Shown here: positions 1-64,000 of the stretch, one piece after another
How the letters are laid out: the number at the start of each line of letters is the position of its first letter
How positions within the stretch are numbered: position 1 is the stretch's first letter
Source: a virus
Direction: 5' to 3' (one strand)
DNA: 64,000 nt
Virus record (IMG/VR): IMGVR_UViG_3300045125_000040
Span: 64,001 to 128,000 of that record
The notes under the pieces: model-generated
What the model saw: only the letters and a program-made list of their open reading frames with translations
The model's database searches: none
Told to the model about the DNA's origin: nothing
Position numbers and translations under genes: made by a program

Positions 1-1
1 G

Positions 2-1438
2 ATTGTAAATGGTTCTGTCACATATACAGGTAATGCGACTGGAGATATCATTCCTGTAAGTAATAACTATTCTTTAGGTAATACATCAAATAGATGGAAT
101 CTATATGCTGTACAAATTGATAATATTGGTAATACAATTTCTAATAATGTTATAGTAACCAATGTTGTTAATTCAGCTTCATTTACAGTTGGCACAAGTT
201 CTGTTATCAATTCTACTGGTGTTTGGACCACAGGAACAACAAATTCAGCTATTGTTCAGACCGGTAATGGTTATAATGTTGCTGGTAACGGAATTTATGC
301 TAATGCTACTCTAATCTGGATTGGTAATAATTCAGTTTCTACTACTGTGAATTCTACAGTCTTTTCAGGAACATCTAACAATACATCATTTGTTGGTTCT
401 GTTTCTGCCGCTAATGTTGTTTCTAATGCTCAATTGTCTGCTAATTTAGCTAATTATGCGGCACTCGCAGGTGGAGCAACTTTCGTTGGTTCAGTTTCTG
501 TTTCAAATAATGTCACTATTACTGGTAATTTGATAGTCACGGGAACTACTCTTTATGCAAATGTCACTAATCTTGATGTTAAAGATCTTAATATTACAGT
601 TGCAAAAGGTGTAGCTTCTGCTGCAGCCGCAGATGGTGCTGGTATAACAGTTGATACTGCTAATGTTGGATGGTATTATCATAATTCTTCTAATACTTGG
701 CAATCAAATGTTGGTATCACTCCTTCTGCCAATAATACTCTAAACCTTGGTACCACTACATTAAGATGGGCTAACGTTAATGCTAATAACGTTGTTGCTT
801 CTAATCTGTATGGAACAGTATTAACTGCAACACAGGGTACTATTGATCACAATAGTCTAGCAAATTATGATGCCAATAAACATATTGACCATACTACTGT
901 TAGTATTTCAACAGCAAATGGTGTTGCTGGCGGCGGAACTATTGCTGCTACCAGAAGTCTATATGTGGTTTCTAATAATGGTATAGTTGCTAATTCTACT
1001 GGTGTTTGGGCAGCAGCCGCTAATGGTATTTCTGTTACTGCCGCTGGTATCAATGTTCTAGGAAACACTGGAATTGTTTCTAATTCTTCTGGTGTATTTG
1101 CTAATTCTAGCTATATTCAGTCACTTGTAAATGTTTCAAATGGCTCTGTAGTAACATCCGGAACTTCTGCACAGAGTATTGATAATTTTGCTATAGCATC
1201 TTATATGGGTGCGGAATATCTTATAAGTGTTTCAGACAACTCTGCCAATAATAAATACTTATCAAAAGCTCATGTTATGCATGATGGTTCAATCGCTCAA
1301 ATAACAGAATATGGAGCAATAACTTCCAATAATTCTGTTGGTGTGTTTTCTGCTACACAGAATACTACACATATTATATTACAATTCACACCATCATTGA
1401 CTGCAACAACCGTTAAGTTTACTAGAATGGTAGTGTAA
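2..1438 (+). CDS. Tail fibre/virion structural protein, 5'-truncated by window edge
   Basis: Frame is open from position 2 (IVNGSVTYTGNATGDIIPVSNNYSLGNTSNRW) into ORF 347..1438; N/T/S/G-rich; fibre-type motifs LGNTSNRW, LNLGTTTLRW and NLDVKDLNITV. Confidence 0.75.
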   Translation: MVNGSVTYTGNATGDIIPVSNNYSLGNTSNRWNLYAVQIDNIGNTISNNVIVTNVVNSASFTVGTSSVINSTGVWTTGTTNSAIVQTGNGYNVAGNGIYANATLIWIGNNSVSTTVNSTVFSGTSNNTSFVGSVSAANVVSNAQLSANLANYAALAGGATFVGSVSVSNNVTITGNLIVTGTTLYANVTNLDVKDLNITVAKGVASAAAADGAGITVDTANVGWYYHNSSNTWQSNVGITPSANNTLNLGTTTLRWANVNANNVVASNLYGTVLTATQGTIDHNSLANYDANKHIDHTTVSISTANGVAGGGTIAATRSLYVVSNNGIVANSTGVWAAAANGISVTAAGINVLGNTGIVSNSSGVFANSSYIQSLVNVSNGSVVTSGTSAQSIDNFAIASYMGAEYLISVSDNSANNKYLSKAHVMHDGSIAQITEYGAITSNNSVGVFSATQNTTHIILQFTPSLTATTVKFTRMVV

Positions 1439-1767
1439 TGGCAACAAAGTCAAATTTAGTAATAGATCAAGGTTCAACATATTCGGTCACTTTGGATCTT
1501 ACTGATGAAAATGGTGATGTTATCGTATTAAATGGATATGTTGCTAATTCACAGATAAGAAAGTGGTATACATCTTCTACACCTGCGGCTACTTTTACAA
1601 CATCAATTAATGTTGCTTCAGGAGAGTTATTATTATCATTAACTGCCAATCAGACCAGTAATTTAGTGGCTGGCAGATATGTTTATGATGTAGAGCTTAA
1701 TAATAATGGGATTATTTCCCGAATTGTAGAAGGCATAGTAACGGTTACACCACAGGTCACAAAATGA
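1438..1767 (+). CDS. Virion structural/adaptor protein (BppU-N-like Ig fold)
   Basis: MATKSNLVIDQGSTYS...GRYVYDVEL...RIVEGIVTVTPQVT pattern typical of T4-like phage baseplate/fibre adaptor proteins. Confidence 0.65.
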   Translation: MATKSNLVIDQGSTYSVTLDLTDENGDVIVLNGYVANSQIRKWYTSSTPAATFTTSINVASGELLLSLTANQTSNLVAGRYVYDVELNNNGIISRIVEGIVTVTPQVTK

Positions 1768-2033
1768 CAACAGTAAACGTTGTAGTAGGTCGAAAGAAAA
1801 ATATACAGGTTTCAGCTAATGCTACAGGTGGAAGCATTAGCACAAATAGAAATCCGGTTACATTAAAATCTTCTATACCCATTACAACTAGATTAGATAG
1901 CCTAAATGATGTAGTAGCCACAGGAGAAGTTTCCGGCGCAGTTCCGGTTTATGATGCTGCAACAGACAAATACGTGGTCCAAAAACTTGATTTAAATAAT
2001 GTTATTGGCGATTTAGATGGTGGAACCTTTTAA
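1764..2033 (+). CDS. Small structural protein ending in LDGGTF
   Basis: ORF overlapping the previous stop; LDSLNDV and VYDAATDKY fibre-type motifs; C-terminal DLDGGTF. Confidence 0.6.
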   Translation: MTTVNVVVGRKKNIQVSANATGGSISTNRNPVTLKSSIPITTRLDSLNDVVATGEVSGAVPVYDAATDKYVVQKLDLNNVIGDLDGGTF

Positions 2034-2082
2034 AAACATATTTTTAATAAATACTAAAAGATTCCAATAGGAGAAACATCAA

Positions 2083-4379
2083 ATGGCTAATAATAGGATT
2101 CAAATCAAAAGGAGTGCCACAACGGCAACACCTGCTTCGCTTCTACCAAGGCGAACTAGCGTTTTCTAACGTTACGGGTGGTTCTGGTGTCCTATTCATT
2201 GGTGATACTTCTAATTCAACGGTTGTAGCCATTGGTGGTGTCAGAAATCCTGGTACTCTAACAGCCAACCAAGCTCTTGTTGCTAACTCTACCAGTGGTA
2301 TTAATCAGGTTATAGTAGGAAATGTGTCATTTACAGGCGCAACTCAGACTATTTCCGCTAATGGTAGTACCGGAACAGCAGGATTTGTGCTTGCTTCTGG
2401 TGGTGCTAGTTCTAATTTATATTGGCAAACTGTTTCTAGCTTTGGTGTTAATACCGCTGCTCAATATACTTGGACTAATACTCAAACTTTCCAAATTGGT
2501 ACAGTAGTTGGTGCAAATCTTGTATCTGACAACACCTCTATAAGATGGGTTGGTAATACCACTACTTCTCCGACTGTTACATTTGCCAATTCTGGTACAA
2601 TTAGTATTGGTAATAGTTCTACCACACAGACTACAGGTCAGATTTTAGTTCAAAATAGTGCTGGTTTATCAACTATTAATGCTGGTTCTATAACAACAAG
2701 CACTTTATATGCAAATTTAATTGGTTCTACTGCAAACCTTTCGACTTCTGTTAATTCTGCTGTTCTTTCTGTTGGAACTAACTTTATCGCTAATTCTAGT
2801 CAATTAACGGTATCTGGAATTCCTATTTCTGCTAATGGAAATGTTGGCTCTGGTGGTCAAGTCCTAGTATCAAATGGTGCTACTGGTTCTCCATATTGGG
2901 CAGCAGTTTCTGCTCTTAGCGGAGGTGTTAATACATCTTATCAATATACTTGGACTAATACTCATACCTTCCAAGCAGGAATAACTGTTGGTGCAAATCT
3001 TGTAACAGATAATACTTCATTAAGATGGGTTGGTAATACTACTACTTCACCAACAGTTACTATAGCAAATACAGGTGCTATTTCAGTTGGTAACAGTACC
3101 ACTACCGAAACTACTGCTTCTGTTACTCTTCAGAACTCTGTATCAGTTTCTACATTAACTCCTCTTTCATTAGCTGTTGGTAATTCTAGTGTGACTTCAG
3201 CACAACAGATTGTTGTGCAGAATACAGCCGGAACAACCACTGTAAATTCTAACTATATTGCAACAACCACTGTTGGCGCAAATCTAGTCGGATCTTACGT
3301 ATCCGTCACCACAGCTAATGCTACTACCTTTAATGGTACTACGGTAAACGCTAACCTAGCAGGATCTTATGTTGCTGTAACAACTGCAAATGCTACCACG
3401 TTCAATTCTGGTGGTATTTTTGTAGCAAATACAATAACATTAAATGCTAATGGTTTGGTTGTTAATTCAACTGGTGCCTATGTTACTGGTCTAACCAATT
3501 CAACATCATTTAATGCTGGTGCAACTGGAACAGGAACAGGTGGTTCTGTTCAGAATACAACCACGATATTTGTTGGTAATAACACTATTAACACTGTTAT
3601 TACTTCTGCTGGTCTTGCTGTTAATGGAACTGCAACCATTGCTAACTCTACTGGTGTTTATACCGGTGTTGTTAATGGTTCTTCAATAACAGTTGGTTCA
3701 AACTTCATAGCAAATAGCACTAAAGTAACATTCACTGGTGCTAATATTGATGCCACTTCTGCATTCCTAAAAGTCGCAGATGCAGTGATCTCAGGAAACC
3801 TAGTAGTCTCAGGTTCTGTTGTATCTATTAATGTTGCAACTCTAATTGTTAATGATAACATCATTGAAGTTGGTCTTAATAATATCACTACAGACGTTGT
3901 TGATACTGGTTGGTATTCTCCTGCTGGTAATGCCACCAATATATGGTATTCCGGTCTTGTTCGTCAAGCAGCAAAATCAACTAATACTAATCCATATTTC
4001 TGGTTGTTCGCTTCAAATACTAATCCAAATACAGCAGCAACTGTAGATACAAGTGCGAATTCATCAACTGCTACTCTACAGGCTTACCTAGTTCCTTATG
4101 GAACCGGTGGTGCGTTTGTAGCTAATTCAACAACTGTTACATTAACAGCAAACTCTACTGTAAATGTTAATATAACAGCAAATACATTATCACTATCCAC
4201 TCCTCTTCCAGGAACATCTGGTGGTACTGGCCGTGCATCTTGGACTTCACAAGATATATTGGTCGCCAATGCAACTAATGGTATTAATGCACTATCTGTA
4301 GGAACTGGTGGTTATGTATTATCAGTATCAACTTGCTGGTATAGTTGTATGGGACTACTTAGATGGCGGAACCTTCTGA
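2083..4379 (+). CDS. Tail fibre protein with Mtd-N/hyaluronidase-N-like N-terminus (2 apparent indels)
   Basis: RBS GGAGA then ATG 2083 MANNRIQIKRS, shifting into QGELAF of ORF 2114..4405; the reconstructed end reads WDYLDGGTF* (TGA 4377-4379) in another frame. Confidence 0.75.
2444..3110 (+). repeat. Internal duplication (~190 bp, period ~480 bp) in tail fibre
   Basis: GVNT.AQYTWTNT.TFQ.G..VGANLV.DNTS.RWVGNTTTSPTVT.AN.G.IS.GNS occurs at ~2444 and ~2924. Confidence 0.85.
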
Positions 4380-4401
4380 TAATAAAAAAGGTGATTATAA
4401 C

Positions 4402-4611
4402 ATGAATGAACAATTTGTCAATATGTACATTGAAAGTTTAGTAAAAGAAGTCACGGAGGGTGTGAAATCTCGCATCCTCCTTGAAACACAACTAAAGTTT
4501 GCTGAAAATTTTAATAAAGAATTACAAGCTAAATTAGAGCAAGCAGAAGCTCAATTAGAAAAACTAAATAAGAAAAAACCTAAAGAAGTAAATACTTCTG
4601 ATACTTTTTAA
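4402..4611 (+). CDS. Small coiled-coil protein (possible fibre assembly factor)
   Basis: RBS AGGTG; MNEQFVNMYIESL...heptad-rich. Confidence 0.6.
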   Translation: MNEQFVNMYIESLVKEVTEGVKSRILLETQLKFAENFNKELQAKLEQAEAQLEKLNKKKPKEVNTSDTF

Positions 4612-4648
4612 AACCTTCGGTACATACCGAACTGTATGAGGTAGCCAT

Positions 4649-6094
4649 ATGGCAAATAATAGGGTTCAAGTAAAACGCACGTCTACAACTGGACGTACGC
4701 CTAATACAACAGCATCATACGCCACAAATTCACAATACATTTCAGCGGGCGAACTTGCTCTTAATATGACGGATGGAATTCTATATTCCTCTAATGGTTC
4801 TGCGCTTATTACAGTTGGTGCTAATAACGTAAATGTTAATGTTTCTAACACTTTAACAACATATGCTTTAAGAGCTGGCGGTTCTTTAGGAACAGTTGGC
4901 CAAATATTAGTTTCTAATGGCACAGCTATTAATTGGGAAACATATCCTTCAACAAATGAACTATTTGTATCAAAATCTGGTTCTGATACAAATAACGGGA
5001 CAAACAATCGTCCATTCCTTACTATTAAAGCTGCTTTAAATGTAGCTACTAGTGGAACAACAGTATTCATTGACAATGGCGATTACACAGAAAATAACCC
5101 TTTAACTGTTCCAGCTGGAGTTGCTGTTGTTGGTAATTCTTTAAGAGGCGTTAACGTTATTGCTCAAAATCCCACGAGCGACGTATTTTGGGTAAATAAT
5201 GGGTCTTATGTGAGAGAAATTACAGTCAAAGACTATACTTCTCCGGCTGCAGCTTTTGCATTTCCGTCAGCTGGTGCAGGAACTATTACTAGAAGTCCTT
5301 ACATTCTTAATTGCACTTCGTTAACTACTAATGGTATTGGTCTTAGAATTGATGGTTCAAAGGCTACCGGAAATAAATCTATAATTGCGGGTCTTTATAC
5401 GATTATCAATCAAAACGGTATAGGCGTTTATATCAGTAATCAAGGATATTCTCAGTTAGTTAATATTTATACAATTTGTTGTAATGTATCTGTTCAATGC
5501 GAATCCGGAGGGTTCTGTTCTTTAAATTGTTCCGATACAACTTTTGGTAATTGGGGGTTAGTGGCTAATGGAACAAGTGCTGCTTTAAATTCTGGTAATT
5601 TGAATGGTGCTCAATCTGGTAACACCTTTTCTTTAAAAAATATAGCTAATGGCACTCCAATTATCAACGGAACTATAAAATTTGGATCTGACCCTAATTT
5701 CTATACTATTGTTAATACAACAGCCCCTGTTTCGAATGTTAGCACTATTAATATTCTCGAAACGATAACAAATACTATAGCAGATAATACTGCGTTTTCT
5801 ATTTTTCAAAGAAGTCAAATTACTGCTTCTGGGCACACATTCGAATATTGCGGCACAGGAACTAATATTTCAAACGCTTCTCCTTTTGCGGGTGGTATTT
5901 CTAATACAGCAACGCAAATTCTTTATAATAACGGAGGCGTTGTTAACTATACTTCTACTGATCAATTTGGTAATTTTAATATTGGTAATAATTTGACTAT
6001 TAATGGTCCTACTTCTACGATTATCGGTGACACTTTTCAAAGATCGTTGTTTGGAATATTAACTCCCTATATTCTTGCTTTGGAAGGAAGTTGA
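4649..6094 (+). CDS. Tail fibre/spike protein, Mtd-N-like N-terminus plus pectin-lyase-like beta-helix
   Basis: MANNRVQVKRT..GELALN..DG; LFVSKSGSDTNNGT..RPFLTIKAAL and GDYTENNPL beta-helix entry motifs. Confidence 0.75.
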   Translation: MANNRVQVKRTSTTGRTPNTTASYATNSQYISAGELALNMTDGILYSSNGSALITVGANNVNVNVSNTLTTYALRAGGSLGTVGQILVSNGTAINWETYPSTNELFVSKSGSDTNNGTNNRPFLTIKAALNVATSGTTVFIDNGDYTENNPLTVPAGVAVVGNSLRGVNVIAQNPTSDVFWVNNGSYVREITVKDYTSPAAAFAFPSAGAGTITRSPYILNCTSLTTNGIGLRIDGSKATGNKSIIAGLYTIINQNGIGVYISNQGYSQLVNIYTICCNVSVQCESGGFCSLNCSDTTFGNWGLVANGTSAALNSGNLNGAQSGNTFSLKNIANGTPIINGTIKFGSDPNFYTIVNTTAPVSNVSTINILETITNTIADNTAFSIFQRSQITASGHTFEYCGTGTNISNASPFAGGISNTATQILYNNGGVVNYTSTDQFGNFNIGNNLTINGPTSTIIGDTFQRSLFGILTPYILALEGS

Positions 6095-6095
6095 T

Positions 6096-6620
6096 ATGGT
6101 TATTAAAAATTTGATAACAGAAAAACACAAAGAAGCAGAAAATACATTATTTTTTAAAAAATTAATATCCAAAAAAATAACAAAAGAAATTTGGGCTAAT
6201 TTTCTTTTTAATAAAATGTTATTCTATAATGAAATAGAACATAAATTGAATTTAGAAATATTTAAAGATCTCATTAGAACTGAAAAATTAAAAAAAGATT
6301 TTTTAAATCTAAAAGTAGAAACATTTTCTATCAAAAATTCTGTTTTTGAATATATAGATTATTTAAACAAAATTAATGAAAAAGAATTAATGGCTCATGT
6401 ATATGTTTGGTATATGGGAGATTTAAATGGAGGGAATGTGATTAATAAGATTATAGATTTTGAATCTTCCAGTTTGGTATTTGAAAATTCAGAATATCTG
6501 AAACAGAAAATTTTAGATTACATAGATATTAGTATGTTAGAGGAAATTAATAATTCGTTCGACTGGGCTATAAAAATTTTGAATGATTTTGAAAAAGATT
6601 TACTAGAGGAATCTAATTAA
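6096..6620 (+). CDS. Heme oxygenase (biliverdin-producing family)
   Basis: Proximal-His motif TEKHKEAE and distal helix AHVYVWYMGDLNGG (cf. AHxYxRYLGDLSGG). Confidence 0.85.
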   Translation: MVIKNLITEKHKEAENTLFFKKLISKKITKEIWANFLFNKMLFYNEIEHKLNLEIFKDLIRTEKLKKDFLNLKVETFSIKNSVFEYIDYLNKINEKELMAHVYVWYMGDLNGGNVINKIIDFESSSLVFENSEYLKQKILDYIDISMLEEINNSFDWAIKILNDFEKDLLEESN

Positions 6621-6947
6621 TGGCAAATTTAAATACGTTTAAAAACGTTAGCGCAAATTTAACTTCATCAAATACAACAGTATATACCGCTCCAGCAGGA
6701 TATACTTCTATTGTGTTGATGGCACAAGTTACAAATATAACTACTTCTGTAGCTAATGTTACTGTTGGTTGGAACAATGGCACTACAAATACCGAATTAG
6801 TTTTTAATTTATCAACACCTCAAAATGATGCTTTGAATGCTTTAGTTGGAAAAATTAGTACTTGCAAATTCTCATTACGTATATGCTTCAGCTAGCTCAA
6901 ATAACACTTTAAAAATGACTTTAAGTGTTTTAGAATCATTAAATTAA
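6620..6947 (+). CDS. Small virion structural protein (1 apparent indel)
   Basis: MANLNTFKN..VYTAPAGYTSIVLMAQV; continues in another frame to LKMTLSVLESLN*. Confidence 0.6.
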
Positions 6948-6956
6948 AGGTTTAAA

Positions 6957-9900
6957 ATGGTAAAAACTGTATCTGGATTTAATAATCTAACTGTTTCGGA
7001 TAAATTAACATTGAAAACAGTTGTTGCCAATGGAAGTGTTGGTACATCTGGTCAAGTATTGACTTCTAATGGTTCTGGTAACGCTTATTGGTCTACTTTA
7101 GTCGGTGTTAATACTTCTGCTCAATACACTTTTACTAATACAATAAATTTTTCTAATTCCATAACTATTGATAATAATAAAAATTTAAATTTCAGAACTG
7201 TTAATACTTCTGCTCAAGCATCATTCGTTCAACAGAGTGACGATAATTTCGTCATGTACACTACTAATTCTGCATATGGTCAAAGAGCAGTATGGTCGAT
7301 ATTTGCTAATAGTTCGTCAAGTAATTTAAACTTTTCTGTAAGAACGCAATTTAATGGCGGTTTGTATATACCAACGGGAGTCACCCTTCTTGATTCTACT
7401 GGTTCTCAAGGTTCTGCTGGTCAAATTTTAGCATCAAACGGTAGTGGTAATGTTTATTGGGTATCACCAAGCGTTGCATCAGTAAATACTTCTGCTCAAT
7501 ATACTTGGACAAATACGCATACTTTTCAGGCTAACGTTTCCTTTACAGGAAATGGTATTGGTATAACATCAAATACAGGTGCGATATACGTTGGTGGTAT
7601 TTCTGATGCTAATTGGAAAATTGGTAGAAATCTTGGAGTTTATACTAAATGGAGATATACGAATAACAGCTTAGACATTGCTGTAGCTAATTCTAATCTT
7701 GAAGGATTTACGATTGGTAATTCTATCAATCCAGGAAATGCATATTTTGAAACAGGTTTTCTTGGAACATTTATTGCAAGTAATGTTACTATTGGTAATT
7801 CTTCTTCAAATGTTTCTATTAATTCTACCGCTTTTTCAGGAACATCTAATAATTCTTCTTATCTTGGCGGTGTGTTAGCCGCTTCATATGTTCAAAATAC
7901 TGACTCTAGGACATTATCAGGTAATATATCTTTTACTGGTGCCAATTTAGTCGTTTTAGGAACTAATACGTATATCACATCTAATGTATTAATTGGTAGC
8001 ACCGCTTCTTTCTATAGTATAAATGGTCAGGCCAATGCTTCTGGTGGTAATTTCATAGCTAATGCATATGCAACATTAAGTGGGGCCGGTGGAAATTATC
8101 TAGCATTTGGACAGCAGACAAATTTTTCTCAATGGATTCAATCTGGATTTTCAAGTGCAGGAACGCCAGTTTATTATAATATAATTTTAAATCCGTTAGG
8201 CGGTAATATTGGTATTAACAATACGGCTCCAACTGATAGATTATCCGTAAATGGCAATACTTACATCGGCGCAAACTTAACTGTAGCTGGTGCTAATTTA
8301 ATTGTTTCAACTGGTGTTATTTCTGGTAATGGCACTTCTATCACTAGCGTTAATGCTATTGCTCTAAATGGTCAACCAGCATCTTATTATACTAATGCTA
8401 CTAATATTACAACTGGAACTTTGCCTTATGCTCAGATTCCAGCGAATATTGTAAATACAACAGGTTCGTTTACTCTTTCCGGTAATACTACATTAGCAGG
8501 AACTAATACTGTAATTAGTTCCAATTTAAATGTTACTGGAACTTTCATTAATGTTGCTTCGGCATTCGTAGCAAATTCTACTGGCGCTTATCACACTGGA
8601 ACTATGAATGCTGCTTCCCACACGGTGGGAACGGCTTTCACCGCCAACGCTACTGTTGTTAATGCTGTATCTTACTATGCCGGAACAACGTTAATTGGTA
8701 ATACTACTGGACCATATGGTAAGACTGAAGGTAATTTGAATGTCAATAGTAGTTTGATTTCTAATACCTTATTAAGAGTTGATAACAGAAGTATTGTTGC
8801 CAATGATACTCCTGCTGGTTATCTCCGTTTCGGTTTCACTTCTTTTGCTGTCAACAATACTTCACCGTATGGAGATTTTCTTCAATTAAGAAGTTATACA
8901 GATTCATCTGGCGGTAGTGATAACCTTTTAGTTTTTAATAAATCTACTATCGGTGTTCGAGTTTATCAAGCGGCTTGGACTAACTCCACAACTGGTAATA
9001 CTTCGGCTTATACCAATTATAAAGACCTTGCGTTTACTGACGGTACTAATGCTACTGGTACATGGAACATTACAGCCAATAATGCTTCAAATTTAGGAGG
9101 CACAGCGGCTGCATCTTATCAGTTAAATTCCACTTTGAATGCGAATATTGCCAGCTACCTTCCGAATTATACTGGTGTTGTTAATGGTTCTTCGTTAGCG
9201 GTAGGAACTTCTACGATTGCCAACTCTACCGGTGTTTATACAGGCGTAGTAAACGGGTCGTCGATAACAGTTGGGACTGCATTTACTGCTAATGCTACTG
9301 TAGTTAATGCTGTATCTTACTATGCTGGCTCTACTTTAATTGGTAATACTACTGGTCCTTATGGTAAGACAGAAGGTAATTTGAATGTTAACAGCGCATT
9401 AACAGCTAATAACTCTACCAATCTTGGTGGAACAGCAGCTGCTTCTTACCAATTAAATTCTACATTAAACGCAAATATCGCATCATATCTACCTACATAC
9501 ACTGGTGTAGTAAATGGTTCTTCATTGGCGGTAGGAACTTCAACAGTTTCTAATGCTACTGGATTATGGACAACAGGAACGGTTAATGCTGCTATACATC
9601 AGGCAGGATCGCCATTAACAGGAACTGGTGGATTTTATGCCAATACAACGACATTGATTGTCGGTAATAATACTATAAACACAACTATTACTTCGGCTGG
9701 TCTAACGGTTAATGGCGCTTCTGTAGTAAATTCATCAGTCGTTAACTCTGCAGCACATACAATTAGCACTACATTTATAGCCAACACTACTGGTGTTTAT
9801 CATACTGGAACTATGAACGCCGCTAGTTATACTACTGGTTCCACTGGAACTGGAACTGGTGGATTAATTGCTAATGTTACTACTTTGTTTATTGGTAACA

Positions 9901-10745
9901 ATACAGTTAATGCTTTCTTAAATACAACTCAATTAAACATTAATGCAGTAACAATAGCTAACACTACTGGTGTATATACTGGAACTATAAATGCTGCTAG
10001 TCATACAGTTGGAACTAGCACCATTGCTAATTCTACTGGCATTTATACTGGTATTGTTAATGCTACTACAATTTCTACTGGTTCTGTTAACGTAATTAAT
10101 GCTTCAGGATTAACAACTACAGCAAATGTAAGTATTGGCGCCGCTGGCGATCTTATTATTACTGCAGGTGCTGGTATTTCTGCTAATGGTGGATTTGGAA
10201 CCTCTGGACAAGTTCTTACTTCTAATGCTTCTTCAATTTACTGGTCAACCATTGCAGCTGGTGCTACACTAAACGCCAACAATACTGAAACTGGAACTTT
10301 CTATTTCGGTATGGCCAATACTACTTCAGGAACTTGGTCAAACGCTGTAGTTTCGACTACAAAAATATCATTCGTTCCTAACACAGGCGCACTAACTGTA
10401 AACGGTTCTATAAGCGCAACAACTAAGTCATTCTTGATCGACCACCCAACTAAATCTGGAATGAAGTTGCGTTATGCTTCGTTGGAAGGTCCAGAAAACG
10501 GCGTTTATGTTCGTGGTAAAATAAACGGTTATGTTATTGAATTGCCTGACTACTGGACTGGTCTTGTTGATGAAGATACCATTACAGTTCAACTAACCGC
10601 TATTGGTGAGCCACAAAATCTTTATGTTGTAAAAATTAGTGACAACCAAGTGTTCATTTGTGGTGAAAATGGTTCAATGCCTTATTGTTATTACACTGTA
10701 TATGGTGAGCGTAAAGACGTTGATAAGTTGATAGTGGAGTATTGA
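6957..10745 (+). CDS. Long tail fibre protein (1262 aa) with C-terminal chaperone-like domain
   Basis: N/T/S/G-rich repeats; GTSGQVLTSNG..YW motifs; C-terminal KSFLIDHPTK..LRYASLEGPE..VYVRG domain common at phage fibre ends. Confidence 0.8.
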   Translation: MVKTVSGFNNLTVSDKLTLKTVVANGSVGTSGQVLTSNGSGNAYWSTLVGVNTSAQYTFTNTINFSNSITIDNNKNLNFRTVNTSAQASFVQQSDDNFVMYTTNSAYGQRAVWSIFANSSSSNLNFSVRTQFNGGLYIPTGVTLLDSTGSQGSAGQILASNGSGNVYWVSPSVASVNTSAQYTWTNTHTFQANVSFTGNGIGITSNTGAIYVGGISDANWKIGRNLGVYTKWRYTNNSLDIAVANSNLEGFTIGNSINPGNAYFETGFLGTFIASNVTIGNSSSNVSINSTAFSGTSNNSSYLGGVLAASYVQNTDSRTLSGNISFTGANLVVLGTNTYITSNVLIGSTASFYSINGQANASGGNFIANAYATLSGAGGNYLAFGQQTNFSQWIQSGFSSAGTPVYYNIILNPLGGNIGINNTAPTDRLSVNGNTYIGANLTVAGANLIVSTGVISGNGTSITSVNAIALNGQPASYYTNATNITTGTLPYAQIPANIVNTTGSFTLSGNTTLAGTNTVISSNLNVTGTFINVASAFVANSTGAYHTGTMNAASHTVGTAFTANATVVNAVSYYAGTTLIGNTTGPYGKTEGNLNVNSSLISNTLLRVDNRSIVANDTPAGYLRFGFTSFAVNNTSPYGDFLQLRSYTDSSGGSDNLLVFNKSTIGVRVYQAAWTNSTTGNTSAYTNYKDLAFTDGTNATGTWNITANNASNLGGTAAASYQLNSTLNANIASYLPNYTGVVNGSSLAVGTSTIANSTGVYTGVVNGSSITVGTAFTANATVVNAVSYYAGSTLIGNTTGPYGKTEGNLNVNSALTANNSTNLGGTAAASYQLNSTLNANIASYLPTYTGVVNGSSLAVGTSTVSNATGLWTTGTVNAAIHQAGSPLTGTGGFYANTTTLIVGNNTINTTITSAGLTVNGASVVNSSVVNSAAHTISTTFIANTTGVYHTGTMNAASYTTGSTGTGTGGLIANVTTLFIGNNTVNAFLNTTQLNINAVTIANTTGVYTGTINAASHTVGTSTIANSTGIYTGIVNATTISTGSVNVINASGLTTTANVSIGAAGDLIITAGAGISANGGFGTSGQVLTSNASSIYWSTIAAGATLNANNTETGTFYFGMANTTSGTWSNAVVSTTKISFVPNTGALTVNGSISATTKSFLIDHPTKSGMKLRYASLEGPENGVYVRGKINGYVIELPDYWTGLVDEDTITVQLTAIGEPQNLYVVKISDNQVFICGENGSMPYCYYTVYGERKDVDKLIVEY
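8619..9570 (+). repeat. Interleaved internal repeats in long tail fibre
   Basis: TVGTAFTANATVVNAVSYYAG.TLIGNTTGPYGKTEGNLNVNS at ~8619 and ~9264; ANN..NLGGTAAASYQLNSTLNANIASYLP.YTGVVNGSSLAVGTST at ~9072 and ~9402. Confidence 0.9.
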
Positions 10746-10746
10746 T

Positions 10747-11298
10747 ATGGCAGTAGCATATGGACCAACTTCCATAGCTAAATTTGGTGATCCTACAACT
10801 TCTGGTTTGTTGGGTAAAAGATATGTAGGATGCTATACCAATGGCGTTCCGACTCCTGCTCTAAATGACCCTTCATGGTTCAGAACGGCCACTTTGCAAG
10901 GTAGTACCAGCACAGTAACAGCATTAAACGCTTTTACCAGTAGCGCAGATACTTATAGCTGGATGTTCTTAGGTTATTTTAAACCAACAACTACAGAAAT
11001 ATATACGTTTTATTGCACTGTAGACGATAACGGGCAAATATGGATTGGAGATAAAGCAATAAGCGGTTATGACACTTCTAATTCTTTATTAACAACCACT
11101 TCTGCTGGCACAGAATTTTCTGCTGCTATATCGTTGATCGCAGGTAAATACTATCCTATCAGAATTATGTTTGGTGAAAATTTAGGTAATGATTATATCA
11201 CGGTATCGTTTGCTACAGCTACTATTGCAAAAACTACAAATGGTTCGGGATATTATTTTGGCGGCGATTCTGCCTGGAATAGATTTGGAGCACTCTAA
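10747..11298 (+). CDS. PA14-domain (carbohydrate-binding) virion protein
   Basis: YSWMFLGYFKP..YTFY..DD..IWIG..L.AGKYYPIRIMFGE..G PA14 pattern. Confidence 0.8.
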   Translation: MAVAYGPTSIAKFGDPTTSGLLGKRYVGCYTNGVPTPALNDPSWFRTATLQGSTSTVTALNAFTSSADTYSWMFLGYFKPTTTEIYTFYCTVDDNGQIWIGDKAISGYDTSNSLLTTTSAGTEFSAAISLIAGKYYPIRIMFGENLGNDYITVSFATATIAKTTNGSGYYFGGDSAWNRFGAL

Positions 11299-11984
11299 TG
11301 GGGCTTAGTCATTCTCCTAGAATAGTCACTAATGGATTAGTTGGGTATTGGGATGCCGGTAACGCTCGTAGTTATCCTGGTTCTGGAACTACATGGACCG
11401 ATTTGAGTGGTAACGTTTTGAATGGAACCTTAACTTCTACAACATTTAGTTCTAGCAATGGCGGGTCTTTAGTATTTGATGGATTGAATAGTATTTCAGA
11501 TCATGGAACGTCATCAACTCTCAATTTAACTACTGCCCTAACACTTGATGCGTGGATATATCCTACTGGTTGGGGTGAGGGGTCATTAGGAAGAATAATT
11601 CAGAGAACTGATGCTTCAGAGCTTGGATATATACTTTTTGCAGGAAACACAGGTATATATTCTAGTGGCATAGTTTATGTCGTAAATGCGTCAACTAGTG
11701 TTTTTACTTATATAAACAATGTAGTAGCGTTAAATACATGGGCAAACTTTACTGTAACCCACGGCGGCGGAGTAGCAACAATATATAAAAACGGTATTAA
11801 TATAGGTTCTGCCAACTTATCTCAAGCCACTACAGTATCTTCTAATTTTTACATAGGAAATAGATCTGCCGTAGACAGAACATTCCAAGGTAACATACCG
11901 TGTGTTAAAGTTTATAACCGTGCTTTATCTGCAACAGAAGTTTTACAAAACTACAACGCTCTAAGAGGAAGATTCGGAATATGA
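11298..11984 (+). CDS. LamG/concanavalin A-like lectin domain virion protein
   Basis: SPRIVTNGLVGYWDAGN..SYPGSGTTWTDLSGN ... VYNRALSATEVLQNYNALRGRFG. Confidence 0.85.
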   Translation: MGLSHSPRIVTNGLVGYWDAGNARSYPGSGTTWTDLSGNVLNGTLTSTTFSSSNGGSLVFDGLNSISDHGTSSTLNLTTALTLDAWIYPTGWGEGSLGRIIQRTDASELGYILFAGNTGIYSSGIVYVVNASTSVFTYINNVVALNTWANFTVTHGGGVATIYKNGINIGSANLSQATTVSSNFYIGNRSAVDRTFQGNIPCVKVYNRALSATEVLQNYNALRGRFGI

Positions 11985-13474
11985 GTGTTTATGAAGGACC
12001 AGCTAACTGGTGGGCTGTTAATAACAATTCTGGCAGAACTCATATTTCTACCAAAGCTGTTTCTCAATCAGGTTTAATAATGAATCTTGACGCTGGTTCT
12101 TCTACTAGTTATTCAGGTAGTGGAACTACATGGACAGATTTAACAGGCACTAACAATGGAACTTTAGTAAACGGACCTTATTATTCTTCGTTTTCTTATG
12201 GTAGTATGGGATTTGATGGCACTAATGATTATATGACATCAACTTTAGCCACCACAAGTGGTCAAGCTGTGACTTATGAAGGTTGGTTATATTCTATAGA
12301 AACTACATCAACTGCCAGAAATTTTGTTGATAGCGGTTCTGCAAATCCTAGAATCTGGTGGAATACTTCTGGTCAAATTGAATTTGATTCTACAGGTTTT
12401 ACTACTACAACAGTTTATAGAAATCAGTGGGTTCATGTAGTATTATCTAAACCTTCAGGTTCGTCTGCAGCTTCATATTATGTTAATGGAGTGTTGGTTG
12501 GAACTGGTTCAGCATACACTACGCCTGCAGTAACTCCTGCTTGGTTTAATGTTGCAGCCGCATCTACTTGGAAAGGTAAATGCGCTATGATCCATGTTTA
12601 TAACCGTGCATTATCGGCTGCAGAAATTTTATCTAATTATAATGCCACTAGTAAAAGATTTACCGCAGTTGCAGATTTTTCATTCATAAGTTCTGGTGGT
12701 GTTGCAACGGGAGGTGACATTACAGACGTTGAAGGATATCGCTATCATATATTCAATTCTTCTAATAATTTAACAGTTTCTTCTGGTTCTGGAAATGTAG
12801 AATATGCTATAGTTGCTGGCGGTGGTGGTGGTGGTGTTTCTGGAGGTTGGGAAGCTGGTGGCGGCGGCGGCGCAGGAGGTATGCTTACTGGAACTATTAG
12901 TATTAATACAGCATCAAGTCCTTATACTATAACAGTTGGTGCTGGTGGTGCAGCTAGAACTACTGGATCTAATAGTTCTGCTTTTTCTTTAACTGCTAAT
13001 GGTGGTGGTAAAGGTGGCGTTGGAATTGATTCTGTATATGCTGGAGGTCCTGGTGGATCAGGAGGTGGTGCGACGACCGGCTCGGGTGGATTAGGAACTA
13101 CAGGACAAGGAAGTAATGGTGGATCTGGTATAGCAACAGGCACCCAGTGTAATATTGGCGGTCCTGGCGGCGGCGGTAAATCTGCCGTTGGTTTATCTTC
13201 TAAAGATAGTGTGAGGGTTGGTGCGCCTGGTGGAGCAGGACAGTTATTTGGTTTCAGTTATTATGCTGGTGGTGGTTCTGGTGGTAATGGAAATTCTAAT
13301 GTCGCACAAATAGCAGCATTAGGTGGTGGTGGCGTAGGTCAAACTAATGCAGCATCTGCTATTGCTGGAACGATAAATACTGGTGGTGGTGGCGGAGGAG
13401 GTCGATACGCTGCTGCAGGTACAACAGCAGCAGCGGGAGGATCTGGTGTAGTAATTATAAGGTATCCACTATAA
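11981..13474 (+). CDS. LamG domain plus glycine-rich tip domain protein
   Basis: LamG motifs, then YRYHIF..AGGGGGG..GGSGVVIIRYP glycine-rich domain. Confidence 0.8.
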   Translation: MSVYEGPANWWAVNNNSGRTHISTKAVSQSGLIMNLDAGSSTSYSGSGTTWTDLTGTNNGTLVNGPYYSSFSYGSMGFDGTNDYMTSTLATTSGQAVTYEGWLYSIETTSTARNFVDSGSANPRIWWNTSGQIEFDSTGFTTTTVYRNQWVHVVLSKPSGSSAASYYVNGVLVGTGSAYTTPAVTPAWFNVAAASTWKGKCAMIHVYNRALSAAEILSNYNATSKRFTAVADFSFISSGGVATGGDITDVEGYRYHIFNSSNNLTVSSGSGNVEYAIVAGGGGGGVSGGWEAGGGGGAGGMLTGTISINTASSPYTITVGAGGAARTTGSNSSAFSLTANGGGKGGVGIDSVYAGGPGGSGGGATTGSGGLGTTGQGSNGGSGIATGTQCNIGGPGGGGKSAVGLSSKDSVRVGAPGGAGQLFGFSYYAGGGSGGNGNSNVAQIAALGGGGVGQTNAASAIAGTINTGGGGGGGRYAAAGTTAAAGGSGVVIIRYPL

Positions 13475-13830
13475 TGGCACATTTCGCAGAGATAGATGAA
13501 AACAATATTGTCATGAGAGTTTTGGTTGTTCCTAACGATCAAGAACATAGGGGTCAGGATTTCTTATCCAACGATTTAGGTTTAGGTGGAATTTGGATAC
13601 AGTGTAGTTACAATAATAAAATAAGAAAACAATATCCAGGTCCAGGTTTTATATATGATCCTGAAAAAGATATTTTCATAATTCCAAAACCACATGATAG
13701 TTGGATACTAGATGAAAATAATGATTGGCAAGCGCCAATACCTTATCCAGACGATGGTCAACAATACGTTTGGGATGAATCTGTATTAAACTGGAAAATT
13801 ATAGAGATCGTAGAGAGCATAGATGGCTAA
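13474..13830 (+). CDS. Conserved partner of Gly-rich fibre tip proteins
   Basis: MAHFAEIDENN..WIQCSYN..IRKQY.G.GF.YD..D.FI.PKP..SW.L...WQAP.PYP. Confidence 0.7.
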   Translation: MAHFAEIDENNIVMRVLVVPNDQEHRGQDFLSNDLGLGGIWIQCSYNNKIRKQYPGPGFIYDPEKDIFIIPKPHDSWILDENNDWQAPIPYPDDGQQYVWDESVLNWKIIEIVESIDG

Positions 13831-14688
13831 TACTTATAAAAATATAGTAATTACTCCAAATATAGGTTCGAACACTGCTGATCCAAAAGTAGTATATTCT
13901 GGCGGTAATACCACAGCTAACACAGATATAACTCTTTATGTGTATCCAGATTCAAATGGTTCTCTTTCTTGGGAAGGTTCTGCTGGCCAGTTATTCTCTA
14001 TAACTAACGATTTATCTAATAATCTTTTTGGTGTTAATGATATTTCTGGCATTCCTTATATCGAAGTTTATGCTAACGGTCTTGTTTCTGTTGCACAATA
14101 TGGTGGAAATGTCACAATAGGTAATACTGCAGAGTTTATATTGACTCCTGGCGCTGGATTATGGGCAAATAGTTCTGTTGGAACAGCAGGTCAGGTTCTT
14201 ACATCTAATGCTTCTTCGGTTTACTGGAGACCTTCAGTAACAAATGCAGCATCTGTTGCATTAACTACACAATCAACTGTAGACTTTACTGGTATTCCTT
14301 CTTGGGTAAGAAAAATTACAGTTTTATTCCATCAAGTTTCATTATCGGGCGGCGATAAACCGTTGTTGTACAGTTAGGAACTTCTGGTGGTTTTGTTACT
14401 ACTGGTTATCAATCATGGGAAAGTAGTGGAGGAACCTCCACTACTGGAATTTTAATTCCTGGAACAACTGCAACAGACACTAGATCGGGGTCATTTCAAT
14501 TTTTCTTAATTGATGGCGTTGGATTATGGGTTTGTACTGGTCTCTGTAATAATAATGGTGGTAGTATAAGTAGCGATCAAAGAATTTTAGCCATAGTAAA
14601 CCTTGCTGCTGCTCTTACACAAGTCAGATTAACTAGAACAGGAACTAATACGTTTGATGGTGGTACTGTAAATATATTTTATGAATAA
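13823..14688 (+). CDS. Tail fibre protein (1 apparent indel near 14365)
   Basis: EGSAGQLFSITNDL..VNDISGIP.IEV domain; C-terminal domain continues in another frame to FDGGTVNIFYE*. Confidence 0.7.
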
Positions 14689-14694
14689 CAATTA

Positions 14695-14702
14695 TATAAA
14701 TA
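14695..14702 (+). promoter_or_regulatory. T4-type late promoter TATAAATA
   Basis: Exact gp55 consensus in intergenic gap upstream of ATG 14731. Confidence 0.7.
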
Positions 14703-14730
14703 ATAAAAACAACCAAGGGGATAGGGAACC

Positions 14731-15580
14731 ATGGCAGATAAAAGATTTCGCCGTTAAAAATGGTATAGTTGTAAATACTTCTTTTTCAGCTAATTCTTCT
14801 GGCATATATTTTAGTAATACTTTATTAGCTAATTCTACACAAGTAAACGCTGCAACATTTACTGGGACTGCAAATAACACATCGTTTGTAGGTTCTGTAT
14901 CAGCCGCTAATGTGGTCTCTAATGCTCAGTTATCATCAAACTTAGCAAATTATGTCACAACAACAAATCTAACAAATAATTTATCTAATTATCAGACTAC
15001 TGCAGGTCTCTCTGCCAACGTATCCACTCTTACAGCAAATAATACTTCTTTTGTGGGATCAGTATCAGCCGCTAATGTGGTCTCTAATGCTCAGTTGTCA
15101 GCCAATCTAGGCAATTATGTCACAACAACAAATCTAACAAACAATTTATCCAATTATCAAACCACCGCTGGTCTAAACGCTAATATCGCCTCATACCTAC
15201 CAACATACTCCGGTGTTGTCAACGGATCTACTTTTTCTGTTGGTTCTTCATGGACGGCTAATACTACAAGAGTTGTTTTTGGAACAACAGTAGGGCTTCA
15301 AGCCAATGGTTCCATAGGTTCTGCAAATCAAGCACTATTTTCTAATGGCACTACAGTATACTGGGCTAATGTTTCTGGCGGCGCTGGTTATTACAAAGGT
15401 AATCAAGGAGCAGCAGGTTCTCCTTCTAACGCTAATAACCTTTTCAGAATCAATTCAAATACTATGTCAAACAATATAACCATTTCAGCGGGAGAAAACG
15501 CATTAACTACAGGCCCAATAACTGTAAATACTGGAATCACACTAACCATCGATACTGGTGGTAGAGCAGTAATAATATAA
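14731..15580 (+). CDS. Tail fibre protein (indel just after start)
   Basis: ATG GCA GAT AAA then shifted DFAVKNG; C-terminal NITISAGENALTTGPITVNTGITLTI..G.RAVII domain. Confidence 0.7.
14867..15185 (+). repeat. Tandem 165-bp repeat; its first half is also present at 362-457
   Basis: TANNTSFVGSVSAANVVSNAQLS.NL.NYVTTTNLTNNLSNYQTTAGL twice; NNTSFVGSVSAANVVSNAQLSANLANY also in the first gene. Confidence 0.9.
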
Positions 15581-15589
15581 GAGGCTACT

Positions 15590-16406
15590 ATGAGCACATT
15601 ATCCGTAACAACAATTAATACTGCTAATACAACCACTGATCTAACTTTGGCTTCAGGAAACAATTCTGCTGGTAAAATAGTTATACCAGCATCTGGTTCA
15701 GCTATAAAAGCTAACTCAATGCTTCTTCAAGTCGCAACTAATAGTTGGGCTTTACAGTGCAACACTAATGCTAATAATTCTTCTGGTATTTGGATGGAGT
15801 CTGGAGGAGCAGGACAGCTAGCATTAAGAGATAATAACGCAAATTTAGCTACCATTACAACTTCTGGTGGTGGTCTTACTACCAGCGGTGCTCTTACTAC
15901 TACTGGTAATTTTATATCTGGTGGAACGGTTACTGACAGCACGGCGACGCTTAGACCTCTGGTGCCTATGACTTCTGTTACGTTGTCCACACAATCAACT
16001 GTAGACTTTACAGGTATACCTTCTTGGGTAAGAAAAATTACAATTATATTTTATGGGGTTTCTTTGTCAGGCGGCGATAAGCCTCTAATACAATTAGGAA
16101 CATCAGGGCTTTGTCACTACTGGATATCAATCGTGGGAAAGTAGTGGTGGAACTAGCACTTCTGGAATTCTTTATCCGGGAACAACCTCAACTGACACTA
16201 GATATGGATTGACTCAGTTTGCTCTACTTGATGGTGTTGGTGCGTGGGCTTGCACTGGTCTCTGTAATAATAATGGTGGCAATATAAATAGTGATCAAAG
16301 AATTTTAGGTTTCATAAATCTCGCTGCTGCCCTTACACAAATCAGATTAACTAGAACAGGCACCAACACATTCGATGCTGGTTCTATAAACGTAATTTAC
16401 GAATAA
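15590..16406 (+). CDS. Tail fibre protein (1 apparent indel near 16107)
   Basis: MSTLSVTTINT N-terminus; joins ORF 16209..16406 to give a paralogue of the 13823 C-terminal domain. Confidence 0.7.
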
Positions 16407-16415
16407 GGAGTTATC

Positions 16416-16771
16416 ATGCAAAAACAATAGTAAACGCTGAAACTGGTGAAATAACAACAGTAGATTTAACTCCAGAGGAAATTGCTGAAGATTTAGCACA
16501 ACAAGCCATTATTGAAGCGGAACAAAGTGTTTTTGTGCCTGCTAAAGTCCCTATGTGGGCTGTTAGAACCGTTTTGCAAAATAATAATCTATTTGATCAG
16601 GCTAATACTCTTATTTCATCTTCTACTGATAATGCATTAAAAAATATTTGGGAATATGGAAATGATGTTTATAGAAATTCTCCAGCAATTGGTTCATTAG
16701 CATTAAGTTTAGGATTATCAAATGAACAAGTGGATCAGATGTTCAGAGATGCTTTTAGTATTTCCATTTAA
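16416..16771 (+). CDS. Tail fibre assembly-like protein (indel near start)
   Basis: VNAETGEITTVDLTPEE..; WEYG..V.RNSP...LGLSNEQVDQMF.A motif. Confidence 0.6.
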
Positions 16772-16783
16772 CAGGAATTAAAA

Positions 16784-17233
16784 ATGTCAACACTACAGTG
16801 CGCTAATATTCATTTCGAATCAACTCAAAACAACAGAGTTCAATATTTAGGTTCAAATAACTTTGCCTTTGTTGCCGGTGGATCTAATTTAATGGTTATA
16901 TCAACCAGTGGTAGTACATTAAATTCAGGATTTACTGTCACGCCCTATAATCTTGGTGTGATCACCACAGCATTAACTGCCAATGGAGCTCTAGGAAATT
17001 ATCAATATATGACGGCTAATGCTGCTTTCACGTTAACTGCTCCTACTTCGGACACTGCTATCGATATTCTTGTTACCAATGGAACTGGTGCCGGAACCAT
17101 TACGTTTTCTGGTTTTACTGCTCCATCTGGAGGTGGTGGCGATACGTATGCGACTACTAGTAGCAACAGATACTTGCTTATGATTCGTCGTATTAATAGT
17201 ATTGCAACATATGCTTGGAAGGCATTACAATAA
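16784..17233 (+). CDS. Virion structural protein
   Basis: MSTL N-terminus; GNYQYMTANAAFTLTAP..ILVTNGTGAGTITFSGFT. Confidence 0.6.
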   Translation: MSTLQCANIHFESTQNNRVQYLGSNNFAFVAGGSNLMVISTSGSTLNSGFTVTPYNLGVITTALTANGALGNYQYMTANAAFTLTAPTSDTAIDILVTNGTGAGTITFSGFTAPSGGGGDTYATTSSNRYLLMIRRINSIATYAWKALQ

Positions 17234-17234
17234 T

Positions 17235-17858
17235 ATGCCTACGACTACAACAACAACTTATAGCACGCCAGGAACATATACATTTACAGTTACTGCATAT
17301 AGTACCATAGTTGTAACTTGTTGGGGTGCTGGTGGAGGTGGATCAACCGCTAGTGGTAGCGTAGATTATCCAGGTGGAAATGGCGGATCTTCCACTTTTA
17401 ATACTACATTATCCGCCGGAGGCGGATTCGGTGGAGGTGGAAAATCATTACCTGGTAATGGAGGTACTGCTTCTGGTGGTACAACAAACACTAATGGTAA
17501 TGCTGCAACAGGTATGAAAGGTGGAGATTGTCCCAATGGTGGAACTGGAGGAGCAGCACGAACAGGTTTGGGAATAGGTAATAACGGAAATGCACCAGGT
17601 GGAGGTGGTGGAGCAGGTTATTTTTGTTAACAATGCAGGTGGAGGTGGATCAGGGGCTTACGTTAATAAAACTTATGTTCCTGGAGATTTATCAATAGGA
17701 TCTTCAATAACAGTAGTAGTTGGTTCAGGAGGAACTTCTGGAGGAGCAGGAGGCCCATTAGATAGTTACAGAGGAGTGTTGGAGCCGCTGGACAAGTAAC
17801 TGTTGAATTAACAACTCCATTACCAACAAATTTTAATATGCCAATTCTAGGAATGTAA
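17235..17858 (+). CDS. Glycine-rich fibre tip protein (indels)
   Basis: YSTPGTYTFTV..VTCWGAGGGG..APGGGGG..GGGSGAY..VVVGSGG; spans ORFs 17202 and 17590. Confidence 0.65.
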
Positions 17859-17867
17859 GGAAAGAAA

Positions 17868-18379
17868 ATGAGACAAACAGGATATTGTTTAATAGATAAA
17901 GATAATAATATTATTGAAAGTTGGTATGAAAATGCAGGTATGCGTTCTATTCCGGAAATAATTATATTACCCAATGGAGATATTCTAAACGCTCCTGAAG
18001 TATACGGAGTTTATGGTGATTACACTCTTGTAAAGAAGATTTCTTGTTGATGAGAGTACAGGTCAATGGTTCAGTCATACATCTTCTACAATTAAATTTA
18101 ACGGGACAGATGTTGTTGAAACATATATTTATCCACAAACTCCTAATATTGTTCCTCAATCTGTTACTTCCATTACAGTTTAGAAGAGCATTAAATCAAC
18201 TAAATTTGAGAACTCAGATTGAACAATATGTTCATACTTTAGATACTGATTCCAAAGATGCCTGGGAATATGCTACTGTTTTTGAAAGAAACAATCCTAT
18301 CATTACAAGTGCAACGCAGGCTTTAAATAAATCAACCGAAGAAGTTGATGATTTGTTTAGGTTAGCTTCTAGTTTATAA
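17868..18379 (+). CDS. Tail fibre assembly-like protein (indels)
   Basis: QFRRALNQ..WEYATVFERNNP..EEVDDLFRLA, paralogous to the 16416 gene. Confidence 0.55.
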
Positions 18380-18382
18380 ATA
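18375..18382 (+). promoter_or_regulatory. T4-type late promoter TATAAATA
   Basis: Exact consensus just upstream of gp13. Confidence 0.75.
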
Positions 18383-18401
18383 GAAACAAATAGGATAAAA
18401 A

Positions 18402-19143
18402 ATGGCAATACCAACATCAAGAGCAGAATTTACTTGAGAATTGCCTAAGACGTTTAGGCAAACCAGTCATTGAAATAAACGTTGATGATGATCAGGTTTC
18501 TGATCGTATCGACGAAGCTCTACGTTATTATTGGGATTACCATTTTGACGGATCAGAAAAGACATATTATAAACATATTATAACAGAACAAGATATTACA
18601 AACAAATACATAATAATACCAGAAAACATTATTGGCGTTGTTAATATATTTGATCTTGGTTCTGCTCTTGGTCTTAATAATCTTTTCAATATTCGTTATC
18701 AGGATTGCTTTGAATGATCTATACACTCTTACATCTGTCTCTATGGTTCCATACTATATGGCCATGAATCATGTTCAGTTTTTGGAACAAATGTTAATTG
18801 GTAAACAACCATTAAGATATAATCGTCATATGAATAAACTTTATATTGATATGTCATGGGATCAGATTTCTGTTGATAATTATTTGATTGTTGAGGCATA
18901 TCAAGTCGTTGATCCTGATGTTTATACTGATGCCTGGCTGATCGCTGGTTACTTAGATATGGCGCTTGTTTGATTAAACAACAGTGGGGTCAGAACTTGA
19001 AAAAATTTGAGGGCATGAAGATGCCCGGTGGTTTGACGTTTAATGGTCAGAAGATCTATGATGAAGCCACACAGGAACGTAATGAATTAGAGAAAGAAAT
19101 GATCATGACTTATTCTTTGCCTTGTACAGATATGATCGGATGA
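18402..19143 (+). CDS. gp13: Neck protein gp13 (indels)
   Basis: MAIPTSRAEF..CLRRLGKPVIEINVDDDQVSDRIDEAL.YYWDYHFDG ... KQQWGQNLKKFEGMKMPGG. Confidence 0.9.
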
Positions 19144-19166
19144 TATATACATAAAGAGTGTGAATA

Positions 19167-19174
19167 TATAAATA
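19167..19174 (+). promoter_or_regulatory. T4-type late promoter TATAAATA
   Basis: Exact consensus upstream of the HNH gene. Confidence 0.65.
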
Positions 19175-19194
19175 TGTTGAGCAAGGAGTTCAAC

Positions 19195-19797
19195 ATGAAA
19201 ATTAATTATAGAAAAATATATGAAAAAATTAAAGGTCCAATACCAAAAGGTTATGAAATTCATCATATAGATGGTAATCATAATAACAATGATATTGATA
19301 ATTTAAAATGTGTTTCTATTCAAGAACATTACGAAATACATAAAAAACAAGGCGATTGGGGTGCTTGTAGAAAAATATTAAAAGAATGAATATGTCAGAA
19401 GAAGAAAAAAGCAAATTATGTTCTGAATATTCAAAAAATTTTTTGGTTAAATCTTTCTCCAGAAGAACGAAAAATAATTTGTGAAAAAATTTCTAAAAGT
19501 CAAATAGGAAAACCAAAAACCGGAAAAATTGCTAAAGGACACGTCAAATCAGAAGAATGGCGTAAAAAAATATCAGAATCAAATAAAAAAACAAAAAAAG
19601 CAAATCCAGACAAAACTACAAAAGGTAAACTGTGGTGGAATAATGGGATTATAAATACAAGAAGTAAAGATTCACCGGGTTTAGAATGGGTTAAAGGTAA
19701 ATTGCCACATAACAAATCATATAATTCAGATAAAATGAAAGAAATCTGGGCTTTAAGAAAGGCTGGTAAATTACCTATGCCAGACTACGGTAAATAA
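19195..19797 (+). mobile_element. Free-standing HNH homing endonuclease between gp13 and gp14 (indels)
   Basis: GPIPKGYEIHHIDGNHNNNDIDNL..H; NUMOD3-like SEEWRKKISES and WWNNG motifs. Confidence 0.85.
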
Positions 19798-20519
19798 TGT
19801 CCACAAACTTTTTCTTCAATAATTTTCAAGCTTCACAAGAACAACTGCTTCTTGAGAATCTTATTATTGAATCTATTCGTATATATGGTCATGATGTATA
19901 CTACATTCCCCGTAAATTAAACAATTATGATTCGGTTTATGGCGCTGATGATGTTTCATCATATGAACAAGCTATTCCAATTGAAATGTATATTAAATCA
20001 ATTGATGGATTCACTGGTGATGGTGAATTCCTATCAAAATTCGGTATTGAAATTCGTAATCAAGTTATATTCTCAATGTCTCGCAGAATTTTCTCAGAAG
20101 AAGTGGGAACTATAACTACTCAAGTAAGACCCAATGAAGGCGATATTATATACTTTCCATTAAATCAAAGATTGTTTGTTATCAGATATGTAAATAAATA
20201 TGAAATGTTTTATCAATTAGGTGCGCTTCAAACGTGGGAAGTAACAACAGAAGTATTCGAATATGCTGGTGAAAAATTCAGCACTGGTATAGAAGAAATA
20301 GATTCTATTCAAACAAAATTCAGCACTGATATTCTTAATTGGGGTATTAAAGATGAAGATGGTGCATATATTCTAGACGAAGAAAGTAATTATCTAATTC
20401 TTGAAAATGCTGCTATTGATGATCTTATTGCCGCTTCTGATAATGATGAAATTCAACAAGAATCTGATCTATTTGTTGATTGGTCAGCACAAAATCCATT
20501 TACAGAGGAACATATTTAA
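19797..20519 (+). CDS. gp14: Neck protein gp14
   Basis: EQLLLENLIIESIRIYGHDVYYIPR..FLSKFGIEIRN..RPNEGDIIYFP. Confidence 0.92.
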   Translation: MSTNFFFNNFQASQEQLLLENLIIESIRIYGHDVYYIPRKLNNYDSVYGADDVSSYEQAIPIEMYIKSIDGFTGDGEFLSKFGIEIRNQVIFSMSRRIFSEEVGTITTQVRPNEGDIIYFPLNQRLFVIRYVNKYEMFYQLGALQTWEVTTEVFEYAGEKFSTGIEEIDSIQTKFSTDILNWGIKDEDGAYILDEESNYLILENAAIDDLIAASDNDEIQQESDLFVDWSAQNPFTEEHI

Positions 20520-21395
20520 TTGTTTTCCAAACCATTTTATTTTTCATTAACACGTAAGTATGTCATCCTCATGGGCACTTTGCTCAATAATATTCGTATT
20601 ACCAGAACAGATAAAGATGGTAATATGATTGATCTATTAAAAGTTCCAATTACATACGGTCCAAAAGATAAAATGCTTGCTCGTATTATGCAAGATCCAG
20701 CACTTGATAGACCAACAGCAACTGCTCCTCTCCCAATGATCTCATTCGAAATGGGTGAAATAAGATATGATGGTAGTCGTAAATTAAATACTATTGGAAA
20801 AAGCACAGTTAAAAGTGTTGGTGCTGATCAAAGAAACATTTTTAAATATCAATATAATCCTGTTCCATATAATATAAATTTTAAAGCATATATCTATGCT
20901 AAGAATGTTGAAGATGGAACAAAAATCATTGAACAGATTTTGCCATACTTCACTCCGGATTGGACTACAACATGTAATCTTATTCCAGAAATGGAAATCT
21001 CTATGGATATCCCTGTGATATTAACAAATATTAATTATGATGATAAATATGATGGTGATTTTAAAGACCGTAGAACAATTATATGGTCTTTAGATTTCTT
21101 ATTAAAAGGATATTATTATGGTCCTGTTAAGAAATCTGCTATTATTAAATTTATCAACCTTAATTTTTATATACCACCAGTTCCAGATGGTAAACTAGCT
21201 GATGCTGTTGGTAATACTGCAATCGCAGAAAAAGTGACTATTCAGCCAGGTCTAACAGCAAACGGTCAAAAGATAACTTATTCTGGTAAACCAAATGCTA
21301 ATACTGGAACTGTTCCATATGCTGAAATTGAAGTTGATGATGATTATGGATTCATAACACAAATTTATACAAAAGATGATTTAGATCAACAGTAA
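20520..21395 (+). CDS. gp15: Tail sheath stabiliser/terminator gp15
   Basis: KVPITYGPKDK..PMISFEM..YNPVPYN..QILPYFTP. Confidence 0.92.
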   Translation: MFSKPFYFSLTRKYVILMGTLLNNIRITRTDKDGNMIDLLKVPITYGPKDKMLARIMQDPALDRPTATAPLPMISFEMGEIRYDGSRKLNTIGKSTVKSVGADQRNIFKYQYNPVPYNINFKAYIYAKNVEDGTKIIEQILPYFTPDWTTTCNLIPEMEISMDIPVILTNINYDDKYDGDFKDRRTIIWSLDFLLKGYYYGPVKKSAIIKFINLNFYIPPVPDGKLADAVGNTAIAEKVTIQPGLTANGQKITYSGKPNANTGTVPYAEIEVDDDYGFITQIYTKDDLDQQ

Positions 21396-21406
21396 AGTGA
21401 AATAAA

Positions 21407-21817
21407 ATGTCAGATAATAATGAAGAACCATCAAAAGATTTAGAACCTTTTGTAGAGAATTATTCTGTTATAGATAAATTATTAGAAAAAGGTCATGATG
21501 ACTCTGCTTCAAATGATTTTGAAATGGCACGTGCAAACATTCATGAAATGATAAACGATGGAAAAGCTTCTTTATTAAAATTAGCACAAATAGCTGCATC
21601 AAGTCAACATCCCAGAGCCTTTGAAGTTTATGCCAAGCTTATGGATACAGTTCTTAATGCGAATAAAGAATTACTCAACCTTCAAACAAAAATTCGTGAA
21701 ATTAATCATGCTGATTCTCCAGTTAATGAAAAAGCTAAAAGTGTGACAAATAATCTATTTGTAGGGTCTACTGCAGAATTACAAAAAATGATACAAGAAA
21801 TGAAAAAAGATGACTGA
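21407..21817 (+). CDS. gp16: Terminase small subunit
   Basis: HPRAFEV..NNLFVGSTAELQK. Confidence 0.92.
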   Translation: MSDNNEEPSKDLEPFVENYSVIDKLLEKGHDDSASNDFEMARANIHEMINDGKASLLKLAQIAASSQHPRAFEVYAKLMDTVLNANKELLNLQTKIREINHADSPVNEKAKSVTNNLFVGSTAELQKMIQEMKKDD

Positions 21818-23465
21818 TCCAGTTGGTGGGTATAAGGGTAATGTACTTCTAAAAAAGTCTAACCAATCAATTGATTGGACGCCAGACCTTGTTTCCGAAT
21901 ATATGAAATGTGCGGAAGATCCAATTTATTTTATTGAAACCTACATGAAAATCATCAACGTTGATGAGGGTCTGGTTAATTTCAAGTTATATCCTTATCA
22001 AAAGGATATGATAAATTCTTTCAAAGATAATCGTTATAGTATTGTAACAACCGCTCGTCAGGCAGGTAAATCTACGACTACTTGTGGATTTATTCTATGG
22101 TATATTATTTTTCATTCAGAAAAAGTTGTTGCTCTATTAGCCAATAAGGGTGATACTGCTCGTGAAATCCTTGGACGTGTTCAGTTAGCGTATCAACATC
22201 TCCCAAAGTGGCTTCAACAAGGCGTTGTTGAATGGAATAAGGGATCTTTTGTTCTTGAGAATAATAGCCGTGTTATTGCTGCTGCTACCTCTGCATCAGC
22301 GGTGCGTGGTTATTCTATTAACATGCTATTCATTGATGAGGCGGCATTCATTGATAATTGGGATGAATTCTTCACATCAGTCTTTCCTACAATTTCATCT
22401 GGTTCAGAGTCTAAAATAGTTCTGGTGTCCACACCAAATGGTTTAAATCACTTTCATAAAACATGGGCTGGTGCTTTTAAAAAGGATTTAGAACATAACG
22501 GATATAATCCAATTCTTGTCCGTTGGCAAGATGTTCCTGGTAGAGATGATAAATGGAAGCAAGACACTCTTGCTGGTATGAATTTTGATGTTGAAAAATT
22601 CGATCAAGAGTATAATTGTGAATTCTTAGGTTCATCAGGAACGCTTATTGCTGGTTGGAAACTTAAAGAACTGGTCCATAGACCACCAGTTGTTGAAAGA
22701 GATGGCCTTACACAGTATTTTCAACCGGAAGAAAATAATGTCTATATGATGATATGCGACGTTTCTAGAGGCAAAGGTCTAGACTATTCGGCATTTCAGC
22801 TTATAAACGTTTCAAGAATGCCATATCAACAAACCTGTGTTTTCAGAAGTAACGCTGTGACCCCCCATGATTATGCTGGTATTATTCATAGAGTCGCCAA
22901 AGCATATAATAATGCGTCTATTCTTGTAGAAGTAAATGATATTGGTGAGCAGGTATCTCATGCTCTACATTATGACTTTGGATATGAACATATCCTTTAT
23001 ACTGAAAATGCGGGTAGATCAGGAAAAAGGATTACATCAGGATTTGGCGGCGGACAGATTGATAAAGGAATTAGAACGACCAAAGTAGTAAAATCAGTTG
23101 GGTGTTCAATATTAAAACTATTAGTAGAACAAAATCAATTAATTATCAATGATTTCAATACGATAAATGAATTATCAACATTCTCCAAAAGAAATAATTC
23201 CTATGAAGCAGAACCGGGTAAAAATGATGACCTAGTTATGTGTATGGTTCTTTTTGCTTGGTTATCTGAGCAGCAATATTTTAAAGATTATACAAATATT
23301 AATACATTAGCATCATTAAGAGATAAAACAGAAGATGAGATAGAACAAGATTTGTCACCTTTTGGTTTTGTTATGTCCGGTAGAGATGAATTTGAATATA
23401 TTGATGAAACTTATGACGATTATAGCCCTGATGCGTGGATGTGGAGACAGGTAGAGAACTTTTAA
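21810..23465 (+). CDS. gp17: Terminase large subunit
   Basis: RQAGKSTT Walker A, LFIDEAAF Walker B, STPNG, DVSRG, DDLVM nuclease motifs. Confidence 0.97.
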   Translation: MTDPVGGYKGNVLLKKSNQSIDWTPDLVSEYMKCAEDPIYFIETYMKIINVDEGLVNFKLYPYQKDMINSFKDNRYSIVTTARQAGKSTTTCGFILWYIIFHSEKVVALLANKGDTAREILGRVQLAYQHLPKWLQQGVVEWNKGSFVLENNSRVIAAATSASAVRGYSINMLFIDEAAFIDNWDEFFTSVFPTISSGSESKIVLVSTPNGLNHFHKTWAGAFKKDLEHNGYNPILVRWQDVPGRDDKWKQDTLAGMNFDVEKFDQEYNCEFLGSSGTLIAGWKLKELVHRPPVVERDGLTQYFQPEENNVYMMICDVSRGKGLDYSAFQLINVSRMPYQQTCVFRSNAVTPHDYAGIIHRVAKAYNNASILVEVNDIGEQVSHALHYDFGYEHILYTENAGRSGKRITSGFGGGQIDKGIRTTKVVKSVGCSILKLLVEQNQLIINDFNTINELSTFSKRNNSYEAEPGKNDDLVMCMVLFAWLSEQQYFKDYTNINTLASLRDKTEDEIEQDLSPFGFVMSGRDEFEYIDETYDDYSPDAWMWRQVENF

Positions 23466-23477
23466 AATGTCTCTTTT

Positions 23478-23485
23478 TATAAATA
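23478..23485 (+). promoter_or_regulatory. T4-type late promoter TATAAATA
   Basis: Exact consensus upstream of gp18. Confidence 0.8.
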
Positions 23486-23532
23486 AAACAAGAAAATCAT
23501 AATACACATTCTCGCATAAAGGGAGAGAAAAT

Positions 23533-26174
23533 ATGGCATTTCAATTAAGCCCCGGTGTTAATATCACAGAAATTGACCTTACTACGGTTGTTCCTGCAGT
23601 AGCTACTTCAGATGGTGCATTTGCAGGTGTTTTCCGTTGGGGTCCAATTGGTGAGAGAGTTTTATTGAGTCTGAGAATGCTCTTGTTCAAAGATTTGGTA
23701 AGCCAACAAATCTTAATGCCGAAACATTTTTCACTGCTGCAAACTTTTTATCATATGCTAATCGTCTATATATTTCACGTGCAGCAAACACAACTGGTGC
23801 AACTCCAGGCGCATTAACTTTTAATGTTAAGGCAAACACAACAGTTTCTAATACAGTCCTAACTGGTTCTGCTGGTGCAAACGTAGCAAATCTTGGTCTT
23901 GCTATTGGCATGTATATTAATCAGTCAACAAATGCATCTTCAATCCCAACAGGTAATTCATATTATATTACTTCAATTAATACAACTGCGATTGTTCTAA
24001 ACAAAGGTGTTTATACAACTCAGACTGTTGCTACTGGCAGTTCAACTGCTAATGCAGAAATTTATTTTGGTCGTCCAGAAGTTGCTTATAATTCAATTGG
24101 TATAGATCCTGATTCTGTTATTAATACAACAAATTCAACATATGGTTTCGTTTCAAATCTTGTTAATCAGATTGTTAAAAATGAAACCGATTATGTACTT
24201 AAAGATGGTAATTTTGATACTGATGCCTTTTATGTAGCAAAATATCCCGGTCTAATTGGTAACTCATTAAGAGTTTCTGTCTGTGATAATGCTACTAGTT
24301 ATCAGTCAAATGTTAATTTGAATGCTAATGCTGCAGCAAATGTTGCTGGTCAGTCAACTGCTATTAATACAGCAATCCACTTTGTTGTTGGATCAAATGT
24401 TGCTACTATTAAATTCCTTGGTAGTTCAAATACCGTTGCTTCTCCAGTTGCTTCATTAATTTCTGTTGGTGATCAGATTCTTACTGGTAATAGTTCAATT
24501 GGTCTACAGTATATGCTTGTTAAAGGCAAATCTGTTGTTACAAATTCAACTGCGACAGCATCATTCAATGGTAACTCTAATATTAGTAACACATTGAACT
24601 TTATTTATCTTTCCAGCAATCCATTCTCAAATGGTGATGCTGTTGTATATGCAAACTCTGCTGGTAATAATACTATTGGAGGTCTTTCTGGTGGTACTTA
24701 TTATGTTGTAGAAGCAAACACTCTTGGTGTAAAACTATCTACTACACCATTTGGTGATGTAGTTAATCTAACTTCTACAAATGGTGCTAATGGTTCATTG
24801 ACTTCAAATACTACCACAGTAAATATTAATTTTGAAGATCCATTTAGACTTCGTGTAGCTTATACTTCTAATGTCGTCCAGCGTAATTGGGAATTCTTCA
24901 ATGTTGTAGATACTGCACCAGGTCAATCAAATTGGCAGCTTTATCATGGCAACACTTCCGCACAGGACGAAATGCATGTTGTTGTAGTAGATGATGGTGG
25001 ACAATTCACTGGTACTCCAGGAACAATCCTTGAAGTATATTCTGGTGTTTCAAGAGCCACAGATGCACAAAATGAAGATGGTTCTGATAACTATTATAAA
25101 AATGTTATCAACAAAGATTCAAACTATATTTGGTTTGCAAATGATAGAACAACTGCTCTATCAAACACAGCTGTAAATCTAACTTCTTCAACATCTAGTA
25201 GTCCAGCAAATATTCCATTTACTCTTGGTGCTGATGGTCTTTCAGAAGTAAACGCAACTCTTGGAATTCTTGGTCAAGCATATGATCTATTCAAGTCTGC
25301 AGAAGATATTGATATTTCACTTGTTCTACAGGGAAGACCAATTGGCGGCGTAACAGTTGTCAATGGAAGAACTGTTCAGAATTTCCAACTTGCAAACTAC
25401 ATAATTGATAACATTGTTGAAACAAGAAGAGATTGTGTTGCTCTGATTTCTCCAGATAAAGGTCTTGTTCTTAACAACGTTGGTAATGAAACATTAGATC
25501 TCATAGCATGGAGAGGAGCCATTCATAGTTCTTCATATGCTGTAATGGATTCTGGATATAAGTATCAGTATGACCGCTATAATGACATCTATCGTTGGGT
25601 TCCTATGAATGGTGATATTGGTGGTCTATGTGTAAGAACTGATAATACAAATGATGCTTGGTGGTCTCCAGCAGGATTTAATCGTGGTCAGATTAAAAAT
25701 CTTGTTAAGTTGGCATTCAATCCAACCAAACCACAAAGAGATCTTCTATATCCAGCAGGAATTAACCCAGTTGTTACATTCCCTGGTCAAGGAACTGTTC
25801 TTTATGGTGATAAAACACTACAGGCTAAACCATCTGCATTTGATCGTATCAATGTCCGCAGATTGTTTATTGTTCTTGAGAAGGCAATTTCTGCTGCTGC
25901 TAAGTATTCACTATTCGAGTTCAATGATGCATTTACTAGAGCACAGTTCAGAAATCTTGTAAATCCTTATCTAAGAACTGTTAAGGGTCGTAGAGGTATC
26001 ACTGATTTCTTGGTTGTATGTGATGAAACTAACAATACACCACAGATTATTGATACCAATCAGTTCGTTGGTGACATCTATATTAAACCTGCGAGAAGCA
26101 TTAACTTTATCCAACTTAACTTTATTGCTGTTCCAACTGGTGTTCAGTTCAGTGAAGTTGTTGGCAAGTTTTAA
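23533..26174 (+). CDS. gp18: Tail sheath protein with large insertion (1 indel near 23665)
   Basis: MAFQLSPGVNITEIDLT..F.WGP; WWSPAGFNRG; SAFDRINVRRLF; FEFNDAFTR. Confidence 0.96.
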
Positions 26175-26205
26175 TAAATAAATAAAACTCAAAGGAGTAA
26201 CATAG

Positions 26206-26822
26206 ATGGCTTTTAATATTAGCGCATTTAAATCAAGAGGTCTGGTATACGGTGGTGCCAGACCATCCCTCTTCGAAGTAATTCTAACACCACCAGTTGG
26301 CATAGCTCTTAATCCTGCTGCCTTACAGAAATTCATTTTCACATGTAAGTCAGCAGAATTACCAGAATCAACAATTTCAAATATTGAAATTCCATACTTT
26401 GGTCGTAGAATCAAAGTTGCTGGTGAGAAGAATCATTTGCTGATTGGTCAGTAACAGTAATGAATGATGAAGATTTCGGCGTTCGTTCAATGTTTGAAGC
26501 ATGGCATAATGCTATCAATACCATTGTTTCAAATGTTCGTCTACAGTCTGCATCAAGAGAAGAATATAAGACCGTTTTGGACGTTACTCAGTTCTCCAAG
26601 GATGGTGAAATTCTTCGTACTTATCAGCTAGTAGGTGCATTCCCAACTTCAGTTGCCGGTATTGGTCTTGGATGGGACTCACAGAACGCAATTGAAGAGT
26701 TTGCAGTTAACTTCTCATATGATTACTGGCTACCTGTTATTGAGAATGCTTCTGGTAAAACCGCTGGTCAAGTTACAGAGTTTCTTGGACAGACTGAAGC
26801 TGGTCCTCAATCAGTACTATAA
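26206..26822 (+). CDS. gp19: Tail tube protein (1 indel)
   Basis: GGARPSLFEV..CKSAELP..IPYFGRRIKVAG; NDEDF..R..FE.W; IEEFAVNFSYDYW. Confidence 0.93.
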
Positions 26823-26842
26823 TAAATATTCTATATTATTAA

Positions 26843-26869
26843 GGAGGGAAATATTTCCCTCCACATTTT
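26843..26869 (+). terminator. Hairpin after gp19 / before GIY-YIG gene
   Basis: GGAGGGA-aatatt-TCCCTCC followed by ACATTTT. Confidence 0.55.
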
Positions 26870-26881
26870 GGGAGAAAAAAT

Positions 26882-27463
26882 TTGGCTTACACTTATTTAA
26901 TAGGTTGGTCTGACCATAATAAATATTATTATGGTGTCCGTTATAGTAAAAATTGTGACCCATCTGATTTGTGGGTCACTTATTTCACTTCATCAAAATA
27001 TGTTCATGAATTTAGAAAACAATACGGCGAACCAAATATAATAGAAATAAGAAAAACATTTGATAATACAGATAAAGCCAGATTATGGGAACATAAAGTT
27101 CTTAAAAAAATGAACGTGATTAAAGAAGACAAGTGGTTAAATAAAACAGATAATGTTTCAATTGATCCATTATGTGCTATTAAAGGTACATTAAGTCATA
27201 TAGGCAAAAAACGTTCTAAAAAAACTATACAAAAAATGCGTGGACCAAAAACATTAAACCATAGAAAAAATATGATGGGAAAACGACCAAATGTTAATCA
27301 AACTGGTTCAAAAAACAATGCATTTAAAGGTTTAATAGTAACACCTTTTGGTATATTTGAAAGTTTATTTGAAGCATCAAAAGTTGAGGGAATACATTAT
27401 AGTACAATTTCTTTAAGAATAAAAAATGAAAATTTTAAAGAATACATGAGGTTAGATATATAA
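26882..27463 (+). mobile_element. Free-standing GIY-YIG (Seg-like) homing endonuclease between gp19 and gp20
   Basis: YTYLIGW...YYYGVRY..YFTSS..E..LN GIY-YIG variant; C-terminal DNA-binding motifs. Confidence 0.8.
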
Positions 27464-27464
27464 T

Positions 27465-29280
27465 ATGGGTCAATTATATGGATTTGAACTACGTAGACGA
27501 GTTCCTACACAACAGTTAACATCATTTGCGCCTCAAAAGGATGCAGATGATGGTGCAGTTGTTGTATCTGCCGGTGGTGCATATGGAACTTACGTAGACC
27601 TTGACGGTACCGTAAGATCCGAAGCAGAGCTTGTTACAAAATATCGTGAAATGTCTCTTCAACCAGAAGTTGATTCTGCTGTTGATGAAATTGTAAACGA
27701 ATCAATTGCAATTGATGAAGAACATGTTGTTAGCATCAATCTTGATGAATTAAAAATAAAAGAAAACATCAAACAAATTATAAGACAAGAATTTCAGACC
27801 TGTCTTAATTTATTAGAGTTTAATAGATTTTCATATGAGATTTTTCGTCGTTGGTATATTGATGGTCGTTTATACTATCATGTAGTAATTGATGATAAAA
27901 ATCCAATAGCCGGTATACAAGAGCTTCGTTATGTTGATCCACGAAAAATCAGAAAAGTAAGAGAAGTTCAGAAGAAAAAATTCAACTTAATAATCACTGG
28001 TGATTCTGTTGTTTCAAAGACAGTAAACGAGTATTACATTTTCAATGATAAGGGATTTAATTTTGGTAATAAATCAGTTGGTACTTCAACCACTGGATTA
28101 AAAATTGCAAAAGATTCTGTTCTTCATGTTGTTTCAGGTTTAACTGATAATCAGGGAACTATGGTTCTCTCATACTTACATAAAGCTATTAAGCCATTAA
28201 ATCAGTTAAGAACACTTGAAGATGCTCTTGTAATTTACAGACTATCACGTGCTCCTGAACGTCAGTATTTGGTATATTGATGTTGGTAATCTACCTAAGA
28301 TGAAAGCGGAACAATACGTTCGTGACATTATGGTTAAGCACAAGAACAGATTAATCTATGACGCCCAAACAGGCGACATTAGAGATGACCGCAAATTCAT
28401 GACAATGTTGGAAGACTATTGGCTTCCACGTCGTGAAGGTGGTAGAGGTACGGAGGTTACTACCCTACCTGGCGGTCAGACATTAGGTCAAATGGATGAC
28501 GTTCTATATTTTCAAAGAAATTATTGAATTCATTAAATGTTCCAATCAGTCGTTTGAATTCTGATGCATTGTTTTCTATTGGACGTGCTACTGAAATTAC
28601 TCGTGATGAAATTAAATTCATGGGTTTCATTACAAGACTAAGATCAAGATTTTCACAAGTATTTTTAAAACTACTAGAAAAACAGCTTGTTCTTAAAAAT
28701 ATTATAACAGTTGAAGATTGGGAACTATTTCAAAACAATATTAAAATTTGATTTTGCCAAAGACAATTATTTTGCAGAATTAAAGAATGCTGAAATTGCA
28801 AATGAGCGTCTTCGTTTAGCAGGTGCATATCAAGAGTTTGCTGAAAAATATTGATTCTCATTATTACATTCGTAAAAATGTTCTTAAGCAAACTGATGAT
28901 GATATCATGCAGATTGATCAACAGATTGCGATGGAAAATCAATCACAAGATCCAAGATGGGTCAATCCAACTATACTATCAAATGAACAAATGGTTATGC
29001 AAACACAAGCAATGATGCAACAACCAGTACAACCTGCTGCTGATTTATCACCCAGAACACAAGGTTCTCCGGGTCCATCAGAAGAAGCGAAGAAGATGGA
29101 AGATGTTCGTAAAGGCACAAATCATTGTTAAGCAGATGAAAGATTTAGGTAAAGAAAATAGAACAGACAAAGATAATCAAAAATATAAAGCTGCTGTTCC
29201 AGATTCTTGCTAAAAACAAAGATATTGCAACTAAAGTTGCTGGCACAGCTGGCATTCAAGACGATAAAGGTGGAAAATGA
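27465..29280 (+). CDS. gp20: Portal protein (several indels; long C-terminal extension)
   Basis: FRRWYIDGR, YVDPRKIRKVRE, SYLHKAIKP.NQLR.LEDA.VIYR.SRAPER, MLEDYWLPRREGGRGTE. Confidence 0.96.
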
Positions 29281-29530
29281 CAGATAATAAATATGAAGTA
29301 GCAGATTTAATTAATTACACTTTTGAAAAAAGCCTATTGAATTTGAAAATGCTTTTAATGATGTTGTAATTGATAGAATTAGAACAGCAGTAGAAGATAA
29401 GAAATTAGAAATCGCTCAACAAATGTATGGTTACGAACCACCAGAAGAATTTGATACGGACGAATATGATGATGAGTTTGGTGTTGATGATGTAGAAGCA
29501 GAAGACTCAGAGGAAGATTACGATGGCTAA
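29277..29530 (+). CDS. Prohead core protein (gp67-like; indel)
   Basis: Position after portal; FENAF...KK.EIA..M followed by acidic tail. Confidence 0.6.
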
Positions 29531-30240
29531 ACCACTCAGACACGTCACTGGTGTTAAATCCAGCAAAATAGAACCAATGGATCTTAAAGATTTAGACAAA
29601 TCACCAGATGGTGCCAAACTTGACGCCAAGTATCATAAGATCGAAAAACATGCTGATCGTGCTGAAACGGTGATGATGTCTATAAGGGAACAACTAAAGA
29701 AGCTCCTTATAAAAAAGCAAAGGTAGCCGAAGAAGTTGATCTTGGTGAAGGCAATAAAGAAAACAAAGCCAAGAAAAAAGAAGTAATGGGTGATCGTCCA
29801 AAAGAAAAAACTAAAAAAGAATTTGATCCAAGAGAATTTTTTAGTGCTGCTAGACGTGGACGTAAGGTAGATGAAGCAGCTGCTTGTAATCATACCATGG
29901 AAGGTGTTCATTGTGAAGTTCATGGAGAAGCTGCATGTCCTTCTGATGACAAAAAAGATTACAAAGATAAAAAAGGTCGTAGACTTTTAATTGATAAGAA
30001 AAAAATCGCAGAAGCAATAATGAATGAAGTTGCTCCTCCAGACCCTAAAATAGAAAAATGGGTTAAGGCAAATAAAGAACGTTTTGTCAAAGAATATGGT
30101 CCGAAAAAGGGTATGGAAGTTCTTTATGCAACTGCATGGAAAAGACATGGAAAATCAGAATCAGGAACATCTCCTGCAACAGAAACAGATTAGTGCTGGA
30201 CCCGGTGCTGCTGGTTGGACAACCGGTAGACATGATGTAG
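29523..30240 (+). CDS. Head-region hypothetical protein (indels; boundaries uncertain)
   Basis: ORFs 29523 and 29786; EVAPP..EKWVKANKERF.KEYG...VLYATAWK motif; charged, with L/I-x-E protease-like sites. Confidence 0.5.
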
Positions 30241-30250
30241 GAACATTATA

Positions 30251-30493
30251 ATGATTATTAAACTTTTAGGCGCAGAAATTTCTATTGCATCGGCAAATAA
30301 TGTAGCTAACGCTAACCTTGTAAGAATTATCAATACGGGTGCTGCAGCTGTAATGAATGTAGCATATAGCAATGGTGTTGTTTATGCAAATGTAACTGTA
30401 ACAAATACAGAAAGTATTATTTTACAGAAATCAACAACAGATACTATTATTGGAGCTAATATGAAAGCGGTTCCAGTAGCATATAGATATTAA
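30251..30493 (+). CDS. Small virion protein upstream of prohead protease
   Basis: 80-aa beta-rich ORF in head operon. Confidence 0.55.
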   Translation: MIIKLLGAEISIASANNVANANLVRIINTGAAAVMNVAYSNGVVYANVTVTNTESIILQKSTTDTIIGANMKAVPVAYRY

Positions 30494-30503
30494 GGTAATA
30501 AAA

Positions 30504-31165
30504 ATGAAACTAATAACAGAACTTAATGAAGATACTCATTACATAACCGAAAGATCCGAAGACGGTAAAAATTACCGTTATATAACTGAGATCGTTTTAT
30601 TGTGGCTGAAGAAAAATAAAAACGGTCGTATGTATCCAATGGATGTTCTTGAAAACGAAGTTTCAAGATACGTTAGAGAAGTTGTTAATATGAACAGAGC
30701 CTATGGTGAACTTAATCATCCATCAGGACCAACTATTAACCTTCAGAATGTATCACATATTATCACAGAATTGAAAAAGACAAGAATTATTTTATTGGTA
30801 AGGCAAGATTAACAGAAACACCAATGGGTAAAGTTGCTATTGGTCTTTTGGAATCTGGTGGACAACTTGGCGTATCTACTCGTGGAATGGGTTCTTTAAA
30901 AGAATCAAATGGCGTCATGATAGTTCAAAGAGATTTCAGCTTTCAACAGTTGATATTGTATCAGATCCAAGTGGTCCTGATTTGTTTTGTTAATGGTATT
31001 ATGGAAGGTGTTGAATATTTTTATGATCCAGTAAAGAATACTTGGATGGAAGAAAAATTAGATAATACTAAGAAGAAAATTAAAAAGCTATCAAGATCAC
31101 AAATTGAAGAACAAAAGATGGCTATTTTGAGAAATTATATTTCTTCATTGGTAAAGTTCAAATAA
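30504..31165 (+). CDS. gp21: Prohead protease (indels)
   Basis: MKLITE; N.NGRMYP; RAYGELNHP.GPTINL..VSH.I; TPMG; LGVSTRGMGS. Confidence 0.93.
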
Positions 31166-31166
31166 T

Positions 31167-31174
31167 TATAAATA
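31167..31174 (+). promoter_or_regulatory. T4-type late promoter TATAAATA
   Basis: Exact consensus upstream of gp22. Confidence 0.8.
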
Positions 31175-31207
31175 GTTAAAGCAAATTCACAATAGGAGAC
31201 TATTCTA

Positions 31208-32372
31208 ATGGCTAATTTAGAACAAGAACACGATGTAGAAGACTTCGCCACAATGGATGAGGCAAAGATGAATCTGGTGGAAAGCACGAAGAAGAAGGAA
31301 GGAAGAAGAGGAAGAGTCTTCTAAGAAGCATCATCGTGGTAAAAAGAAGATGAAAAAGGTTGAAGAGAAACTGAAGTTTCTGAGGAAGCTCTCGCCGCTG
31401 CCTCACTTCATCCCGGTGCTGCTCGAGGTGAAGGAATGTCAAAGATTGGCATGATGTCATCTGTACTTGGTAAAATGCATAATATGTCTAAGGGAGACCT
31501 AACCCATTGGTTCAATGCAACCATGGCACTGGTTGGTCCGGTAAGACTCTATGGTGTTGGTGATAATTCTGTTCGTAATCAAGCAACCGTTGATTCCAAA
31601 GCTTGGTTCAGGACCAAAGACAAGAGATCCAATGCCACGTCTAAATGTTAAAGAAGACGTAGAAGAAATGTTTGATGGACAGGATCTATCAGAAGAATTT
31701 AAAGAAAATGCTGCGACTCTATTTGAGGCTGCTGTTTCTGCACGTTTGATTGCTTTGAAACTGCTCGTCTTGAGGAAGAGTATGAAGCAAAGTTACACGA
31801 AGAACTTGCTGCTTTCGGTGAAGAACTAACATCACAGCTAGATGTATATCTTGATTACGTTGTCGAGAACTGGATGAAAGAAAACGAAGTAGCTATTGAA
31901 TCAAGCCTTCGCAATGAACTTGCAGAAGAGTTCATTGAAGGATTGAAGAACTTATTCGCTGAACATTACATTGATGTCCCAGAGAATAAGGTTGATGTTC
32001 TTGAGGCAATGGCTGAAAAAGTCAATTCTCTTGAAGAAAAATTAAATGAAACAATTTCTGAAAACATTGAGCTAAGAAACTATGTTGTTGAAGGTCAAAT
32101 GCAGGAAATCTTTGCAGAACTAGCATCTGATCTAGCACTGACACAACAAGAGAAGTTCTCTCACTTGCAGAAGGAATTGAATTTGACGGTGATCTTGACG
32201 TTTATGCCAGAAAGCTAATGATCGTTAAAGAGAACTATTTTAAGAATGAAAGTTCTTCTTATTCTTCAAATATTGAGGAAGAAACCTTGAGGGCGATGTT
32301 GCAGAAATTCGTAACGTTGATCCAGTCGTCAACCGTTATGTTCAGGCTATCGCCAAAACTGTTAAAAAGTAA
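31208..32372 (+). CDS. gp22: Prohead scaffold protein (indels)
   Basis: LSEEFKENAATLFEAAV; YLDYVVENWMKENEVAIE..L..E..E.FI.GLK.LF.EHYIDVP. Confidence 0.9.
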
Positions 32373-32377
32373 ATTTT

Positions 32378-32385
32378 TATAAATA
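32378..32385 (+). promoter_or_regulatory. T4-type late promoter TATAAATA
   Basis: Exact consensus upstream of gp23. Confidence 0.85.
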
Positions 32386-32418
32386 AAATAAAGCGTATTT
32401 CTAAGAAAGGAAATCTAA

Positions 32419-33815
32419 ATGTATCTAGCCGAAGAAATTCAAAATAAGTGGGCACCCGTCCTAGACCATGATGCTCTTGGTACCATTAAGGACCAGCATC
32501 GTCGTTCAGTTACTGCAGTTATGCTTGAGAATACTGAGAAGGCACTCCGTGAGTCAGCTGCTCATGGTTCTTATCAGACTCTAACAGAAACTGATTCACT
32601 AACTCCTGTCAACATGATGGGTGCTTCAAGTTCAACAGCTGGTGCTGGTGGTATTGATACCTTCGACCCAGTTCTAATTTCACTAGTTCGTCGTGCAATG
32701 CCTAACCTCATTGCTTATGACATCTGCGGCGTACAGCCAATGACAGGTCCAACTGGACTTATCTTTGCTATGCGTTCAAAGTACAACAATCAGGGCAATG
32801 GTTCTGGCAACACTTCATTCGCTGGTGTTCAGGCCAACGAAACCTTCTATAATGAAGTTGATACTTCATTCTCAACTCGTGTTGATAACAAGACTGGTTT
32901 CGGTAACGCTCATATTGGTACCTATTCGAGTGCAACTAATACCACACCACTAACTGCTGTTTCACAGTATAACACTGGTTCTGGTATGTCAACTGCACAG
33001 GCAGAAGCTCTTGGAACTAGATTCCAACACAGCTTCCCACAGATGGCATTCTCAATCGAGAAGGTTACTGTTACTGCAAATACTCGTGCTCTAAAGGCAG
33101 AGTATACTCATGGAACTAGCACAGGATCTCAAGGCTATTCATGGTCTAGATGCTGAGACAGAGCTAGCCAATATTCTTTCTGCTGAGATTATGGCCGAAA
33201 TCAACCGTGAGGTTGTTCGTACCATCAATATCACTGCAGTTGCTGGCGCACTAGGATAATGTTACTACTGCTGGCGTCTTCGATCTTGACACCGACTCAA
33301 ACGGTCGTTGGTCAGTTGAGAAGTTTAAGGGCCTAATGTTCCAGCTAGAGCGTGAAGCTAACCAGATCGCCAAGCAGACACGTCGTGGTAAGGGTAACAT
33401 CGTTATCTGTTCTTCAGACGTTGCTTCTGCACTACAGATGGCTGGTGTTCTTGATTACGCTCCTGCTCTTAATTCAAACAACCTACAGGTTGACGATACT
33501 GGCAATACCTTCGCTGGTGTTCTAAATGGTCGTCTACGTGTTTACATTGATCCATATGCCATTGGTGGTAACTATATCACTGTTGGTTATAAGGGTTCAA
33601 GTGCATTCGACGCTGGCCTATTCTACTGCCCATACGTCCCACTACAGATGGTTCGTGCAGTTGATCAGTCAAGCTTCCAGCCAAAGATCGGCTTCAAGAC
33701 TCGTTACGGAATGGTTGCAAACCCATTCGCAGAGGGTCTTAATAAGGGTCTTGGTGGTCTTACTATCAATACTAACAAGTATTATCGTCGTGTGATTGTA
33801 AATAATCTCATGTAG
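32419..33815 (+). CDS. gp23: Major capsid protein (indels)
   Basis: DPVLISLVRRAMPNLIAYDICGVQPMTGPTGLIFAMR; FYCPYVPLQM; FQPKIGFKTRYG. Confidence 0.98.
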
Positions 33816-33839
33816 GACACGGAAAAACCATATTTGTGG

Positions 33840-33877
33840 TATAAATATTACCGGGAAGAAATTCCCCGGTTTTTTTA
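33840..33877 (+). terminator. Late promoter TATAAATA (33840-33847) followed by Rho-independent terminator
   Basis: ACCGGGAA-gaaa-TTCCCCGGT plus T run. Confidence 0.75.
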
Positions 33878-33891
33878 TTTGGAGAATAACA

Positions 33892-34551
33892 ATGGAAAAA
33901 TATGGGTTTGTATATATCTGGTATGATAAAAAAACGTAATATGTTTTATATTGGATCTCATTGGGGAACAGAAGATGATGGATATGTATGTTCATCAAAC
34001 TGGATGCGTGATGCATATAGATATCGTCCACAAGATTTTAAAAGACGTATTGTGACAAAAGTTTTTACTAATAGAGTTGATCTTTTGAAAGAAGAAGAAC
34101 GTTGGTTGTCTATGATAAAAGATGAAGAAATGGTAAAAGCTAATACCACATATGAGTCAAGAAAGAATGTTAAATATTATAATATTTCAAAGGTTATTAA
34201 AAATCCTTGGCATATGACAGAAGAAGGTGTTAAGACTATAGGTCAAAAAATTTCACACTCTAAAAAAGGAAAAAGTGTTCCGGCCCCACTAGAAGAGGAG
34301 CAGCTATATCAGCCGCTAAAAAAGGAAAAGCACTTACAGAAGAGCATAAAGAAGCTTTACGTGGAATAAAGAAAAAACCACACACTGATGAATGGAAAAA
34401 GAATAATTCTACTATGATGAAAAAAACATGGGCTAATGATGAAGAAAGAAAAAGAAAACATTCAGAAAGAATGAAAAAACGTTGGGAAGAATATAGACTA
34501 AATAAATCGTTAGACAAAGATCTAACAAATTCAAACTTTATGGGGGAGTAA
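33892..34551 (+). mobile_element. Free-standing GIY-YIG (Seg-like) homing endonuclease after gp23 (indels)
   Basis: MEKYGFVYIWYD...FYIGSHWG..DDGYVCSS..F.RRI..E..YYN; NUMOD3-like tail. Confidence 0.85.
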
Positions 34552-34564
34552 TCCCCCTTTTTTT
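34542..34564 (+). terminator. Rho-independent terminator
   Basis: GGGGGA-gtaa-TCCCCC plus T run. Confidence 0.75.
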
Positions 34565-34597
34565 ACATAAATAGTTGAAATAATACCAGGAGAAATT

Positions 34598-35330
34598 ATG
34601 AAATCTTTCTTAGAATATATATTAGAAGAAACACATAATGCTCCATCCGGAGTTATATTTGATGGTGATAAAAAAGCATATGTAGGTTCTCATCATGGGA
34701 AACCAATAATTTTATCTAATGATTTAAAATCAAAAATTCTAAATTTAGCAAAAGAATATGGAATTTGGTATGAAGGAAACGGTGATGACATTGCTCCGAA
34801 TATTAAACTATTTGGTAATAAAAAAGCATATGAAGGTTCTTGGGATAAAGAATTCGCTAAAACAGTAAAAGGTTATCCTATACATTTTATAGGTGGTATA
34901 TTTTCTAATGTAAAAGAAAACAATAGAGTTAAAAAACTTACATCACCAAATTTATCTATATTTGATGCTATAATAAAAAAACAAAAGGGTAATAAGTATT
35001 TTGAAGATCGTAGTTATAATGAACATGATCTTACTAAATTTCTAATTGCGGCTAGTGAAAACAATGTAGATTTTTTAAAAATGTCACAGTTGTCTGCAAC
35101 AGAAGAAAATATGCGTAAATTTCTTACTACTGGTGAAAAATTAATGTGGCCTGATAACTGGCAAGAGTATCCAAATAAACTAGGTAAATTGGCAAAGAAA
35201 GCCGAAGATGAAAGAAATAGGTTTGTTCTAAAACAGAAACAAGGGGTTTTTGTTTTTAGGTTCTGGACACTTATTAGAATTAAAAGCATTAGATAAAAGT
35301 CTTAAAATGATAGGCGGGGAAAAAGCATAA
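34598..35330 (+). CDS. Hypothetical protein, possible internal head protein
   Basis: N-terminus MKSFLEYILEE resembles the T4 capsid-targeting sequence; CATAAATA upstream; C-terminal indel. Confidence 0.55.
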
Positions 35331-35851
35331 TGTCAGCAATAGATAACACGCCACAGAATAAAAATTTCTTATCACCATTAAACTTTAAATTTTTTATAAA
35401 ACGTTCACCCCATGTTAACTTTTTTATCCAGAAGGTTAATATTCCTGATCTTGTATTGAAAAATGTAAATTACCCTAATCCTCTTGTAAATATACCTATT
35501 CCTCGTGAACACCTTGATTATGGAACTCTGAATATAACATTCAAAGTGGATGAAGATTTACAAAACTATATGGAATTACACAATTGGATTAGAGCATTAG
35601 GTAAACCAATAGATTATGATGAACATAGAGTATTAGCTCAAAAAGCTATTGTCACAGGAGAAGGTATCTTTTCAGATATCTCTTTGATGGTATTATCAAG
35701 CACTAAAATGGCGAATTACGAAGTTGTATTTGCAGATGCACATCCTGTCAGTTTAACCGGAATGGTATTTAATACTACAGATACAGATGTGAATTATATT
35801 GAGGCATCAGCATCATTTAAATATACCTATTATGAGATTAATAATATTTGA
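35330..35851 (+). CDS. gp3: Tail completion protein gp3
   Basis: NFLSPLNFKF..P.VNFF.Q.VNIP; F.VDEDL.NY.E.HNW; F.DAHP.SL. Confidence 0.9.
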   Translation: MSAIDNTPQNKNFLSPLNFKFFIKRSPHVNFFIQKVNIPDLVLKNVNYPNPLVNIPIPREHLDYGTLNITFKVDEDLQNYMELHNWIRALGKPIDYDEHRVLAQKAIVTGEGIFSDISLMVLSSTKMANYEVVFADAHPVSLTGMVFNTTDTDVNYIEASASFKYTYYEINNI

Positions 35852-35876
35852 CAAGTCCTATAAAGTATGATATGAT
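35848..35876 (+). promoter_or_regulatory. sigma70-type early promoter upstream of uvsY
   Basis: TTGACA-N17-TATGAT. Confidence 0.7.
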
Positions 35877-35900
35877 ATGTTGTTTACAATGGAGTGATAT

Positions 35901-36332
35901 ATGAATATTGAAGATATATTATCTGAATGGAAAGCTGATGGTAATATTGATAAAACTGAATTAGGTGATGAAGCATTAAAGAAGGCTAAACTTCATCACA
36001 AATATTATCAGATTTTAATCACAGAAAGACTAAAACTTAAAAAGCTTGATTCTGAATTAAAAATTCTCAAGCTTGAAAAGTATGAATATTACACTCAAGG
36101 CGCATCTCAAGAGCATATTGAAAAGGGATGGAAGCCTCTTAGTAAAATAATAATAAAATCAGAGATTCCTTTGTATATGGACAGTGATGCAGATATCATT
36201 CGTAAAAATCTTATCATTTCACAACAACAAGAAAAAGTAGATCTTATTATGGATATTTTAAAAGTGATTCACAATAGAGGATATGATGTGAAGAATGCCT
36301 TGGAATGGCAGAGATTCACCATGGGAGGATAA
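35901..36332 (+). CDS. uvsY: Recombination mediator UvsY
   Basis: W..D..ID..L..E......LHHKY; K.EYY.; Y...D; NRGY..KNA.EW.RF..G. Confidence 0.9.
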   Translation: MNIEDILSEWKADGNIDKTELGDEALKKAKLHHKYYQILITERLKLKKLDSELKILKLEKYEYYTQGASQEHIEKGWKPLSKIIIKSEIPLYMDSDADIIRKNLIISQQQEKVDLIMDILKVIHNRGYDVKNALEWQRFTMGG

Positions 36333-38827
36333 TGAAAGAAATTATTCAAATTGAAAAATATAATGAAGTTTATAATAGGATAAAAGCAGATCCTGGTATA
36401 ATCATGGAGATGAGTGATTATTTCACTTTTTCTGTGCCCGGAGCCAAATTTACTCCAGCATATAAGAACAAATATTGGGATGGTAAAATACGCCTTCTGA
36501 ATTCAATGACTGGTTTATTATATGGTGGACTTCTGAACTATGTAGAAGAATTTTGTAATTCAAGAAATTATGATATTGAATATATTTCAGATTTTTCTAC
36601 ACAAGAATTTTCTTTAAAAGAGGCCAATGATTTTGTCATAAATATTAAACCTGCGATGCAACCTAGAGATTATCAGCTAGATGCATTCGTTCATGCTGTG
36701 AGGGAAAGACGAGCATTGCTCCTTTCTCCCACAGCGTGTCATATGGCCGGGGATAAAGTTTTGATGTATTCAGGAGAATGGAAAAATATTGAAGATATTA
36801 AAATAGGTGAATATGTTATTGGTGAAGATGGACTACCAAAGAAAGTAATCAATACATTTAATGGAGAAGATGATTTATATCACATTCAACCAAAAAACAA
36901 TTCTTCTAAAATAACTGTCACTGGAAATCATCTTCTTCCTCTTAAATTTTCTGATTATTCTAAAAAATATGGTTATGGAAAAGGAGATAAAAATTTTATA
37001 GAAAATTTAAGTGTCGTTGAATATATTAACAAATCAAAATATTATAAACATTCTGCTAATATATTTTATAACAATAAAATTATTAATTTTGAAAATCAAA
37101 AAGATCCAGAAACTTTGTTGTCTCCATACTTTATTGGCTGTTATTTAGGTGATGGTCACTGTGGTTCTTGTGCTATAACAAATATAGATAAAGAAATTAT
37201 TGATGAAATATATAAACAAGCAGAAATATCATCTTGTAATGTTGTTATTAATCAAAACATAACTTATTTTTTAAGAGGTAAAATAGGAAAAAAATAAAAT
37301 ATTAGTCGAATTTGAAAAATGTGGTTTGTGTTTTTCTGGTAAAAATAAATTAAACTGTGGTAATAAATTTATACCAGACACATTATTAAAATCAACACCA
37401 GAATTTCGTTTTGAATTATTAGCTGGATTAATTGATACAGATGGAACACTTGATAAAAACACAAGTTTTGTTTTTACATCAAAATCATATATTTTAGCAA
37501 ATGATGTTTTGAAATTAGGAATTTCCTTGGATTTAGATGCAGTATCGCATCAAAATTAAATAAAAAATATAATAAAATCTATTATAATGTGAGAATATGT
37601 GGTGATATTGAAAAAATACCAGTAAGAATATCTAGAAAAAAATGTGTAAAAAAACTATAAAGGATAGTTATAGATCAAAGTTTGATGTGTTATACCATGG
37701 AAGGGATAAATACTATGGAATTCAGGTTGAAGATCATCTATACATAACAAATGATGGAATGATCACACATAATTCTGGTAAGTCCTTTATCATCTATTTA
37801 CTTGTGAGGTATTATGCGAAAAGAACTCTTATTATTGTACCAACTACTTCTCTTGTTAGTCAGCTTGCCAGTGATTTTGCTGACTATGGCTTCGACTCTG
37901 ATGCTTACGTACATCGTGTCTTTGCTGGACAGGATAAGGGATCAACAAAACCAATCACAATCACAACTTGGCAGAGCATATACAAATTACCTAGCGAATT
38001 CTTTAGTGACTTTGATGTTGTCATCGGAGACGAAGCTCATCTCTTCAAAGCAAAATCTCTTACTTCTATACTTGCTAAGATACCCAATGCACGCTACCGT
38101 TTTGGATTTACCGGAACATTGGATGGTACTCAAACCCACCGCCTCGTTCTTGAAGGACTCTTTGGACCAGTCAGAAAAGTAATTTCTACTGCAGAACTGA
38201 TTGAAAAGAAGCATCTAGCAGAGTTTAATATCAAAGCCATTGTTCTTTCTTATCCAGATGACATAAGAAAGATGATAGCAAGATCAAAATGATTATCAAT
38301 CAGAGATTGACTATCTTGTTAGGTGTGAAGCCAGAAATAAATTTATTACAAACCTTGTACAATCATTAGAGGGTAATACTCTTTTACTTTTTCAGTTCGT
38401 TGAGAAGCATGGAAAGGTATTATATAATAGTCTGATTAATGAATCAAGTGATAGAAAAATATTTTTTGTTTCTGGTTCAGTTGATGGTGAACAACGTGAA
38501 GAAATAAGAAGGATTGTTGAGAATGAACGGAACGCTATTATTGTTGCTTCTTTTGGTACTTTTTCTACCGGCGTCAATATTAAGAATTTGCATAATATTA
38601 TTTTTGCTAGTCCTTCAAAGTCAAGAGTTAGAAACTTGCAAAGCATCGGTAGAGGCTTACGTAAGTCGGATAGTAAAAACAGTTCCACTCTCTACGACAT
38701 CAGTGACGACTTATCCTGGAAGTCCAAACGAAACTTCACGCTCTTACACTTCATGGAGCGAATAAAGATATATAATGAAGAAAAGTTCAATTATAAACTG
38801 TATAAAGTTTCACTGTGTATTAAATAA
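36332..38827 (+). CDS. uvsW: UvsW helicase containing an intein (indels)
   Basis: WDGKIRL, PRDYQ, LLSPTA|SGKS, IVPTTSLV, GDEAH, GFTGTL, TFSTGVNI.NLH, QSIGRGLR. Confidence 0.95.
36737..37773 (+). mobile_element. Intein with LAGLIDADG endonuclease inside the UvsW Walker A motif
   Basis: N-terminal CHMAGDKV, block B VTGNHLL, GCYLGDG and LAGLIDTDG, C-terminal ITHN followed by Ser (SGKS). Confidence 0.93.
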
Positions 38828-38848
38828 TATCTTCATGGTCACAGTATT

Positions 38849-38876
38849 ATTATACAGGGAATAAAAAATATGTCAA
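38849..38876 (-). promoter_or_regulatory. sigma70-type promoter on the minus strand pointing into the 3' end of uvsW
   Basis: Reverse complement reads TTGACA-N16-TATAAT; the spacer contains a homopolymer. Confidence 0.6.
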
Positions 38877-38902
38877 GTTAAATTTTGTTAATGTGAGGAA
38901 AA

Positions 38903-39483
38903 ATGAAAAGTACAGATAATGATTACAATCAGCCTAGTCCTTCCAAGAAGAGAAAGACCAACTATATCAATAACAAAACTTTATATGGAGCTATGATTCA
39001 TTACAAAAATGACATACAACACGCTTTAGAACATGATGCGGATAAACCAAAAATTCCTAACTATATTGGTGAATCTATTCTTTTGATTTGTAACAATTTA
39101 GCAAAGAAACCAAACTTTTCTGGGTATACATACAAACAGGATATGATTAATGACGGTATCATGGATTGTGTTGCAGCTGTAGACAATTTTAATCCAGATA
39201 AAACAAACAACCCTTTTGCGTATTTTACACAGATTGCATGGAATGCGTTTTTACGTAGAATACAAAAAGAGAAAAAACAGACATATATAAAGCATAAGAA
39301 TTTTGAGAATTCATACCTATTCACAGAGATTTTTGAAGATGCTAATCATGCTATGCATTTGAAATCCAATGATTATTCTAATGAGATTGTAAAATCTTAT
39401 GAAGAGAAATTGACAAAGACGAAAAAATCTGTTAAACTGGTTGGACTTGAAAATTTGCTGAAGGAGTTAAAAATGAAGAATGA
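38903..39483 (+). CDS. gp55: Late-transcription sigma factor gp55
   Basis: NYINNK..PNYIGE.I..I...L..KPNF.GY.Y..DMI.DG..NF.P.K..NPFAYFTQI.WNAFLRRI.KEKKQ; end approximate (apparent indel fuses it to the next gene). Confidence 0.93.
39410..39438 (+). promoter_or_regulatory. sigma70-type promoter within the 3' end of gp55
   Basis: TTGACA-N17-TAAACT. Confidence 0.55.
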
Positions 39484-39661
39484 ACATCTTGTTCCTGTTA
39501 ACATTCAGGATATTGTAGGAAGACTTAGCGAGAATAATCTAACTCAGAACGAAAGGTTTGTTCTGATTCAGCGTCTTGAAGCCATTCGTGATTATTGCAC
39601 AGATGCTGTAAAGAAGCATAACTTTGTTGATATGGGTCAGGTTTGGTCAAGAAAGAAGTAA
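39473..39661 (+). CDS. Hypothetical protein
   Basis: Own RBS AAGGAG before MKNEHLVPVNIQD. Confidence 0.6.
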   Translation: MKNEHLVPVNIQDIVGRLSENNLTQNERFVLIQRLEAIRDYCTDAVKKHNFVDMGQVWSRKK

Positions 39662-39670
39662 GATAAATCT

Positions 39671-40726
39671 ATGAAAATAGCAGTAATTACTGATTCACAT
39701 GCGGGAGTCAAAAATGACTCCCTTGCTTTTCATGACTATATGAAGAGGTTTTATGATTTTTTTTATGAATACCTTGACGCTAACAATATCTCAACTGTCA
39801 TCCATTGCGGGGATATTATTGATCGTCGTAAGTATATTAACATTTATACTGCTTATCGTTTACGCAAGGACTTGATTGATCCTGCGATGCAGCGTAATAT
39901 TAAATGGCATCAGATCCTTGGTAATCATGATGTTTCCTTTAAAAATACTAATGATGTCAGTTCTTTTCGAGAGCTTTTTCATGCATATCCCCTAAATATA
40001 TATGATCAGGCAACAGAGATTGAACTAGGTGGTATTAATATTCTTCTGTTGCCTTGGATCAATGAAGAAAACAGGGAACATGCCCTAAAGCTAATTAAGG
40101 AAACTAATGCTCAAATTTGTTTCGGACATCTTGAAATTCAAGGTTTCGAAATGTATAAAGGATCTCCCGTATCTCATGGAGACGATCCTAAATTGTTTGA
40201 AAGATTTGATTTCGTTGCTAGTGGTCACTATCATCATAGGTCAAGCCGTGGTAATATTAATTATTTGGGGAGTGCTGCAGAGTATACTTGGTCTGATTAT
40301 AATGATCCACGAGGCTTTAATATATTTGACACAGAAACCAGAAAACTAACATTTATTGAAAACCCATTTAAAATGTTTCATAAGTTTTGGTATAATGATG
40401 AAAAGACTAATTTCCTAGAACAGGAAATAGATTACACGCAGTTTGCTAACAAATGTGTGAAGGTAATCATTCAAACCAAAAACAATCCTTACTTTTTTGA
40501 AACATTTATTGATAAGGTTCAGAAACAAAATCCGGTAGATTTACAGGTAGTTGAAGATCATCTTAATCTTGGATTAGAAGATGATCAAGAGATTGTGGAT
40601 GAAGCAGAATCAACATTACAGATATTTAAGAATTATATTAATAATGTTGATGCTAAAGGAATTGACAAAACCAAATTAGAAAATAAAATTAATGAACTAT
40701 ATCATGAAGCTTTGACGCTGGAGTAA
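39671..40726 (+). CDS. gp47: Recombination endonuclease subunit (Mre11/SbcD-like)
   Basis: ITDSHAG, HCGDIIDRRK, GNHD, GHLE, SGHYH. Confidence 0.95.
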   Translation: MKIAVITDSHAGVKNDSLAFHDYMKRFYDFFYEYLDANNISTVIHCGDIIDRRKYINIYTAYRLRKDLIDPAMQRNIKWHQILGNHDVSFKNTNDVSSFRELFHAYPLNIYDQATEIELGGINILLLPWINEENREHALKLIKETNAQICFGHLEIQGFEMYKGSPVSHGDDPKLFERFDFVASGHYHHRSSRGNINYLGSAAEYTWSDYNDPRGFNIFDTETRKLTFIENPFKMFHKFWYNDEKTNFLEQEIDYTQFANKCVKVIIQTKNNPYFFETFIDKVQKQNPVDLQVVEDHLNLGLEDDQEIVDEAESTLQIFKNYINNVDAKGIDKTKLENKINELYHEALTLE

Positions 40727-40729
40727 ATT

Positions 40730-41146
40730 ATGTCTGTTCTTGATGATATTATTATGAAACATTGTCTTATTAGTAAGAATCAACCAGATGCGCTTGGTGA
40801 AATTCTCAGGAGTTGGGCATTCAAAAAAGAATACGGATGTTATTCTTGTTTTGATTTGATTGAAGAGTTTCAAAAGGTAGAAGTCACACCACGAGAATTT
40901 AAATTACTTTGGGGTCGTGAATATGATTCAAACAATAAAGATGATTATTGGGGGTTTGATGAAAAAAATGCATTTGAAGAAATTGAATGGTTCAAGCATC
41001 CTAATGGTATTGAAGTAGGGTGGCACTGGGATGGTGATGGTCTATTAGGTTTTTATATTCCTGAAATGGAAGATGAATATTATGATGGAACTCTGACTAA
41101 TTCTGATTGTAAAAAGAATTATGGATGGGAATTTGGTGAGAAATGA
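40730..41146 (+). CDS. Hypothetical protein
   Basis: 138-aa ORF between gp47 and gp46. Confidence 0.6.
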   Translation: MSVLDDIIMKHCLISKNQPDALGEILRSWAFKKEYGCYSCFDLIEEFQKVEVTPREFKLLWGREYDSNNKDDYWGFDEKNAFEEIEWFKHPNGIEVGWHWDGDGLLGFYIPEMEDEYYDGTLTNSDCKKNYGWEFGEK

Positions 41147-42847
41147 TAAAATTCAAAAAGATACGATGGAAAAATTTTCTTTCAACTGGCAACGTCTTTA
41201 CAGAAATTACTCTGAACAGTTCGGAGACTACGCTTATTGTTGGCACGAACGGGGCTGGAAAGTCTACACTTCTAGATGCACTGTCTTTTGGAATGTTTGG
41301 AAAACCATTCCGAAAAATCAACAAGCCTCAACTTCTAAACTCAATCAATCAGAAAAACCTGGTTGTTGAGGTAGAATTTTCTATTGGTACAAACGAATAC
41401 AAAGTCATTCGTGGTATCAAACCAAGTGTCTTTGAAGTCTATAAGAATGATAGTCTATTAAATCAATCTGCAGAATCAAAAGATTACCAAGAGATCCTTG
41501 AAAATCAAATCTTAAAAGTTAATCATAAATCTTTTTGTCAAGTAGTAATCCTTGGCTCTGCAACATTTCAACCTTTTATGCAGCTTCCTGCTGCACAGAG
41601 ACGTGATATCATTGAAGATCTATTGGACTTACAGATCTTCTCTACTATGAATGTCTTATTAAAAGATAAAGTTTCTCTTAATAAAGAAGAATTAGAATCA
41701 ATCAATTCTGATAAAAAGGTTCTAGAGTCAAAGATTGAAATGACAAAAGAACATATGAAAGAAATTCAGATCAATAATGAAAAATTGATTGAGGAGAAGA
41801 AAGCTTTAATTAAAGATGCAGATGACCAGATTAAAGAATATACAGAGAAATATAATTTCTTTTTGGACGTTATTACTACTCTAAAACTAGAGCTTGATGA
41901 TGATAACTCAATCAAAGATAAACTTAACAAATTATCAAAATTACGCAATCAAATTGAGATTAAAATTGATCTTTTAAACAAAGAAGTAAAATTTTTAAAT
42001 GATCATACTAGTTGCCCAACATGCAAAACAAGATATTGATGAGTTTTTTGAGTGAAGAGTATTGAAAAAATAAAAAAGATATTACTGTTAAAAAAGATGG
42101 GATCAAAAAGCTTAATGAAGAGTATGAAAATCTAAACGATAAACTGAATCAGATTATTAAAAAGAATGATGAAATTCAAAGACATGAAATGAAAAAATTG
42201 AATTAAGAACATCAATTTCTTCTTTGTCTAGGTATATTGATCAGTTAGATTCAGATATTAAAAGATTGATCTTGTTCATAAAGAAAGATCAGACACCAAA
42301 TTATTGGATTATGAAACTGAACTAAAAAGAATTGAAGAGAAATTTAATGAACTAACGGATGAAAAAAACATTCTTTCTGCTGCTTCTGTTCTATTGAAGG
42401 ACAATGGCATCAAGTCAAAGATTATTAAACAATATATACCAATTATTAATAAACTTATTAATAAGTATCTCGCTTCAATGGATTTCTTTGTATCCTTTGA
42501 ATTAGATGAAAATTTCAATGAGGTAATCAAGTCAAGGTATAGGGACGAATTTACTTATGCATCTTTTTCAGAAGGTGAAAAACAAAAGATTGACTTGGCT
42601 CTTTTGTTCACGTGGAGAGCAGTTGCAAAGTTAAGAAATTCTATTAATACAAATCTATTAATTATGGATGAAGTATTTGATTCTTCTCTGGATCAAAATG
42701 CAACGGATTATCTAATGACATATCATACGTGAAGTTTCTAATGACAATAATATAATTGTTATATCACATAAGGAACATATGAATGAGAAATTTACAAATG
42801 TTATCAAGTTTGTGAAACATAAAAGTTTCTCAGAGATAGGAGAATAA
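41143..42847 (+). CDS. gp46: Recombination ATPase (Rad50/SbcC-like; indels)
   Basis: WKNFLSTGN, GTNGAGKST, CPTC zinc hook, FSEGEKQKIDLAL, MDEVFDSSLD. Confidence 0.95.
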
Positions 42848-42853
42848 TACGAC

Positions 42854-43323
42854 ATGAATTTAAATAATACATATTTATTAGAACCATGTGAATCTTTTGA
42901 TTTTAAAATCCTCCATTTGATGCTATTCAATATGCACAAACTTTAATGAAGTTTATGTATGAAAAGAATGCACTTGGCTTGGCAGCGAATCAGGTAGGAA
43001 CACCATACAGAATTTTTGCTATGAGAGGGTCTCCAGAAAATTTCGTATGTTATAATCCAAGGATTGTAGAAAAAAGTCAAAAAGAAATAGTTTTAGAAGA
43101 AGGGTGTTTATCATATCCTAATTTAATTATTAAGATAAAAAGACCGGAATCAATTAGAGTCAGGTTCTCAACACCTAATGGCGATACTATAACAAAACAA
43201 TTCACGGGAATGACCGCCAGAGTATTTCAACACGAATATGATCATTTAGAGGGTATTCGTTTTTATGATAAAGCTAATAGATTTCACCGTGACCAAGCTA
43301 TGAGAAAGTGGAAAAATAAATGA
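42854..43323 (+). CDS. def: Peptide deformylase (indel near start)
   Basis: GLAANQVG, EEGCLS, QHEYDHLEG. Confidence 0.93.
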
Positions 43324-44021
43324 AAGAAGATCATTTTACACAAGACGAAATTGATGAAATGATTTCAGATTATGAAAATCTGTCTAAAAAAATCATCACT
43401 ATAAATCTTAATGATACTCCAACAGATTTTGTTTGGCCAAAACATGATGTTGAATGTATTTCAGTTTTGTTGCATGATTGGCCCAATCATAATAAAGCAC
43501 TTGATAAACATGTTAAAGATGGTAACGCAGTATTAATTGCTGGAGGTAATGCAGGTCTTTATCCGTTTTTTTATTCATTAAGATTTAAAAAAGTATATAC
43601 ATTTGAACCAGAAATTTTGAATTTCTCATGTCTAGTAGATAATTGTAAATCCGCTAATGTGATAAAATTTAATGCAGGTCTTTCTGATAAATCAGAATTT
43701 GTTGGATTTCATTTATCTCTTAATAATAATGGAATGCATCGTATAACTGATACCAAGTCTGAATCTGCTTTTGAAATTTTTACATTAACAATTGATTCTT
43801 TAAATATCCCTGAATTGTCTTTAATTCATCTGGATACAGAAGGATGTGAATTAAAAATATTTAAAGGTGCTATTGAGACTATAAAGAGATGTAAACCAAT
43901 CATTTTAACTGACCTGACAGTTGATGAAGAAGAAATAACTAAATTATTGACTGAACTTGGTTATGATAAAAAAGAAGAATATGGCATAGAAAAGACTGCC
44001 ATCTTTGTTCCCAAGGAGTGA
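43320..44021 (+). CDS. FkbM-family methyltransferase
   Basis: AGGNAGLYP..VYTFEP..NF; TIDSL..LIHLDTEG.E...KGA..TI..CKP. Confidence 0.85.
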   Translation: MKEDHFTQDEIDEMISDYENLSKKIITINLNDTPTDFVWPKHDVECISVLLHDWPNHNKALDKHVKDGNAVLIAGGNAGLYPFFYSLRFKKVYTFEPEILNFSCLVDNCKSANVIKFNAGLSDKSEFVGFHLSLNNNGMHRITDTKSESAFEIFTLTIDSLNIPELSLIHLDTEGCELKIFKGAIETIKRCKPIILTDLTVDEEEITKLLTELGYDKKEEYGIEKTAIFVPKE

Positions 44022-44153
44022 TTATGAAATATTTTCCATTTGACACATTAAATAAAATGGTTTATTATCAAGCCAAATTCGAAGAAACTTTTTATTAGTT
44101 TTTATTCTATTGGTCATTTTTACTTTAATTAAAATTTTTAATTTATTTGACAA

Positions 44154-44345
44154 ATGACAATAGAAAAATTTTTAAATTATTGTGAATATTCTAATATTCA
44201 AATCGCACTAGACTTAAACCCATTCACATGGGGGTTTAAATATTATTATACTGGTCCAGATGATTTAGACCCCGGAATGTATTATTTGACATTTAAATTT
44301 ATTTGTGTTAGAATGACATTTCTATTCGATGATGGGAGTTGGTAG
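44154..44345 (+). CDS. Hypothetical protein
   Basis: 63-aa ORF. Confidence 0.45.
   Translation: MTIEKFLNYCEYSNIQIALDLNPFTWGFKYYYTGPDDLDPGMYYLTFKFICVRMTFLFDDGSW
44286..44314 (+). promoter_or_regulatory. sigma70-type early promoter
   Basis: TTGACA-N17-TAGAAT; another candidate TTGACA-N17-TATTAT at 44040-44068. Confidence 0.6.
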
Positions 44346-44889
44346 TGAACATTTTCTATATTGATCATGACCCTGTTCAGGCTGCACAGTGGATGGTAGA
44401 CAAGCATGTTGTTAAGATGATTCTTGAATCAGCACAACTATTGTCTACTGCCCATCGTGTTCTTGATGGCATGGAAAGTATTGGAACAAGTCCTTCTGGA
44501 AGAAGTAAAAGATATGGGAGTTATTTGATGCTCGTGAACCAATTGTTTATCAAGCTACGCATATTAATCATCCATCTGCTGTATGGTGCCGCAGTAGCAT
44601 CCAGAATTATGATTGGTTGGTAGAACACATGTTTGCTCTTATGGAAGAGTATACACATCGTTATAATAAAACTCATAAGTGTTATGGTGAACTATCATAC
44701 ACTCTTCAGTCACCTCCCAAGAATCTACAGGAATATGACTGGACTCCTATGCCATCTTGTATGGACGAACAGTATATAATCTCAAATGATCCCATAATTA
44801 ATTACAGGAATTACTATATAAACGGTAAAACCAATCTTCATAAATGGACAAATCGTGAGGCACCACTTTGGATCTCAAGCCAACATTAA
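44345..44889 (+). CDS. Pyrimidine-dimer DNA glycosylase/DenV-like family protein (indel)
   Basis: NIFYID.DP..AAQ..DKHVVKMILESAQLLSTAH; TH.NHPSAVW; YRNYY...K...WT.R..P.W. Confidence 0.8.
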
Positions 44890-45446
44890 TTATTGATGAT
44901 TTAATCCCATCAGATAAACAACAAGAATTTCATGACATCATCATGTCTCAAAGAGCATGGTGTTTTGTTAAGGATATGACATATTCACGTGGAGATGTAA
45001 AATATCCATCATACGGATTTAATATGTTGTTTAAACATCCAGAATATGGTATAATGTCTGAATTGTATGAGGCCGTGTCAGTTCCTATTATTAATGCTCT
45101 ATTGGAAAAGACAGACATATCTATCAATGACATATTTTTCAATAGAGCGTTTCTTCAATTGCCTTTGTCTCCTTCGTTTTATAAAGGTCAAAATGGTCTT
45201 CATGTTGATTTGGCAGAACCACATTATGCATGTGTATACTATCTAAATGATAGTGATGGAGATACAATTATTATGGAACAATCTACTGTAGATACTGCTC
45301 CTGGTTCTCAAGGCGTTGATGTTAAAATTCATAGAAGCGTAACACCAAAAAAGGGTAGGATGGTTATCTTTGATGGTCGGAGATATCATTGTTCAAGCCA
45401 ACCAAAAGAAAATTATCGTGCAATAATAAACTTTGATTTAACTTAA
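44868..45446 (+). CDS. 2OG-Fe(II) oxygenase family protein
   Basis: HVD..YYLNDSDGDT..PKKGR.VIFDG..YHCSS.P...R..INF. Confidence 0.85.
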   Translation: MDLKPTLIIDDLIPSDKQQEFHDIIMSQRAWCFVKDMTYSRGDVKYPSYGFNMLFKHPEYGIMSELYEAVSVPIINALLEKTDISINDIFFNRAFLQLPLSPSFYKGQNGLHVDLAEPHYACVYYLNDSDGDTIIMEQSTVDTAPGSQGVDVKIHRSVTPKKGRMVIFDGRRYHCSSQPKENYRAIINFDLT

Positions 45447-45449
45447 AGG

Positions 45450-45842
45450 ATGTATAATATGAATATGTTCCAAGATGTGAAAGAATTTCAAACACTTATG
45501 GGTCAACTTGTAGGAACAAGACCAGAGTTTCCTGATGGTCCAGAACGTGCTCTACGTATGAGACTTCTAGAAGAAGAAATGAAAGAATACGAACAGGGTG
45601 AGTATAATAATGACCTCGAAAACATCGCTAAAGAGCTTGCTGATATTATTTACATTGTCTGTGGCACTGCTGTATCCTATGGAATCCCTCTTGACGAAGT
45701 ATTTGCCGCCGTCCATGCGAGTAACATGGCAAAACTAGTTGATGGTAAACCCATTCGTCGTGAAGATGGTAAGATTCTAAAACCAGAAGGTTGGACTCCA
45801 CCAAACATCAAGGCTATTTTATATGACAAGGAAGGTGATTGA
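45450..45842 (+). CDS. MazG-like NTP pyrophosphohydrolase
   Basis: LLEEE..E..KELADIIY..G..VH.SNM.K..REDGKILKP.GW. Confidence 0.88.
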   Translation: MYNMNMFQDVKEFQTLMGQLVGTRPEFPDGPERALRMRLLEEEMKEYEQGEYNNDLENIAKELADIIYIVCGTAVSYGIPLDEVFAAVHASNMAKLVDGKPIRREDGKILKPEGWTPPNIKAILYDKEGD

Positions 45843-46198
45843 TGAAGACTATTATATATGATGAATCCGGATTTTCAATTGGTGAGGTGGGACCATTGTT
45901 AAATACAAATACGCATAATATTGAATATAAATATGCAGAAGATAAAATCATTGCAGACTTCAAGTCATACATTGATAAGACTTACCAAGAGCATTACAAA
46001 ACCGACAATGACAAAGGTATTGAGTGCTTTGACGCTTGGATTGCTCTTGGGAACTCTTCAAGTTCATTTCGTGATACTGCTATCAAGTATCTTTGGAGAT
46101 ATGGTAAGAAGAATGGACTAAATAAGAATGACCTACTCAAAGTAATACATTATGCTTTGATGATGTTATATGTAGATCATTATAAGGATCATAAATGA
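45842..46198 (+). CDS. DUF3310/T7 gp1.7-like nucleotide-kinase-domain protein
   Basis: YI..TY.EHY..IEC.D..AIKYLWRYGKK.G....DLLK..HY. Confidence 0.75.
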   Translation: MKTIIYDESGFSIGEVGPLLNTNTHNIEYKYAEDKIIADFKSYIDKTYQEHYKTDNDKGIECFDAWIALGNSSSSFRDTAIKYLWRYGKKNGLNKNDLLKVIHYALMMLYVDHYKDHK

Positions 46199-46391
46199 AA
46201 TCTATTGATGAACATAATAAGAAAGAATAAATTCTTTCAGAGTGTTAGAAAAAGTTGGAACTGGTATTCAATGTCCTCAATGTGGTGATGAATTATTAGA
46301 AACTAATCCCGGCACATTATTGATGTCAAATCCTCCACAGAAAAATGTTCATTGTCCCACTTGTAAATATAAAAGTTATATTATAGCATAA
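46195..46391 (+). CDS. Small zinc-ribbon protein (indel)
   Basis: CPQCGDEL...SNPPQ..VHCPTC. Confidence 0.55.
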
Positions 46392-46408
46392 AGAAAGGGT
46401 GAATAATA

Positions 46409-47400
46409 ATGGAAATTAAAATCCCAATTGAAAAGTTACGTGAGAGAAAGCTTTTTGTAGCCACGCCAATGTATGGTGGACAGTGCGCCGGTATGTTTGC
46501 CAAGTCATGTGCAGATTTATCAGCTATTTGCACACAGTATGGAATTCCTCTACAGTATTATTATCTCTTCAACGAATCACTAATTACACGTGCTCGTAAT
46601 TATTGTTGCGATGAATTCATGCGTTCTGAAGCAGAACATATGATGTTTATTGATTCTGATATTGGTTTCAACCCACAAGACGTTATTGCTCTTATGGCGC
46701 GCTACAGGCTAATGATGAAGAAAAGTATGATATCATTGGCGGTCCATATCCCAAAAGTGTATTTCTTGGGAAAGGTAAAACACGCTGTTGATAAGGGTAT
46801 CGCTGATGACGATCCAAATATTCTAGAAAGATTCGTTGGTGATTATGTTTTCAATCCCAAGGGTGGTCAGCAATCTATCCCACTCCAATGAACCAGTAGA
46901 AGTTCTTGAGAGTTGGAACAGGATTTATGATGGTCACTAAGAAGGCCATGCAGAAGTTTTATGATGCTTATAAGGATCAGTATTCATATAAGCCAGATCA
47001 TGTTCGCACAGAACATTTTGATGGTTCAAGAGAAATTCTACAATTTTCCAGGCAGAGGTTGACCAAATCGACTTTGGGCGTTATTATGAGTCTGAAATGA
47101 AGCGGTTGGCTTCTCTAAAGCTAAATGATCCAGATGCTATTCAGAAAGAAATCACAAAGATTTTTGATACAGCAAAGGAACTTAATAGCAAAAAGTCAAA
47201 GCGTTATCTTTCAGAGGATTATTGGTTCTGTCAGAAGGCACAAGATATTGGTCTTAAGACATGGTTCTGTCCATGGATGAAGATGCAGCATGTTGGAACT
47301 TATATATTTGGTGGATCATTGGCTGACTTGGCTCAGATTGGTGCTTCTGCAACTGCTGATCCGAGGTGCTATTGGCGGGAAGCCAAAGAAAAAGAATTAA
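46409..47400 (+). CDS. GT-A-fold glycosyltransferase-like protein (indels)
   Basis: FVATPMYGG; NESLITRARN; MFIDSDI (DxD); GTGFMM; YLSEDYWFC; HVGTYIF. Confidence 0.75.
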
Positions 47401-47418
47401 GATTGAAGGGGTTATATT

Positions 47419-48074
47419 ATGAAAATTGATGCTGATACTATCAATGTGTTGAAGAGTTTTTCTAAAATCAATCCTTCTATTGTGTTTTCAGAGGGAAATA
47501 TCATAAAGTCAACATCTCCCAAGAAGTCTGTTAAGGCTATTGCCAGAGTCAAGACTAACTTTCCCAAGAGATTTGCAATCTATAATCTGGATCGTTTCAT
47601 TGGTATTCTTAGTACTTTTAATGATCCAGATATGGAATTTAATGATACTTCTGTTATTATTTCTGATAATAATAAGAAAATCAATTATGTATATGCTGAT
47701 GAAAGCACATTAAAAATCTTTGACAAAAGAAATTCCTTTTCCGTCGCCTTATATCACATGCACAGTTACAAATGAAAATTTGAAAGATGTAGAAAAAGGC
47801 GGCGGGTATTTTGGCGTTTCCTGAAATTGTTATTTCTGGTGATGGAAGTAACCTATATATTCAGGCAATGAATTCGGCTAATCCATCAGCGGATGTTTAT
47901 TCAATTAACATTGGATATACTGACAAGGTGTTTAGGGCTGTGTTTAATTGTGAGAATATTAAATTTCTACCAAGGAATTATGAAGTTAATATTGCATCAT
48001 CAGGAATTGCACATTTCGTAAGTGAAGATGTTGAATATTATATTGTGATTGAAGCAAAACCTTCAATGTTCTGA
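47419..48074 (+). CDS. gp45: Sliding clamp (indels)
   Basis: MKIDADTINVLKSFSKINPSI..F...FAIY.L..F..LS.F; position before gp44. Confidence 0.9.
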
Positions 48075-48096
48075 TGGGGGTTATTCCCCCATTTTA
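48074..48096 (+). terminator. Hairpin between gp45 and gp44
   Basis: ATGGGGG-ttatt-CCCCCAT then TTT. Confidence 0.55.
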
Positions 48097-48116
48097 TATT
48101 ATGATGGAGATATAGT

Positions 48117-49053
48117 ATGAATGAAGAATTCTTGTGGGTAGAAAAGTATCGCCCTAAGACTATTGAAGACACGGTTCTTCCATGTGATCTTAAGAAAACT
48201 TTCAGCTGTTTGTTTATCAGAAGAATATTCCAAATTTGATTCTATCAGGCACATCAGGTATTGGTAAGACTACCGTTGCACGTGCTATGCTGGAGCAGTT
48301 GGAGTGTGATTATATTGTAATTAATGGATCTATGAATGGAAACATCGACACTCTCAGAAACGAAATCCTCAACTTTGCCTCAAGCGTCAGTTTTTCTGGT
48401 GGAAGAAAATACGTCATCCTTGATGAGGCAGACTACCTCAATGCCAACTCAACACAACCTGCACTCCGTAACTTTATGGAGGAGTTCTCCAGAAACTGTG
48501 GTTTCATTCTCACTTGTAACTTCAAGAACCGTATTATCGAACCGCTCCACTCAAGGTGTTCGGTAATTGATTTCAAGATTAACAAGAAGTCAATGGCCAA
48601 ACTTGCTACACAGTTTTTTCAACGTGTCTGTGATATTCTACAGAATGAAAATGTAGAATATGACGAGTCTGTTGTGGCAGAAGTCATTAATAAATATTTT
48701 CCAGATTGGAGGAGAGTATTAAATGAACTTCAAAGGTATTCTACGATTGGTCGTATTGATTCTGGTATTTTGGTTAATCTACAAGAAACTTCAATCAAGG
48801 AACTTGTTAAATACCTAAAGGACAAGAATTATACAGAAGTTCGTAAATGGGTAAAGAACAATCTTGATACAGACGTAAATGAACTTTTCAATCAATTTTA
48901 TGAAATTTCATCTGAAATCTGTACAAAGCAGACTACCCCTCAACTTGTATTGGACCTAGCGAGGTATCAATACCAACATGCATTGTGGCAAATCCAGAAA
49001 TCAATTTTCTTGCTTTCCTTGTTGAGGTCATGATGAACTGTGAGTTTGTCTGA
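48117..49053 (+). CDS. gp44: Clamp loader large subunit (indels)
   Basis: LWVEKYRP, G.GKTT, ILDEADYL, LHSRC. Confidence 0.95.
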
Positions 49054-49435
49054 TGACATATGATTGGAGATATGAAAATAGTATTATAAATGGTAAAGAG
49101 ATTCCCGTTGATGATGATTATTCACAATGGAGAACCAATAGTATCCTTGCTAATCCAAGGATACGGTTTTATATGCGAATGAAATTAACATGGTTAATGT
49201 TAAGATCAGATGCATTATGACTATTTGTTTAATTCTATTCGTAAGTATAAACGATGGTCTAAGCCATTATCAATACGCAGAAAAAAAGAAAAAGAGAAAG
49301 GAAATGGAGTTAATTTCTTTAATTTCAGAATATTATAAATATAATACACTTCGTGCTAAAGAAGCAATTAAAGTTCTTTCGGCAGAGGATATAGAAATTA
49401 TAAGAAAAAAATTAGATAAAGGTGGAGTAAAATGA
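49053..49435 (+). CDS. gp62: Clamp loader small subunit (indels)
   Basis: Position between gp44 and regA; YANE.N; EYYKYN..AKE...LS...I......KGG. Confidence 0.75.
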
Positions 49436-49832
49436 ATGAATATTTGGACTCTCTAATTGAGGTTAAGATAGCCGAAGAAGAAGATTTTCTTAAAATAAAA
49501 GAAACATTGACCAGGATTGGTGTAGCTTCACGTAAAGAAAAGAAATTATTTCAATCTTGTCATATTTTTCCACAAGCAGGAAAATATTATATTATTCATT
49601 TAAAGAAATGTTTATTATTGATGGTAAGCCATCTAATTTTTCTGAGGAAGATAAAGGCCGAAGAAACAAGATTATAAGTCTCCTACAAGAATGGGGATTA
49701 TTGAAGATCGTTGAACCTGAAAGAATTCAGGAACCAATGGCCTCCATGAGTCAGATCAAAATTATCAATCATAAAGAAAAGAATGATTGGAATTTAGAAT
49801 CAAAATATAATATGGGCAGAAAAAAGAAGTAA
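49432..49832 (+). CDS. regA: Translational repressor RegA (indels)
   Basis: DFLKIKETLTRIGVASRK..L.QSCHI; FKEMF..DG; RRN.I..LL.EWGL; KY.MG. Confidence 0.93.
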
Positions 49833-50149
49833 GGATATATTATGGCAAGAAAAGTCAGCCGCTGATTTAAAACTACGGAAAATCTCTCAAATTCTATTTC
49901 CAGAAACAAAAGTATTTGAGAGAGTAGAAGATAGTTGAAAAAATAAAATATATGGTTGATTATTCAATAGATAACAATCTATACGCAGTTCTTATTGATC
50001 TACAAGAAGGTAATAACACCAAGCTTGTCAGAATACAATTAATAAATGTATTGAGGCTCTTAACAAGGTCAGAGACATTCTAGAAGCCAGTATGTATTTG
50101 GAGAAAGACGCCAGATATATTATGGTGGACATGATAGAGGATAAGAACG

Positions 50150-50386
50150 TTGAAGACATTTAATCCAAATAATTGTGAACAGAAAGAAATTTCTTTAGAG
50201 TCACTTGACATTTTGGAAAAAATGATAGATACTAGGTTTGAGTATTTGATAGAAAAAATGTATGAGAACCATTCTTATGCATTAAACATATATGAAAACA
50301 AATACTTACCACAAAAACAAAAAATGTATGAAATTCTCAAAAAGAGATTGACAATACCAAAAATAAGTAGTATACTGTATAAATAA
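50150..50386 (+). CDS. Hypothetical protein
   Basis: 78-aa ORF with upstream GAGG. Confidence 0.45.
   Translation: MKTFNPNNCEQKEISLESLDILEKMIDTRFEYLIEKMYENHSYALNIYENKYLPQKQKMYEILKKRLTIPKISSILYK
50348..50385 (+). promoter_or_regulatory. Tandem sigma70 promoter and late promoter
   Basis: TTGACA-N17-TATACT (50348-50376) immediately followed by TATAAATA (50378-50385). Confidence 0.7.
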
Positions 50387-50409
50387 TCGAGATTGAAGGA
50401 GATTATAGT

Positions 50410-50616
50410 ATGGGTGATGTGAATATTAATACAGTATCTAACATGTTTTCTGCGGTAAATGATAGCGTAACACTATATCGTTTTGAAAATGGTTGGATGG
50501 TTGAGATCAATGGACGAGATCACTTTGATGAATGGCCAACAATAAAGATTGTCTGCTCTGATCTAAAAAGTGTCTTGACTCTTCTAGAAGAATATAGTAA
50601 GATTAAACTCACTTAA
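50410..50616 (+). CDS. Hypothetical protein
   Basis: RBS AAGGAG; YRFENGWMVEI.G motif. Confidence 0.65.
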   Translation: MGDVNINTVSNMFSAVNDSVTLYRFENGWMVEINGRDHFDEWPTIKIVCSDLKSVLTLLEEYSKIKLT

Positions 50617-50637
50617 ATCTTGAAACGGAGATATACA

Positions 50638-50812
50638 ATGGACGGTATTCAGATTCAGATGCAAGATCCCTCCGGTAACTGGAGAACGTATAATCTCACA
50701 ACGAATTTTTCCATGCCAGATTCGTATGGAAATGGAGAATCTTCGGCGTCAGTTCCCTGAAAGCAGGGTACGTGCCGTTGATATGAACGGTCGGCTAATC
50801 GACATTCTTTAA
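50638..50812 (+). CDS. Hypothetical protein (indel)
   Basis: RBS GGAG; MDGIQIQMQDPSGNWRTY...FPESRVRAVD.NGRLIDIL*. Confidence 0.55.
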
Positions 50813-50831
50813 CATGAAAGGGTAATATATA

Positions 50832-51051
50832 ATGACAAAGTATCAGAAGGCTTATGATGCACTAGTTAATAAGGGTCTGGAACTAACGACGAAGCAGATT
50901 ACGTCACGTTTTGGTGTTGCTAATCCCTATGACGTGATCTATATGCTCCGTAATAACGGTTTTCAATATTGTCAATGAGAAGGTTACAAATCGTAATGGT
51001 ACAAAGACTTCGAAGTATCGTTACGTAGCCGCAAAGACAAAGAAGCGGTAA
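50832..51051 (+). CDS. Small winged-HTH-like DNA-binding protein (indel)
   Basis: LTTKQITSRFGVANP..VIY.LR..G; basic C-terminus KYRY. Confidence 0.5.
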
Positions 51052-51055
51052 TATA

Positions 51056-51129
51056 AGCGGGTGGGAGGTATAGTTATCTTGCCGGTTTCATACGCCGGTA
51101 AAAGTGGGGGCAGTTCCCACCCGCTTCCA
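51056..51129 (+). tRNA. tRNA with CAT anticodon (Met or Ile2), non-canonical
   Basis: Anticodon arm CCGGT-ttCATac-GCCGG; T arm GTGGG-ggcagtt-CCCAC; ends TCCA; 3' acceptor strand appears 2 nt short. Confidence 0.7.
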
Positions 51130-51139
51130 ATAATACGAA

Positions 51140-51225
51140 CTTCCTGATTGTATTCTTTTTTTACCTCTATTTCTCGAATACAATTTTCGTGCAGGTTTTC
51201 TGTGATCCTGTGGAAGAAAAACAGA
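51140..51225 (+). ncRNA. Candidate structured RNA (three-way junction plus pseudoknot) between tRNAs
   Basis: CTTCC/GGAAG, ATTGTATTC/GAATACAAT, GCAGG/CCTGT; loop TCTGT complementary to downstream ACAGA. Confidence 0.45.
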
Positions 51226-51234
51226 CAAGTTTAC

Positions 51235-51310
51235 GGACTCTTAGCTCAGTAGGTAGAGCATCGGACTTTTAATCCGCTGGTCTTGGGTTCGAACCCCAAA
51301 GAGTCCTCCA
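51235..51310 (+). tRNA. tRNA-Lys(TTT)
   Basis: GGACTCT/AGAGTCC acceptor, ctTTTaa loop, GGTTCGAA, CCA. Confidence 0.95.
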
Positions 51311-51512
51311 CTATAAATAGGGCAAGGAGATTGCCCATGAGTGTAATTGATTTTACAAAGTTAAAAGAGAAGCAAGAACTTCAGCGTGAACTAAAAAGAA
51401 TGGCAAGAGCGTTTACGTTTGGCTTATGAATATGATTGGAAAGATCCTTCAAGAGCTATCTGCCATTCTGAAGTTAAAAGATTAAAAGAACTTTTGGAAC
51501 CAGAAACAATTA

Positions 51513-51541
51513 TTGACAAGATAAGTAGATTGAGTTAGTAT
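51513..51541 (+). promoter_or_regulatory. sigma70-type promoter upstream of tRNA-Asn
   Basis: TTGACA-N17-TAGTAT. Confidence 0.55.
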
Positions 51542-51543
51542 AT

Positions 51544-51618
51544 TGGAGTGTGGCGCAGCGGTAGCGCAGGTGACTGTTAATCACTTGGTCGCAGGTTCGA
51601 ATCCTGCCTCTCCAGCCA
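51544..51618 (+). tRNA. tRNA-Asn(GTT)
   Basis: GGTGA-ctGTTaa-TCACT arm, GGTTCGAATCC, GCCA end. Confidence 0.95.
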
Positions 51619-51620
51619 GT

Positions 51621-51755
51621 TTAGAGAAGGCAGTATCGCATCACGGCTATGGATCTGCGGAGCTATAGCGAGGTCGGGAGATGAACCGTGAGGAGGCCAT
51701 CGTAACCTTGGAAACCCGGATACTGAAAAGAGGATGCATACTCGTTCCTTTCTAA
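51621..51755 (+). ncRNA. Candidate ~135-nt structured ncRNA directly after tRNA-Asn
   Basis: GC-rich island; nested helices TTAGAGAAGG/CCTTTCTAA, CAGTATC/GATACTG, TCACGG/CCGTGA, GCTATGG/CTATAGC. Confidence 0.6.
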
Positions 51756-51762
51756 TTTAATA

Positions 51763-51828
51763 GACTATGGGGTGGACGCCATAAATAGTCCCGTGAGGGT
51801 CCACGGTTAGACCCTCCTTTAATGGAGA
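51763..51828 (+). ncRNA. Candidate structured leader with alternative pairings upstream of the 51834 gene
   Basis: GACT/AGTC + TATGG/CCATA; loop GTGGAC matches GTCCAC; CCGTG/CACGG; GAGGGTC/GACCCTC. Confidence 0.45.
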
Positions 51829-51833
51829 GAAAG

Positions 51834-52110
51834 ATGAAGAAGTTTTTAATTGTTCTTACGTTTCTTGGTTTAATTGCTGCAACTCCAGCTAATGCATGAG
51901 TATCGCTATGGGTATGGTGGATACTATGGAGGATGGGGTCCAGGTGCAGCAGTTGGTGCGATGGCTGGTGCCGCTATTCTTGGTGGTGTAATTGGTGGTG
52001 CTATTGCCTCGCAGCCCTATTATGGTGGATATTATAATGGATACTATCCACGTAACTATTACTATTATAATGCTCCTCCTCCTGTTTACAACTATTATTA
52101 TGGATGGTAA
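51834..52110 (+). CDS. Small secreted Gly/Tyr-rich protein (indel after signal peptide)
   Basis: MKKFLIVLTFLGLIAATPANA signal peptide; GWGPGAAVGAMAGAAILGGVIGGAIASQPYY. Confidence 0.7.
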
Positions 52111-52111
52111 A

Positions 52112-52378
52112 ATGAAAAAGCTTCTATTGGCTTCGGTTTTTGTCATGATTTCTACAAGTTCTTTTGCACAGTATATTATTTCTGGTTATGGTCCTGTTAC
52201 AGGAAATGTATATATTGCAGAGCCATATGTATATCCTGTACCAGTTCCTGTGGCTGTGCCTCAACCAGTTCCTGTTCCTGTTCCAGCCCGTAGACCAGTT
52301 TGTACTTCATATCCTGATCCATGGGACACACTAGGATATATTTTTGGTGATCCCTTTATGATCACTACTTGTTATTAA
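52112..52378 (+). CDS. Small secreted Pro/Val-rich protein
   Basis: MKKLLLASVFVMISTSSFA signal peptide; PVPVP repeats; two C-terminal Cys. Confidence 0.7.
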   Translation: MKKLLLASVFVMISTSSFAQYIISGYGPVTGNVYIAEPYVYPVPVPVAVPQPVPVPVPARRPVCTSYPDPWDTLGYIFGDPFMITTCY

Positions 52379-52386
52379 CGGCTAGT

Positions 52387-52462
52387 GCGGGTGTAGCTCA
52401 ACGGTAGAGCAGTCACTGCTCGCAGTGACAGGGTGTTGGTTCAAGTCCAGCCACCAGCACTA
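52387..52462 (+). pseudogene. tRNA-like element (Gly-like body, aberrant anticodon arm, no CCA)
   Basis: D arm TAGCTCAACGGTAGAGC and T arm GTTGG-TTCAAGT-CCAGC are intact; anticodon arm GTCACTGC-tc-GCAGTGAC; ends ACTA. Confidence 0.7.
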
Positions 52463-52585
52463 TAAAAAAAGAGTTTAATTATGGATAAAAGTATCTTCAA
52501 ATTATGTGGATGAAAGTTCTAGCGTTTTTCTTCTAATGATAACAATGGGATTTATTCTACAAGATTTATATACCTTTGGATAATT

Positions 52586-52660
52586 GCGGGTATAACTCAG
52601 GGGTAGAGTGTCAGCCTTCCAAGCTGTTCGTCGCTGGTTCGAATCCAGTTGCCCGCTCCA
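52586..52660 (+). tRNA. tRNA-Gly(TCC)
   Basis: GCGGGTA/TGCCCGC acceptor, ctTCCaa loop, GGTTCGAATCC, TCCA. Confidence 0.95.
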
Positions 52661-52664
52661 TTTT

Positions 52665-52693
52665 AAAGAGAGAGTGAAAACTCTCTCTTTTTT
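52665..52693 (+). terminator. Rho-independent terminator after tRNA cluster
   Basis: AAAGAGAGAG-tgaaaa-CTCTCTCTTT plus Ts. Confidence 0.75.
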
Positions 52694-52739
52694 ATTGACA
52701 ATTTTTATATTTGGTATAATAATATCATGATAAACAATC

Positions 52740-53147
52740 GTGACGAAAAAATATATGGCCTTCCTTAGACGACTGGCCATAAACAATCAAATGAAAATGA
52801 AACTCGCTGCGTGTCTTGTTATACGCAATGAGATCATTTCTATTGGTCTTAATTCTGATAAGTCACATCCTATGCAGAAAAAATTCTCAAAGAATAGTGA
52901 TGCGATCTTTAAACATGCAGAGGTTGACTGTATTATCAATGCTCTGCGTCATGTTGATCAAGAGGATTTGAAGTCTGCCACTCTTTATGTCCACCGTGTC
53001 AAGAGACAATACAAAGGAGATAAAGAGTGGTCTGATGGAATGGCTGAACCGTGCTGTGGTTGTTATAAAGCCATAGAGCATTTCGGTATCAAAAGGACCG
53101 TCTTTTCAACTGATGAAGAATCTAAATTTGGAGTCAGTTGGGTCTAA
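52740..53147 (+). CDS. Cytidine/dCMP deaminase-fold protein
   Basis: HAE and PCxxC zinc motifs. Confidence 0.85.
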   Translation: MTKKYMAFLRRLAINNQMKMKLAACLVIRNEIISIGLNSDKSHPMQKKFSKNSDAIFKHAEVDCIINALRHVDQEDLKSATLYVHRVKRQYKGDKEWSDGMAEPCCGCYKAIEHFGIKRTVFSTDEESKFGVSWV

Positions 53148-53789
53148 AAATCTCAATTACTTTATTGATATAGTGTTTTCTGTCTTTCACAAATAGTTGT
53201 GGTAATTCGTCATCAACGGCGATCATCACAACTATTTGTGGAATTTCTATTTTATTGCAACCATTCAAACATCATAGAATAACAGGTTGTCTGTAGAAAA
53301 TAATCTGTGATCCAATCTTCCTTCTTCATCTTTCTGGATGTCTTAAAATCAATAATAGAAGGTACGCCATCAAATTCAGCAATCAGATCACATCTTCCTG
53401 CTGTTCTGAGGACCAATAGAATGTAGAGGAAGTTCAACACCATAGATATTATCTACGTGTTTATCAAGATATTGCTTTAATGATTTGAACGAATCAAGCC
53501 CAGAAGGCATAGCTCCTTGGGCATAATTGTCTTCATTTAAAACATATTTTTCCGCAATTCTATGAACTGCTGTTCCACGTCTGGAAGCTTGAACCATAAT
53601 CTTTTTGGCTTCTTCTTCGCCTACTCTTTTTTCCATTCTAACAAAGGTTTCATATCTTTGTTTCTGGATAGAACAGTGGTCACAGATGGGAATTTTGACC
53701 AGTAGGAAGAACATAATGACGACTGCCATCAATATATTCTTCCCCTAGTTCTATTTCTTTCACAAACTTATGATTAAAAGTTTTCTCAT
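53134..53789 (-). CDS. PD-(D/E)XK exonuclease (indels)
   Basis: ASRRGTAVH..AEKY; AGRCDLI..IIDFKTS.K.K...I..YFLQ...Y..M. Confidence 0.85.
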
Positions 53790-53792
53790 ATA

Positions 53793-54546
53793 TCACACAG
53801 TTATCCTCATTTTATCCTTTAGAATTATATATTCTTTAACTAGAGCGGATCTTACAATATCTGCTGCTTCAAACTCTATTAGATTGAAAGACTTCATACT
53901 ACGAACAACTCGCATGAAGTCAGTCAATCCGTTTCTTTCATGTTCTCTTGTAAAAGTCACTCTGACGGAAGTCTCCACAGAATATAACTTTACAGTTATA
54001 ACCCACTCTAGTAATAACAGAATCAAGTTCATGTAATGTCGCATTCTGCATTTCGTCTACGATGACAATGCAATTGTTAAGAGTAATACCACGAATGAAA
54101 GATGTAGACATAAACTCAACAAGACCTTTATTCTTAAGGTAGTCGTATGCGTCTCCTCTTCCAAACAATTCTGAACATATTGCATAATAAGGTGCTTCAT
54201 ATACCTTAGTCTTTTCTTTAGAGTTTCCTGGAAGAAATCCCATATCTCTCGTGGGAACTACCGATCTAACGATAACAATCTTTTTATAAGAACTGTCTGG
54301 ATTAGTTAGTATCTGTTTCAGCGAAAGATACATCGCCATAAAGGATTTACCTGTTCCGGCGATGCCATGTAACATCAAATTCTTATCATTATCAAATGCA
54401 TTAAAAGTATGTCTTTGATTTTGAGTTAATGGATCAAAATGTTTTAAATTAAAATTCAGTTTCTCTTGATAATTTTCTGATTGTTTTCCTTGTTGGCGAA
54501 GAAGTCTTTTTTCTCTACGTGTTAATCTTTTGGTTTCTTCTTCCAT
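53793..54546 (-). CDS. phoH: PhoH-family ATPase (indel)
   Basis: GIAGTGKS, RDMGFLPG, FIRG.T, DEMQN, ITRVG, GD.RQSD. Confidence 0.93.
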
Positions 54547-54553
54547 TTTACCT

Positions 54554-54796
54554 CTAAAATGTGTTGATGGTGCTCCTTGATATGCCTTTTTGATTGCCCT
54601 TCTTCATATGTTTAAGCAGATCACGGAAACCCTGATCAGGTTTACCCATACCTCTGCCAGAATGGATCATTGGTGCACCATTTACGAGTTGAGTTATGTG
54701 CTTATTCTCTTCAAGGAAAGAGTCTAGTTCTGATATAGACATAAACTCTTCATACTCTTCACCAGTTTCATTATTTAAAAACTTATATGTAGGCAT
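54554..54796 (-). CDS. FmdB-like small protein (lacks Cys ligands)
   Basis: MPTY.F.N.ETGE..E.FMSISE; position upstream of phoH. Confidence 0.6.
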   Translation of the reverse strand: MPTYKFLNNETGEEYEEFMSISELDSFLEENKHITQLVNGAPMIHSGRGMGKPDQGFRDLLKHMKKGNQKGISRSTINTF

Positions 54797-55137
54797 TAGC
54801 ACACCGCCTTAATATCTTGATCTCGCAACCTAGAAATTGTTACTTCATTTATAGGTATATATATCTTTGAAGGAGGTTTCTCCGGTTTTTTCCAGATGTC
54901 TTCCACGGGTTCATTCCAAATTGTATCTTCTATAGGAAGTGTTTTCTTTACTGGTTCTGGATTTGTATAACAAGTATCTGCTTCGTTATACTGAGTTGTT
55001 GGGCGATCTGGCGTAACTTTCATGAAAACAAGATTTAAATGATCTTGAATTATATTCCATTGTTCTTGTGTTGGCGCTGCTCCACCATTTATTTCAGAAA
55101 ATCCTTGTAACCAATAAACAAATTGTAAAGAATCCAT
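54796..55137 (-). CDS. Hypothetical protein
   Basis: MDSLQFVYWLQGFSEI..PT.EQW.IIQDHL.LVF.KVTP. Confidence 0.6.
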   Translation of the reverse strand: MDSLQFVYWLQGFSEINGGAAPTQEQWNIIQDHLNLVFMKVTPDRPTTQYNEADTCYTNPEPVKKTLPIEDTIWNEPVEDIWKKPEKPPSKIYIPINEVTISRLRDQDIKAVC

Positions 55138-55138
55138 A

Positions 55139-55339
55139 TTACCTCCACGTATCTTCTGATACATCGTCAACGAAGTCCTGATCTTCATCTTCGATTAATG
55201 CTGAGATATCTTTAGTTCTCAAAGCACGTTCAACACGCTTTGCCTTGCGCTTGTTTTCCCTCTCACGAGGATCATCATGATATTCATCATGGTCTGAATA
55301 ATCGTTCTTCTTAAACTTCTTTAGTGCTGACTTGCTCAT
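55139..55339 (-). CDS. Hypothetical charged protein
   Basis: MSKSALKKFKK..ERALRTKDI; ATGA overlap with upstream gene. Confidence 0.55.
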   Translation of the reverse strand: MSKSALKKFKKNDYSDHDEYHDDPRERENKRKAKRVERALRTKDISALIEDEDQDFVDDVSEDTWR

Positions 55340-55757
55340 TCTGCGATTAACCCTGGTAGCCCTTCCTTGACATGTTCGATTGTGATACCTGGAAATGGTA
55401 ACTTCTTGTCCTTCATTGAACAAAGAAGTTTTGCATCATTGGAGAAACTCTCTCCAAAAGTTCCACGAACATCATTTCCCTTTTTGCTTGGGGAAGATTA
55501 TCATGAAATCCTTTAACGAAATAACGTAGCTTTTCTGCTTCTTTCTTTAGAACGTGTTCTTGATCTACTAATTCATTTGGTGTATATGGTGGCACTCCTT
55601 CTGGGAGCAACCATACGACATTTGGATCAAACACACCCTGTAAAATGATTCTCAATGGAACACTATCATTCTCTCTGAGAGCGTCAATCTTTTCTTGTGT
55701 CTTTCGCTTTTTGCCAATTTTTTCAAGCAATTCATATAAACTAGTTACCATACCCAT
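55336..55757 (-). CDS. Conserved T4-like hypothetical protein (indel)
   Basis: FDPNVVWLLPEG.PPY..REMMF..LLE; usually follows rnh. Confidence 0.65.
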
Positions 55758-55768
55758 TTATTGTCTCC

Positions 55769-56643
55769 TTAAAATTCACTTAAATGTTCTGTTAAATTTC
55801 GAAGTTTCTTTTCCATAAAATAACCTAGCATTTTACTGCGATCACGATTGGTTTGTTCAGCATACTGAACCATGACTTGTTCTTTAATTTTATTTGGAAT
55901 AAAAGACAAGTCTATTAGTTGTCTATTGCGATCAAAGTTACGTGCAATAGATGTTTCTATTTGAGATTGAATTGTATTGATTAGTTCATTAGTTTTCTTA
56001 GATGTAAGGCGCTTCTGTCTATCGCCTTTTTTCCTAGTGACAAAATAATCGTCTTGTGTTAGCACGTTAGGAATTCCATCTCCTTCATCCCCGTGCATTA
56101 TGTGCTCGCAAAGATACATATTGGGGTCTTCATGACTAATCCATTTTTTACGTGTAGGATCATATTGTTTAACATTTTTTGTATTTATGTAACTGAATGA
56201 AATCTTTGTCTCCAGAAAGTATAAGAATAGTTGGTCTATCAACTTGTGATGGATTCGATCCAAACTCTTCACATAAAGTAGCAATAATATCATCTGCTTC
56301 GGCTTAGATTCTACATCAATTACTCTGTATGGAAGGAACTCTTTAATTTCTGCTCTAATCTTATTTAGATATTTGAAGATTTCTTTCAGTTTATTTCTGA
56401 TTCTTGTATGTTCTTTTTACGGTTTGCTTTGTAATAAGGGAAGATTTTCTCCCGCCAGTAATTAGTATTATCACAGGCGATTATCATTTCACCATATTCA
56501 CTACCAAACTTAACTTTATATGATCTTAAAGAATTTAAAACCATATGACGAATCATATTTTCATCTAATGGAGCATTAGTATGCTTACCCAACTGCATTA
56601 GCATATTAGATAGCATTACCTGATTCAAATCTACAATAATCAC
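55769..56643 (-). CDS. rnh: RNase H / 5'-3' exonuclease (T4 rnh type; indels)
   Basis: IVDLNQ; ACD..NYWR..FPYYKANR; EADD; GD.GDGIPN; RN..LIDL..IP. Confidence 0.92.
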
Positions 56644-56651
56644 AAAATCAC

Positions 56652-57038
56652 CTATTCAGTTTCTGGGTTTTTCAAATCAATTGCTAGTTCTTCTACGATT
56701 TTAAATGCACCCTCTTCATCATCTTTAGGAATAAAAACATTTTCTGCTATGATCTGAAAAGGATGATATTCTCCGTAATATTTGCACATATATGATCTTA
56801 GTGCTTCTATTATCAGAGCGCCATCTTTAACATCATCTGTTTCTTCATCTGATAAGCCAAAACCTGCTATATCTAAATTATTAAAAATAATAGGAGCAAG
56901 ATTTAATATTGTTTCTTGAATATGATAATGTTTCATCATATCTACATTACGCTGAATGTCTTCTACTGTTTTTAATTCTTTTTCTATTTTTACGTTAGCC
57001 TTGGGAAAGACTATAACATTATCTTGTTTATCTTTCAA
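56652..57038 (-). CDS. Hypothetical protein upstream of rnh
   Basis: NVIVFPK; EALRS.....YHPFQ. Confidence 0.6.
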   Translation of the reverse strand: MKDKQDNVIVFPKANVKIEKELKTVEDIQRNVDMMKHYHIQETILNLAPIIFNNLDIAGFGLSDEETDDVKDGALIIEALRSYMCKYYGEYHPFQIIAENVFIPKDDEEGAFKIVEELAIDLKNPETE

Positions 57039-57039
57039 T

Positions 57040-57079
57040 ATATTACCCTATTGGTCTAGAGTTGTCAATGATATTTATA
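57040..57079 (-). promoter_or_regulatory. Late promoter (57072-57079) and sigma70 promoter (57040-57068)
   Basis: Minus strand TATAAATA, then TTGACA-N17-TAATAT. Confidence 0.6.
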
Positions 57080-57662
57080 GTTTTAAACTCTTTCTATCTT
57101 TATTTGTATACACTAATCTAATTTGTTGTGCTAAAGTATGCATTAGAATCTGATGACAATCTTCAACTACACCGTAATTGTTTGATTTTACATGTATAAT
57201 TTTTTCACAAAGGGAGTCTGATACAACCTTTCCACCATCAAAACCAACAAAAGCAATACTGGTGTAATTCTTTTTATTTGCCGCTTCAAGACCTTTTATG
57301 ATATTAGGAGATCTTCCAGATGAAGAAATAGCTATCACCAGAGCATGTTCTTCGTTTATCCATTCAATTTGTTTTGAAAAAATTTCATCATAAGAAATGT
57401 CATTAGCAATAGCTGTCATAAGTGACATGTTAGCGGCCAGATTACGAATATTAGGGAACAAATCATGAACATCCGTTCTAATACCCTTTGTATGATCACA
57501 TCCCCAATGTTCGGCAATGGCAGCAGAACCACCATTACCCATGACAACAATAGGCATTTTGATTTCCATACTGATAACTAGTTTATCAAAAATATTTTTT
57601 AACATGTCTTCGTCAACAGTATCTAATGCATCATTGATCATTCTCTGATAATTTTTTATCAT
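57075..57662 (-). CDS. gmhA: Phosphoheptose isomerase (SIS domain)
   Basis: GNGGSAAIAEH; TAIAND.SY..IF..Q; ISSSG.SPNI; VED.HQ...H. Confidence 0.88.
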   Translation of the reverse strand: MIKNYQRMINDALDTVDEDMLKNIFDKLVISMEIKMPIVVMGNGGSAAIAEHWGCDHTKGIRTDVHDLFPNIRNLAANMSLMTAIANDISYDEIFSKQIEWINEEHALVIAISSSGRSPNIIKGLEAANKKNYTSIAFVGFDGGKVVSDSLCEKIIHVKSNNYGVVEDCHQILMHTLAQQIRLVYTNKDRKSLKL

Positions 57663-58639
57663 TAGATAGTCTCCAAAGTAGAGCCACTTTTTGTGAATTT
57701 GAAATTAAATCTATCATAGTTTTCATGGCTTCTAACAGTCTGTTTTTATGTTTATCCTGTACATATAGAAGTAGATATCCTCCACCACCAGCGCCAAGAA
57801 TCTTACCACCAAGAGCACCATTAGACATGGCTCTATGATACATTTCATCTATCTTATCATTAGATACGTTGTCTGTCAACTGCTTTTTTATCTGCCAAGC
57901 CTGATCTAATAGATTACCAAAATCATCAACTTTTCTTTTCTGTAAAAGTTTTAGTCCTGTTTTGGCTACACTCAACCATAGCTTTAGTCTGTTCTATGGT
58001 AACAACATTTTTTAAATTTTCTACCTGTTTTGTTAGAACAGAAGCAGTACCTGTCGGTTTATACCTGTATTAAAACAAACAAGATTGTTTGTTTAGCTCA
58101 AGTAATGCAAGTTGATCTACATCAACCGGCTTGACTTTTTATATGATTTTACTAAAATAAATTGCATTGAATCCACCAAAAGCAGCGGCGGACTGATCTT
58201 GTTTACCAATAGGTTCATTACATTTTACAATTTCAATATAAGAAGCTAGTTCTGCTAGTTCATTATGATCAATGTTTCTACCAGTTGTTATCCTATGCAA
58301 GGCATTAATAAGACCCACTGTGAATGTTGATGATGATCCTAGACCTGTTCCTCTCACCGGAACGTCAGAGAAAGAACAAATTTCAATATTGGACGGCAAG
58401 TCAAAATGTTTTAAACATTCTCTTACACGATTATGTTTTACTTCCTCAATGTTATTAACATGTTCTAATTCTGAATAGATAACTTTTAGATGAGGAGCAA
58501 CACATCTATTAATAGCCAAATAGATATGACTATTAATAGTTGTTGAAAGAACCATTCCATCATTTTCATCATAGAATTGAGGAATGTCAGATCCACCACC
58601 AAAGAATGAAATTCTTAAAGGAGTTTTTGAAATAATCAT
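57662..58639 (-). CDS. hddA: D-glycero-alpha-D-manno-heptose-7-phosphate kinase, GHMP family (indels)
   Basis: KTPLRISFFGGGSD; GTGLGSSS; IGKQDQ.AAAFGG; GGKILGAGGGG. Confidence 0.88.
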
Positions 58640-59624
58640 ACTTTATACACAAACATTTGTCCAGAGTTTTTCTTGACTCGACTGTTGGATATTGATTCAA
58701 TAGTTCTCTTAGTGTTGATTCCCATTGTGAACTGATCTTTTTAATATTAAATCTGTTATCAGCATATGCTTTAACAAATTTTAAATAATTTTGTGCTTCG
58801 TCGGTATTAACAACATTAATAGCATGTTCAAGATATCTATAAAACATTTGTGCATGTTTATTGATATCTTCATTGTATTGATACATGGTTGTTAGCATAC
58901 CAGAAGTATCAGAAAGAGCAGCTAGATTAGGATGAACACACATTAGTCCTGCTGACATTGATTCAATAAGAACTCTACATGCGGTTTCTTTCCAAATATT
59001 AGGATATGCTAGAATATGTGCGTTCTCCACATGCTTTCTCAATACCTCTTGTGAGGCAAATCCATGATATGTCATGTGTGAATGATTTCTGATTTTATCA
59101 TATAACGGTTCAAAATTCTTATCAGCATCTTCCCATCCATAAATCTTGAATGAAGAAAATACATCAAGATGAATGTTATCATACTTCTTTGATAGACTAT
59201 CAACTACAGGATATAGAAGTTCAAGACCTCTCTGTGGTGTTGAGAAATAAATCAAATTTATTTTATTTTTATCTTTTGGTAAAAGATTTAAAGGCTCAAA
59301 TGGAGTTTCAATAATATCAACCTTTTCGTTCAAAGGAATATTTAATTTTAGATTGAAATCATTAAGATGCCAATTACAATTGAAAATCATTTTGTGAAAT
59401 CTATTACGACTATTTTCATCCTTGAGATGATTTAATTCAGGATCTTCTGGTAGATCATGGCACCAGTAAATACGAATCTTATCCTCTTCAAGATCTCTGA
59501 AACGTGAAGGAATGATCTGAAATTCTTTTAATAGTTCTTCAGGAACATACTTAGCAAGTGTTCTCTTGGTAATCTCAGTACCGCCATTTGCATTCTTTGA
59601 TACTTCATTTTCTTCAAAGCCCAT
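58587..59624 (-). CDS. GT-B (GT4-like) glycosyltransferase; true end probably ~58636
   Basis: GGTE; WCHD; YFSTPQRGL..L; AYPNIWKETAC..LIESMSAG (ExxxxxxxE). Confidence 0.88.
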   Translation of the reverse strand: MGFEENEVSKNANGGTEITKRTLAKYVPEELLKEFQIIPSRFRDLEEDKIRIYWCHDLPEDPELNHLKDENSRNRFHKMIFNCNWHLNDFNLKLNIPLNEKVDIIETPFEPLNLLPKDKNKINLIYFSTPQRGLELLYPVVDSLSKKYDNIHLDVFSSFKIYGWEDADKNFEPLYDKIRNHSHMTYHGFASQEVLRKHVENAHILAYPNIWKETACRVLIESMSAGLMCVHPNLAALSDTSGMLTTMYQYNEDINKHAQMFYRYLEHAINVVNTDEAQNYLKFVKAYADNRFNIKKISSQWESTLRELLNQYPTVESRKTLDKCLCIKYDYFKNSFKNFILWWWI

Positions 59625-60158
59625 TATTTAACTCCATTATTAATTTACATGCAGACCATAAGTCTTCTTTTATAAAATCTGGTTTGATATCTCCATATTC
59701 ATCTGGAATATTCCAAACTTTAATACCAACGTATATAGTAGTCAAGCCAGACTTATTTCCCGGCACGATATCTTTCCAACGATCACCAATCATATAACTT
59801 TTAGATCTATCAATTTCATATGTTCTTATCAATGCTTCTATCATACCATTATTTGGTTTATACAAGTCTGAATCTTTATTAAGAGCATATAGGACATGAT
59901 CTACACCAGCCTCATCTTCAAGAAATGTACATATATCATCTAGGTCGGTCATATACATTTCGCCATCCATAACGCCTCGGCTTGGTTTGTAACCACAAAT
60001 ACCATATAGTTATTTTTTTGAATTTTTCAATAGCTTCAAAGACATTAGGATATAATTTTAATTCATCTAATGTCCATGGGGATCATCATTCTTCCATCTG
60101 GTCGTGAAACCAGATGATTGATAACTCCATCTTTATCTATGAATACTGCTTTGCGCAT
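59614..60158 (-). CDS. gmhB: Heptose-1,7-bisphosphate phosphatase, HAD IIIA (indels)
   Basis: MRKAVFIDKDGVIN; VVTNQ; KPNNGM; SYMIGDRWKD. Confidence 0.85.
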
Positions 60159-60553
60159 CTTTCTCTCAATTCACTAGATGAATAGTTATGTACTCTTTTA
60201 ATAAATTCAATCTTTATACCACGATCATTACATACTTCTGATCCTGTAATTTTTTTATTTTCATAATCAGAACCAATAAATCTTTTATCAATATTAAGTG
60301 TTGCTAACATATTGATAATATCTTGTTCCGACTCATATGGAATAATTTCATCAACTGCTTTCATAGCATTGAGCTGTTTCCATCTTTCATATACAGATTG
60401 AATTGGTTTATTTTTCGTATCTGGTCTCTCAGTTGTGGGGTCAAAGTGTAACCCCACAATGAGAAAATCACATTTTCTTTTGGCCTCTTCAAGCATAGCC
60501 ACATGTCCTGCATGAAGTAGATCAAAAGCACCAAAAGTAATTCCTATTATCAT
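60137..60553 (-). CDS. Cytidylyltransferase-like nucleotidyltransferase (TagD/RfaE family)
   Basis: FGAFDLLHAGH; KNKPIQS..ER; R.HNYSSSELR. Confidence 0.88.
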   Translation of the reverse strand: MIIGITFGAFDLLHAGHVAMLEEAKRKCDFLIVGLHFDPTTERPDTKNKPIQSVYERWKQLNAMKAVDEIIPYESEQDIINMLATLNIDKRFIGSDYENKKITGSEVCNDRGIKIEFIKRVHNYSSSELRERCAKQYS

Positions 60554-60554
60554 T

Positions 60555-61119
60555 TTATATAATCCTAAAACATCCGCCAAAGTCGTGTGGTTTACCAATA
60601 TAATCTATTTTATATTTCGTTTCTGATAAAAATTCTTCAAACGCTTTAAACTCATGATTTCTCCAAGGTTCTGTATCTCCACCATAACCAATAATTTCAT
60701 CAAAAACCAAAATTGTTCCCTTTTGCATTCTTGGTTTCAAACAATCAAAAATTGTTTTGGTTGAAGAATATAAATCGCAATCTATATGAACAAAGGCAAC
60801 TTTTTCCTTGTGTTTTTTTAAAAATTCAGGCAAAGATTGTTCCATACCACCCGTCAATATATACTACATTTTCTGGTATATCAATTGGTTTTGCAGACTT
60901 AAATTCTCCTTTTTTATGCGTATATCCTTCCCAATCTTCTGGTAATCCTTCAAAAGAATCAAAAGAATATAAAATATTTTCTTTTAAAACAGATGATAAT
61001 ATTTGAGTACTCCCACCACTACCAAATTCTAATATCAATCCATCTGTATTAATATATGATATAAAATCTTCTAAACTTTTATTTTCAGAAGATTTAATTT
61101 TATCTACATCTATTATCAT
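60555..61119 (-). CDS. TylF/MycF-like sugar O-methyltransferase (indel)
   Basis: LEFG..G.S; FDSFEGLPEDW; AFVHIDCDLYSST; VFDE. Confidence 0.82.
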
Positions 61120-61478
61120 GCTTGCCTTTCCAAAAATTCATGATTCATTCTTGATGGGAGAAAATATTCATCAATTAATGTTAATACAACATTCTTATCA
61201 TATGGTTTACAAGAAAACACATCTATATAGGCATCCCCTGTGTCATCACAGAAATGAGCACAAATATTACTAGTCTCAATAAGCTGAACTAATGTATATC
61301 CAGCTTTATTATCTTCTCCAAAATGAATGACCTGTGGCTCGCCATATGCTACCATGTCAATCTGTTCAACCAAGTCCTTGGCAAACTTTCGGATAATTTC
61401 TGCATTTGTTACTGCATTTCTGTTGCAATTTCCTGCATTAATTATTAGGTGATACCCCCAATAGGTGTTTTCTTTCAT
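61116..61478 (-). CDS. speD: S-adenosylmethionine decarboxylase (phage type)
   Basis: GYHLII; IDM.AYGEP; GYTLVQLIETSNI.AHF; YIDVFSCK. Confidence 0.85.
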   Translation of the reverse strand: MKENTYWGYHLIINAGNCNRNAVTNAEIIRKFAKDLVEQIDMVAYGEPQVIHFGEDNKAGYTLVQLIETSNICAHFCDDTGDAYIDVFSCKPYDKNVVLTLIDEYFLPSRMNHEFLERQA

Positions 61479-61500
61479 TTCTACCTCTGTCCGTTAAGAG

Positions 61501-61776
61501 TTAATATTGGTATGAATCAATAATTTGTACATAATTAACATGTGAAACATCAAAATTAACCCACATACCTTTTGAAATATTCCAAGCGGCAATCATATTT
61601 GGGTTATCATTATGATACTTACGTTCATCTTCCATTTCATTTATATAAGTTTTTGGGAGATGATCGGGCATAAGTGTGCAACGAATTTCGTGTTTATTAC
61701 CAGCAGTATCTGTGAAATATAATGCCATAGCATTTTCACGAAGATCCTTTAGAAGAGTATCACGTTCATAAATCAT
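61501..61776 (-). CDS. Hypothetical protein (SH3/WYL-like)
   Basis: MIYERDTLLKDLR..F....G....I.CTL..LP; own RBS GGAG. Confidence 0.6.
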   Translation of the reverse strand: MIYERDTLLKDLRENAMALYFTDTAGNKHEIRCTLMPDHLPKTYINEMEDERKYHNDNPNMIAAWNISKGMWVNFDVSHVNYVQIIDSYQY

Positions 61777-61778
61777 AA

Positions 61779-62058
61779 TTAAGCTCCAAAATAATTTTTC
61801 AGATTCCAATAGTATCTTTCTCTTGTCGCCTGTCTCTTCATTAATCTGTTGCTGCAATTGATGATATCCTCCAATATGGAAACCATCAATTACTATTACA
61901 GGAAAAGTTTTTGCTTCTGGAAATTTGCTAAGAAGAATATCACGTGTGAAATCTTCATCTAATTTGTATTCAATAAAATCTTTACCATGAACACGAAGTA
62001 GCTGTTTTGCTTGATCACAAAAAGTGCAATTTGTTTTTGAATAAACCTCAATTGCCAT
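61779..62058 (-). CDS. Glutaredoxin
   Basis: VYSK.NCTFC..AK; TFP..IDG.HIGGY. Confidence 0.9.
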
Positions 62059-62171
62059 TTAAAAGTTCCTCCCAATACAATTCAATATCTTTTTTGAGGA
62101 CGGATCGTATCCTTTATCATACATATCCGCCATTACTAACATTTCAAGGTCGCTGAACATCAATAAGTCTC

Positions 62172-62873
62172 TTATTTAGTTTTTACATAACTGGCTTTGA
62201 TATTCTTCTTTTCAAGAACTTCAAATCCATTAGCGAATAGATAATCCTTTTCAATCATATCATGATCATACATCCAGATATCATCAAATACCCATACAGC
62301 ACCAATTGGAGACTTTAAGGAAAAGAAAGAAATTTCTGTAATAACTGCTTCATTTGTATGAGGACCATCATAGAAAACAAAAGCATATTCATTTACAAGC
62401 TTCTTTTCTTCATCATATACTGGAACACCAGTTGAATAACGATTAAAGAATTCAGTGTCTTCCAAACAGAAGAATGTAAAATTTAATCCTGCATTATATG
62501 CATAATAATATAGAGAAGGAATAATACGATTTCTCATATCATTTGTATAATCAAATTTTGTAGGGAACTTTACGTCTTTTGACATAGGATCGCCCTCTAC
62601 TTCATACTTACCCGGATAATGAATAGAGGCATTAATGTTTGTAATATCAAGATCAATATTACCATATGGATCAATACAGAACATCGCACGATTGTTGTTA
62701 TGTGTATTGACCAATGTATCAATAATCATCTTAGCAGAACCACCACGACGAGTACCAATTTCCACAATAGCGCCTGGTGTATGTCCAACATGAGCTACTG
62801 CATTTACAAGAATTTCATATTCCTGTGAATCAACAGCAAAAACTTCTTCATCACTAAACCTAATAATAGCCAT
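62172..62873 (-). CDS. Class I SAM-dependent methyltransferase (TylF/Methyltransf_24-like)
   Basis: IVEIGTRRGGS; IDPYG; FYDGPH; VFDD. Confidence 0.78.
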   Translation of the reverse strand: MAIIRFSDEEVFAVDSQEYEILVNAVAHVGHTPGAIVEIGTRRGGSAKMIIDTLVNTHNNNRAMFCIDPYGNIDLDITNINASIHYPGKYEVEGDPMSKDVKFPTKFDYTNDMRNRIIPSLYYYAYNAGLNFTFFCLEDTEFFNRYSTGVPVYDEEKKLVNEYAFVFYDGPHTNEAVITEISFFSLKSPIGAVWVFDDIWMYDHDMIEKDYLFANGFEVLEKKNIKASYVKTK

Positions 62874-62874
62874 T

Positions 62875-63114
62875 TCAACCTCCGTATAAAATTTTAATCA
62901 TACCAACCAGATATATCAATAATACCACAGATTGTATAATTGTCAACGATAGTTTTTTCCAATGTAATGCCATGAGAAACCATAAGAAATTTCCTATAAC
63001 ACTCATATATATGTTAGCTGGATATAGATTCCATGATGTTAGAGCAACGCCTAACATCAATGTTATTGTTGCAGCCCACTCAATAAAAGTCCACCACTTG
63101 GTCTGCGATTCCAT
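62875..63114 (-). CDS. Small membrane protein
   Basis: Three hydrophobic segments; W.AT...G..LT..N.YP.N. Confidence 0.6.
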   Translation of the reverse strand: MESQTKWWTFIEWAATITLMLGVALTSWNLYPANIYMSVIGNFLWFLMALHWKKLSLTIIQSVVLLIYLVGMIKILYGG

Positions 63115-63646
63115 ATTTTATTGCCTCTCTGGATGTGAGCCAAATATCTTCTGCAGGTAGTAGATATTTTTTAATAGTTGCTTCTGATTGACCAGTACAA
63201 CGCTTATAATGGTCAATAATTCTACGACTCGTATTATTGAACTCTTTTACTGATGCCATAAGTTCATGTTCTTTACCAATTGAACCCCAAGAGAATTGGT
63301 GAGAAAGAATGGCGGTATTACGAGTAATGAACCTCTTTCCTTTTTGTCCTGCCATAAACGTAAGTAAACCACAAGAAGCAATTTCACCCAAACCATAGGT
63401 ATACACCGGAATCTTAGAGCCTTTGATAGTATCAATGAGAGCAAATGCTGCTGGAACTGAACCACCAGGTGAATTAATAATCATTTTGATTTGTTTTGGT
63501 TTATCCTTGCTAGTCATTAGATTTCTTGCAAGGATGAATGTCATAGCATCTGAACAGGAACTATTATTAAAATCTTGTGAGAAAATATAATAATGATGTT
63601 CATCTAGGCTTGGAACTGGTTTATCTTCTTCTTTTACATTAATCAA
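63080..63646 (-). CDS. ClpP-like protease
   Basis: INSPGGSV; G..ASCG; HQ; D.WL...EA..YG.AD. Confidence 0.88.
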   Translation of the reverse strand: MINVKEEDKPVPSLDEHHYYIFSQDFNNSSCSDAMTFILARNLMTSKDKPKQIKMIINSPGGSVPAAFALIDTIKGSKIPVYTYGLGEIASCGLLTFMAGQKGKRFITRNTAILSHQFSWGSIGKEHELMASVKEFNNTSRRIIDHYKRCTGQSEATIKKYLLPAEDIWLTSREAIKYGIADQVVDFY

Positions 63647-63661
63647 TTATGCCTCCATGAT

Positions 63662-63691
63662 AAAAAGGGTGGCACGGACCTGCCACCCTTT
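63662..63691 (-). terminator. Rho-independent terminator
   Basis: AAAGGGTGGCA/TGCCACCCTTT inverted repeat with T run on the minus strand. Confidence 0.75.
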
Positions 63692-63697
63692 ACTTAG

Positions 63698-64000
63698 TTA
63701 TCTCTGAATGTGCATGTGGTTAAAGTGACCAGCAACACGCCAGAGGACTGTATAACCTGCTCGTCGGGCAGATGCCGCAATGCGGTCAAACTTACCTCCA
63801 TAAGCAGAATGTGCTTCATTCACGCCACGACCAACATTAATGTCAATCGCACGACCAGCATAATGCGCCCAACCATGATGAACATGGTGAACACCACCGA
63901 ATGCTGGATGTTCGGACACTCTTAGTCCCATATTCTGAAGCATATGTCCATATGATACAATAGATTTTGACATAGGTCCAGAATAGTTGTGAGTGTAAGT
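63698..64000 (-). CDS. Peptidase M15/Hedgehog-DD-peptidase-fold protein (possible cell-wall hydrolase); may begin beyond window
   Basis: HYAGRAID (H-x6-D) and HMH zinc motifs. Confidence 0.65.
   Translation of the reverse strand, partial: TYTHNYSGPMSKSIVSYGHMLQNMGLRVSEHPAFGGVHHVHHGWAHYAGRAIDINVGRGVNEAHSAYGGKFDRIAASARRAGYTVLWRVAGHFNHMHIQR

Follow-up and report, generated by a model that had tools for sequence, protein, structure and literature searches.

What kind of element occupies positions 51621-51755 of the DNA examined here, directly behind a tRNA-Asn gene? The window, a stretch of 64,000 nt, comprises bases 64001-128000 of the 158,790-bp IMG/VR phage record IMGVR_UViG_3300045125_000040, which is 96% complete and T4-like. 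The initial annotation had described an unassigned, highly structured RNA that starts 2 nt after the tRNA CCA and is GC-rich in an AT-rich genome. Both observations were borne out: tRNA-Asn (GTT) was located by ARAGORN at 51544-51618 (+; 67.9 bits with the Rfam tRNA model), its CCA ends 2-3 nt before the structured RNA, and the G+C content of 51621-51755 is about 0.50 compared with about 0.30-0.35 nearby. A loose tRNA cluster surrounds the element on the + strand of the window, for which ARAGORN also predicted tRNA-Met (CAT) at 51054-51128, tRNA-Lys at 51235-51310 and tRNA-Gly at 52586-52660. The tRNA-Met is absent from the output of the Rfam tRNA model even at E<=10 and may be atypical. Just upstream of tRNA-Asn, at 51513-51541 (+), lies the sequence TTGACA-17-TAGTAT, which matches 10 of 12 consensus positions and may serve as a sigma-70-like promoter. 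On the + strand no terminator-like site was found between this candidate and 52665, and co-transcription of the structured RNA with tRNA-Asn from the 51513-51541 site is plausible.

An exact 19-mer scan of viral contigs for the window element gave no match. True homologues were recovered, among chance matches, by a gapped pattern made from CAGTATC, GATACTG and CCGGA. A scan for the shared core (GGTCGGG..AACCNTGGRAACCCGG) yielded 43 viral stretches and 6 bacterial genome records, and a second scan, in which the P3 consensus was used and the core was left free, yielded 47 stretches, 38 of which were new loci. The covariance model R1, built on a 21-sequence MAFFT alignment (A2), returned 73 matches at E<=1e-3 (59 distinct) in viral contigs and six bacterial genomes, the sampling of the family being biased by the search patterns used. 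In the window R1 matched 51621-51755 (+) as a full-length family member (model positions 1-133 of 133, 106.3 bits, E 5.4e-21), with exactly the ends that had been proposed from the sequence, and this is the only copy in the whole 158,790-bp genome. The family thus comprises at least 59 distinct sequences from uncultivated phage contigs and from the genomes of Falsochrobactrum ovis, Pelagibacterium luteolum, a Rhizobium MAG and MAGs of Verrucomicrobia, Desulfobulbus and Terriglobia. This is a broad range of carriers, with records from Alphaproteobacteria, Verrucomicrobia, Desulfobulbus and Terriglobia, and the copies in bacterial genomes are probably prophage-borne.

Comparison of the window copy and two other members with 50,697 cultured-phage records by blastn revealed nothing beyond the tRNA, also within the T4 group. 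With Rfam 15, only tRNAs and chance matches were obtained for the window and none on the element, either at gathering scores or at E<=10, and six other members gave no family match at E<=1; RNase P, SRP, 6S, pRNA, riboswitches and small ribozymes are among the families without a match. Full-text literature searches, in which core sequences were also used as strings, returned no description of the family. It is therefore absent from Rfam 15 and from the literature searched, and is a new, uncatalogued and widespread phage RNA family.

The fold was derived from comparison of the family members, and all of its elements lie on the + strand. Helix P1 closes the molecule: its 5′ strand at 51622-51630, in which G51626 is bulged, pairs with CCUUUCUA at 51747-51754, a strand backed by the R1 match and by covariation, and all 8 pairs were changed on both sides within the family. 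P2 (CAGUAUC at 51631-51637, GAUACUG at 51719-51725) is stacked directly on P1 without a linker; 6 of its 7 pairs were changed on both sides and 93.6% of cells are paired. A seventh P2 pair, formed by the column before junction J2/3 and the G after CCCG, covaries as well, as C-G, G-C and A-U. J2/3 (51638-51645) ends in a conserved CACG (51642-45); the family consensus is ACACG, with column counts of 56/59 for A, 54/59 for C and 55/59 for G. Hairpin P3 (51646-51669) is formed in the window by GCUAUGG and CUAUAGC (51646-52/51663-69) and in most members by GAUGAGC../..GCCACAUC; here 6 of 6 pairs were changed on both sides and 97.7% are paired.

The center of the molecule is formed by two helices, S1 and S2. 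S1 pairs GAGGU (51670-51674) with ACCUU (51705-51709) in 100% of cases, its first pair being an invariant G-U wobble. The helix was invariant in the first set of sequences and covarying in the wider one, where three pairs covary: GAUCU/AGAUU, GGUCU/AGACU and, in locus L060, GUGGU/ACCAU were found, and the double swap of GG to UC with CC to GA occurs in 16 distinct sequences. S1 is accordingly assigned with high confidence. S2 would pair CGGG (51675-51678) with CCCG (51715-51718) and thereby cross S1 to form a pseudoknot. Since these strands never vary (59/59), conserved complementarity is the one argument for S2 and the pseudoknot, which we regard as likely, while the lack of a linker between S1 and S2 makes the arrangement sterically tight. 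S2 probably stacks on P2, as its 3′ strand continues straight into that of P2. Between the strands of S1 lies the variable hairpin P4 (51680-51701) with a GAUG/CAUC stem (51680-83/51698-701), in which all 3 modelled pairs covary; its length ranges from 0 to more than 60 nt, and it is absent in L060 and L140. In the segment 51705-51718 the S1 strand ACCUU (51705-09) is followed by the linker GGAAA (51710-14) and by CCCG (51715-18). Linker columns G119, G120, A122 and A123 are kept in 58-59 of 59 sequences, and position 121 is A in 29, G in 12 and C in 18. The resulting invariant core, CGAGGUCGGG ... AACCUUGGRAACCCGG, is exact in the window at 51669-78 and 51704-19. The remaining segment, 51726-51746, consists of an AAAA linker (51726-29), hairpin P5 with a GAG/CUC stem (51730-32/51741-43) and the loop G-AUGCAU-A, and a GUU linker (51744-46). 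P5 is carried by the three-way junction at P1/P2.

This structure was supported by both alignments of the family. In the MAFFT-only alignment 94.4% of cells were paired and 26 of 39 pairs were changed on both sides, with none of 500 shuffles scoring as high, and pairing fell to about 40% when partners were slid. In the model-guided alignment of 59 sequences the corresponding values were 93.9% and 33 of 40 pairs, again with 0/500 shuffles as high, and 37-42% after sliding. G-U pairs far outnumber A-C mismatches in the family (146 vs 27), which identifies the + strand as the RNA and places the structure at the RNA level; that the + strand encodes a genuinely structured RNA is thus close to certain. 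The minimum free energy of 51621-51755 is -37.6 kcal/mol, a stability at chance level (z = -0.19 against shuffles), and the reverse strand folds no better; it is the comparison of homologues, and not thermodynamics, that speaks for structure.

Most helices of the initial annotation reappear in this fold. Its closing helix 51621-30/51747-55 corresponds to P1, its CAGTATC/GATACTG helix to P2 and its GCTATGG/CTATAGC hairpin to P3, each now backed by homologues, and the CGGG/CCCG pairing that it had offered as a possible tertiary contact is the invariant S2. GATG/CATC, suggested as another tertiary contact, do pair, but as the ordinary stem of P4. The GAG/CTC hairpin near the 3′ end was likewise correct as P5; its supposedly T-arm-like loop is the palindrome AUGCAU and no T-loop. 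Two local helices were not supported: TCACGG/CCGTGA (51641-46/51686-91) would join the conserved junction ACACG to the loop of P4, which is variable, and other members contain nothing equivalent, and the CCTT (51706-09) of a proposed local GAGG/CCTT hairpin belongs to the covarying S1, paired with GAGGT at 51670-74.

The RNAs of the family are short (120-185 nt), and several deviating forms occur. In a GC-rich clade (L134-L171, e.g. L146:5553-5734) the RNA reaches 180-200 nt and the P4 insertion is far longer; S1 reads GAUCU/AGAUU or GGUCU/AGACU there, and the variable position of the linker is C (GGCAA). L140:7368-7447 and L161:3456-3535 match only model positions 13-100, a core without P1, P5 and P4, and L099:4107-4224 and L119:3499-3644 are without the canonical AAAA-P5-GUY part. 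Such reduced or aberrant members may represent minimal forms that occur naturally, or copies that have decayed.

The loop of P5 was found to be self-complementary throughout most of the family. AUGCAU at 51734-51739 (+) is one of about 16 different 6-nt palindromes that form the core of 53 of the 57 family loops, among them CUGCAG, CGGCCG, AGCGCU, GGGCCC, GUCGAC, UGCGCA, GCGCGC, GCAUGC, GUGCAC, GGCGCC, UGGCCA and UCUAGA, and two more loops are self-complementary if G-U pairs are counted. All three cross-loop pairs covary, with a complementarity of 91.8%; the middle pair, between adjacent bases, is complementary in 54 of 57. Adjacent bases cannot pair within one molecule, which makes an intermolecular loop-loop duplex the simplest explanation, and the alignment was not biased towards these pairs since they are not part of the model. 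From this pattern, a homodimer held together by kissing P5 loops appears probable, with the caveat that 6-nt palindromes could in principle also be sites at the DNA level. The dimerisation initiation site of HIV-1 is a hairpin loop in which purines flank a self-complementary stretch of 6 nt, and phi29 pRNA has an Rfam model. The P5 loop, likewise 6-nt self-complementary and purine-flanked, resembles the HIV-1 site without relationship in sequence or fold. It shares with pRNA that a phage RNA, often encoded near packaging genes, would oligomerise by loop-loop pairing, but sequence and fold are again unrelated, a single palindromic loop would lead to a dimer and not to a ring, and the Rfam scans of the window and six other members contained no pRNA match. 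RNA dimerisation has been reviewed (PMC7357161).

The history of the locus was approached through 33 related phage loci that were fetched via the deaminase-like gene at 52740-53147. When 51619-51835 was compared with them by blastn, matches were confined to the last ~60 nt (~51768-51830). Of the 21 relatives that matched, 16 have a conserved leader 3-6 nt behind the tRNA-Asn CCA, with the ATG of a small protein that has a signal peptide next in line, and in the other five (L029-L032, L002) the leader is preceded by a TTGACT...TATAAT promoter. The structured RNA is missing from all 21 relatives that have the conserved leader. Since the leader directly follows the tRNA-Asn CCA or the promoter in these phages, the window carries ~145 extra bases (~51625-51770; boundaries taken from blastn and from inspection of the relatives' sequences), made up of the RNA gene and a spacer at 51756-51771 (+). 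The comparison shows the structured RNA to be an accessory, horizontally acquired component of this T4-like phage. The leader itself spans 51766-51833 of the window, ahead of the gene for the small secreted protein. All 21 relatives have it, and its two hairpins (GGAC/GTCC; GAGGGTC/GACCCTC) show some covariation. The leader also contains a near-invariant ATAAATAG that reads TATAAATA in most relatives, which is a T4-type late-promoter box, and part of the leader's conservation may for this reason be promoter conservation.

Across the family, two kinds of genomic neighborhood were observed. Large AT-rich phages carry the RNA as one of the units of a tRNA array, as in L037, where it lies 3 nt behind tRNA-Ala and 8 nt ahead of tRNA-Glu. 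Among the 59 members, the distance from an upstream tRNA 3′ end to the RNA is at most 10 nt in 6, and that from the RNA to the next tRNA at most 15 nt in 7; a tRNA on the same strand lies no more than 500 nt away in 12. Most members lie away from tRNAs, on the same strand as head and packaging modules and in front of or inside them. This is the situation in small, mostly GC-rich phages, where the RNA adjoins such genes: it is located upstream of TerS and TerL in L105, L111 and L122 and upstream of TerL in L108, L112, L113 and L119. In L096 it separates TerL from portal, and in the L095/L100 clade TerL from the major head protein. The next genes downstream have no relationship to one another (tRNAs, TerS, portal, tail fibre, methyltransferase, unknowns). 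An all-against-all blastp of flanking ORFs gave lineage-specific clusters only and brought forward no candidate protein partner, and none of the results indicated a binding partner or ligand of the RNA. The exception to lineage-specific clustering was a T5orf172/MUG113 gene in four mutually unrelated loci (L106:5706-6023, L111:637-1257, L116:9423-9890, L121:2560-2877), located 0.2-2.8 kb from the RNA. T5orf172/MUG113 domains are similar to GIY-YIG nucleases and common on mobile DNA; the mobility of the RNA gene may be connected with these neighbours.

The RNA was also compared with known classes. The initial annotation had been unable to match it to RNase P, tmRNA, SRP or HDV-like cores and had taken it for a phage non-coding RNA, a view with which the Rfam 15 result at E<=10 and the strong covariation agree. 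It had also considered a tRNA-like RNA, a proposal that found no support: the RNA lacks a cloverleaf and a T-loop, and 51619-51760 gave no match with ARAGORN or with the tRNA, tmRNA and TLS models of Rfam. The 5′ half resembles RNase P RNA in the order of its parts (P1, P2, a P3 hairpin and then a CGGG/CCCG helix), and in the P4 region of RNase P RNA such a CGGG/CCCG helix is flanked by GAGG..GUC(C)GGG and GAACCCGG. However, the helix follows P2′ in RNase P RNA and is nested inside P2 here, and the RNA of the window is one third of the size and has no specificity domain; with the topology differing and the Rfam RNase P models silent, the resemblance was judged to be due to chance. A riboswitch or cis-regulatory leader would be expected at a consistent position in front of genes of related function, which the family does not show. 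The analogy drawn earlier with RNAs C and D of the T4 tRNA region stood as far as position is concerned. T4 rnaC (species 1) and rnaD (species 2) are small stable RNAs of about 120-140 nt encoded directly after a tRNA (annotation of NC_000866), and they are presumably freed by tRNA-processing enzymes, as proposed below for the window RNA. Homology was not found, the best overlapping match of R1 with filters off being 4.5 bits (E 1.9). T4 rnaC ends in a tRNA-like T-arm (GGTTCGAATCC) that the window RNA does not have, and the new family, unlike rnaC and rnaD, also occurs in small phages without tRNA clusters.

Taken as a whole, the findings lead us to favor, by a modest margin over an even chance, the reading that the element represents a stable, trans-acting, dimeric structured RNA of a new family. 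Positions 51621-51755 (+) would then be the gene for a compact non-coding RNA in which P1 closes the molecule and stacks on P2, P3 and the S1/S2 pseudoknot emerge from the top of P2, and an optional P4 sits in the pseudoknot loop. Two such molecules would probably join by the P5 loop-loop kiss into a symmetric dimer. In this phage the gene was acquired by horizontal insertion, which placed it behind tRNA-Asn and ahead of the leader, with its late promoter, of the gene for the small secreted protein. It would probably be transcribed together with tRNA-Asn from the promoter-like site at 51513, and the host nucleases that trim tRNA precursors would probably release a discrete, end-paired RNA, as for its siblings that lie between tRNAs in arrays; we give this excision of a trans-acting RNA by tRNA processing slightly better than even prospects. 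The dimer would act in trans as a decoy, sponge or modulator of a conserved protein or RNA machine or of a small molecule. An action in trans on something common to all bacteria is suggested by the core, which is invariant across phages of unrelated hosts; binding of a host factor or ligand as the function is nonetheless put forward tentatively, as less probable than the trans-acting nature itself. A more far-reaching version, which is speculative and rather unlikely, would make it a new class of phage RNA that works as a symmetric homodimer and whose pseudoknot core binds a universal bacterial component, or acts on it catalytically; this might be a factor of translation, transcription or tRNA processing, or a nucleotide of immune signalling. 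The RNA would then be a mobile module for counter-defence or host takeover, exchanged horizontally between phages of unrelated hosts as tRNA genes are.

The element might instead act in cis, the nascent RNA working on its own transcript or on RNA polymerase, either by processive antitermination like the put RNA of HK022 or as an RNA-stability or processing module, and so secure transcription through long late operons and tRNA arrays. The same-strand position in small phages directly upstream of TerS/TerL or between terminase and portal or capsid genes fits such a role, several members have a -10-like box a few nucleotides upstream and would be the first thing transcribed, and RNA polymerase as a universal target would explain the invariant core. 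Yet the downstream genes, from portal, tail fibre and methyltransferase to TerS and tRNAs, are unrelated, in arrays the next tRNA follows 7-12 nt later and the element would be cut off the transcript, a conserved intermolecular palindrome has no obvious role in a nascent cis element, and 21 close relatives with the same downstream genes dispense with the RNA. We consider an action in cis to be improbable. The last of these facts also means that the RNA cannot be a core packaging component in the T4-like phage. An element acting as DNA, for recombination, packaging or protein binding, would suit the nearby terminase genes of small phages and the 6-bp palindromes, which would be palindromes in DNA too, and the accessory nature of the insertion in this phage would suit such an element as well as a functionless, decaying remnant. 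These possibilities are very remote in our estimate: compensatory changes maintain the helices, and the excess of G-U over A-C is strand-specific and RNA-like, the window copy scores as an intact, full-length member, and the core is invariant across very different phages.

A self-cleaving or otherwise catalytic RNA is a further alternative, which we rate as even less probable than a cis-acting element. Theta ribozymes are compact, pseudoknotted and encoded beside tRNA genes of Caudoviricetes (PMC10879173), and the order S1-S2-hairpin-S1′-linker-S2′ corresponds to the P1-P2-P3-P1′-J-P2′ nested pseudoknot of HDV-like ribozymes, down to the invariant G-U wobble with which the first helix starts; the complete conservation of the core is also as in ribozyme active sites. 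In HDV-like/theta ribozymes, the cleavage-site G1 of helix P1 lies within +/-5 nt of the tRNA 3′ end, and changes of the catalytic C to A, G or U abolish activity (PMC10879173). The corresponding S1 G of the window RNA, at 51670, is 51 nt from the CCA, inside the fold and clamped by P1 and P2, and the equivalent of the catalytic cytosine, the first position of J4/2, is A in the window and varies in the family as the linker position 121 described above. The class is further defined by a nested double pseudoknot in which P3/L3 is essential; the window RNA has the same strand order, and P4, its equivalent of P3/L3, is variable and in two loci missing. Moreover, the window RNA has the additional helices P1, P2, P3 and P5, and neither HDV-family nor other Rfam ribozyme models matched the window at E<=10. 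The new family stems from freshwater and soil phages, while theta ribozymes stem from gut phages. Membership in the HDV-like/theta class was rejected on the position of the cleavage site and on the catalytic C. The probability left over by the trans-acting dimer and the three alternatives is assigned to something else.

A universally conserved pseudoknotted core is rarely found in a new RNA class, and earlier cores of this kind proved to be ribozymes, riboswitch aptamers or protein decoys. The present family is well defined by covariation, occurs in phages whose hosts differ widely and behaves like an accessory gene in its gain and loss, and the built-in dimerisation signal that its loops suggest would be unusual among natural bacterial or phage RNAs. 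As a short and easily synthesised RNA it is a concrete object for biochemistry, and its copies L129 and L132, which lie (probably in prophages) in the cultured bacteria Falsochrobactrum ovis DSM 26720 and Pelagibacterium luteolum CGMCC 1.10267, make it accessible to genetics. It also bears on the old question why T4-type phages keep stable RNAs other than tRNAs in their tRNA clusters.

Two minor observations were made downstream of the element. At 52387-52460 (+) lies an odd tRNA-like gene (50.3 bits with the Rfam tRNA model; a 4-base anticodon according to ARAGORN), the anticodon arm of which is the perfect palindrome GTCACTG-CTCG-CAGTGAC and can be drawn as a 7-bp stem with a 4-nt loop or as 8 bp with 2 nt; a decoding role is unlikely. 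In 51834-52110, the signal-peptide ORF (MKKFLIVLTFLGLIAATPANA) ends at the TGA at 51897-99 and a Gly/Tyr-rich ORF in another frame starts from the ATG at 51892, an arrangement that reflects either a pair of very small genes, a frameshift or an error in sequencing.
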